Assembly (NCBI GenBank): GCA_945888825.1
Contig: CAMDAT010000001.1
Span: forward strand, 1 to 40,658
Origin: Bifidobacterium breve
Lineage (GTDB): Bacteria > Actinomycetota > Acidimicrobiia > Acidimicrobiales > Microtrichaceae
DNA length: 40,658 bases
Direction of reading: 5' to 3'
Below the pieces are notes generated by a model. That model was given only the letters and a program-made list of their open reading frames with translations. It ran no database searches and was not told the origin of the DNA. Below, in pieces: positions 1 through 40,658 of the stretch (positions within the stretch are counted from its first letter, which is position 1; the number at the start of each line of letters is the position of its first letter). A program made the translations under genes and the position numbers.

Positions 1-110
1 CCACCACAACAACGACCCCGGCGCCTGCAGGACCGAACCTGTTAGCCAACCCATCCTTCGAATCTGACGTTTTTGGATCAACCTTCACGAACTGGACGGT
101 GACCCCATGA
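1..110 (+). CDS. 3' end of a 5'-truncated CDS: Thr/Pro-rich linker followed by the N-terminal strand of a CBM4/9-like (galactose-binding fold) module
   Basis: Not in the ORF track. Frame 3 is open from the window edge and reads [35 protein letters not shown]-stop(108-110). NLLxNPxFE...W is the typical start of CBM4/9-type domains. The stop overlaps the next ATG (ATGA, 107-110). Confidence 0.75.
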
Positions 111-688
111 GCGGCATGCAGATCTTTGTGAAGACTCTGACAGGCAAAACAATCACCCTTGATGTCGAATCAAGTGACTCGATAGAAAACGTCAAACAGA
201 AGATCCAAGACAAAGAGGGTCTAGCCCCAGACATGCTGAGGCTGATCTTTGCAGGGCAGAAACTCGAAGACGGTCGCACGCTGGCCGACTACACGATCTC
301 GAAAGAAGCGACCCTTCACCTGATCTACCTAACTGGTGTGGTCACCTACGACTTGATGAACACCACGGGTGCACCGCCACTAGGTGCATCAAATCTTGCT
401 CACCTGACCGACGGTGCAAGCCTTGCGCAGCGGGTCACCGGCATCTCTCCGGGAGAGTACGTCCTCACCTTTTATTCCTCCGGAGATATCAGTTTTGCAG
501 TCGAATTCTTCGACTCGGCCGAGGCATCCGTCGGAGTGTCCTCAGGATCGGCAAGCAGCGCGGCCAACGATCTTGGACCCGTCACACTCAACGTCATGGC
601 ACCAACTGGGTCGGCAAGCGCCGAGGTTCGATTCGTAGGAGTTAACTCTTCGGTACTACTTGACCTGGTGCACTTCGGCACCGCCTAG
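107..688 (+). CDS. Ubiquitin-domain protein (eukaryote-like ubiquitin without diGly) fused to a C-terminal beta-sandwich, CBM-like region
   Basis: From 116 it reads [70 protein letters not shown]. The C-terminal part ([18 protein letters not shown]...AVEFFD...[18 protein letters not shown]...LLDLVHF) has a jelly-roll-like strand pattern. Confidence 0.9.
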
Positions 689-711
689 CTACTCGCACCA
701 GCTTCTCGCCG

Positions 712-1854
712 TTAGACACCATCGGTGCGCATGAGCCGCCAGATGGTCGCCCAGATACGTCGCTGTACCGGTTCCACTCGGTCAGATGACCAGAGTGCCC
801 AGGGCGGTTCCGCTAGTGCACAGAGCCCAAGCAGCGCCTCCTCATAGTTCACCCTCCAACCCGCCCAATCGCGCCATGCTTGGTCTTGGTCAGCTACGAG
901 CGGTACACCCGCTGCGGCCATGGAATCCCAACACTCGTTGAATTCCGAGCGGCTGACTCTGATCGGGTCGTTTGGCTGAGGAAGGGGATTGAACGGAATC
1001 GAGAACTGCGCAGCAACCTCTTGTAGGCACAAGAAGCCCGAGCGCAGACACAACGCAGCGGACGGCTCGTGAGGGAGGTCAACTGCTGCGTCGATCAGTG
1101 CCGCCGAGTCAAGCAACGCTCCAGCGGCCGTCACCCAAGACCGCCCTTCACCCGAGCGAAAGTAGACCAGCGACGGGTATGAGGAATGCGACTCCTCAAC
1201 AAACGAGAACCAGTCCTCCCATTCAGCCCAGGTTTCTTCAAGATTCTCAAGGCCACGAATGGACTGTTGGCGAATAACAAAATTGGCAGCCGAGGGTGGC
1301 TGACCGGCCCGGCTAGATAGCTGAGCTACCAGAATCTCACGCTGGGAATATGCGCTGTAGATGGTGGGCAGAAATGAGATGAGCAACCCCACTAACCCGA
1401 GTCCAATGAGCGCTTCAAGTATTTCGACCAATCGAGCCGGTGAGGCATCTGCGTTAGCAAATCCCAGCGTGGTGAGCGAGGAGCCCGAGACTTGCAGCGC
1501 CTCGAGCCAACCCATATCGCCAAGCGCCCAGTGCAACGGAGTAAACCCGATAATGACTAACACCGCCCATGTACCGGCAAGCAGTACCAAAGCAACTGGG
1601 GCATACCGCTGGAGAAGTTGCTCTCGGCGATGAGCGCTAGCGCGACGCAGCGGAAGGTCAAGTGAGCGGCGGATAGAAAGAAACACCAATGCAGTCAGCT
1701 TGGGCCGTTCGCCTCGAGGCACTACCACAGTGCGCAACGCGCTCAGAAGAACCGAGCCAACCAACCACAGCCCAGCCGCCACCACAAGGGCTGCTGCCAC
1801 TGCTTGGACAAAATCGCTCAAATTCATGACGCAGACAACGCTCGCTCGACCCAT
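712..1854 (-). CDS. Membrane protein with a two-TM potassium-channel-like (Ion_trans_2) pore region and a cytoplasmic C-terminal domain
   Basis: Several hydrophobic helices and the pore-loop-like EALQVSGSSLTTLGF followed by TM LEALIGLGLVGLLISFLPTIYSAY. The true start may be the ATG at 1827. Confidence 0.7.
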   Translation of the reverse strand: MGRASVVCVMNLSDFVQAVAAALVVAAGLWLVGSVLLSALRTVVVPRGERPKLTALVFLSIRRSLDLPLRRASAHRREQLLQRYAPVALVLLAGTWAVLVIIGFTPLHWALGDMGWLEALQVSGSSLTTLGFANADASPARLVEILEALIGLGLVGLLISFLPTIYSAYSQREILVAQLSSRAGQPPSAANFVIRQQSIRGLENLEETWAEWEDWFSFVEESHSSYPSLVYFRSGEGRSWVTAAGALLDSAALIDAAVDLPHEPSAALCLRSGFLCLQEVAAQFSIPFNPLPQPNDPIRVSRSEFNECWDSMAAAGVPLVADQDQAWRDWAGWRVNYEEALLGLCALAEPPWALWSSDRVEPVQRRIWATIWRLMRTDGV

Positions 1855-1937
1855 GAGGAGGGCGCCAATTGCATTGAATGTGGGCAGGACTCCGCACCGT
1901 TACTCATCACAGATTCGCGAGGCTACTGCGAACGCCT

Positions 1938-2354
1938 TCACTCAAGCAGTGCCGGCAGATCAACATCCGAGAGCAGCGCCACAAGATCAAGTTGGTTGAG
2001 CTTGGCACCCGAGGGCCGATTGCCGCCAGGGGTGAGCGCATCGACTGCAGTCGGAATGATCCGGGCAAGCCCTTCGGCCACCTGATCAGGGGTCGCCCCG
2101 AGGTGCTCAGCCATAGCTGCGATTCGCCCCCGGCCAATCGCCCGCTTGACTGAACCCTCATCGGTGCGTTCGTTTGGGATCGAGCCCACCCAGCTCTCTA
2201 CTTTGGCCTCGTCGCCAGCATCGTTAAATCCTGCCAACAAGTCGGACAGTCCATCGGTGCGAATCATCTCACCAAGCTGCGCAACAAGCGCCGTGCCGTC
2301 ACCAAATTGTTCACTCAACGATTGGGCCCCCGAGTGGTTTGACTCCGACATCAT
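1938..2354 (-). CDS. YidB family (DUF937) protein
   Basis: GLSDLLAGFNDAG...VESWVG...N and LARIIPTAVDALTPGG are characteristic YidB motifs. Confidence 0.8.
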   Translation of the reverse strand: MMSESNHSGAQSLSEQFGDGTALVAQLGEMIRTDGLSDLLAGFNDAGDEAKVESWVGSIPNERTDEGSVKRAIGRGRIAAMAEHLGATPDQVAEGLARIIPTAVDALTPGGNRPSGAKLNQLDLVALLSDVDLPALLE

Positions 2355-2520
2355 TGCCTCAGTTCTTCTGTTCTTTCGCGCTCACCCTTGCGGTCCGCTT
2401 AGGAAAGTCAGGCTAGTAGGCAGTTCTCGGCCATTGGGTTGCAGGAAGGTCGATATACGACCAGTGTGCAACCCAATAGCCAAATGCCCGGAGCACCTAC
2501 ACCAGCCTTGCCAACTAGGG

Positions 2521-4185
2521 CTAGCCAGCAGCGGCAGCGCTCGCCGAATCTCGCTCCGAGTCAGGCTGCTCCTCGGACTTGGCCTCATGCGGCAAGTCTT
2601 TGGTGAATGCAAGCGAGAGCAGAGCTAGCAGCGCAGCCGCAAGCAGACCCGTCTTGAGGGCCTGCAGCTGAGCGGACTCGTAGCTGTCAACAATCGCCGT
2701 GCTTGTTTCCTCGTCTAACCCAGCTTCTTGCACTGCCTGCTCAATCTGTGAGGAATCCACAAAGTCCACCCCAGACTCAACGGCCACACTGACCTGAGCT
2801 GACACTTCGGCGCTGATGCGGTCGTCTTGTTCAACCTTGGTCACGAACACTCCTGTCAACCCGGCCAGCACGATCGCCCCGATGAGCGCCACACCCAGAG
2901 AAGACCCAAGCTGTTGACCGGTGTACTGCAAACCGCCGGCCTCGCCCCGACCAGATACGTCAACCGAGGACTGCACCACATTGCCCAGCTGCGACACCAT
3001 CAGGCCCATGCCAATTCCGAGAATCGCCATCGACCCGGCAAACCCGAGATTGGCAAGGTCCGGTTTGATGCTGATGAGTAGCAAGATCGCAGCCATCATC
3101 GTGGTGATCAGCCCAGCACGCACAATTGTCCTCACCGAGAACCTGCTCGAGAGTCGAGAACCTGCCGCAGAGGCAACGAGCATGGTGACCGATACGGGCA
3201 ACATCTTGACGCCTGTCTCAAGAGCGTCCAAGCCGATCACCAACTGCAGGTACAACGGAATCACAAAGAACACGCCCATCAGGATCAGGTTCTGGCTAAA
3301 CAGGCCAATCAAGCCCGAGCGCAAGGGCGGAATCTTTAACAGGTCAAGGTGTACCAGCGGGTCTGTACCGATGGCCTCGCGATGGCGTTGCCACCGCAAG
3401 AACCCCCACAAGGCGACACCACCTGCAGTGATCACAAAAATGGTGAGCGAGAACCCGAAGATTTCAACGGGCGAATCCTTGGGTCGCAACCAACCCCAAG
3501 AACTGGATTGCAGAACTCCAAGAACAACTAGGCCAAGCCCGGTCGCAGCCAACAAGCTCCCCAAAAAGTCGAGCCGCGGAACTGTGCCTGTTCGGGGGGT
3601 GTCGGTGATCAGGCGACTCATGGCCAGAATGACGAGCACAAGAATCACTTCACCGACAAAGACCACCCGCCACGAAAGTTCAGTTGTGGCCCAGCCACCC
3701 AGGATGGGGCCCAAGGCAATTCCGGCACCAGCCACCCCGCCTATGACGGCGTAGGCAGCTTTGCGGTCAGCGCCCTCATAGTTGCCAGCGATCAGCGCCG
3801 CGAGAGCTGGCAGAACCAGTGCAGCACCGATGCCCTCCATGACAGACCAACCCAGCGTGAGAATTGCCACCGTGGGGGCAATCGCAGTGACGGCCGAGCC
3901 GCAGCCATAAATGACCAGGCCGACAACAAATGCTCGGCGGCGGCCGATGATGTCGCCGATTTTGCCGCCTGTCAGCATGAACATCGCCATGACTAAGCAA
4001 TACAAGGTGATCACGGCTTGGATCGTTGTAACCGTGGTGTTGAAGTCGTCCACAAGTGTGCTGATAGACACGTTCATTACTGACTGATCCAAGACCATGA
4101 CGAACTGAGCAGTTCCGAGTGCGACAAGCGGTAGCCATCGCTTGTTGCTCTTCGGTACCGACCCCAAAGAACTCGCGTTAGACAC
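2521..4185 (-). CDS. MFS transporter, DHA2 (14-TM, EmrB/QacA-like) family
   Basis: FVMVLDQSVMNVS, motif A GGKIGDIIGRRR, GPILGG and SWRVVF. Start reassigned to the in-frame GTG at 4185, which is preceded by a GGAGGAG RBS. Confidence 0.88.
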   Translation of the reverse strand: MSNASSLGSVPKSNKRWLPLVALGTAQFVMVLDQSVMNVSISTLVDDFNTTVTTIQAVITLYCLVMAMFMLTGGKIGDIIGRRRAFVVGLVIYGCGSAVTAIAPTVAILTLGWSVMEGIGAALVLPALAALIAGNYEGADRKAAYAVIGGVAGAGIALGPILGGWATTELSWRVVFVGEVILVLVILAMSRLITDTPRTGTVPRLDFLGSLLAATGLGLVVLGVLQSSSWGWLRPKDSPVEIFGFSLTIFVITAGGVALWGFLRWQRHREAIGTDPLVHLDLLKIPPLRSGLIGLFSQNLILMGVFFVIPLYLQLVIGLDALETGVKMLPVSVTMLVASAAGSRLSSRFSVRTIVRAGLITTMMAAILLLISIKPDLANLGFAGSMAILGIGMGLMVSQLGNVVQSSVDVSGRGEAGGLQYTGQQLGSSLGVALIGAIVLAGLTGVFVTKVEQDDRISAEVSAQVSVAVESGVDFVDSSQIEQAVQEAGLDEETSTAIVDSYESAQLQALKTGLLAAALLALLSLAFTKDLPHEAKSEEQPDSERDSASAAAAG

Positions 4186-4198
4186 GTTCTCCTCCAAA

Positions 4199-5449
4199 CT
4201 AGTCAGTTGCCTTTTTCCGCTCAATCACCGCCGTGGACTTGAGAACATTGTGTGCCACGAAGGACTGCTCGCTCGCTGCTCGGGCATCTAAGAGGTCAGC
4301 TTTGCGAGCATGACCTTCTGCCGCGTCTTCGCCACCGGCGAAAATAACAAAATCAACTAGGTGTAGCGCTAGCTGCTGATCAGCCCCAGTACCCGCAGAC
4401 AACTCGTCCACCCTGGCAAAAATCGTCTCGCTACCCCCCGTCATAGCCAGAACCTCGGCTGCGATATCTGCTCGGGTAGAGGGAAAGAGCATGGACGGGT
4501 TCCCGTCGTACCAGCCCACATACCGGCGCAGCAGGTCACGAACAGCAAACGAGGTACAGCCATAGAGGGGCTGAAGATAGGTGCTCTCCGCCAACTCTTG
4601 AGGCAATTCAACCTCGTCCAAAATCTGCTCCTGCCACTGGCCTTCATTCAGTCGGCGCACAACTTCGGCGTCGAGCCACCGGAGCGAAGCAGCAGTCACG
4701 CTCAGCATCTCTTCGGCATCCTCGGTGAACACACCTCCGTGTCCACTCACTACTGCCACGGGGTGAACTGCAGCCATCTCTTCGAGCGCCTCGGCCCATT
4801 CCAGAACGTATCGCTGCACTCTGAATGGCGTCCCCGCATTTGGCATCGAGGAAACAATGAAGTCTCCTCCGACGATGACCCGTGCGTCGGGCACCCAAAC
4901 CCAGGTGTGGTCATCCGTCTCGCCTAGACCGTGGCGGCATTCGATCACCCGATCTCCAAGGCCATCGAGCTCAAGTCGATCCTCATACGAAATCGTGGGA
5001 GGGCAGTACTTCGCCTTGCGAACCACATCACCTCCGCCTTCCCCCCAACTTGCGAACTGCAGATCAAAAGTCTGCGCCAGGTGACCCGAGGTCTTTGCAT
5101 ATCGCTCAAAACGCTTCGCGACGTTGACATGCCCAACAATCTCTGGAGGCTGATGGCCGCGGGCTTGGGCATCTTCGAGGATCGCTGGGGTTCCGAATGC
5201 ATGGTCGTAGTGGCCATGGGTGTAGATCACGTAGCGGACTTCGAGGTCAGTAATTGCTCGCAGTTCCTCTACAACCCTGGGCCCGTTAATAAACAGTCCG
5301 GGATCAACCACGGCGACACCCTCGGACCCAAGCACAAACGTCGTGTTGCCAAACCCTGCAAGGAAATACACCCCTGGCGCAATCTCTTTCGCTCCACGTG
5401 GCCTGGCGGATGCTCCGAGTGCCTCTGGTCCGGGTCGTTGTTCGTTCAT
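4199..5449 (-). CDS. Alkyl/aryl-sulfatase-like metallo-beta-lactamase fold hydrolase (SdsA1/BDS1-like)
   Basis: THGHYDH metal motif, GETDDH, GDF, SGHG and the dimerisation-domain motif RRYVGWYDGNP. The start is uncertain; ATG 5449 is preferred over 5482. Confidence 0.85.
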   Translation of the reverse strand: MNEQRPGPEALGASARPRGAKEIAPGVYFLAGFGNTTFVLGSEGVAVVDPGLFINGPRVVEELRAITDLEVRYVIYTHGHYDHAFGTPAILEDAQARGHQPPEIVGHVNVAKRFERYAKTSGHLAQTFDLQFASWGEGGGDVVRKAKYCPPTISYEDRLELDGLGDRVIECRHGLGETDDHTWVWVPDARVIVGGDFIVSSMPNAGTPFRVQRYVLEWAEALEEMAAVHPVAVVSGHGGVFTEDAEEMLSVTAASLRWLDAEVVRRLNEGQWQEQILDEVELPQELAESTYLQPLYGCTSFAVRDLLRRYVGWYDGNPSMLFPSTRADIAAEVLAMTGGSETIFARVDELSAGTGADQQLALHLVDFVIFAGGEDAAEGHARKADLLDARAASEQSFVAHNVLKSTAVIERKKATD

Positions 5450-5513
5450 ATCAGTCACCTTAGCGATCAGGCTTGGGCCCAATCTTCAATCCGATGGGCC
5501 TATAGGGTCGAGC

Positions 5514-6344
5514 ATGGCCGATTTGGCGCAGCCCACTGCACAATTCAAGACACAAGATGACCTGCCACCTGAAGTAACTGTGGCGCTAGTCCAACTTTGT
5601 TCTGAAGAGACAGAGCCAACTGCGGACCGGATCGAGCGAGCGCTGAGCCTTGCGACCCAAGCCGCCCAGAGTGCAGACCTTGTGGTCTTGCCTGAACTCT
5701 GGCTTGCTGGAGCGTTTGACGTGCAGGCCTCAGGGCGTTTGGCGCAGCCCTTGAAGGGTCCGCTGGTTCAACAGTTCCAAGAACTCGCAGCTCGCCACCA
5801 GACTTGGATTCACATGGGTTCGATCGCTGAAAGCGAAGCCCGCTTCACCTATAACACTTCGGTCCTCATCAATGCTCAGGGGCAGGTCGGCTGCACCTAC
5901 CGCAAGCGCCACTTGTTTGGGTTTGACGGGGGCGAACTTGATGTCATGACAGCTGGGGAAGAACTTGTTGTTGCCAACACGCCGATAGGACCAGCGGGCC
6001 TTGCAACATGTTACGACCTTCGTTTCCCCGAGCAGTTCCGCAGTCTGGTCGACCTTGGAGCCACTGCATTCCTGATGGCATCGGGATGGCCCGCGGAGCG
6101 AATTGAACACTGGCGCGTTCTGCTGAAAGCACGAGCTATCGAAAACCAGGCTTGGATGATTGCCTGCAACGGAGTTGGCACTCAGTGCGGAACCACACTT
6201 GGGGGCCTATCGGCGGTGATCGACCCACTGGGCAAAGTGGTGGCTGAGGCCGGCACAGAAGAGGAACTGCTCTTCGCTCAGGTCAACCCGTCGGCGGCTA
6301 CGGCGTGGCGAGCCGAGTTCCCGACGCTCATGGATCGGCGCTGA
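5514..6344 (+). CDS. Carbon-nitrogen hydrolase (nitrilase/amidase superfamily)
   Basis: Glu-Lys-Cys triad in LPELW, YRKRHLF and TCYDLRFPE, plus ARAIENQ. Start set at ATG 5514 to avoid overlap with the divergent gene. Confidence 0.9.
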   Translation: MADLAQPTAQFKTQDDLPPEVTVALVQLCSEETEPTADRIERALSLATQAAQSADLVVLPELWLAGAFDVQASGRLAQPLKGPLVQQFQELAARHQTWIHMGSIAESEARFTYNTSVLINAQGQVGCTYRKRHLFGFDGGELDVMTAGEELVVANTPIGPAGLATCYDLRFPEQFRSLVDLGATAFLMASGWPAERIEHWRVLLKARAIENQAWMIACNGVGTQCGTTLGGLSAVIDPLGKVVAEAGTEEELLFAQVNPSAATAWRAEFPTLMDRR

Positions 6345-6455
6345 GCTCCCCTCCGGCCACGTCCATCAAAATGGCAGCGTTCCTCGCCGTTCGAATGATA
6401 TCTTTTCGCTGCAGATCAAGATCACCGACCCGCAACTAACCGAAGTGGAGTCCGC

Positions 6456-6923
6456 ATGAAAAAGTTCCTGACTATCGCAACCCTCATCACTGCCGTCCTC
6501 TTCATCGGAGCGGCTTGCAGTAGCTCAGAGGATGCTGCTCCCACCAGTACAAAAGCCGATGCTGCTTCTAGTGCGCCTACCACTGTTGCTGCCGATAGCG
6601 GATCAGATAGCGGATCAGACAGCGGATCAGACAGCGGAACAGATGCAGGCTCCACGGGCGATCCGGACGTTGATGCTCTTTGTGCGATCTCAAAAGACAT
6701 GGCCGAAAAGATGTCTGCGAACCCGGATCCAGCCCAAATGAAGGCGATCGGCGAGGAATACCAAGACCAGTTGAAAGAACTTTCGGGGAAGCTGTCGAAA
6801 AAGTACAACCCAAGCAATCCCCCCTCTGTGGCAACAGCCAAAGCAATGGGTACCTGCTTAGCTGAAGCGATGTCCATCACTTCTGGAATCAAGATGTCAG
6901 AGATGCCCGGCAGTGGAAACTAA
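6456..6923 (+). CDS. Hypothetical lipoprotein with a low-complexity DSGS linker
   Basis: MKK plus hydrophobic stretch and lipobox GAAC, preceded by a GGAG RBS. A Ser/Thr/Asp linker leads to a small helical domain with two Cys. Confidence 0.75.
   Translation: MKKFLTIATLITAVLFIGAACSSSEDAAPTSTKADAASSAPTTVAADSGSDSGSDSGSDSGTDAGSTGDPDVDALCAISKDMAEKMSANPDPAQMKAIGEEYQDQLKELSGKLSKKYNPSNPPSVATAKAMGTCLAEAMSITSGIKMSEMPGSGN
6594..6641 (+). repeat. In-frame 12-bp tandem repeat x4 (GAYAGCGGAWCA; DSGS/DSGT)
   Basis: gatagcggatca gatagcggatca gacagcggatca gacagcggaaca read directly. Confidence 0.9.
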
Positions 6924-6961
6924 TCGCTGCAGCTGACTGATCGACCGTTGGGAGAAACAGT

Positions 6962-8854
6962 TCAGGGTTCTCGCTTGATCGTGATGACCTGATTGCCCTT
7001 CACGTCGCTCAACTGTTGCGCCTTGGATTCACCTGGCCAGTACACGTCAATTTTTGCCACCGACTTCCTGTTACCTAGGCCAACATGCAGCTCGGGAAGT
7101 TTCTGCGATTCATAGGAACCACCAGTCGAGATCTCGCCCACCACTGGCTTCTCACCGGCCTTGACCGTGACCTCGACGCGCGCACCGATTCCGTTGCGAT
7201 TACCCGGGGTTCCCGCATCCTCTAGGCGCACATCTAGCCACCCTCGTGCAGGGGTGTTGTTCTGAAACAGCCTTGGCGGATCTTCGCTCTTGGCCATGAT
7301 CAAATCAAGGTTTCCATCACGGTTGAAGTCCACGGGAACGAGTCCAAGACCCACTCCGAAATCCTCTAAGCCGACTTGGAAAGCAGCATCTTTGTAACCA
7401 TCCTTGGTGGAGACCCAAAAGCGCATCGGGTCTTTCCTAAAGACGTTGAAATAGTCCTGGGTCCAATCACCGTTCTCGGGTCGCAAGGCTTCAGCTGCCG
7501 AGAACCCGTTTGCCATTGCAACTTCAAGGTTCCCGTCATTTCCAAAGTCCTCGATGGCAGATCCCCAACCCCACCAGCCGTGGCGAAGCCCGAACTTGTC
7601 AGTTGCGTCAGTAAATTTCCCGTTGCCATCGTTGAGATAGAGACGGTTTCCGCTGCATCCGGTGATACTGCTCACAATCGGGCAATCGCCAGTCTTGGTC
7701 GGGTACGAGATCGACGAAATCAGCCAGTCGGGATCACCATCACCGTCAATATCGCGAATGGTGGAGCCCATCCCGTTCTCGTCGGTTCCAACGCCAGCCG
7801 CCTCGGTGATGTCTTCAAATCTCTTGCCGTCGACATTGCGATACAACCGACTCGTGCACGCGTCACCCGTGATCGCCAGATCTGGTCGACCATCGCCATC
7901 CACATCGTTCAGAACCGGCGTGAACGCCAGGATCTGGTCGAAGTTCACTCCCCATTCCGCAGTGCCATCGCGAAAGGTTCCGTCCCCATTGTTGATCCAC
8001 AGGCGGCTGCGATTCGGCGAACTGTTCGGGACTCTCGAAAATCCTTCGTTACGGAATTTCTGGGTGCTCTTGCAAATATTTCCAGCGCGATCAAAGCGTT
8101 TATCACCAGATGAGGATTCACGCTGTGCCCCAGCAACCGCTGCGCTCTCTGGCACTGCGGTATCCCACTGCACAGCGACTAAGTCAAGGTTGCCATCAGC
8201 GTTTACGTCACCCACGGTGAGTCCGTGCACCTGATCTCCGTTACGCAATTGGCTTGGCGGCGGTTGAAACACTCCGGCCTCTGCAGTGCGGTCCACAAAA
8301 TTCCCAGTTCCGTCATTCATGTATAGGCGATCAGACTCGGCGCCGATCGCCGCCATGTATACGTCCACATGCCCATCTCCATTGGCATCAAAGAACACCG
8401 CTGGTCCGGTTCCGAACTCGGGGTTCTGACCGCCCAGCCCAACCTCTTTTGCAATGTCCGTGAAGGTGCCGTCTCTGTTGTTTCGATACATCAAGTTCGA
8501 GTCACCAACCCGGGACAAGAAGATGTCGGGCCAGCCATCCTCATCAATATCGACCACTGACACCGCGGCTGACATTCCGTCCTCACCGATTTGGTCTCTG
8601 GTGCTGTGATCGCGATCTAGCCCGGCTTTCTTTGTCACATCAGTAAAGGTGATTCCATTGATGTCTTTTTCAGGGACCTTGGTTGTGGGGTCGGGTATCG
8701 GTTCAGGGGCTAGGCCAACATCGGCGGAATCGGTGCGGACTTTGGTTGTGGTACTTGTAGTCGAGGAGCTATCAGCTTTATTCCCGGCGGAACAAGCAGA
8801 GGCGAACACGCACAAGACCAGCAACGCTGCGCGGCCAAACCTCATGCCCCTCAT
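6962..8854 (-). CDS. CRTAC1-family lipoprotein: FG-GAP/VCBS-like beta-propeller repeats plus C-terminal ASPIC/UnbV domain
   Basis: Lipobox ASAC. Repeated DxDxDGxxD (DIDEDGWPD, DANGDGHVD, DVNADGNLD, DVDGDGRPD, DIDGDGDPD, DFNRDGNLD) and NxGDGTFTD. C-terminal NRNGIGARV...GGSYESQ...LHVGLG...IDVYWPG. Confidence 0.9.
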   Translation of the reverse strand: MRGMRFGRAALLVLCVFASACSAGNKADSSSTTSTTTKVRTDSADVGLAPEPIPDPTTKVPEKDINGITFTDVTKKAGLDRDHSTRDQIGEDGMSAAVSVVDIDEDGWPDIFLSRVGDSNLMYRNNRDGTFTDIAKEVGLGGQNPEFGTGPAVFFDANGDGHVDVYMAAIGAESDRLYMNDGTGNFVDRTAEAGVFQPPPSQLRNGDQVHGLTVGDVNADGNLDLVAVQWDTAVPESAAVAGAQRESSSGDKRFDRAGNICKSTQKFRNEGFSRVPNSSPNRSRLWINNGDGTFRDGTAEWGVNFDQILAFTPVLNDVDGDGRPDLAITGDACTSRLYRNVDGKRFEDITEAAGVGTDENGMGSTIRDIDGDGDPDWLISSISYPTKTGDCPIVSSITGCSGNRLYLNDGNGKFTDATDKFGLRHGWWGWGSAIEDFGNDGNLEVAMANGFSAAEALRPENGDWTQDYFNVFRKDPMRFWVSTKDGYKDAAFQVGLEDFGVGLGLVPVDFNRDGNLDLIMAKSEDPPRLFQNNTPARGWLDVRLEDAGTPGNRNGIGARVEVTVKAGEKPVVGEISTGGSYESQKLPELHVGLGNRKSVAKIDVYWPGESKAQQLSDVKGNQVITIKREP

Positions 8855-10440
8855 GATCTGGCTTGGACCCCGACATCGGCCGACTGAAACTCCAGACGCT
8901 CCCCTACAGTTTCGAGCTTCTCTGACGGGGCTAAGCCAGCACGCTCAAGCGAACTCGCAGCAACGGACTCACCCAGAGTCACCCCACCAGTGGCATCGAA
9001 GAAGTAGTGAATACCGCCCCGAACTCGGCTGTCGGTTGCCTCAGCTGCAGCGTCATAAAACTCCTCGCCGCGTCTTGGGATCAACTGAGCAAGCACCACT
9101 GCTGCTGCGGTCGAGTAGCCAGCGTGTCCAGAAACATACGCTGGGAACGGTGGGGTAAGCAGAGACGGGAGCCACTGAGGAGAGAGATCTTTGCGTATGA
9201 CGGTGACGGGGCGAACAAGGTCATAGGTGTACTTGGAATCCCAGATAGCCACGCTCGCATCGAACAGAGCCGTTGAAAGCACTGCCAACGCGCTCGCCTG
9301 ATCGGCCACATCAGTGGTTCGCAGAGCCTCATCGGCAACATCAGTAAGCCAGTAGCCAGGAGGGGTAGAGCTTCCCGGACCCATGTCCCAGAACCGCACA
9401 ATGCGCAGTTGCCGGTCAGACAGGTTGCTACCCACAGCGAGGACTTGCTCGGCAGCAGCAGTGAACTCAGCCGAGCCTGGCTGAGGTGGTGCTTTGGGGC
9501 GGAACTGGGCCCCAGAGCTCAGATTCCATGGCCGCCAGCTGCCGGCACCTGGTTCAAGCGCCGGAGCGAACATTCCAGGCGTGGGCACCCAGGACCCGTC
9601 CTGCGCTGCAGCGGAATCACCTGTCCATGGGGCTGCACCATCTTCATTGGCATAGGCCAGCGTTGTCGTCCCGACCGAAACTCCAAGGTTCCAGCCTGCA
9701 TCGATTTGCGAAGGCCATATTCCTCCGCTTGCAATGAGCCGATCACGAGCTACTTGGCCGAGTTGCTCAAATCGAGGGCATTCAACCGGCAGGGCCGAGC
9801 AAGCAACCGTCTGCATGGCTGCCGCAGCGACAATCTCTGGTGGCAACGAGGTTGCGGGCAACTCCACGCCCCAGCCATCAGTTCCAGAAATCGGTTTGGC
9901 CAGCGCCTTATCGATTTGGGCGGGCGTCTTTACGAGCGCAACTGAACTCTGAGCGGCCGCAACCACGGCCTCATGTCCGGCAACTCCCAGCATCGCTGCA
10001 TAGCGAGCCATCCGCAGTGGGTTGAGTGATCGGCGGCGTCCCACATCAATGAGCAGATCCATAAAACGTGTCGGAGTTGCTTCAGAAACTCTCGTGTAAT
10101 TATCAACCCCGCTCGACGGTGGGCGAGTAGAGAGTTCCTCACGCAGTTGCTCAAGCGCGGCTACTTCGGCTTGCGGATCGGGACTAACCGTGACCCCTGC
10201 AACAGCTGCAGGCAAGTAGCTCCATCGCTCGCCCGCTGCGGCGAACACACCAAGCGGCTCGGCGGGCTGCTGGTCTGAGGGCTGTTGACCGACGGCTTCT
10301 ACCTCGGAGACTTGAGGACTGGCCGAGTCGTTCTTGTCCGGATTGGAGCGCTCTTTGTCTGCTGAGCCTGCGCTGGAGCACGCCGAAAACAGCAGCGCCA
10401 GAACCATTCCCACCGCTACCACCCGAGCAACTTTCGACAC
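8851..10440 (-). CDS. Vanadium-dependent haloperoxidase-like / PAP2 superfamily lipoprotein
   Basis: Three PAP2/VHPO motifs: KYTYDLVRP, TPPFPAYVSGH and SRVRGGIHY. Also the W-x-PTP and IVRFWD features of bacterial VHPO-like proteins, and lipobox FSAC. Probable start is GTG 10440 with an AAGGGGA RBS. Confidence 0.82.
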   Translation of the reverse strand: MSKVARVVAVGMVLALLFSACSSAGSADKERSNPDKNDSASPQVSEVEAVGQQPSDQQPAEPLGVFAAAGERWSYLPAAVAGVTVSPDPQAEVAALEQLREELSTRPPSSGVDNYTRVSEATPTRFMDLLIDVGRRRSLNPLRMARYAAMLGVAGHEAVVAAAQSSVALVKTPAQIDKALAKPISGTDGWGVELPATSLPPEIVAAAAMQTVACSALPVECPRFEQLGQVARDRLIASGGIWPSQIDAGWNLGVSVGTTTLAYANEDGAAPWTGDSAAAQDGSWVPTPGMFAPALEPGAGSWRPWNLSSGAQFRPKAPPQPGSAEFTAAAEQVLAVGSNLSDRQLRIVRFWDMGPGSSTPPGYWLTDVADEALRTTDVADQASALAVLSTALFDASVAIWDSKYTYDLVRPVTVIRKDLSPQWLPSLLTPPFPAYVSGHAGYSTAAAVVLAQLIPRRGEEFYDAAAEATDSRVRGGIHYFFDATGGVTLGESVAASSLERAGLAPSEKLETVGERLEFQSADVGVQARS

Positions 10441-10572
10441 GCTTCCCCTTCTACAAAGAGTCACCTTCGACACAAGTCCCCCCTGTGCCAACCGATGTTA
10501 TTGCCCTTTGAACGATACCAGAAGGGTTATTTTCTACCGGCTTAGAAGGAATTCAGGCCGGGCCTCGAGATC

Positions 10573-10968
10573 TTACAGATCTAGTGCTGAGCGGATATCA
10601 GTTTGCGCGAAATCCTGCCCCACAAAAAGCAGGCTTTCATTGCGGGCCAAGGCCAAACCGTAGGCAAAACAATCACCAAAGTTAAGCCCCGCCGGATGAC
10701 GTCCCTTTCCAAACCGGCGCCACCCGTCAACAGCAAGCCGAGCTACCTCGGCTGTCACATCCTCAATGCCGATCTCGAGACGCCGGAGTGCCTCATCGGC
10801 AAGAAGAACCCCTTCAGCTCCGGCTCTGCTCTCCACCACCATGAGTAACTCGACGTGATTGGCGGCAGAGATAACCGATTGACCGGTACTACTCAATAAG
10901 TTGTCGATTCGAGCCGCCTCCGGCTCGCCGAGAAGGAGCGCCATGATTGCAGAGGAGTCAACCACCAT
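10573..10968 (-). CDS. vapC: Type II toxin VapC (PIN-domain ribonuclease)
   Basis: MVVDSSA...GEPEA, ISAANHVE and RFGKGRHPAGLNFGDCFAY...LLFVGQDF. Confidence 0.93.
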   Translation of the reverse strand: MVVDSSAIMALLLGEPEAARIDNLLSSTGQSVISAANHVELLMVVESRAGAEGVLLADEALRRLEIGIEDVTAEVARLAVDGWRRFGKGRHPAGLNFGDCFAYGLALARNESLLFVGQDFAQTDIRSALDL

Positions 10969-11213
10969 CAGCTCGGTAGCCCATCTGAGTCGTAGCCAAC
11001 TATCTCGTCAGCAGTTCGAGCATCAAGAACTGACAGGCTTCGGAACTCGACTGCCAGATCAAGCGCTGAACGTCGCGGAAAGCGGGCCAAACGCTCACCC
11101 TCGAGTTTTGCTCGTATTGCCTCGGTTACGGCTTCCGTGATGGATTCACCCGTAATCTCGGCCAGTTCCCGGGCCATTCGATCTGCGCGTTCGCTCTTGA
11201 TGCTCAGTGCCAT
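10968..11213 (-). CDS. vapB: Type II antitoxin VapB (Rv0623-like)
   Basis: MALSIKSERADRMARELAEITGESITEAV...DEIVGYDSDGLP. Overlaps vapC by 1 bp (TGATG). Confidence 0.9.
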   Translation of the reverse strand: MALSIKSERADRMARELAEITGESITEAVTEAIRAKLEGERLARFPRRSALDLAVEFRSLSVLDARTADEIVGYDSDGLPS

Positions 11214-11271
11214 TCTAGAAATCTAGCAATAATTCTAGCATTCTGCTCAAGAGCAGATCTCGGCTCTAGAT
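11213..11271 (-). promoter_or_regulatory. Probable vapBC promoter/operator: extended -10 (TGcTAGATT) 6 nt before the ATG (leaderless), with four TCTAG-core palindromic sites
   Basis: The plus strand shows ttctagaa, atctagca, ttctagca and ctctagat, plus the inverted repeat tctgctc-aa-gagcaga. Confidence 0.5.
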
Positions 11272-11299
11272 GAGTCAAGAAATCCCTTGCGCGCGACCA

Positions 11300-11313
11300 C
11301 GAACATGTGTTCG
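11300..11313. promoter_or_regulatory. LexA (SOS) box, actinobacterial/Firmicutes type CGAAC-N4-GTTCG
   Basis: Exact CGAACATGTGTTCG, 32 bp upstream of ATG 11346, immediately followed by the -10-like TATAGC. An AAGAAGGA RBS lies downstream. Confidence 0.85.
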
Positions 11314-11345
11314 TATAGCTGCCGGTGTGATGGGAAGAAGGATCG

Positions 11346-12431
11346 ATGTCTCAGGTAGTACGCGAAGCGTTGGCAATAGCTATTCAGATCGGCCAGTCGG
11401 TCATGCTGTGGGGAGGCCCTGGCGAAGGGAAATCCCGAATGATCGAGCAACTCGCCGAGCAACTTAACCGGCCTTGCGAGGTTGTAGTTGGAAGCGTGCG
11501 AGAAGCCTCAGACTTTGTGGGCTTACCCGTGCGAGTGGGTGACTCCGTTTCATTCGCTCCTCCACTCTGGGCCACTCGGTGCATTGAACACCCAAATACC
11601 GTTGTGTTCTTGGACGAACTCACCACTGCAGCGCCATCGGTTCAGGCAGCGATGCTGCGCGTGATTCTTGAGCGTGAAGTAGGCGATCTTCGGCTGCCGC
11701 CCACAGTGTCGTTTGTAGCCGCAGCAAACCCGCCCGAAATATCCGCCGGTGGTGACGACCTTGCGCCACCGCTGGCAAACCGGTTCTGCCATCTTGAGTG
11801 GCAGGCGGACTCGGCAAACTGGGTCTCAGGCATGATCCGAGGCTGGCAGCCAGATGCAGTGCCCATTGTTCCAACAAGCCAAACCGTCGAACTTGCTCAT
11901 TGGCGAGCAATGCTGGCTGGGTACATCACGGCAAGGCCCTCGATTCTGCGACAAGTACCCACCGATACAGTCAATCAAGGAAGAGCCTGGCCCTCTCCTA
12001 GAACCTGGGATCAAGCGCATCGAGTAGCAGCCGCAGCGGATGCAGCGGGCGCAAGACGTTCAGTGCGATCCGCCTTAGTCACCGGCCTAGTTGGGTTCGG
12101 GGCCGCAATCGAGTTCCTGCGCTTTGCCGAGACTGTGGAACTTCCCGACCCTGAACTCCTACTCGCCGAGCCATCAACCTTGCTGACAGAAAGCCGGGTG
12201 GACCTTTTGTTGGCCTCCCTCGCCGCAGTCACAGCAGCAGTATCAGTGAATTGCACCCTTGAGCGTTGGCAGAGCGCATGGCAAGTTCTCGCCGTTGCAT
12301 GCGAGGCCGGCCGAGCCGATGTCGCCGCAGTGGCTTCGGTTGGTCTCATTGAGATGCGCCAGCCCGACTGGCCAGCCCCTGCTGCCGCAGCAGCCTTCGC
12401 ACCGGTCCTGCGCGCTGCAGAACTCGTCTAA
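11346..12431 (+). CDS. MoxR-clade / dynein-related AAA+ ATPase
   Basis: Walker A GGPGEGKS, Walker B VVFLDE, sensor AAANP, Arg finger LANRF and the WPSPRTW lid motif. Confidence 0.88.
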   Translation: MSQVVREALAIAIQIGQSVMLWGGPGEGKSRMIEQLAEQLNRPCEVVVGSVREASDFVGLPVRVGDSVSFAPPLWATRCIEHPNTVVFLDELTTAAPSVQAAMLRVILEREVGDLRLPPTVSFVAAANPPEISAGGDDLAPPLANRFCHLEWQADSANWVSGMIRGWQPDAVPIVPTSQTVELAHWRAMLAGYITARPSILRQVPTDTVNQGRAWPSPRTWDQAHRVAAAADAAGARRSVRSALVTGLVGFGAAIEFLRFAETVELPDPELLLAEPSTLLTESRVDLLLASLAAVTAAVSVNCTLERWQSAWQVLAVACEAGRADVAAVASVGLIEMRQPDWPAPAAAAAFAPVLRAAELV

Positions 12432-12436
12432 GGCTC

Positions 12437-12493
12437 CACAAATGACTGCGACACAAATGACTGCGACACAAATGACTGCACCGAGATGACTGC
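12437..12493 (+). repeat. 15-bp tandem repeat (CACAAATGACTGCRA-like), about 4 copies, spanning the intergenic gap and the next start codon
   Basis: ATGACTGC at 12442, 12457, 12472 and 12486 (spacing 15, 15, 14). Confidence 0.85.
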
Positions 12494-13727
12494 AACCAAT
12501 ATCAGCGCCACCCGCATCCCGCCTCTCTCTGGCGCAGACGCCGAGTTTTTCTCGGCCGCACGCCTCCGGGCAGCCAGACTGCAGCCCTACTTGGCTTCAG
12601 CGGTGTTCTCTCTCGTGCCCGTGGCCCAACCTGGGTACGGCACCTTTGGAGTAGATCGCTGGTGGCGGGTCTATCTAGATATGGACCGAGCAAGAGAATG
12701 GGGAATTGCGGCCACTGCAGCCGTCATTCTGCACGAGGCGCATCACGTGGTTCGAGACCATCACGCACGCGCTGATCGAATCAGCGTGGAAGCGCATCAC
12801 GCTCACCTCTGGAATCTTGCGGGTGATGCAGCTATCAACGACGACCTGCTCGAGGATGGTCTGGCGTTGCCCTCGCCGGTCTTACCCAAGCACCTCGGTC
12901 TTCAAACTGGGCTACTCGAAGAAACCTACTTTCGCCACCTGCTCGAACAAGAGGAGCAGGATCAGGCTCAGAAATCTTGTGGGTCAGGCTCAGGTGGAAC
13001 TCCACTCGAGTCCGAGATCGACCAAGAACCCGACTCAACAGACCCCGCTGGCCCGCAGGGAATAGATCAGGTAGAGGCCCAGGCCATACGCCGCGCCGTG
13101 GCGCACGATGTCGTAGCTGCTCAGGGAACAGGGCAAAACGTATCGCCAGGGCTGGTGCTCTGGGCACAAGACCTTCTCAATCCGCAGGTGCCTTGGCAAA
13201 GCTTGCTCCGCTCAGCTCTGGGTTCAAGCGCACGGGCAATCACATCAAAGCCGCAGCCAGATTGGGCTCGGCCCGACAGGCGCAGTGACTCCCGCCCTGA
13301 GTTTCCTCGGCCTGGCTCACGTCACCTGCGCCCTCAGGTCGCCGTCGTGATCGACACCTCCTACTCAATGTCTCGACCATTGCTCAACGCTGCAGTAACA
13401 GAGATCAATGCGCTGCTGCAGCGCTTCGGTGTGAGCGAACTCATCGTGGTCGTCTGTGACGCAGCGGCAACTCCCCCTCAACGAGTGCGCAGAATTGGCG
13501 AGCTGGCGTTGAGCGGTGGCGGCGGCACCGATCTTCGAGTCGGTATTGCGGCGGCAGCGGAATGCCGGCCAAGCCCGCAGATCATCGTCGTGCTCACCGA
13601 TGGCTTCACCCCGTGGCCTCAAGAGGCGCCGGCGCGAACAAAGCTGATCGCCATCATCATCGGCGATCACGCCCCACTTCCCGAGGGGACGGGAATCACC
13701 TCGCTTCGGATCAAGGAGCCCCGGTGA
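12486..13727 (+). CDS. DUF2201-type HExxH metallopeptidase fused to a vWA domain
   Basis: TFGVDRWWRVY, ILHEAHH (HExxH) and WNLAGDAAIND, then CGSGSGG. vWA MIDAS motifs VIDTSYSM, GGGGTD and VLTDG. Confidence 0.88.
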   Translation: MTATNISATRIPPLSGADAEFFSAARLRAARLQPYLASAVFSLVPVAQPGYGTFGVDRWWRVYLDMDRAREWGIAATAAVILHEAHHVVRDHHARADRISVEAHHAHLWNLAGDAAINDDLLEDGLALPSPVLPKHLGLQTGLLEETYFRHLLEQEEQDQAQKSCGSGSGGTPLESEIDQEPDSTDPAGPQGIDQVEAQAIRRAVAHDVVAAQGTGQNVSPGLVLWAQDLLNPQVPWQSLLRSALGSSARAITSKPQPDWARPDRRSDSRPEFPRPGSRHLRPQVAVVIDTSYSMSRPLLNAAVTEINALLQRFGVSELIVVVCDAAATPPQRVRRIGELALSGGGGTDLRVGIAAAAECRPSPQIIVVLTDGFTPWPQEAPARTKLIAIIIGDHAPLPEGTGITSLRIKEPR

Positions 13728-14821
13728 GCCTGGGTGTTCTTGAACCAGTTCAGATGCTGCAACAGCTACGCGCCACTACTCACCTCGACGAATGCTGCTC
13801 CCCGCAACGGCCATTCGAGGAATGCGAATGGTGTCACTGGGCCTTGTGTACGCCCGAGGCAACTCAACTCATGCAGATTCAAACGGATTGCGCTCAACTC
13901 CTGAACAGCAAACTTGCCCCAAGTGTTGCTTGGGTGATCGCCTGCTCGCAGTTGTTCGAGTCCTTTCATGGCATCGAACTCTCAGAGATTCGAGTGCCCG
14001 GCTCACGCGTGCTCGCAGGTCATCTACACAGGGAGCTGTCTGCGGCTCTCATCCCGCTTCGCAAAAAACTCGCTCAGGTCGGCAGAGAAAACGGTCCTCT
14101 CGCAGAGCGCTGCGCACAAACTGCAGGAGTACTCACAGCTGCGGCCATCCAACAACCACAGCATGCAGCCCTGCTAGCTCAGCTGCCGACATCGCTTCGT
14201 GAGCAACTGGGCAAGTTGGCCTCTTCACTCTCTTCTCAATTACAGATAGCGGGCATGTTGCCACTCATCGATCACCTGCACTGGCAGGGGCTGCCTTCGC
14301 TCGAGAGCCAACCCGAGTGGGACCGTCGACCGCGGCCTGGCGATGCCGCTGGCCTAAAGAGACGGCAACTCGCTGGCACCAATCTTGAGGCCGGTTCCCT
14401 TGAGTCCATCGTGGTCGAATCGATGTTCACTCAGCTCACCGAGCAGTTGCTCGAGATGAGCGAGCAGTTCCACCATGGCGCACCACCCGTCACCGTGAGT
14501 CGGCCTCTACAGCAGGGTCGCCATTCGCAGCGCACCCGCAACATGCTGTTTCGAATCGCAAAAATCGACTGGCATCTGAGCTTTGTCGACACTGGCTACG
14601 CCGCCTGTTGGAACACTCGCATTGAGGGTGATCACATGGTCACGGATCTACCTTGGCAAGTGGCCATGGCAGTTGAGGCCTGCGAAGCACATGGGCTTGT
14701 CAGCGCTTGTTACCAAGACCTTCCGCACAAGCCACCGCCTCAGCTGGACGTCAGGATGCAGTCAAGCTCGACGGCCCCATCACAGGCTGAGTTGTTGATC
14801 GTGTTCAAGCAGACCTCGTAG
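13724..14821 (+). CDS. Hypothetical 365-aa protein with an N-terminal Cys/His cluster (putative Zn site)
   Basis: The GTGA overlap with the upstream stop gives a start at 13724, in frame with ORF 13562. Contains HLDECCSPQRPFEECEWCHWALC. No family recognised. Confidence 0.72.
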   Translation: MSLGVLEPVQMLQQLRATTHLDECCSPQRPFEECEWCHWALCTPEATQLMQIQTDCAQLLNSKLAPSVAWVIACSQLFESFHGIELSEIRVPGSRVLAGHLHRELSAALIPLRKKLAQVGRENGPLAERCAQTAGVLTAAAIQQPQHAALLAQLPTSLREQLGKLASSLSSQLQIAGMLPLIDHLHWQGLPSLESQPEWDRRPRPGDAAGLKRRQLAGTNLEAGSLESIVVESMFTQLTEQLLEMSEQFHHGAPPVTVSRPLQQGRHSQRTRNMLFRIAKIDWHLSFVDTGYAACWNTRIEGDHMVTDLPWQVAMAVEACEAHGLVSACYQDLPHKPPPQLDVRMQSSSTAPSQAELLIVFKQTS

Positions 14822-14925
14822 CGCACTTCCCCGGTGCCCACTCCCCAAGACAGCGTCAGGGTAGTGGCCCGTCCGGTCAAGTTGGTACTCGGGCTGCTCT
14901 TGTTGAAGGCAGCTGGCAAGGGACC

Positions 14926-16266
14926 TTACTCATCCACGGTGGCTTCCATGTGTCGGTCATGAACCGATACCGACCGTGGGACAACTGCTGTGACCTCCGG
15001 AGGAGCATCGCTGTCATCAAGCACATTGATCGCTGCACCAATGCCCATTCGCTTGCCGATCGGCATAACAATGAGCAGGACCCCACCGCAAACCCAAAAT
15101 CCTGCTGCTAGTGAGTACTGATCAGACAAGAGTCCGACAATCTCTTGAGCCACCGGAAACACCAACATCGGAACCATGTGATACGCAGTCAAGATCGATC
15201 CGCGTGACGCCTCAGGGGAATGCACCTGCACAAGCGCTGCCAAAACAGAGATATCGATGGCGAAGGCCAAGCCAACCGGAAGTAACAACAGCACCACAAT
15301 CATGAACACCCTGCCCGGGCTTGCGTTCATCTTGGTCACAAACGCCATACCTACCAAGCCCAGCCCTGCAACCAAAAGACACATCCTCTGCATCTGCCCC
15401 CATTTCACCCGGCTGTGAAAACGCTTGACAGCGAGAACAACTACTAAGCCACCGATCACATAAGCAGTCTGCAAAATGGACAGAATCCACGCTCCTGACC
15501 CAATCTCGGCTGCCACTGCCGGCAGCGTGACGGTAAAACTGCCACCAACACAAGAGATCATGCAGGCGACGAACACTGCCCTCAGCCCAGGCTGCGACTT
15601 TCGGAGTTGAAGAATCTCGCGGAACTTGCCCTGCGCAACTGCCTGCGGGGCTTTTCCTGTCACGGGCAGAACAGCTAGCACGGGGGCAAAGAAGGTCAGA
15701 GCACTAAAAAGGTAGATCCAGGTTGGTCCGAGGGCCGCATAAATTGCCCCACCAAGAAGCAGCCCAATAACCGACGAGATTGCCTTGGCCTTGGTAATAG
15801 AAGCGTTGAACTCGGGTACGGCATCCGCTGGGGCCAAGAAGCGGGTGACCATTGCACCAGCGGGAGCAGTGAGTCCAGTGATGATGCCGATCAAGAGGTA
15901 CCACAGCAGAAGGTTTCTTGTAGCAAGCTCGCCGGCGAGCGAGAAGAATACGGGCACAAAGCCAACGATTCCTAGTGCTACACCGCCACAGATGTAGAGC
16001 TTTGCAGCGCTGTATTTTCCTGACAGGCTCGTAGCTGCGCCACCCAAAAATAGGGATGGAACCGAGGACACCACGGTGACCAACGCGCTAATCGCAACGG
16101 AGCCAGAATTTGCGTACACCACATACGAGGTGGCCAGCCAAGCCATCGAACCGCCGAGACCAGACAAGATCGTGGCTCGAATAAACCACGGTCGGTGGCG
16201 CGCAAAATCGTCAAGTACTGCTGCCGATGAGCTCGGCGGTGGTGGCGGAAGTTCAGGCTCCTCCAT
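14926..16266 (-). CDS. MFS transporter (about 12 TM)
   Basis: About 12 hydrophobic segments in two halves, with ALVQVHSPEASRGSILTAY and VGLLSDQY MFS-type motifs. Confidence 0.8.
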   Translation of the reverse strand: MEEPELPPPPPSSSAAVLDDFARHRPWFIRATILSGLGGSMAWLATSYVVYANSGSVAISALVTVVSSVPSLFLGGAATSLSGKYSAAKLYICGGVALGIVGFVPVFFSLAGELATRNLLLWYLLIGIITGLTAPAGAMVTRFLAPADAVPEFNASITKAKAISSVIGLLLGGAIYAALGPTWIYLFSALTFFAPVLAVLPVTGKAPQAVAQGKFREILQLRKSQPGLRAVFVACMISCVGGSFTVTLPAVAAEIGSGAWILSILQTAYVIGGLVVVLAVKRFHSRVKWGQMQRMCLLVAGLGLVGMAFVTKMNASPGRVFMIVVLLLLPVGLAFAIDISVLAALVQVHSPEASRGSILTAYHMVPMLVFPVAQEIVGLLSDQYSLAAGFWVCGGVLLIVMPIGKRMGIGAAINVLDDSDAPPEVTAVVPRSVSVHDRHMEATVDE

Positions 16267-16358
16267 CGACTTGATTCACCCCGAATGCATCTACATGTGC
16301 CAACATGACCTTACAGAAAGCGTCATTCTAGTTGCTTTCTCAAATCATGGGAGTCTTG

Positions 16359-17720
16359 ATGCAGAGCAACAACTCACAAACTCGGCCCACTCGCGGCGTA
16401 ACTGCAGGGCGACACACGAAGCGCGGTTTCACCGTTGCAGCAGCCGCCGTACTCAGCTTGTCGCTGATTGCCCTCGCTGGTTGTTCCAACTCCGACTCCT
16501 CGAGTTCTGACTCCACCACAACCACGGTTGCGATTACTACAACTGTCAAGGTGGGAGCCCTTCTTGACCTCACCGGTGACGGAAAGACGTTGGGTCTTGC
16601 CTCGCAGAGTGTCCTAGAGGCCGGGGTTGAATCAGCCGCCGCTGAAGGGGTCAAGATTGAACTTGATGTTCGTGACACCGGAGGAGACCCCGAAACTGCA
16701 CTCAAAGAACTCACAAGTCTGAACGAGGCCGGAGTCACCTCAGTGATTGGCCCACAGACCAGTTCTGAAGCAAAAAACATCCTTCCCTATGCTGACGCGA
16801 ACGGCATGATTCTCATCTCTCAGGGCAGTACTGCATCCACCTTGGCAGTCCCGACTGACTCGCTGTTCCGCATGGTTCCGACCGACAAGGTTGAAGGCGT
16901 TGCCTCGGGCGACTTGATCACCAACGGCGGCCCAGTCACGCTGATCACGGCCCACCGCGATGACGCTGGTAACAACGGACTTGTTTCCACAGTGGGCGCT
17001 GATGTCACAGCCGGCGGAGGCACTGTGATCGCCGGGCCCGTCTACGCACCCGAAGACACTGACTTTGCCGCTGTTGCCCAAAAAATTGCAGATGCAGTCG
17101 CACAAGCTGACAGTGGCGCAACCAAAGCTGTGTACCTCGCTGGCTACGGTGAAGTTGCGCAGATTCTGGCCGAGGCTTCAGGCATTGCGTCCCTCCAGGA
17201 TATTCCCTTCTATGGCGGAGACGGTTCGGCGCAGTCCACCGACCTAACCGATGACGCAACCGGTGCAGCCTTTGCTGCTGGTTCCGCCGATGGCTTCGCA
17301 AGCCCGCTGCCCGTGATCGGTGATGACGCTGAAGCCCCACCAGAGGAACTCGTCAAAGCCGATCCAGAGCCAGACCCACTTGCATACGGGGCCTATGACG
17401 CTCTGATGATTCTCACCGCCGTGTTTGCCAAAGATGGCGCAGACCTCAAGGGATCCGATTTGCGGACTGCCTTTATGACTACCGCCGAGGGCTACAAGGG
17501 CGTGACTGGCGTGGTCACACTCGATGCTTCGGGCGATCGGGCCACCATGCCATATGCCTATTGGGGCATCTGCGAGGTAGACAAGGCATTCGAGTGGAAG
17601 GTACTCGGAGGTTGGGTGCCACCATCTCCGACCGAGCCAGCAACCACGACCAAGCCCGGAACGATTACCTTCACCGGCTGCACCCCTGGCGCTGACGGCG
17701 GAGCAGCAGAGACCCCGTAG
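16359..17720 (+). CDS. ABC transporter substrate-binding lipoprotein, LivJ/branched-chain amino acid type
   Basis: Lipobox LAGC, Ser/Thr linker, VKVGALLDLTG, DTGGDP, VIGPQTSS, LFRMVPTD, YDAL and GVTGVVTLDASGDR. Start at ATG 16359 behind GGGAG. Confidence 0.85.
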   Translation: MQSNNSQTRPTRGVTAGRHTKRGFTVAAAAVLSLSLIALAGCSNSDSSSSDSTTTTVAITTTVKVGALLDLTGDGKTLGLASQSVLEAGVESAAAEGVKIELDVRDTGGDPETALKELTSLNEAGVTSVIGPQTSSEAKNILPYADANGMILISQGSTASTLAVPTDSLFRMVPTDKVEGVASGDLITNGGPVTLITAHRDDAGNNGLVSTVGADVTAGGGTVIAGPVYAPEDTDFAAVAQKIADAVAQADSGATKAVYLAGYGEVAQILAEASGIASLQDIPFYGGDGSAQSTDLTDDATGAAFAAGSADGFASPLPVIGDDAEAPPEELVKADPEPDPLAYGAYDALMILTAVFAKDGADLKGSDLRTAFMTTAEGYKGVTGVVTLDASGDRATMPYAYWGICEVDKAFEWKVLGGWVPPSPTEPATTTKPGTITFTGCTPGADGGAAETP

Positions 17721-17760
17721 GCCCTCCAGCCCGAAGCCACTCAGCAGTTTTCACGGCCGC

Positions 17761-17782
17761 TGTCACATGGGTCAGCCATACT
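17761..17782 (+). promoter_or_regulatory. Putative PafBC / RecA-NDp-type DNA-damage promoter (TGTCAC-N10-CATACT)
   Basis: TGTCAC 17761-17766, 10 nt, then CATACT 17777-17782, 9 nt before ATG 17792. It has the same architecture as the site at 35759. Confidence 0.55.
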
Positions 17783-17794
17783 GGCTGACCCATG
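17766..17794. repeat. Perfect 13-bp inverted repeat with 3-nt loop (CATGGGTCAGCCA-TAC-TGGCTGACCCATG)
   Basis: Read directly; it covers the putative -10 and the start codon. Confidence 0.92.
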
Positions 17795-19198
17795 GCTTCT
17801 GACCCCGCAATCACAGACTTCACAACCACCGACACCGCAGTCACAAGCATCGCATCTGCAGGGGTCACCGACCTTGGGTCCCTGCGAGATGCCGATGGCG
17901 GCCCCGTCCGTTTTCTTCATTCCTCGGATCTTCACCTCGGAAAGTCTGGGGATACGCCCAAAGCGTTTCAGAATCTGGTCAAACTCGCTCTCGAGAGAAA
18001 CGTCGACCTCGTTGTTTTGGGGGGCGACGTGTATGACTCTGCAGATCGCTCGGCCTTCGCTCAGTTGCAGTTCACTCAGGGGCTCACCCGGCTGACCGAA
18101 AAAGGCATTCGCGTCTTTATCGCCCACGGAAACCACGACCCTGTTCAAGCTAACTTTACGCCGGTAGCCCCTTTACCCGAGCGGGTTTATACCTTTACAG
18201 CGGGTGAGCCTCAAACCTTTCTCATGACAGTCGGCGTAACCCGACTAGCCGTCACGGGAGTGAGTTTCGCCACCCAAAAAGAAGAGGCGAACCTTGTGAA
18301 AAAAATCGGTGCCACAACTGTGAATGCCGATCTACGAATTGCTGTGGTGCACGCCAATGTTGAGGGCCTGCCCGGCCACGATAATTACGCCGGCTGTACT
18401 CGGGATGATCTCCTCACTTCAGATATCGACTACTGGGCGCTGGGTCATATCCACGACCGCACAGTCACCCCAATGCCAGCCGGGCGATGGTGGGCCTACC
18501 CAGGCAACCTGCAAGGCCGCAGCACCAAAGCAACCGAATGTGGACCCAAAGGGGTCCTCATTGTTGAAGCCGCCGACGAAGGATTCGCTAAGCCAGAGTT
18601 TGTGGCCTGTGATCTCAGTCGCTTTCTGCGAGTTCAGGCCGACGTCACAGGTGCTGAAGACCTAAGTTCTGCGGTCGATCAGATTGCGGAGCAAGCAGCG
18701 AGTTCCATTGAGCAGGACAACCCGCACTCTCTTCCGACCGTTGTCCGTATCGCAATAACTGGAGCAACGCCTGCTCACCCGCACCTGCAACAGTTACTCA
18801 AAACCGAGGACGAGTTTGCTGAAACCCTCGCTCAACTTCTGCCAGCGAATACCAGCATCAAAAAAGTGGCTCTCGACACCACGGCCCCCTACAACCGAAC
18901 CGTGTTGGCCGCTAGGCCTGACGTAGTCGGTGCCGTCCTCACCAAGCTCGACGACCTGCTGACTACAGCAACAAGCAGCCAGCCCACCAGCCAACCCAAC
19001 CCGGTCATGTCTGCACTGCTTGAACGGGCCGCCAGCACGATTGGTTCAGCGTCAAAGACGCTGACAGAACAGGCACTAGTCCTGAACACCATTACTCACG
19101 AGGAGTTGCTGGACCGGGTCGAGCGCTTACTCATCGACAGTCTTGCTCCGAGCACCGAGGACCAGAGCGAAGTACCCGAAGGAAGAGTTCAGCCATGA
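17792..19198 (+). CDS. Mre11/SbcD-like metallophosphoesterase nuclease (YhaO type)
   Basis: FLHSSDLHLG, GGDVYD, HGNHD, DYWALGHIH and YPGNLQGR...E..PKG. Confidence 0.9.
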   Translation: MASDPAITDFTTTDTAVTSIASAGVTDLGSLRDADGGPVRFLHSSDLHLGKSGDTPKAFQNLVKLALERNVDLVVLGGDVYDSADRSAFAQLQFTQGLTRLTEKGIRVFIAHGNHDPVQANFTPVAPLPERVYTFTAGEPQTFLMTVGVTRLAVTGVSFATQKEEANLVKKIGATTVNADLRIAVVHANVEGLPGHDNYAGCTRDDLLTSDIDYWALGHIHDRTVTPMPAGRWWAYPGNLQGRSTKATECGPKGVLIVEAADEGFAKPEFVACDLSRFLRVQADVTGAEDLSSAVDQIAEQAASSIEQDNPHSLPTVVRIAITGATPAHPHLQQLLKTEDEFAETLAQLLPANTSIKKVALDTTAPYNRTVLAARPDVVGAVLTKLDDLLTTATSSQPTSQPNPVMSALLERAASTIGSASKTLTEQALVLNTITHEELLDRVERLLIDSLAPSTEDQSEVPEGRVQP

Positions 19199-22122
19199 GC
19201 AATCAGCTAAAGATTTCGGCAGTGAGGGTCAAAAAATTTGGTGGGCTCAGCAATCTGAATCTCAGTCTGCCGAAGGGAAAGCTCATCACCATTTTCGGCT
19301 CGAACGAGGCAGGCAAGAGCACTCTGGCTGAGGCCATCATGTGGCTCATCGCCGGACCTAGCGTCTCGAAGTCCGAGATACAGCGCTTTGGTGAGTCCGG
19401 AGAGACCTTGGTCGCCGAACTCGAGGGTTTGCTCGAAAAGTCCCCCCTGCTCTTGAAGGCAGAGTTCAAGATTCTTGGTCAGGGAGTGGGCGCCCGCAGC
19501 CCATTTGACGCGCAGATCGGAGGCGCAGCTCTTCTGTCCCGCGAGGCGTGGATCGCCCGACTCGGCAGTACCTCTACGGAGTCCATTCGAGCAGTCCATC
19601 GCATTGATGGTGCTGACGGACACCAAGTCGATCAAGGCGAACAAGTCCTCGAGCTGGCAAGTCAAGGAATGTTTGGCGGAGTCGACCCGCGAGTTGTCGC
19701 CGCCAAGTTAGTCAAAGAGGCAAAGACTCTGACTACAGGAGCTGCTGGGGGAAGCCGTTCGGTTGCAAATCTCCGAAAAGAGATTCTGGCCGCAAAAGCT
19801 GCTCTGGATGAGGCGGGCAAAAACGCCGATGACTACTCGGTTGCCAAAAACGAGCAGGCAGAAACTCAGGCCAATGTCACTCTCGCCACAGAGAACAAGC
19901 ATCACCTCTCTTCCGAACTCGCTGCGCTGGAATCAGCCCGTCAAGCCTGTGTTATTTCGCACCGCAAGACCAGCCTTGAAGGAGAACTCGCCAACTTGGA
20001 GCAGGTGGAGCCGAACTGGGCCGCGATAGCCAACCAAATCCCTGATCTTCTAGCCCTGCAGGAGTTCAGCCGAAATCAAGAACCGCAGTTCAACGAACAC
20101 ATCCGCCGGGGCGAGGACGCGGCGCAAGCCTTGGGTGAATCCGTGGAGCAATTAGCTTCGCTCACTCTCGCCCATGACGACTCCGTCACGCTCACCAATG
20201 CCGTTGCTACTCTCGCCCAATCTCAGAGCACAGAACGTGAATGGCTCACCGAGCAGTCGGCTGCCGAGGCGGCCCTGCCCCTTGCAATCCAGGCGCAAGA
20301 CCAAGCCCTAGCCGCTCTCGGGGAGCAGGTCACACCAGCAACCGTTCTGGCAGCAAACCTTGGTGCAGACTCGCAGGGAGGTATTTTGGCAGCCCAGACA
20401 CAGATCGACCAGAGCTCGGCTGCTCTGTCTGCAGCACAAGATGAGTCGCGTACAGCGTCAGCAAGGGCGCAGGTTGCACAGAACGCTCAACAACAGGACC
20501 TCGCCAACTGGGAGCAGTTCAACACGGGAATGACACCGCAGGCATGGCTCAGTGACGGGCAGTTTCGCCGGCCGGCAGCTGTTGCGGCTTCAGCCTCAAG
20601 TGGCCTTACCCGGTTCATCCCTGCACTGATTCTTGGGATTCTTTCGATTGCGGGATTCGCTCTTCGGCAGCCCATTTTTGGAATTCTGGCCGCTGTTGGC
20701 CTCATCGTCACCTTGGCTCTCGCGCTTCGAGGCCGAGCCAGCAGTACAAGCTCTGCCGAAAACGCCCAGGCAGATCTTTCCTCCCTTCAGGCGGCTGCGA
20801 ATGCAGCTTCTGCGGCTGCGCTAGCGCTCAATCAGCAACAAACCAACCTGCAGTCACGCCAAGCCGCTCAGGCTCAAGCCGAACAAGACCACACTGCAGC
20901 ACAGGGCTCATTAGATTCCACTTTGCAAAACGCGGGCCTTCCCCCGGTGAGGAACTCGTCCGAAGTCAACTCCTTACTCACGAACTACCAAGAAGCTCGC
21001 CTTGCTGTTGACCTGGCCACCACTGCCCAAGACCGCTTGACCAAAGCCCAGACCGGATCTGCGGCAGCCGCAGCGCAGGTTCGGAACGCCGAGAGAGCGA
21101 TCAGCGATCAGTTAGCCTCGCTTCGTCTCCCAGCCCATTCACCGATCTCCGCTGCAACAGACACCTTCGGCAAGTTCCGCACAGCCGCAGAGCAGGCCAA
21201 ATTGGCAGTCGATGCCACCGCAAAGCTCAGCGTTCATCGCCAGCAGGTTGAAGCGCTGTGCAAGCCCATAGCGCAACCCGGGCAAGTGCTTGACCTAGCG
21301 GCACTACTCGCAGCGGCCGAGCTTGCCAAAGATACGCTTGCACAAAGGAGTCAACTTGCCGAGCGTATCCGTGAGCAGGATCAGGCTCTACAGGATCAGA
21401 TCGGAGGCTCTGAACGCATAGCTGCCTTGCTGACGCAGTACGCCACTGTTGATCAATTCACAGCACAGCAAACTGCGGTGGAATCCGAACTCGCTCAAGT
21501 TGATACTGAACTCACCCAGCAGAACACCGCATTGGGGAGCATCAACCAGCGGATCGAGGATCTTTCCAAAGAGGGTGAGATCGCATTACTCAATGAGCAA
21601 TTAAGTGCGCTCAACGAGGAGCAATCCGAGTCTGCAGTTCAGGGTGCGGTCTATGCCCTGGCAGAGCTGCTTCTGAGCGAACAGGCCGACCTTGCAGACC
21701 TGCAAAACCAACCAAAGCTCATTGAGCGCACGAGCGAACTAGCTCGATCTGTTGCACCCACTTGGTCGGGTGTCAGAGTGATTCGAGACTCTGAATCCAC
21801 GAACAACAAAGCCAAGCTAATTATCGATCTGTTGAACGGGGCGATCATTCCGGCGAATCAACTCTCTACGGGTGCGCGAGCACTGCTCTACCTAGCTCTT
21901 CGCCTTGCCGTGGCGGACGAACAGTCCGATCGAACCGGGGTATGGCTACCGCTGATCTGTGACGATCCGCTCGTACACCTTGATGACAAACGTGCCCCCC
22001 AAGCCATGGCTCTTCTTGCCCAGGCCGCACAGAACCGACAAGTGATCCTTTTGACCTGTAATAAGAGCAGTTTGGACCTAGCACAAGAAGCTGGCGCGCA
22101 AACCCTGAGCCTTTCAGACTAA
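19195..22122 (+). CDS. Rad50/SbcC-like SMC-family ABC ATPase (YhaN type) with a central transmembrane hairpin
   Basis: Walker A GSNEAGKST, long coiled coils, signature LSTGA and Walker B/D-loop PLICDDPLVHLDD. Hydrophobic hairpin at about 20614-20727. ATGA-coupled to the nuclease. Confidence 0.88.
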   Translation: MSNQLKISAVRVKKFGGLSNLNLSLPKGKLITIFGSNEAGKSTLAEAIMWLIAGPSVSKSEIQRFGESGETLVAELEGLLEKSPLLLKAEFKILGQGVGARSPFDAQIGGAALLSREAWIARLGSTSTESIRAVHRIDGADGHQVDQGEQVLELASQGMFGGVDPRVVAAKLVKEAKTLTTGAAGGSRSVANLRKEILAAKAALDEAGKNADDYSVAKNEQAETQANVTLATENKHHLSSELAALESARQACVISHRKTSLEGELANLEQVEPNWAAIANQIPDLLALQEFSRNQEPQFNEHIRRGEDAAQALGESVEQLASLTLAHDDSVTLTNAVATLAQSQSTEREWLTEQSAAEAALPLAIQAQDQALAALGEQVTPATVLAANLGADSQGGILAAQTQIDQSSAALSAAQDESRTASARAQVAQNAQQQDLANWEQFNTGMTPQAWLSDGQFRRPAAVAASASSGLTRFIPALILGILSIAGFALRQPIFGILAAVGLIVTLALALRGRASSTSSAENAQADLSSLQAAANAASAAALALNQQQTNLQSRQAAQAQAEQDHTAAQGSLDSTLQNAGLPPVRNSSEVNSLLTNYQEARLAVDLATTAQDRLTKAQTGSAAAAAQVRNAERAISDQLASLRLPAHSPISAATDTFGKFRTAAEQAKLAVDATAKLSVHRQQVEALCKPIAQPGQVLDLAALLAAAELAKDTLAQRSQLAERIREQDQALQDQIGGSERIAALLTQYATVDQFTAQQTAVESELAQVDTELTQQNTALGSINQRIEDLSKEGEIALLNEQLSALNEEQSESAVQGAVYALAELLLSEQADLADLQNQPKLIERTSELARSVAPTWSGVRVIRDSESTNNKAKLIIDLLNGAIIPANQLSTGARALLYLALRLAVADEQSDRTGVWLPLICDDPLVHLDDKRAPQAMALLAQAAQNRQVILLTCNKSSLDLAQEAGAQTLSLSD

Positions 22123-22378
22123 ATCCATATTTCTGAGAGGTTTCCCCTACAGTTTTGGCAACCCTGCAACCGATACGGCTAACGCAGATCCCACTTAATA
22201 AGGGGATACTGGACCAATTCTGAGACTTTAGTCACAGGATTTTTCTAGGTCTGCGCGTTAATCACTTTGAGGGGTCTTGACACCACCCGTACACTAGAGG
22301 TTCGGTCAGTGTTTGTAGTTCAGGTTTTTCTGTAGCTACACGTAGTGATCGCCCGCTCACTATCAATGAGGTCAATCG

Positions 22379-23317
22379 GTGGCAAACCAGCGAGTAGAAC
22401 GTGACGAAGAAGATCTCGTCAGAATGTATTTGAAAGACATCGGCCAGTACGCCCTCCTCACCAAAGATGATGAGGCTCGTCTTGCGCAGGCCATGGAAGC
22501 CGGCCGCGAGGCTCGTGCCGAGCTAGAAGAGGCCGGCAAGAGCGTCTCGCCAGCACGCAAGCGCGAACTCAAGCGCCTGACCCGCGATGGCGAGGATGCT
22601 GAGCGCACCTTCGTTCAGTCCAACCTGCGACTCGTCGTGTCCATCGCCAAGAAGTACCAAGCCTCGGGAATGCCTCTGCTCGACCTGGTGCAAGAAGGCA
22701 ACCTCGGCCTGATGCACGCCGTAGAGAAGTTCGATTGGCGCAAGGGCTTCAAGTTCTCCACCTACGCAACCTGGTGGATCCGTCAGGCACTGACTCGCGG
22801 TATCGCCAATACTGGTCGTACCATCCGCCTACCTGTGCATGCTGGCGACACCATGAACCGTGTACAAAAAGCCCGCACCCGTCTAGAGACCGCACTCGGC
22901 CGTCCAGCAACATTGGCCGAACTCGCTGCTGATTTAGAGATGCCAGAAGCAAAGGTCACAGAGACCCTGCTCTTTGCAGCCGACACACTCTCCCTCTCCA
23001 CCCCACTTCGTGAAGATGGCGATGCCGAACTCGGGGACGTAGTTCCCGACCGCGGAGCCGTCACCCCATTCGAGGCTGCTTCAGTCGCACTCCTACCAGA
23101 GGAGATTGGCCGCCTACTGTCCCCCCTTGACGAGCGCGAACGTGAGATACTCAAACTCCGCTTTGGACTTGATCGTGGCGAGCCACGCACCTTGGAAGAA
23201 GTCGGCGAACACTTTGCACTCACCCGTGAGCGCATCCGTCAGATCGAGGCTCGGGCCATGTCCAAGCTTCGCCACCCATCAGCAGATACTGGGGCACGAG
23301 ACCTCCTCAGCGTCTAA
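22379..23317 (+). CDS. RNA polymerase sigma-70 factor, RpoD/SigB-like, lacking region 1.1
   Basis: DLVRMYLKDIG (region 1.2), NLRLVVSIAKKY, DLVQEGNLGL, FDWRKGFKFSTYATWWIRQ and RTLEEVG...TRERIRQIE. Confidence 0.95.
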   Translation: MANQRVERDEEDLVRMYLKDIGQYALLTKDDEARLAQAMEAGREARAELEEAGKSVSPARKRELKRLTRDGEDAERTFVQSNLRLVVSIAKKYQASGMPLLDLVQEGNLGLMHAVEKFDWRKGFKFSTYATWWIRQALTRGIANTGRTIRLPVHAGDTMNRVQKARTRLETALGRPATLAELAADLEMPEAKVTETLLFAADTLSLSTPLREDGDAELGDVVPDRGAVTPFEAASVALLPEEIGRLLSPLDEREREILKLRFGLDRGEPRTLEEVGEHFALTRERIRQIEARAMSKLRHPSADTGARDLLSV

Positions 23318-23363
23318 AAATCTCACTCCAGACAGGGTCCACAGCCCCCTGTCACAGCAATCA

Positions 23364-23400
23364 GAGGGCCGGTATCCGCCGCAAGGGGATACCGGTCTTC
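23364..23400 (+). terminator. Strong hairpin after the sigma gene, probable intrinsic terminator
   Basis: GAGGGCCGGTATCC-gcc-GCAA-gg-GGATACCGGTCTTC: a 14-bp stem with two G-U pairs capped by a GCAA tetraloop. The U-tail is weak. Confidence 0.7.
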
Positions 23401-23435
23401 TGCATTCAAGAGCCAAACCCCCGTAGTCTGCCGAT

Positions 23436-24830
23436 GTGTCTTCGCAGATCGAGAACCTGTCGGCAGCGCTCAGTGTTGCGCTCGAGCCAACCTTGGGAGC
23501 AGTTGCGATTTCGGAACTGCGTCGACTTTCTGGAGGCGCTTCCCGAGAAACCTGGAGCTTCGATGCAACTCAGGCCGACGGATCGCTTAGGGAGCTGGTG
23601 TTGCGACGCGATCCACCAACCCGACCCGGTTGGCCAGGGACCATGGGTACAGAGGCGCGTTGCCTGCGGGCATCTGCTCAGGCGGGGCTAGCAGTGCCAC
23701 AGGTCCTTCTTGATTCCGACTCACCGGATCTCTTCGGATCGGCCGGGATAGTCATGCAGCGAATCGAGGGTGAAACCCTTGCCCGGCGCATTCTTCGAGA
23801 TGAGAAGTTTCAGGATGCACGATCAGCCCTAGCAGCGGACTGCGGCACCTTCCTTGCCGGCCTTCACGCTATCGACCCCCAAGTTGTCGCTCCCTTGCAG
23901 AGCGCAGACCCGCTCAAGCAAATTCGCCTCACGCTCGACGCGCTCGACATGCCTAGTCCGACCTTCGAATTTGCGATTCGCTGGCTGGAAAGCAACCGCC
24001 CCCAGACCTTGAGCACAGCAATTGTTCATGGGGACTTTCGCCTCGGCAACTTCATCCTGGGCGAAGAGGGCCTACGGGCGGTACTTGACTGGGAACTTGT
24101 CCACCTTGGGGACCCCAGAGAAGATCTTGGTTGGCTCTGCGTCAAGGCATGGCGATTCGGTGCAGCGGAACCAGTCGGTGGATTCGGGACTCGTGAGGAT
24201 CTTCTTGCTGCTTATCAAGCTGCAGGAGGAGCACCCGTAAGCTTGGCCGAACTGCACTGGTGGGAAGTCTTTGGCACGCTCCGCTGGGGCGCAATCTGCA
24301 TGACTCAAACTCACGCTCACCTCAGCGGCCTGCTGCGTTCGGTTGAACTCGCAGCCATTGGCAGGCGAGTATGCGAAACAGAGTGGGATTTACTACTCCT
24401 CTTGGAACCGGGTGCAACAACTGAAGCACTCTCTAAATCAGCAAGTCAGCAGAGTCAGCCGAGTCCTACTCAGGCCCCGATCGAGGGCCTGCATGGTCGC
24501 CCCACAGCTGAGGAACTGCTTCAAGCAGTCAGAGAGTTCCTGACTGAGCAGGTCATGCCGTCAACTGAGGGCAACCTGTCTTTTTTTGCGCGAGTCGCAA
24601 GCAACGTGATCGCCATGGTGGAGCGAGAACTCGTGCTCGGGCCGCAGCAAGATCAGCAGCGAGCGACTTCTCTGAGAGAGTTCGCCGTTGGTTCTGAGCG
24701 TGAATTAGCGGCATCGATCCGCTCGGGTGGCTTCAGCGAGAACAGAGTCGCATTGCTTGAACTCCTCGCCGACGGGGTTCTCAGCAGTCTCCGCGTGGCA
24801 CGGCCCACCTATCTTGATCCGCCATCTTGA
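23436..24830 (+). CDS. APH/choline-kinase-like phosphotransferase (ACAD10/11 N-terminal type) with a C-terminal DUF6285-like domain
   Basis: LSGGASRETW, LVLRRDP, VHGDFRLGN and VLDWELVHLGDPREDLGW, then C-terminal HGRPTAEELLQAVREFL...ARVASN. Confidence 0.85.
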   Translation: MSSQIENLSAALSVALEPTLGAVAISELRRLSGGASRETWSFDATQADGSLRELVLRRDPPTRPGWPGTMGTEARCLRASAQAGLAVPQVLLDSDSPDLFGSAGIVMQRIEGETLARRILRDEKFQDARSALAADCGTFLAGLHAIDPQVVAPLQSADPLKQIRLTLDALDMPSPTFEFAIRWLESNRPQTLSTAIVHGDFRLGNFILGEEGLRAVLDWELVHLGDPREDLGWLCVKAWRFGAAEPVGGFGTREDLLAAYQAAGGAPVSLAELHWWEVFGTLRWGAICMTQTHAHLSGLLRSVELAAIGRRVCETEWDLLLLLEPGATTEALSKSASQQSQPSPTQAPIEGLHGRPTAEELLQAVREFLTEQVMPSTEGNLSFFARVASNVIAMVERELVLGPQQDQQRATSLREFAVGSERELAASIRSGGFSENRVALLELLADGVLSSLRVARPTYLDPPS

Positions 24831-24859
24831 GTTACACCGCACATAGGACAGGGCCTGCA

Positions 24860-25312
24860 TTAGGCACAGTTGGCGCACACACCCTCAAGTGCGAAGTGCC
24901 CTGGCTCGAGCGTAAACCCGATTGCTTCTTGCGCTTCGAGGATGAACCGTTCGACTGTTGCGGTCGGCAACTCTGTGACGCGATTGCAGGTCCGACATAA
25001 GGCGATTAGCCCGTGATCGCCTCCTAATCGCACGAGTGATGGGCCATGCCCGGCATGGACATGCGTAACCATTCCCCGATCGGACAAGGTGCCGATGGTT
25101 CGATAGACGGTTGCCTCGTGAATCTCAGGTACCTCGGACTGGGCAAGCTTGGTGAGTGAGGCTATGTCGAGTGCACCTCCATGGCGCAGAAGCGCTCTCA
25201 GTACAGCTATTCGTGGTGCGGTCGCCTTGCAGTTGTGGGTTCGCAGCATCGTCTCAGCGTCATCGACGTTGTTTTGGCCCTTCAGCGCCGCTGCCTCGTC
25301 TTGCAATCGCAT
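24860..25312 (-). CDS. Fur-family metal-responsive regulator (Zur-like by context)
   Basis: TAPRIAVL, ATVYRTI, CRTC and C-terminal GVCANC. It is the last gene of the metal ABC operon. Confidence 0.85.
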   Translation of the reverse strand: MRLQDEAAALKGQNNVDDAETMLRTHNCKATAPRIAVLRALLRHGGALDIASLTKLAQSEVPEIHEATVYRTIGTLSDRGMVTHVHAGHGPSLVRLGGDHGLIALCRTCNRVTELPTATVERFILEAQEAIGFTLEPGHFALEGVCANCA

Positions 25313-25366
25313 GTGCCAACTTTACACGTGCATCCCGTCTCACTTCTGCCCGTGTGGCGCTCAGTT

Positions 25367-26233
25367 TCAGTGTGCGCCGTGAGCAACACCGATGCGGCGA
25401 CGCAAGGGCACGCCAGCAGCGAACGCAACTATGAAGAAGACTGCAGACGTCAAAACGATGGTCGGTCCAGAAGCGACATCAAGGTGGTAGCTAGCGTTCA
25501 TGCCAACGAAGCCACTTACCGCACCGATCACTCCAGCCAGTATCAGCATGCGAGGAAAACTGTCGGTCAGCATGCGGGCGACTACAGCCGGGACGACCAG
25601 AGAGGCTGCTATCAAGGTCACGCCCAGGACGTTCATCGTCGAGATGACCGTGGCCGAGAGCAGCACCATGAGCAAGCCGTCAATCAGGCCAGTATTCACC
25701 CCGGTCGCCTTGGCTACTTCGGCGTCAAAGGTAGTAAATAAAAGTTGCCGATAGCCGAGGAAGATAAAGGCCAGTGCACATATTGACACCCCGATGATCA
25801 ACCAGACGTCCGCCAAGGTCACGCCCAGCACATTGCCGAACAACAACGCATCGGCATTTGGCCCGTTTGAACCGTAGATCTGCACGATTACAAGACCGAA
25901 CGCAAACGCAGCGGTAGTAACCACGCCAATCGCAGCATCCGAACCGATTGGTCGGCTGCGCACGATCGCGCCGATCGTAAGGGCAGCGAGTAAACCCCAG
26001 GCTCCTGCGCCGAGGAACAAGTTGATACCTAGTAGCCCCGCTACTGCGTAGCCCCCAAAGATCGCATGAGAGAGTCCGTGGCCGATGTAACTCATGTTGC
26101 GCAACACCACGTAGCTACCAACAACTCCGCATAACGCGCCGGCCAGAGTGGCCACGATGATCCCGTTGCGGAAGAACTCGAACTCGAACGGCTTCAGAAA
26201 ATCAATCGCCAGGACAGCGCCGCCACTCATCAC
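25367..26233 (-). CDS. Zn/Mn ABC transporter permease (ZnuB/ABC-3 type)
   Basis: GSYVVLRNMSYIGHGLSH, DAAIGV, LLFGNVL and TFDAEVA. Confidence 0.92.
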   Translation of the reverse strand: MMSGGAVLAIDFLKPFEFEFFRNGIIVATLAGALCGVVGSYVVLRNMSYIGHGLSHAIFGGYAVAGLLGINLFLGAGAWGLLAALTIGAIVRSRPIGSDAAIGVVTTAAFAFGLVIVQIYGSNGPNADALLFGNVLGVTLADVWLIIGVSICALAFIFLGYRQLLFTTFDAEVAKATGVNTGLIDGLLMVLLSATVISTMNVLGVTLIAASLVVPAVVARMLTDSFPRMLILAGVIGAVSGFVGMNASYHLDVASGPTIVLTSAVFFIVAFAAGVPLRRRIGVAHGAH

Positions 26234-26997
26234 GCGCTCTTTTCGTCAAGCAAAAACAGCGGCGAATCGACTACCACGCGCATACCGCCATGTTCGAGTA
26301 CGCGCATCGGCGATCCATAGGTGCGCTCAAGAACATCAGGAATCAAGACCTCGTTGGGTGAACCCTCTCCGATGACCGTTGTGTTGAGGCACACGATTCG
26401 TGGAAGGTGAGCAGCGATGCCGTTGAGGTCGTGCGTTGTGAGCACGATGGTCAGACCCTGCTCGTTCAGTTCACCGAGCAGGTGCAGGACTTCGTGACGC
26501 GTGCGGACGTCGAGTCCGGATGTTGGTTCATCAAGGAAGATCACCTTTGCGTCGGTGAACAAAGCACGAGCTAGGAACACGCGCTGCTGTTGGCCACCAG
26601 ACAGGTCGCGAATATGCCGCCCCTCCAACCCGCCAAGGCCTAGTCGTTCCGTTATCTCACAAATCTCGGCCCGTTCAGACCTCGTTATCCAAGGAGTACG
26701 CCATCCGCGCGCGCGAGCCATACCCACGCACTCGGCAACTGTCACGGGAAAGCTCCAGTCAATGTGTTCCACCTGCGGAACGAGCCCAACAGTGAGACCT
26801 GCACGCCGCTCAACCTGCCCCGAAAGGGGCGCAACGCTGCCCAACAAGGCCTTCAACAGCGTCGACTTACCTGATCCGGACGGACCGACGATGCCGAGCA
26901 GATCGCCTTCAGCGACCTCAAGGTCGACCTCGACGAGCACCGGTTCTGATCCATAGGTAACGGTCAGGTTCGTTGCCTGAATAAAGACCTCGTTCAT
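26230..26997 (-). CDS. Zn/Mn ABC transporter ATP-binding protein (ZnuC type)
   Basis: GPSGSGKST, FPVTV, LSGGQQQR, LDEPTSGLD and THDL. Confidence 0.93.
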   Translation of the reverse strand: MNEVFIQATNLTVTYGSEPVLVEVDLEVAEGDLLGIVGPSGSGKSTLLKALLGSVAPLSGQVERRAGLTVGLVPQVEHIDWSFPVTVAECVGMARARGWRTPWITRSERAEICEITERLGLGGLEGRHIRDLSGGQQQRVFLARALFTDAKVIFLDEPTSGLDVRTRHEVLHLLGELNEQGLTIVLTTHDLNGIAAHLPRIVCLNTTVIGEGSPNEVLIPDVLERTYGSPMRVLEHGGMRVVVDSPLFLLDEKSA

Positions 26998-28046
26998 TGC
27001 GGGTACGAGGAGGAATCGGGTGCGGTGTTGCGGACGTCAAAGTTGGTGAGCGCGATTGGATTACCACCTAAAGCTTCGGTCATGGTGATGAAATTGAACT
27101 TCATTAAACCAACCCACGAGTGATCAGCTTCGCCAGGCTCACCAGGCAGATCGTCGTCACGGAGGTCATCGACGTACTCTGCACCGGTCTCCCTGGCGAT
27201 CTGTTCAAGTACCGGAGATGGAAACACCTCCGAGCCAAACACCGCAGGAACATTCTCTTTTCGAATCTGTTCGACAAGCTTGATCACATCCGAAGCCGTG
27301 GGCTCGCCAAAGTCTGCGGGCTGTACGGCACCGACAACATCGAAGTCGTACGAGTCGGCAAAGTAGGCATAGGCATCGTGGTAGGTGACCAGCTTGCGTT
27401 TCGCGGCAGGAATCGTAGCGAAGGCCTCGACAGCCTTTGCGTCGAATTCATCAACGAGATCTACGAACGCCTCGAAGTTGGTGTTGTACTCGGATTCACC
27501 GGCGGGGTCGACTTCAATCATCGTGTCGCGAATCAGACCGGCATAAACTTTGACCAACTTCGGATCGGTCCAGAGGTGTGGGTTGGGTTTGCCTTCAGAC
27601 TCTGGAAACGAGAAGTCGTACTTGTACTGCTCCGGGCTAAGTGTTTCGTCACCGAGTGCGACAAGCGGCACCCCGTCACTGAGGTTCGCCTCGGCAAGGT
27701 TTTTGGTCGGTTCTTCCAACTGGAGGCCGTTGATGAATAACACGTCGGCGGTACTCAGCACTTCAGCTGCCGATGGCGGGGGCTCAAACGTGTGTGAGTT
27801 CGTCCCTTCTGGCACGATGCCAACAATCTGGGCTCGATCCCCGATGATGCTTGCAGCGATTGAGGTGATCGGCGCCACCGTAGTGACCACCACGAGTTCC
27901 TCGGGCGAGAATTGGGCCGCCTCGCCTGCTTTGTTAGCAGCCTGAGATGCGGAGTCAGAGGATGCATCACTGCTGCAAGACATAACAACAAGACTCGCAA
28001 TTGCGCAAAGCGCTACTACACGGAGGCACTGCAAAGGGGGCATCAT
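26994..28046 (-). CDS. Zn/Mn ABC transporter substrate-binding lipoprotein (ZnuA/TroA cluster)
   Basis: Lipobox VMSC and the metal-ligand motifs SHTFEP, NPHLWTDP and YHDAY. Confidence 0.92.
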   Translation of the reverse strand: MMPPLQCLRVVALCAIASLVVMSCSSDASSDSASQAANKAGEAAQFSPEELVVVTTVAPITSIAASIIGDRAQIVGIVPEGTNSHTFEPPPSAAEVLSTADVLFINGLQLEEPTKNLAEANLSDGVPLVALGDETLSPEQYKYDFSFPESEGKPNPHLWTDPKLVKVYAGLIRDTMIEVDPAGESEYNTNFEAFVDLVDEFDAKAVEAFATIPAAKRKLVTYHDAYAYFADSYDFDVVGAVQPADFGEPTASDVIKLVEQIRKENVPAVFGSEVFPSPVLEQIARETGAEYVDDLRDDDLPGEPGEADHSWVGLMKFNFITMTEALGGNPIALTNFDVRNTAPDSSSYPQ

Positions 28047-28057
28047 TTCAATCTAGA

Positions 28058-28072
28058 TGCGAACAGCTCGCA
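28058..28072. promoter_or_regulatory. Candidate Fur-family operator, 7-1-7 inverted repeat TGCGAAC-A-GCTCGCA (1 mismatch)
   Basis: Lies just upstream of a minus-strand TAGATT (-10-like, 28050-28055) and the ABC operon start. Confidence 0.45.
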
Positions 28073-28176
28073 ACACTTGTCGGCCCCTGAGACGTCCTGC
28101 TCAGCGAGTCGCACCTAGCGAGTCAGACCTCGTTGGGAGGCACTTTGGCCAAGCAGAGGGACCTGAATAGACTCTG

Positions 28177-29730
28177 ATGATGTCGACTGGAAATGGCTTC
28201 GCCGCCATCGTTACCGAGTGCGGACCGAATCGTTTAGTGGTCGGTAAAATTAGCGAAGATACTGCTCGCGAGCTTTTGCAGTTCGCTAGCAATGGCGGTT
28301 CGGTTCTGCTTGCGCTCGAGCCAGATAATGAGGCTGCGTCTGAGATTGCTGGGGTGCGCGTCATCTCCTCTCTGCCCTGTACTGAGTGGTACGTCACACT
28401 GGCGGATACTCCCGAGGCAGTCCGCCTGACAGGCGAGGTTCCCGTTACGTCGAAGCTAAACACGCTCGAAATCACCCGCACTGATGTAACAATCGCAGCT
28501 ACCACTAGCGTTCGGTTCGAGCATCAACCGACGCTGGCAGTGCGCACGGTCGGAACCGGACGCATCGTATCGAGCGGCATTGCCGACCTTGATGCACTCA
28601 TGCGCCACGATGTGCTCGGCTCTTTCGTTACCCGCCTTCTTCGACCTTCGTTCCCTGCTTCTACGCCGACGCTGGGCCTAGCAGTCGTTGGGTACGGACC
28701 ATTCGGCGGAATGGGCTACCTCCACGGTCTAGCGGCAACCGAAACCGAGGGTCTGGCCTTCGTTGCAGTTGCCGATAATGCAGCTGAGCGTACCCAGGCG
28801 GCACGTGTGGATTTCCCCGATGTCGCTTCTCACAATTCGGCAACCTCATTGGCCGCCGACGAAAGTGTCGATCTCGTCGTCATTGCTACGCCTCCAAGCT
28901 TCCATGCCGGACTGGCTATTGAATTGCTACGTGCCGGCAAGCACGTCGTTCTAGAAAAGCCGATGGCTCTTACACGAGCCGATGCCGAACGTGTCATTGC
29001 CATCGCGGCCGAGAATGACCGCATGGTAACGGTGCATCAGAGCCGTAGATGGGACACCGACTTTCTTGCTGTCAAGCGGCTGGTAACTAACGGAGACCTT
29101 GGTGAAGTATTTACTATAGAAACCTTCGTAGGCGGCTTCGATCACCCGTGCCGTGCCTGGCACTCAGAGGACTCAATCTCGGGTGGGGCGGTGTTCGACT
29201 GGGGTTCTCATCACGTCGACTGGATCAATCAGCTATACGACAGCGCCCCGAGCCGAGTTCTGTGCAGCACACATACCCGTGTCTGGCACGACACATCAAA
29301 CGTCGACCAGTTGTCACTGTGGATGCAATGGTCAGATGGGCGAGAAGCGACCTTTCGCCAAAGCGATGTCTGCGCAATCCGTCGCCCGAAGTTTCATATC
29401 GAGGGCACCAACGCCACGTTGGAAGGGCACTACCGGCCTTTACGCACTGAGTCTGTAGTACCCGGGCGTGGCTACGTTGAGCAGATGAGCCATCACGCCG
29501 AGGCACCTGTTGATCTCACTGTTGCCCGTTACGACGGACCGAACGGGATCGTCACCTCGACGGTACGACCCGCTCAAGATCCGGGCTGGGCATTCCACCG
29601 TAACTTGGCCGACCACTTGCTATTGAGTGAAGAACTCGCGGTACGGCCCGAGCAGTCTTGCGAGGTGGTAGCAGTCCTCGAAGCAGCGCATCGTTCCGGC
29701 CTCGAAGGCGGCTCCCTGATCGAGATCTAA
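28177..29730 (+). CDS. Gfo/Idh/MocA oxidoreductase with a degenerate N-terminal ThuA-like domain
   Basis: VVGYG...GMG..H, VIATPPSFH, GKHVVLEKP, HQSRRWD and GGAVFDWGSH, plus about 155 extra N-terminal residues. Confidence 0.85.
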   Translation: MMSTGNGFAAIVTECGPNRLVVGKISEDTARELLQFASNGGSVLLALEPDNEAASEIAGVRVISSLPCTEWYVTLADTPEAVRLTGEVPVTSKLNTLEITRTDVTIAATTSVRFEHQPTLAVRTVGTGRIVSSGIADLDALMRHDVLGSFVTRLLRPSFPASTPTLGLAVVGYGPFGGMGYLHGLAATETEGLAFVAVADNAAERTQAARVDFPDVASHNSATSLAADESVDLVVIATPPSFHAGLAIELLRAGKHVVLEKPMALTRADAERVIAIAAENDRMVTVHQSRRWDTDFLAVKRLVTNGDLGEVFTIETFVGGFDHPCRAWHSEDSISGGAVFDWGSHHVDWINQLYDSAPSRVLCSTHTRVWHDTSNVDQLSLWMQWSDGREATFRQSDVCAIRRPKFHIEGTNATLEGHYRPLRTESVVPGRGYVEQMSHHAEAPVDLTVARYDGPNGIVTSTVRPAQDPGWAFHRNLADHLLLSEELAVRPEQSCEVVAVLEAAHRSGLEGGSLIEI

Positions 29731-29732
29731 CG

Positions 29733-30704
29733 ATGCCATCGGCTGAGCGAGCAGTTGGCATAGGCGTGCTCGGAGCACGCTCAATGGTGGCGCGATTGGC
29801 AATATTCCCTGCCCTTGATGCTAGCCAAGAAGCCAATCTGGTGGCCGCTGCCTCCCTAAGTGGTCCAGTGCCAGCGCCGTGGGACCGCTACACGGTCGCC
29901 GACTATGACGCCGTCATCGACCACCCCGACGTGGAAGCTGTGTACATCCCATTACCGAACGATCTGCACCGGAGGTGGGCGCTACGTGCTGCCGATGCAG
30001 GCAAACACGTGCTCTGTGAGAAACCACTCGCAGCGAACGTCGAGGCGGCGCAGCAGATGCGTATCGGCTGTAACGATGCCGGTGTGCTTCTAGCTGAAGC
30101 CTGGATGACGCCGTTCGATCCGCGATGGGAGCGGACGTTCGAGCTAGTGGCCGAGGGCTTGATCGGGACCGTCACGGAGGTCACTGCGGCGTTCACATTC
30201 ACCATCGGACCTGAAGCAGCCGAGAACTACCGATGGCGGCCCGAGCACGGCGGAGGTGCGCTGTTAGATGTTGGGATCTACTGCCTTGGACCCGCCGTCC
30301 GGCTTTGGGGCTCAGTTCCCGCCACAATCAAGGCCTCGATCCAACAAGCCGAATCAGGAGTCGATGCTACGACCGCAGTCGAACTCATTTGGCCTGGTGG
30401 ACAAGTCGCTCGTGCTCGCTGTTCTTTCGTCGAAGCCGAACAACAGCGACTTGAACTCATCGGAACTTCTGGCAGCCTTACGCTCAACGGTGATGCTCAC
30501 ACCGGCGGCAAGCAAGCCACAATGATCCAACACCTTGATAGTGCAGGTGCCCACCAAATCTATGTAGAGCCTGATGATCCATACCGTCGCATGATTGATG
30601 CCTTCGCAGCGGCGGTGCGCGGCACACAACCTTGGCCCCGCCCAGTTGAATCAAGTATTGAAATGCTCAAGCTTTTGAACAAAATACGTGAGGCTGCGCA
30701 ATGA
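29733..30704 (+). CDS. Gfo/Idh/MocA oxidoreductase
   Basis: VYIPLPNDLH, GKHVLCEKPLA and GGGALLDVGIYC. Start at ATG 29733, just after the upstream stop. Confidence 0.9.
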   Translation: MPSAERAVGIGVLGARSMVARLAIFPALDASQEANLVAAASLSGPVPAPWDRYTVADYDAVIDHPDVEAVYIPLPNDLHRRWALRAADAGKHVLCEKPLAANVEAAQQMRIGCNDAGVLLAEAWMTPFDPRWERTFELVAEGLIGTVTEVTAAFTFTIGPEAAENYRWRPEHGGGALLDVGIYCLGPAVRLWGSVPATIKASIQQAESGVDATTAVELIWPGGQVARARCSFVEAEQQRLELIGTSGSLTLNGDAHTGGKQATMIQHLDSAGAHQIYVEPDDPYRRMIDAFAAAVRGTQPWPRPVESSIEMLKLLNKIREAAQ

Positions 30705-31612
30705 CTACCCCAATGGATACCGAGCGTCGAATCCAGCCTTCCGTAGTGAGCTTCCAGTTAGCCTCAGGCGTCGAACTGCGAGGCCTCAGCTGGCAACCGC
30801 CAGAGGATTTTGACGGCGTGCTCCTTCCTCCGTGTCTCCTCGTGCACGGCTTGGCCTCGAATGCCCGGCTTTGGGATGGCGTGGCCTGGCGACTCGCTCA
30901 GGCAGGTCATCCGGTAGTTGCGATCGACCAGCGTGGCCATGGCCACTCCTCCAAGCCCGACTCCGGCTACGAGATGGCAACTGTGGCTGACGATCTTGCT
31001 CTGCTCATCGATGCCATGCAGTGGAAGCAGCCACTCGTGGCAGGGCAATCTTGGGGTGCCAACGTCGTCATCGAACTCGCCTACCGCCACCCGAGTTCGG
31101 CCCGTGCGATTGCGTGCGTAGACGGCGGCTTCATCGAACTCAAGCAACGCTTTCCTAACTGGGAGGATGCTCAAGAGGTCATGGCGCCACCAAAAATGAT
31201 TGGTATGCCGTTCGTTAGATTCCAAGCTTTGATGGCCGGCGCGTACCCAGATTGGCCCGAGGAAGGCCGTCAAGGGCAACTTGCGAACTTTGAGGTTCGC
31301 GCTGACGGCACCATCGCCCCGTGGCTCACCTTTGAACGCCATATGCAAGTGCTTCACGGCCTGTGGGAACACTCTCCCTCTACCCGTTATGCATCGATCA
31401 ATACGCCTGTACTGTGGCTGCCTGCCGACACCGGTGAGGTGGATTGGACCCATTCAAAAGAGGACGCAATTCTCTCGGCCGCTGCCGCTCTTGCGCACAG
31501 TCGAATTGAGTGGTTCAGCCCTGCTCATCATGATGTGCACGCTCAGCACCCGAGTGACGTGGCATTACTTTTGCACCGAGCCGCAACCGAACCCGACTGG
31601 ATCTCCGCATGA
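30701..31612 (+). CDS. Alpha/beta fold hydrolase
   Basis: VHGLASN, DQRGHGHS, nucleophile elbow GQSWG and catalytic His in AHHDVH. Confidence 0.9.
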   Translation: MTTPMDTERRIQPSVVSFQLASGVELRGLSWQPPEDFDGVLLPPCLLVHGLASNARLWDGVAWRLAQAGHPVVAIDQRGHGHSSKPDSGYEMATVADDLALLIDAMQWKQPLVAGQSWGANVVIELAYRHPSSARAIACVDGGFIELKQRFPNWEDAQEVMAPPKMIGMPFVRFQALMAGAYPDWPEEGRQGQLANFEVRADGTIAPWLTFERHMQVLHGLWEHSPSTRYASINTPVLWLPADTGEVDWTHSKEDAILSAAAALAHSRIEWFSPAHHDVHAQHPSDVALLLHRAATEPDWISA

Positions 31613-32916
31613 CCGAAACGCCAACAACCCCGGCACGACTCCCTCGCCTACTTGTCATCATGGGCTCGGGCGAAACGGCACCCACCATGACGGTGCCTCA
31701 CCGTCGGGTATTCGAACGTCTCGCCGAGGCCACGGGTGACCAGATCAATGCTGTGCTGCTCGACACGCCGTTCGGCTTTCAGGAAAACGTCAACGAATTA
31801 GCAGCGAAAACTACCGACTATTTTCGGGACGCTACCGGAAGGCAAGTCGAGATCGCCGGGCTAGCACGCACAGACCATGGCGACGTAGTGGCGATCGAGA
31901 CGGCAATTGCCAAGATTCGATCAGCCGATTGGTTATTCGCCGGACCAGGAAGTCCAACATTCGCGCTGAGGCAGTGGAAGGACACCGCAGTACCAATTGC
32001 AATATCGGAGAAGCTCCAGAGTGGGGGCGCCATCGTGTTTTCCTCGGCCGCTGCGCTCACGCTCGGACGGAAGACCATCCCGGTTTACGAGATCTACAAA
32101 TCAGGTTTTGATCCGTATTGGGTTGACGGGCTGGATGTACTCACTGCTATCGGTCTTCCGGTGGTTGTGATCCCTCACTACGACAATAAGGAGGGCGGCA
32201 ATCATGACACCACGAAGTGTTACCTCGGCGAGCGCCGTCTTTTGATGCTCGAACCCGAACTTGAGGACGAGGTATTCATCCTCGGAATCGACGAACACAC
32301 AGGCGTCATCATTGATCTCGATACAGAGATCGCCGAGGTCGTCGGCAAGGGCGCCATCACGCTCCGTAAGGATGCAAAGTCGGTGCGGATAGAAGCTGGT
32401 GAACTGGTACCACTGGCAAAATTGCGCAACGGCCCTTTCGGACAAGTCGATGTTGCAACCCCTGCTCGACTTACACCTAGTGCTATCTCACCGGATCAGG
32501 CCGATAGCGCGACCGATGCTTCGATCCCATCGCTTGCGTCCGATGCATCTCGCTTAGAAACTGCCTTCGAGAAGGCACTGAGTAATCGCGACGCAGACGG
32601 CGCTGTTGCTGCCATCCTCGACCTAGATTCCGCCATCATCTCATGGTCAAACGACACGCTGCAGGGAGACGATCTCGAACGAGCCCGAACTGCGCTCCGC
32701 TCAATGATCGTTCGTTTGGGCGCAGCCGCCACGGGTGGAGTACGCGACTCTCGCGAGGTTCTCGGCCCCATCGTCGAAGCAGCCTTAGCTGCACGAGTCA
32801 CCGCTCGCACCGAGAAGGCGTACGCAGTGAGCGATGCGATTCGCGACAACCTTGCTGCCGCTGGCATTGAGGTACGTGACACAGAGACCGGCGTTGACTG
32901 GTCGATTATTGACTGA
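31609..32916 (+). CDS. Peptidase S51/cyanophycinase-like (class I GATase fold) domain fused to the cysteinyl-tRNA-synthetase C-terminal anticodon-binding region
   Basis: IMGSGE, FAGPGSP, FSSAAA, IPHYD and GIDEHT, then C-terminal ARTEKAYAVSDAIRDNLAAAGIEVRDTETGVDW. Confidence 0.78.
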   Translation: MTETPTTPARLPRLLVIMGSGETAPTMTVPHRRVFERLAEATGDQINAVLLDTPFGFQENVNELAAKTTDYFRDATGRQVEIAGLARTDHGDVVAIETAIAKIRSADWLFAGPGSPTFALRQWKDTAVPIAISEKLQSGGAIVFSSAAALTLGRKTIPVYEIYKSGFDPYWVDGLDVLTAIGLPVVVIPHYDNKEGGNHDTTKCYLGERRLLMLEPELEDEVFILGIDEHTGVIIDLDTEIAEVVGKGAITLRKDAKSVRIEAGELVPLAKLRNGPFGQVDVATPARLTPSAISPDQADSATDASIPSLASDASRLETAFEKALSNRDADGAVAAILDLDSAIISWSNDTLQGDDLERARTALRSMIVRLGAAATGGVRDSREVLGPIVEAALAARVTARTEKAYAVSDAIRDNLAAAGIEVRDTETGVDWSIID

Positions 32917-32949
32917 AAGACCAGGACCGAGCAGGTGCTCTCGGCAACC

Positions 32950-32978
32950 TTGCACCTCACCCCCGATTTGGCTACGTT
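32950..32978 (+). promoter_or_regulatory. Sigma-70-type promoter TTGCAC-N17-TACGTT for a probably leaderless TetR transcript
   Basis: -35 at 32950-32955, -10 at 32973-32978, and an in-frame GTG 7 nt later at 32986. Confidence 0.6.
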
Positions 32979-32985
32979 TTCCGAT

Positions 32986-33786
32986 GTGCCTTCGGAAAAC
33001 GATGACCTAGCTCCAACGCTCATCCAGCAGACATCCCCCGATCGCCGCACCCGTAAGCGTGATGCCCGCCGCGAACATCTTTTGGACTTGGCAGCTGACA
33101 TCGTCGAGGAGGCTGGCGTCGACGGCCTGACCATGGCAGCACTTGCACAGGCTGCTGATTACGCAACGGCTTCGCTCTATACCTACTTCGCTTCAAGAAG
33201 CGCTCTGCTCGCAGCCTTACAGCAACGAGCACTGTTGGTTCTGCATGATCTAGCCGAACAGCGTGTGGCCCAGTGGAAGGCAGCCCTTCGCACGGCCACA
33301 CCCACGCCCACCGATCAGGTCGCTTCGCTGGCATTGCTCTGGGCCTTTTCAGATCTCTTCTTATCTGCTCCGCAAACCCACCCCAGGGAATTTCGGCTGC
33401 AGCAGCAACTGCTCGTAAATGCTGGAGCAGAAAACACCGCTGACGCTGCCGGAGTCGTACCAGTAGCCATGCTCGTGTTGGATGTACCTCGACGCTTACT
33501 TGCCGCTGCAATCACGAGCGGAGCCCTACATCCGCAGCCGCCTACATCGAACCCGCTCGAAGAGTCGCTAGAAGGATCCTTGGTACGAACCTTCGCCTGG
33601 GTGCTCGGACTCAACGGGGCGCTCATGGCAGACGGGCTGAGCACGGGACTACCAACCACCGGCGCAGCCCTAGGTGAAGTACTGACTCAGGGCCTGCTTC
33701 AGGGCTGGGGCGCATCCCCAAAGGACTCCGCTCTTGCTCGCTCACTGGGCCAATCACTGGGCCAATCAATGGGCAGGCAGCCATGA
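32986..33786 (+). CDS. TetR/AcrR family transcriptional regulator
   Basis: HTH region LLDLAADIVEEAGVDGLTMAALAQAADYATASLYTYFASRSALL. Start reassigned from the promoter position. Confidence 0.88.
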   Translation: MPSENDDLAPTLIQQTSPDRRTRKRDARREHLLDLAADIVEEAGVDGLTMAALAQAADYATASLYTYFASRSALLAALQQRALLVLHDLAEQRVAQWKAALRTATPTPTDQVASLALLWAFSDLFLSAPQTHPREFRLQQQLLVNAGAENTADAAGVVPVAMLVLDVPRRLLAAAITSGALHPQPPTSNPLEESLEGSLVRTFAWVLGLNGALMADGLSTGLPTTGAALGEVLTQGLLQGWGASPKDSALARSLGQSLGQSMGRQP

Positions 33787-34421
33787 CCATCCTGCTCACT
33801 GTTCTGCTAGCCGCAGCGGCATTCATTCTGGGTGCGTTCTTGTGGAGTTTTGCCGAATACCTGTTGCACCGTTTTGCCATGCATGAACTCAAAGGCAAGG
33901 GCATGATGAGCCGCGAGCACCTTGAGCATCACGTGCGCTCGACCTGGTCATTCTCGGCCACTCATATTCTGAGCTGGATCGGCATGCTGCTCGTGGGTGC
34001 AGTTCTTTGGATGCCTATTGGCTGGATTCTTGTCGGGCCTGTCGCCGGAATCGCCTTGGCCTTGGGCTGGGCATGCGGATACTTCTTCTATGAGTATCAA
34101 CATGCCGTGGCTCATCGCCGAGCGCCCAAAAACCGCTATCAGCGTTGGGTCCGACAGAATCATTTCCAGCATCACTTTGGCCAGCCAATGAAGAATCACG
34201 GTGTCAGTACCCTGATCTGGGACAAGGCCTTTGGCACCTATGTGCAGACCGAGATAGTGAGAGTTCCAAGGCGACTGGCCCTGCCATGGATGATCGAGAA
34301 TGGCGAACTCCTGCCTGAGTTCACCGACACCTACATCCTTGTCGGTGCCCTTGATGACTCCGAACGCCTTGCAGCAATCGACCGAGCCCGAGCGTTCGCC
34401 TCGATAGCCCCACCCGACTAA
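33783..34421 (+). CDS. Fatty acid hydroxylase / sterol desaturase family membrane di-iron enzyme
   Basis: His boxes EYLLHRFAMH, HLEHH, YEYQHAVAH and HFQHHF, plus NHGVST..WDKAFGT. Confidence 0.88.
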   Translation: MTILLTVLLAAAAFILGAFLWSFAEYLLHRFAMHELKGKGMMSREHLEHHVRSTWSFSATHILSWIGMLLVGAVLWMPIGWILVGPVAGIALALGWACGYFFYEYQHAVAHRRAPKNRYQRWVRQNHFQHHFGQPMKNHGVSTLIWDKAFGTYVQTEIVRVPRRLALPWMIENGELLPEFTDTYILVGALDDSERLAAIDRARAFASIAPPD

Positions 34422-34517
34422 CCCTCAAGCTGCAAGCCATTGACAGGGTCCAAGTTGTGCAGAAGACTCAGGTCGGGGAAGTTTCGACTGTTTCCGGTGG
34501 TGGGCACCGCGTGACCG

Positions 34518-35696
34518 ATGGGGGAAGCTATGAATCAGATGATCAGCAGGTTTTCGGGTGGAACGAACCATAAACGGACCAAGCTGTGGGGCCTAGCTGC
34601 GGTGTTCGTCTTCGCATCAGCGAGCGTCTCATGTGTACCTGCCCCGCAAGCACCGCCCACACCGCCGCCACCATGCAACGAACCCGTATGCCCGCTGGCG
34701 GCTGCCGCGCGTGCTCGCGGGATATACATGGGCGCCGAGGTCAACGCTGGCCGTCTGGCCACAAACCCTGCATACGCTGAGGCTGTTGTTCGCAACTTCA
34801 CCTCCGTGACGCCCGGGAATGAGCTCAAGTGGTCGGTCCTTCGCCCGTCTCCTACTGAGTGGAACTGGGGTCCAGCTGACTCAATAGTTGAGTTCGCAGA
34901 GGCAAATAACCTTGGCGTTCGAGGTCATACCTTGGCTTGGGTAAACGAATCTGGCGATCAAAACGGTCTGCCACCTTGGCTCCGCGGAGTCACCGACCCT
35001 GAGGCCTTTAGAACCTACGTCCTTGACGGAGTCGCCGAAACTGTCGGTAGATACCGAGGTCGCATCGACCGTTGGGATGTCGTGAATGAGGCGTTTGTTT
35101 ACTACAACGGGGAGCGTGCCCCATCCGTGTATGACCGAATGGGCCCGGATTACATCGCCGATCTGTTTGCAGCAGCCCATGCCGCAGACCCGGATGCCTC
35201 GCTGTGGCTCAATGAGGTCTTCACCGAACTGTTCCCTGACAAAGCTAACGCCATCTTGAGCCTTGTTTCTTCGCTGCGTAACCGGGGTGTGCCCATCCAC
35301 GGAGTTGGTTTACAGACCCACCTCACCCTGACACCCGAAGCCCCCGCAGCAGGCTCAATCAGCGGACTTGTATCGCGACTCAGGAGTCTTGGGGTGGAAG
35401 TTGCAATCACCGAACTCGACGTTCCTCTGGGGCCACTGCGGGGTGAGCAAGCTCAAGTGGACACCTACCGACAGGTCGTACGCGAGTGCTTAATCGCTGG
35501 TTGTTCAGAGATAACAACCTGGGGTGTTACTGATGCATTCACGACCCTAGACAGCGCCGGCCAGCGAGAGAATAACCCGCTACTTTCGGCATTCTTCTCG
35601 AATCCAAGCAAACCTCTGCTGCTCGATACCGCCTACAACCCGAAGGCCGCGTATCAAGCTGTTGTAGAAGCGATTGAGCAAACTCCGCGACCTTGA
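34518..35696 (+). CDS. Glycoside hydrolase family 10 (endo-1,4-beta-xylanase-like), probable lipoprotein
   Basis: TPGNELKW, RGHTLAW, WDVVNE (acid/base), GVGLQTH and ITELD (nucleophile). Signal peptide ends in Cys, followed by a Pro-rich linker. Confidence 0.9.
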   Translation: MGEAMNQMISRFSGGTNHKRTKLWGLAAVFVFASASVSCVPAPQAPPTPPPPCNEPVCPLAAAARARGIYMGAEVNAGRLATNPAYAEAVVRNFTSVTPGNELKWSVLRPSPTEWNWGPADSIVEFAEANNLGVRGHTLAWVNESGDQNGLPPWLRGVTDPEAFRTYVLDGVAETVGRYRGRIDRWDVVNEAFVYYNGERAPSVYDRMGPDYIADLFAAAHAADPDASLWLNEVFTELFPDKANAILSLVSSLRNRGVPIHGVGLQTHLTLTPEAPAAGSISGLVSRLRSLGVEVAITELDVPLGPLRGEQAQVDTYRQVVRECLIAGCSEITTWGVTDAFTTLDSAGQRENNPLLSAFFSNPSKPLLLDTAYNPKAAYQAVVEAIEQTPRP

Positions 35697-35758
35697 GAGA
35701 AGCAACAAATCTGCTTGCTCAGTGCGATTAGTAATCCCTAGATGAAGCAGAATCTCGC

Positions 35759-35795
35759 TGTCACACCCCCAACCTAGAGTCGTACATATGTTCGA
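35759..35795 (+). promoter_or_regulatory. RecA-NDp/PafBC-type promoter (TGTCAC-N10-TAGAGT) plus an overlapping near-consensus LexA box (TCGTAC-ATAT-GTTCGA) on the start codon
   Basis: TGTCAC 35759-35764, TAGAGT 35775-35780, SOS-like box 35780-35795 with one mismatch. ATG 35788 lies 7 nt after the -10 (leaderless). Confidence 0.72.
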
Positions 35796-37065
35796 TCCAG
35801 AGATCACGGCGGCAGACCAGGCCAGTAGCAGCGTGATAGATCTCGATCCACTCCTTACAGCTCTTCGCAGCTTTGCCGTCTGGGATTCCTCCGATGCCAC
35901 CGAAGAAGAACTGCTCACACTCGCACCCCAAACAGAGGTAGTACGACGCATTCTCGACTCCTTCTCCTGTCGTGTCCTAGCTGAGCTCGAGTCGCGTGGC
36001 AGTACCGACTCCGTTGACGGCATGCGCACCGGCCCGTGGCTTGCGCATCTTGCCAAGCTTCCCGTTGGTCAGACCAAGGCCCGAGTTAGAGTCGCAACAA
36101 AACTTCGCACCACCCTGCCTCAGGCAGACTCAGCTCTAGCCGAGGGGCTCATCAGCTATGAACATGCCAAAGTCTTGGCCGAGGCATGCAACCCACGCAT
36201 TTCAGAATCATTTGCTGCAGTAGTACCCGACCTGATTCAGGCCGCACAGCACTCCACGTTTGATCGCTGGCGCAAAGAGGTCGCCGGCCTAGCCGAGCTT
36301 CTAGATGCTGACGGCGGCCACACACCAGGCGACTGCGTATCCGACAACAAATTGTCTATGAGCCGCGGCTTAGAGAACACGCTGCAACTCAACGGGCAAC
36401 TCTGCGGGCAATTTGGGCTCAGTGTGGAACATGCAATCAACACTCGTGCCGATCAGATATTCAAACGCATGCAGGCCGATCAGGAACTCACTCCAGACTT
36501 GACCGTTCCGCACAGGTCAACCCTGCGGGCGCTCGCACTGTGGGAGCTCATCAGAGAGTCGGGATCTACTGACCTCGGATGTACCCAAGCACCAGTTACC
36601 GAACTCTCAGTCGTTGTTCAGGCACAGGATGCTCAAACAGTCACCGATTCAGAAGGTCTGCCAATCGGCAATACCGATCAATCCACACTGCTCTGCGATC
36701 CAGTATTTCGGGCTGTGGTCACTGCGGTTCATGGGATCGTGATTGCACATGGTCGTGATCAGCGGCTTACTAACAGAGCACAAAGGCGTGCAATTGCTCA
36801 CCGCGACGGTGGCTGTGTGTGGCCCGGTTGCACACACCGCCCGGCATGGACTGATGCTCATCACATCCAACACTGGCAGCACGGTGGCAGCACAGAGCCC
36901 TCAAACCTGGCCTCACTCTGCCGCTATCACCACATGGTCACTCATCGCAACGGGTGGAACATGCAGGTCACCGATGATCAATGGTTCTGGTGGACATCCC
37001 CCACGGGTCAAAGGTTCTGGTCACAACGCCACGGCAAGCAACGTGCTGGGCCCTTGCCCAACTAA
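35788..37065 (+). CDS. DUF222 (13E12 repeat family) protein with a C-terminal HNH endonuclease
   Basis: ALAEGLISYEHAKVL and AQRRAIAHRDGGCVWPGC...DAHHIQHWQHGGST..SNLASLCRYHH..H..GW. Confidence 0.9.
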   Translation: MFDPEITAADQASSSVIDLDPLLTALRSFAVWDSSDATEEELLTLAPQTEVVRRILDSFSCRVLAELESRGSTDSVDGMRTGPWLAHLAKLPVGQTKARVRVATKLRTTLPQADSALAEGLISYEHAKVLAEACNPRISESFAAVVPDLIQAAQHSTFDRWRKEVAGLAELLDADGGHTPGDCVSDNKLSMSRGLENTLQLNGQLCGQFGLSVEHAINTRADQIFKRMQADQELTPDLTVPHRSTLRALALWELIRESGSTDLGCTQAPVTELSVVVQAQDAQTVTDSEGLPIGNTDQSTLLCDPVFRAVVTAVHGIVIAHGRDQRLTNRAQRRAIAHRDGGCVWPGCTHRPAWTDAHHIQHWQHGGSTEPSNLASLCRYHHMVTHRNGWNMQVTDDQWFWWTSPTGQRFWSQRHGKQRAGPLPN

Positions 37066-37910
37066 TCAGCTACGGGCTGTGCCGTTTGAGCGTCGTAGAT
37101 GCCGCTGGGATTGTCCGTCGTTCCGGGCAACACAATGCGAAGGCCTGCACCAAAATCTTTCATGAAGGGCAGCATCGGTGTAATCACCGTTTGCATGGCC
37201 GCGTGTTCAAGAACTTGAGCAGCGGAATCAAACTTGGCTAATTCGATCATGGTCCGAATCGTTGGAAAGATCATGGTGATGCGCGCAGCTTCGTGGTCTG
37301 CAAGAGCCGTCGCTGGGGTCAACCATCGCGTGGCTATTACCTCGGCATCATCATGAAGAGCCACTTGTCCCTCAGGTGCGGCCGCCACAAAGAACCGAGT
37401 GTCGTAGCGCCGTGGAGCGCCGAGTGGGGTCACCCACCGAGAAAAATAGTGGATATTGCCAACTTCAAGTCGAAGTTGCTCCTCAAGACAAATCTCAGCC
37501 AGCCTGCGGCGCCCGCTGTCGACATCACGACGATGGACTTCAAACCGGGCCGCTACCTGTGGATCCGCAAACGAGATCCTCTCCCCGACCATCGTTTCGG
37601 CTAGGAGCAGCCCAGCCTCCTCGAAGGATTCACGAATAGCTGCAACCCAGAAAGCCAACCCCCCTTGGTCAACATCCAAGAGACGAGAGGCCTCTTCGTC
37701 GGTCCGACCAAGAAACATGCCGGCTAGGTCGTCGCCGGCATCTTGCGGGTCAACACCCCCACCGGGAAAGACATACGCGCCGCCGACATAGTCCGACTGC
37801 AAGTTGCGCTGCAACATGCAGACCTCAACTCCATCCGGCCCGTCGCGCAGCAACATCACCGTGGCCGCATCACGAACTTCAACCCCGTTGGGGTCAGACT
37901 GGCCCATCAC
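37062..37910 (-). CDS. NUDIX hydrolase (NUDT19-like, split Nudix box)
   Basis: DAATVMLLRD, YVFPGGGVD, AAIRESFEEAG and WVTP..APRRYDTRFF. Confidence 0.88.
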   Translation of the reverse strand: MMGQSDPNGVEVRDAATVMLLRDGPDGVEVCMLQRNLQSDYVGGAYVFPGGGVDPQDAGDDLAGMFLGRTDEEASRLLDVDQGGLAFWVAAIRESFEEAGLLLAETMVGERISFADPQVAARFEVHRRDVDSGRRRLAEICLEEQLRLEVGNIHYFSRWVTPLGAPRRYDTRFFVAAAPEGQVALHDDAEVIATRWLTPATALADHEAARITMIFPTIRTMIELAKFDSAAQVLEHAAMQTVITPMLPFMKDFGAGLRIVLPGTTDNPSGIYDAQTAQPVAD

Positions 37911-37935
37911 TTCGTAGATTCTAGATGCTTTGGAT

Positions 37936-38196
37936 TTAGCTGCGCTGACTCTCGAGCGACCTGCGCTCGCTTTCGTTCAGACCGCCCCAAATACCGTGGG
38001 ACTCACCGATCTGGATTGAATAGGCCAAACAGTCAGTCTCTACCGAACATCCGGCACAAATTGCTTTGGCGCGACGCTCGCGCTCAATCCGATCCGCCTT
38101 CCGCTCAAATTGCGGTGGTGGAAAGAAAACTGCTGATTGCGGACCACGGCATGCTGCTTTGGCTTGCCATGCACTTGAACACTGTTGTGCACTCAC
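37936..38196 (-). CDS. WhiB family Fe-S transcription factor (WhiB3/WhiD-like)
   Basis: WQAKAAC...FFPP...AKAICAGCSV...C...GIWGGLNESER. Probable start is GTG 38196 after GAGGGGG. Confidence 0.92.
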   Translation of the reverse strand: MSAQQCSSAWQAKAACRGPQSAVFFPPPQFERKADRIERERRAKAICAGCSVETDCLAYSIQIGESHGIWGGLNESERRSLESQRS

Positions 38197-38270
38197 TGGT
38201 ACGAACCCCCTCGCTTCAGTGCCATTGACCATAAATCAGTACTTGTACCAAGAACAAGGGGAAATCTGAA

Positions 38271-39641
38271 TTATTTTGCGGGTCCCTCGACCTGTGATTC
38301 TGCCTCAGGGTCAGCTTCAGGTTCAGGTTCACCCTTTCGACCCGACCGCATCTCGCGATAATCCATGGCGCCACCCTCCTCGGGTTCAACCCCAAGAACG
38401 AGCCCATCGATCTCGACCACCCGGATACTGTCACCCACCAAGACCGGTGTTGCACGATTCGTTCGTGCTCGCCACTGCGCTCCTCGAATAAGCACCATGC
38501 CCTCTGGATTGATTTCACTACTCGCTTGGCCAAGCTCACCAATCATCCACTCCCGACCAATAGTTGGAGTAGCGAACCGTGTGCGAATCATTGCCGGCAT
38601 CCCAGAAAACACCACTACTCCCATTCCGGCGATTCCAGCGAGCAGGGCAATCCAGGTGGGTCGGAACTCGACAAATAAGAACACCGATCCAACGCTGAAG
38701 GCCACCATCGAAATAATCGTCCAGAGTCGCGGAACGCCAGTTTGCATATCAATGGCGAACCCGAAGAACGAGAACAACAACAGGGCCAGGGCCCAAGGGG
38801 TAAACGGCAGCTCCGCAACCCCAAAGCCTCCGAGCAACACGAACACAGCGCCGATCACGCCGGCCACCCCAACACCAGCAGTAAAGAACTCAAACAACAG
38901 CAGTCCCAGTCCGATGACCAGCAACAGATAGGCAACCGAGGGGCTCGCCGCAGTGTGCATCAGTTGCACCTGAAGCGGAAGCTTCGATAGTCGAACTCGT
39001 TGCACGGGTTGCTTCTGCTCACGACCATCCACCTTGACCACTTTGGTCTCTACAGAGTCAAGGTTTCCCACATGATCCACCAAGGTTGGGTCAAAGCGAT
39101 CAACCAAGCCCGCCTTCACCGCCGCCTCACCAGAAAATGTTCGCGTCAGGCCAGCGGCTGCTCGACCGGCAAATAGGTCGCCAAACTGCTGCTCATCGAG
39201 TCGCTGCGAACCAACATCACCGATCTTTGAACCAGGGGTAATCCCAGAGGAGTCAGCAACTTGAGCTAACTCGGCCGCGCCACCCAATGCGTACGAACCA
39301 GATGCACCGATCCAGATCGAAACTGGAATTCCTGAGCCTTGGATGGCAGCGGCAACCTGATCTAGACGGGTATCCGAAACGGCGGAGCCGGCACTGTCGA
39401 ATTGCAGCACCACACCCACCACGTCTCCGGCGGCATTCGCTCGCTCAATGCTGTCGATCATGAAGTTCGCTTCGATCTCATCGATCAGGCCATCAACGGC
39501 CACCACGTCAACGCAGCCTGACTTTCCACAGCTGCCTTGAGCAGAAACTGCAGGCGCCAATGAAGCGGCCAACGCGGCAATGCCACCAATCAGCACCAAG
39601 GTGATAGCAAGTCGCCGAGTAGGTCTAGGTAGTGTGAACAC
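38271..39641 (-). CDS. NfeD family membrane protein (long form: ClpP-like N-domain, TM domain, OB-fold)
   Basis: Signal peptide, VDGLIDEIEANF, LLLFEFFTAGVGVAGVIG and IGREWMIGELG...PEGMVLIRGAQWRAR...GDSIRVVEIDGLVL. Confidence 0.85.
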   Translation of the reverse strand: MFTLPRPTRRLAITLVLIGGIAALAASLAPAVSAQGSCGKSGCVDVVAVDGLIDEIEANFMIDSIERANAAGDVVGVVLQFDSAGSAVSDTRLDQVAAAIQGSGIPVSIWIGASGSYALGGAAELAQVADSSGITPGSKIGDVGSQRLDEQQFGDLFAGRAAAGLTRTFSGEAAVKAGLVDRFDPTLVDHVGNLDSVETKVVKVDGREQKQPVQRVRLSKLPLQVQLMHTAASPSVAYLLLVIGLGLLLFEFFTAGVGVAGVIGAVFVLLGGFGVAELPFTPWALALLLFSFFGFAIDMQTGVPRLWTIISMVAFSVGSVFLFVEFRPTWIALLAGIAGMGVVVFSGMPAMIRTRFATPTIGREWMIGELGQASSEINPEGMVLIRGAQWRARTNRATPVLVGDSIRVVEIDGLVLGVEPEEGGAMDYREMRSGRKGEPEPEADPEAESQVEGPAK

Positions 39642-39664
39642 AGTGCGAACTCCGAACGGAAATC

Positions 39665-40633
39665 GTGGATCCTAAGCAGTTTTTGACTACATCAGGTGTA
39701 ATCATCGTCGCCGGGAAAGGCGGTGTCGGCAAAACGGCCGTCTCCGCTGCCCTAGCGATGGCTTCTTCATCTGTTGGATTACGCACGCTTATTGTTGAAG
39801 TTGAAGGCAAGAGCGGACTCGCCTCACTGTTCAACTCGGCACAATTCAGCTACAGCGAAATCCAGTTGGTAGAGCCAAGCCTAGATGTAGGCGAGGTCAG
39901 GGCCCGTACGGTCCTACCAGAGGATGCCCTGTTGGACTACCTCAAGGATCACGGCCTGAAGCGCATCTCCGGCCGACTCGTCTCTACAGGGGCACTCGAT
40001 GTTGTCGCAACCGCAGTTCCAGGCATCAGCGATATTTTGGTCCTCGGGAAGATCAAACAGCTTGAGCGATCCCGTGAGTTTGACCTGATCATCGTTGACG
40101 CTCCCGCCGCTGGTCATGCAATTACTTTTCTTCGATCAGCTAGCGGCCTTGAGGACGCAGTCAAGGTCGGGCCAATCAACTCTCAGGCAAAGGATGTTTT
40201 GGCGTTACTCAATGACCCCACAAGGTGTCGAGTGTTATTAGTTACCTCCCCCGAGGAAACGCCGGTAAATGAACTCATCGAAACTGCCTACAGCTTGGAA
40301 GACGAGGTAGGCGTGAGCCTTGGACCCGTGGTCGTCAATGGGGTTCTTCCCGAGCTACCTGGCCTGCAAGCGAATCCACTCGAAGCAGCGGCCCAAGCTG
40401 GAGTCGAGCTGCAGCCGTCTGAAGCCCAGAATCTCGCAGATGCAGCGCTCTTCCGATTGCAACGAACTGCTTTGCAGCGAGCCCAGCTTGATCGCATGGC
40501 TCAGGAGCTTCCTCTGGCTCAGTTACTCCTTCCGTATGTGTTCACATCTGAACTCGGCCCAGATGGGCTAGCTCAGCTCTCTGACAGCCTGCTCGCAGAG
40601 ATTCGCGACCTACCTGAACCAAGTCGGAGCTGA
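39665..40633 (+). CDS. ArsA/Get3-family ATPase, single domain (Rv3679-like)
   Basis: Deviant Walker A GKGGVGKT, VPGISDILVLGKIKQLE, IVDAPAAGH and VTSPEETPVNE. Confidence 0.88.
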   Translation: MDPKQFLTTSGVIIVAGKGGVGKTAVSAALAMASSSVGLRTLIVEVEGKSGLASLFNSAQFSYSEIQLVEPSLDVGEVRARTVLPEDALLDYLKDHGLKRISGRLVSTGALDVVATAVPGISDILVLGKIKQLERSREFDLIIVDAPAAGHAITFLRSASGLEDAVKVGPINSQAKDVLALLNDPTRCRVLLVTSPEETPVNELIETAYSLEDEVGVSLGPVVVNGVLPELPGLQANPLEAAAQAGVELQPSEAQNLADAALFRLQRTALQRAQLDRMAQELPLAQLLLPYVFTSELGPDGLAQLSDSLLAEIRDLPEPSRS

Positions 40634-40638
40634 TTCAT

Positions 40639-40658
40639 ATGTCGCTTGAGTCGGTGGT
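40639..40658 (+). CDS. Possible 5' end of the next gene (MSLESV...), perhaps a second ArsA/Get3 paralogue
   Basis: ATG 5 nt after the upstream stop, open to the window edge. The identity is a guess based only on the tandem arrangement usual in Actinobacteria. Confidence 0.35.

What the first reader, a model, noticed from the sequence alone, without database searches (positions are those of the whole stretch)
116..325. Near-eukaryotic ubiquitin domain in a bacterial chromosome, apparently non-conjugatable
Seen: residues from 116 match human ubiquitin at 55 of the first 70 positions (my hand alignment from memory). The L8/I44/H68 patch and K6, K11, K27, K29, K33 and K63 are kept. K48-Q49 is swapped to Q-K, Q40 is M, S65 is A, and the LRLRGG tail is replaced by YLTGVV running into another domain. 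No E1/E2/E3 or JAB gene is visible in the window. Known: ordinary bacterial Ub-fold proteins (ThiS, MoaD) are far more divergent, and Actinobacteria tag proteins with Pup. The best-known precedent for a captured eukaryotic ubiquitin is Bacteroides fragilis BfUbb, which also lacks diGly and acts as a secreted antibacterial. Inference: horizontally acquired ubiquitin used as a binding module, mimic or toxin, for example against protist grazers, hosts or competitors.
Basis: partly seen in the sequence, partly recalled or inferred. Interest (0 to 1): 0.85.

Follow-up and report, generated by a model that had tools for sequence, protein, structure and literature searches.

The report
Split export carrier for captured ubiquitin
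A freshwater bacterium carries a real, eukaryote-type ubiquitin fused to part of a carbohydrate-binding-module-like domain, while the start of that domain sits on a separate small gene with an export signal, so the two proteins likely snap together and carry the ubiquitin, probably captured from a protist, out to the cell surface.

Summary
Real, not a chimera. ORF 107-688 is ubiquitin (55/70 identical to human, no diGly) fused to a 118-aa jelly roll. Matches occur in 5 of 8 same-genus genomes, and a cultured isolate carries two tandem copies.

It encodes a Tat/lipoprotein leader bearing the first strands of a CBM4/16/22-type fold, and its stop overlaps the ubiquitin ATG. The jelly roll lacks exactly those strands.

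The split is a family trait: 35 ubiquitin-jelly-roll clusters and 36 short leaders. The leader may abut the ubiquitin gene, lie 30 nt away, be separated by a methyltransferase gene, or serve up to three ubiquitin genes, which argues against frameshifting.

Best reading: strand complementation plus Tat hitchhiking displays a non-conjugatable ubiquitin variant outside the cell (inferred; complex prediction only weak). The MSG start and signature residues point to a rhizarian-type donor; the tree is unresolved.

I44-face residues vary, so strict mimicry is doubtful and the target is untested. Signal-peptide-ubiquitin surface proteins are widespread, and this scan found them before on other DNA; I found the split system neither in earlier scan notes nor in my paper searches.

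The parts
3..110 (+). 3' part of the leader gene (cut by the contig start): Thr/Pro stalk, then the NLxxNxSFE...W strands of a CBM-like fold, stop TGA at 108-110. Orthologues begin with a twin-arginine signal and a lipobox cysteine.
   Evidence: TIGR01409 19.7 bits vs cut-off 16.7 on orthologue L015; leader core dN 0, dS 0.24 over 8 copies
36..95 (+). Conserved motif from the first Asn to the Trp, matching the N-terminal strands of CBM4/9-type domains
   Evidence: invariant N, L, N, F, W in alignment A4; weak PDB sequence matches to the same motif in 9fli and 4mgq, E 0.007 and 0.018; a relaxed form of the motif precedes the jelly-roll match on the same chain in 55 of 110 non-ubiquitin relatives vs 12% of random windows
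98..102 (+). Possible Shine-Dalgarno GGTGA for the ATG at 107 (inferred)
   Evidence: sequence; kept in all 7 genus copies aligned
107..110 (+). ATGA stop/start overlap coupling the leader and ubiquitin genes
   Evidence: TGATG variant in L015
107..115 (+). MSG extension before ubiquitin Met1, like the start of polyubiquitins with rhizarian-type junction insertions
   Evidence: P0007, P0017, P0023 start MSGMQIF; Bigelowiella P0069 starts MSMQIF
116..331 (+). Eukaryote-type ubiquitin domain, no C-terminal diGly
   Evidence: PF00240 E 3.5e-24; best 60/70 to an SG-junction monomer
332..688 (+). 118-aa jelly roll, CBM4/16/22/61-like, lacking roughly the first 30-45 residues of those modules
   Evidence: AF2 pLDDT 88; VIA-align Z 9.1, rmsd 2.9, 100 aligned, to CBM16 2zew residues 33-146; Z 8.7, rmsd 3.1, 102 aligned, to CBM22 1h6x 37-156; Z 7.8, rmsd 3.0, 96 aligned, to CBM4 1gui 44-157; top hit Z 10.9, rmsd 2.1, 104 aligned, to a tailspike domain 5w6h; dN/dS 0.07

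Best explanation
This is a two-gene system: a short twin-arginine leader carries the first strands of a carbohydrate-binding-module-like jelly roll, a second protein without a signal carries ubiquitin plus the rest of the jelly roll, and the two likely fold together so that Tat would export the pair and display a non-conjugatable ubiquitin variant on the cell surface, probably as a binding tip or decoy toward eukaryotes such as protist grazers. SHOWN: both genes, the split position, selection on both, co-occurrence, no signal on the ubiquitin protein, and TatC in the genome. INFERRED: the complex, hitchhiker export, anchoring through the leader's lipid cysteine and Pro/Thr stalk in this genus, and capture of a rhizarian-type polyubiquitin 5' end whose out-of-frame ATGAGC created the stop. 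UNTESTED: the binding target.
For: The leader ends 23-29 residues after the motif start in 34 of 36 homologues, and 35 of 36 have RR/RK near the N-terminus (only proteins of 19-193 aa were searched). None of 35 ubiquitin-jelly-roll clusters has the motif in its first 100 residues, and 34 of 35 have no hydrophobic N-terminus; the exception is a 103-aa fragment. Intact relatives (CBM_4_9/DUF642 in the 10 of 12 non-ubiquitin hits scanned that had a Pfam match) carry the motif on the same chain, 55 of 110 vs 12% background. The structural match starts at CBM residue 33-45. Leader, full jelly roll and ubiquitin fall in the same 6 of 401 class genomes. Gene spacing varies: ATGA overlap (genus, L016, L024, L059), TGATG (L015), about 30 nt (G276), a whole methyltransferase gene in between (L025, L083, G058, G078, G338), and one leader for 2-3 ubiquitin genes. 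Passengers without a signal often carry extracellular parts: DUF4214, FN3/Big, or a PxF/YTG end (12 of 35) that also ends 20 other frames in G058, several with visible signal peptides (22 matches vs 2 control). TatC is present in 5 of 5 genomes. Complex prediction gave weak support: 0.37 vs best control 0.02; the mark was reached by 116 of 157 solved and 2 of 215 mismatched pairs, but at 0.60 or under by only 18 of 157 and by both mismatches; runs agree in at least 91% of contacts, partner pLDDT at least 63; halves of a split domain can pass by likeness to solved CBMs. Hitchhiking precedent: HybOC, PaoABC (PMC4273604 passages).
Against: No protein-level data. The complex score is in the weak band. 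The jelly roll models well without the leader (pLDDT 88), so it may fold alone. Co-occurrence is partly circular because the profiles were built from most of those genomes (the G058 and L025 leaders were found independently). One copy in G094 has no leader directly upstream and has a frame break. The eukaryote-facing role conflicts with drift: I44-patch identity is 0.64 in this family vs 0.92 in the signal-peptide class, and some members are only 32-35% identical. The donor is not resolved by the tree (2 of 102 branches starred), and SG or S also precedes ubiquitin in signal-peptide proteins of other bacteria (L023, L030, L031, L040), so the route may have passed through another bacterium.
Confidence: 0.55

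Rival explanations
1. Same split and export, but ubiquitin is only a fast-folding solubility cap that keeps the incomplete jelly roll soluble until the leader strands dock; the working part is the rebuilt glycan-binding module.
For: The jelly roll (dN/dS 0.07) and leader core (0) are more constrained than ubiquitin (0.21). Core hydrophobic positions are kept while surfaces drift. Members at 32-35% identity persist. Ubiquitin as an N-terminal folding aid is recalled from ubiquitin-ribosomal protein fusions.
Against: Residues 1-35 are as constrained as the jelly roll (0.064). Tandem arrays keep 2-3 different ubiquitins on similar jelly rolls. The parallel signal-peptide class keeps 85-99% of patch residues, which a mere tag would not need.
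Confidence: 0.22
2. An exported antagonist like BfUbb: the ubiquitin variant inhibits an essential envelope protein of competing bacteria, and the variable face sets the target range.
For: BfUbb and BoUbb are secreted, lack diGly and kill related strains through a periplasmic PPIase (PMC11467351, PMC3352274 passages). Variable sites cluster at 48-51 and 60-72 (dN/dS 1.26 for 61-72).
Against: No cysteine for the disulfide reported as crucial for BfUbb antagonism. The protein is fused and, in this genus, predicted to be tethered through the lipoprotein leader. No consistent small immunity-like gene was seen in the loci read.
Confidence: 0.1
3. The two genes are co-transcribed relics of a broken CBM gene that now act separately: a small exported peptide and a cytoplasmic ubiquitin fusion.
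For: The jelly roll is predicted to fold alone; the complex score is only weak.
Against: The leader's conserved residues are those of the missing strands and show dN 0. The leader was never found without a ubiquitin-jelly roll in 401 genomes. Passengers carry extracellular domains and tails.
Confidence: 0.09
4. A programmed -1 frameshift joins leader and ubiquitin into one lipoprotein.
For: The frames overlap, and the ubiquitin frame is open for 13 codons upstream, with a T5 run.
Against: Most changes in those codons are synonymous in the leader frame and non-synonymous in the ubiquitin frame. The junction differs (ATGA vs TGATG). In G276 the genes do not overlap, and in 5 loci a methyltransferase gene lies between them.
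Confidence: 0.03
5. Assembly chimera or eukaryotic contamination at a contig end.
For: The gene lies 106 nt from the contig start in a fragmented genome; eukaryotic polyubiquitin DNA in the same lake runs matches positions 111-156.
Against: Orthologues with synonymous divergence and synteny, two copies in an isolate's record, bridging contigs, and host-like GC3.
Confidence: 0.01

Closest known systems
BfUbb / BoUbb (Bacteroides secreted ubiquitin homologues)
   Same: Horizontally acquired eukaryote-type ubiquitin, no terminal diGly, destined for export (PMC3352274, PMC11467351 passages).
   Different: BfUbb has its own signal peptide, is free-standing, is 63% identical to human and has a C-terminal disulfide. 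Here ubiquitin is 79% identical, has no cysteine and no signal, is fused to a partial jelly roll, and the signal is on a separate gene.
Tat hitchhiker complexes (HybOC, PaoABC)
   Same: A subunit without a signal is predicted to be exported by a partner that bears the twin-arginine signal (PMC4273604 passages).
   Different: The known cases read here are cofactor enzymes made of whole subunits. Here the signal-bearing partner is a 70-100-aa peptide that would donate strands to one split domain, and one leader can serve several passengers.
CBM4/9, CBM16, CBM22, CBM61 (galactose-binding-domain-like jelly rolls; Pfam PF02018)
   Same: Fold and the N-terminal NLxxNxxFE...W motif.
   Different: Split over two genes with ubiquitin at the break; no catalytic module; glycan binding unknown.
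Rhizarian polyubiquitin with one- or two-residue junction insertions
   Same: Start MSG-/MS-MQIF; D16, S19, Q28 and A57 occur together in 12 of 19 SG-junction and 4 of 11 S-junction monomers vs 0 of 97 insertion-free monomers.
   Different: Single copy, no LRLRGG, 10 further substitutions in 70, bacterial codon use.
Signal peptide + ubiquitin + surface anchor proteins of many prokaryotes
   Same: Ubiquitin at a free N-terminus, diGly usually lost, envelope destination.
   Different: Those are single polypeptides with an own signal and far better conserved ubiquitin surfaces.
Prokaryotic ubiquitin-like conjugation systems (ThiS/MoaD/CysO, SAMP, BilA, Pup)
   Same: Beta-grasp fold (not Pup).
   Different: No diGly, no E1/E2/JAB neighbours in the loci read, and near-eukaryotic sequence; the genome's one Prok-JAB gene lies on another contig beside a cysteine-synthase-like gene (my reading of the translation).

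Membership tests
Ubiquitin family (PF00240) | Sequence match above the curated cut-off | tested here: met
   84.8 bits vs 25.4
Conjugatable ubiquitin modifier | C-terminal diGly, free or releasable | tested here: not met
   Tail YLTGVV; G76 kept in 1 of 20 family members
Conjugatable ubiquitin modifier | E1/E2/E3 machinery in the genome | tested here: inconclusive
   PF00179 in 0 of 5 genomes, but the control rang in 0 of 14 and G000 is 82% complete; E1 and E3 families were not searched genome-wide
BfUbb/BoUbb | Own N-terminal signal peptide on a free-standing ubiquitin | tested here: not met
   Starts MSGMQIF after a stop and is fused to a 118-aa domain
BfUbb/BoUbb | C-terminal cysteine/disulfide | tested here: not met
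   No cysteine in the 193-aa protein; feature from PMC11467351
BfUbb/BoUbb | Antibacterial activity through PPIase binding | not testable with these tools
   Needs assays
CBM4/9/16/22-type module | Jelly-roll fold | tested here: met
   Z 9.1-9.6, rmsd 2.6-2.9, 100-102 aligned to 2zew, 2w5f, 8xmz; other jelly rolls score as high, so the exact family is open
CBM4/9/16/22-type module | Pfam CBM match of the domain itself | tested here: inconclusive
   No CBM family at E 0.1; its profile reaches CBM_4_9/DUF642 proteins
CBM4/9/16/22-type module | N-terminal strands on the same chain | tested here: not met
   They are on the leader gene
CBM4/9/16/22-type module | Carbohydrate binding | not testable with these tools
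   Needs a glycan array
Tat hitchhiker pair | Partner with a twin-arginine signal; TatC in the genome | tested here: met
   TIGR01409 above cut-off for the L015 leader, no match for the two other leaders scanned; RR/RK in 35 of 36 homologues; TatC 5 of 5
Tat hitchhiker pair | Passenger without its own signal | tested here: met
   34 of 35 clusters without a hydrophobic N-terminus
Tat hitchhiker pair | Stable complex of the two | tested here: inconclusive
   Weak support, 0.37 vs best control 0.02; passes at or under 0.60 held 18 of 157 solved pairs and both passing mismatches of 215
Tat hitchhiker pair | Partner-dependent export | not testable with these tools
   Needs fractionation
Descent from rhizarian polyubiquitin | One- or two-residue insertion before Met1, plus shared residues | tested here: met
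   insertion described as rhizarian-specific in PMC3014934 and PMC12930898. That the two-residue form is SG is recalled, and the SG polyubiquitins are unnamed.
Descent from rhizarian polyubiquitin | Supported clade with rhizarian monomers | tested here: inconclusive
   105 rows x 72 columns, quick tree, 2 of 102 branches starred

The most novel reading that the evidence does not exclude
Freshwater Acidimicrobiia have built a modular display platform from a split lectin-like domain: one Tat leader peptide clips onto any of several ubiquitin-jelly-roll passengers and hauls them out. The cargo is ubiquitin taken, more than once, from the protists that eat these bacteria, and its I44 face is diversified into natural ubiquitin variants that bind or jam grazer ubiquitin-system proteins.
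Probability: 0.25. Interest if true: 0.9.

Novelty: new variant of a known kind. Interest (0 to 1): 0.72.

Why it matters
Papers read here treat eukaryote-type ubiquitin in bacteria as a Bacteroides peculiarity. This locus belongs to a defined family in free-living lake bacteria, with a cultured carrier (IMCC26207) in which it can be tested. If the mechanism holds, it is a natural case of a single domain split so that its first strands act as a detachable export handle. That extends Tat hitchhiking beyond enzyme subunits and suggests a reusable display tool. It would also give a direct test of whether bacteria use captured ubiquitin against protist grazers, and a natural set of ubiquitin surface variants.

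Tried and rejected
Homologue searches. The whole-protein search was swamped by polyubiquitins. No second copy or uninterrupted parent gene was found in G000. No ubiquitin-free jelly roll of this subfamily was found in 401 class genomes except a 28-residue remnant in G042, so the direct unsplit ancestor was not found. Two weak hits (G165, G331) did not recur with the larger profile. The three same-genus genomes without ubiquitin (73-82% complete) also lack the neighbouring gene, so loss cannot be claimed.

Structure and tree. The full-length AF2 model was poor (pLDDT 62) and was replaced by a jelly-roll-only model. The ubiquitin tree is unresolved and the jelly-roll tree failed on a script error, so repeated capture is not shown. 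ESM Atlas look-alikes of the jelly roll were not obtained, so that comparison is open. No model of leader plus jelly roll as one chain was made.

Expression. Contigs from RNA libraries cover parts of the two genes (X18 164-398 and 301-537, X19 139-293 and 350-561, X20 1-178) at small shares and low depth, and do not show transcription; nothing from X18-X20 lay on 601-1500.

Partners. The methyltransferase has no relative in G000, so it is optional; it passes no NCBIfam cut-off (best HemK2/PrmC-like). The E2 search was uninformative.

Literature. Searches listed no paper describing this architecture; some searches were for background. The library lacks most subscription papers. Supplements were not opened; PMC11467351 saved 100 bacterial BfUbb-like hits whose list I did not see and which may include such proteins.

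Full report
OBSERVATION. The window is the first 40,658 bases of contig C1 of a 2.59-Mb, 298-contig genome whose DNA occurs mostly in lake-water and other freshwater runs. ORF 107-688 (+) encodes 193 aa. Residues 4-75 are ubiquitin (PF00240, E 3.5e-24), 55 of 70 identical to the PDB polyubiquitin by my count. The neighbours are ordinary bacterial genes, and none of 34 ORFs scanned is an E1, E2, E3 or JAB.

NOT A CHIMERA. Of 40 relatives, 5 of 8 in the genus match (4 full length at 91-97%, 2 of these with tandem copies, 1 partial at a contig edge) and 0 of 32 from other genera. Synteny is kept. The record titled Actinobacteria bacterium IMCC26207 (L021) holds two leader-ubiquitin units; that strain is a cultured freshwater actinobacterium, 'Ca. 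Limnosphaera' (PMC8353197 passages). Contigs from three of four runs laid bridge the internal junctions. Placement in Acidimicrobiia is inferred from titles of related records.

THE MISSED GENE. In another frame, bases 3-110 read a Thr/Pro stalk and the motif NLxxNxSFE...W, then TGA overlapping the ubiquitin ATG. Full orthologues begin with RRKFL and a lipobox cysteine; the L015 leader passes the Tat-signal cut-off. Over 8 copies, pooled pairwise dN/dS is 0 for the 23-codon leader core (dS 0.24), 0.02 for the signal (7 copies), 0.07 for the jelly roll and 0.21 for ubiquitin (paralogues pooled, pairs not independent). The 118-aa C-terminal domain models at pLDDT 88 and overlays CBM16, CBM22 and CBM4 only from their residues 33-45 onward. 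Intact relatives found by its profile are mostly CBM_4_9/DUF642 proteins where scanned and carry a relaxed form of the motif directly upstream in 55 of 110 cases vs 12% background; the strict motif gave 14 of 116 vs 3%. So ubiquitin sits at the break of one CBM-like domain that is now two polypeptides.

A FAMILY. Of the best 150 representatives at 50% identity, 35 are ubiquitin plus jelly roll, including 31 of the top 43; none has the motif in its first 100 residues and 34 lack a hydrophobic N-terminus. The leader profile finds 36 short proteins, 34 of which end 23-29 residues after the motif start (search limited to 19-193 aa). In 401 class genomes the leader, the full jelly roll and ubiquitin fall in the same 6; ubiquitin occurs in 2 more; this is partly circular. 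Arrangement varies: ATGA overlap, TGATG overlap, a gap of about 30 nt, or a HemK-like methyltransferase gene in between (L025, L083, G058, G078, G338), and one leader precedes 2-3 ubiquitin genes in L016, L083, G058, G078 and G338. This argues strongly against a frameshift and implies action in trans. Several passengers carry DUF4214, FN3/Big domains or a PxF/YTG end, which in G058 also terminates large stalked proteins, several with visible signal peptides. They look extracellular yet have no signal.

MECHANISM. Inferred: coupled translation makes both chains; the leader strands complete the jelly roll in the cytoplasm; Tat (TatC in 5 of 5 genomes) exports the folded pair as it does HybOC and PaoABC (PMC4273604 passages). 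In this genus the leader's lipid cysteine and stalk would hold ubiquitin off the membrane with a free N-terminus; other lineages would use the passenger's own tail or release it. Complex prediction gave weak support: 0.37 against a best control of 0.02. The mark was reached by 116 of 157 solved and 2 of 215 mismatched pairs, but at 0.60 or under by 18 of 157 and both mismatches; runs agree in at least 91% of contacts, partner pLDDT is at least 63, and split halves can pass by likeness to solved CBMs.

ORIGIN. The top hits are polyubiquitins with SG or S between monomers; several start MSGMQIF or MSMQIF, including the one named rhizarian, Bigelowiella natans (S type). Junction insertions of one or two residues are described as rhizarian-specific (PMC3014934, PMC12930898 passages); that the double one is SG is my recall. 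D16, S19, Q28 and A57 occur together in 12 of 19 SG, 4 of 11 S and 0 of 97 insertion-free monomers (drawn from only the top 120 of 7961 hits), though the best identities differ little (60 vs 59 of 70). An ATGAGC start landing one base out of frame creates the TGA by itself, which would explain the split (inference). Against: the tree is unresolved, and other bacteria have SG or S after their signal peptides. Downstream copies in arrays lack MSG and some are closer to insertion-free ubiquitin (66 vs 51-52 of 70 to the window copy), hinting at repeated capture, which is not shown.

WHAT THE UBIQUITIN DOES. It cannot be conjugated. In 21 genus variants 29 of 72 ubiquitin sites vary vs 17 of 118 in the jelly roll; dN/dS is 0.06 for residues 1-35, 0.52 for 36-72 and 1.26 for 61-72; I44, R42 and F4 are fixed, but K48 and V70 are always replaced and H68 usually is. 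Ubiquitin-binding domains read the F4, I36 and I44 patches (PMC11503651 passage; patch residue lists recalled). Family-wide the I44 patch is 0.64 conserved vs 0.92 in the signal-peptide class, and the F4 patch 0.93 vs 0.99. This fits a retargeted binding tip, resembling engineered ubiquitin variants (recalled), or simple relaxation. I favour the binding tip aimed at eukaryotes, given the likely protist donor and the diverse arrays; the folding-cap reading remains a serious rival.

WIDER CONTEXT. Of the 76 outside this genus, 49 have a signal-peptide-like stretch by a crude hydrophobicity rule, 4 belong to the split family and 23 have neither, 15 of these with intact GG and possibly contaminants. 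Earlier notes of this scan describe that signal-peptide class on other DNA; none came up for the split system.

COMPARISON AND NOVELTY. It works like BfUbb in being a captured, exported, non-conjugatable ubiquitin (PMC3352274, PMC11467351 passages) but fails BfUbb membership. It is predicted to work like a Tat hitchhiker pair but uses one split domain. Searches (listings and abstract starts) and passages of the review PMC11354881 showed no description of it; most subscription papers and all supplements were unseen. Verdict: a real and previously undescribed variant of bacterial captured ubiquitin, with an unusual export architecture and an open target. Interest 0.72.

Noticed in passing
L022-L097: Signal peptide + near-eukaryotic ubiquitin + surface anchor (tails that look like autotransporter, CTERM, T9SS, SLH or LPXTG types, by eye) in records of many bacterial phyla and Methanotrichaceae; 49 of 76 loci by a crude rule.
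   Followed up: partly
L031:359-568: A Prosthecobacter signal-peptide ubiquitin is 69 of 70 identical to an S-junction (rhizarian-type) monomer and keeps the S before Met1, suggesting a separate, recent capture.
   Followed up: partly
G058 chromosome, L152-L177: A C-terminal PxF/YTG-stop motif without a transmembrane helix ends 22 frames (control 2), many of them large stalked proteins; it looks like a sorting signal, has no NCBIfam match in the 3 carriers scanned, and is absent from G000.
   Followed up: partly
L110:5881-6912, L025:1339-2367, L083, L111, L114: HemK2/PrmC-like methyltransferase (42% identity between G058 and L025) between leader and ubiquitin genes in five loci; substrate unknown; no relative in G000.
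   Followed up: partly
L099 (G094:C12 about 228.7-230.2 kb): One ubiquitin copy has a frame break and no leader directly upstream; the other has a strongly diverged ubiquitin with an extended N-terminus.
   Followed up: no
L138:1411-1782 (G042): Only the last 28 residues of the jelly roll match, at the site where relatives carry the operon; possibly a decayed copy.
   Followed up: no
L027:2501-3265: Microthrixaceae ubiquitin fusion with a sortase-like tail and membrane anchor but no evident signal peptide and no jelly roll; export route unexplained.
   Followed up: no
L043, L052, L069, L075: Stand-alone ubiquitin with intact GG in AT-rich contigs of prokaryote-labelled genomes; could be viral or eukaryotic contamination.
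   Followed up: no
P0323: A leader homologue preceded by an extra N-terminal domain of about 70 residues before its RR-like signal.
   Followed up: no
window 110-156, runs X1, X4, X8, X18, X19: Eukaryotic polyubiquitin contigs from the same habitats match the first ubiquitin codons; in some the match includes the SG codons preceded by LRLR-type sequence.
   Followed up: partly
G006 copy (L012:1622-2200): Mosaic of residues from the two paralogue types, suggesting gene conversion between tandem copies.
   Followed up: no
L147, L149 (G287): Divergent ubiquitin-like domains inside frames over 1,200 aa that look eukaryotic; probably bin contamination.
   Followed up: no
window 712-1854, 11346-14821, 34518-35696: Two-helix channel-like gene next to the locus; AAA_5 + DUF2201 VWA/metallopeptidase pair; GH10 glycoside hydrolase. 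Ordinary, with no link shown.
   Followed up: no
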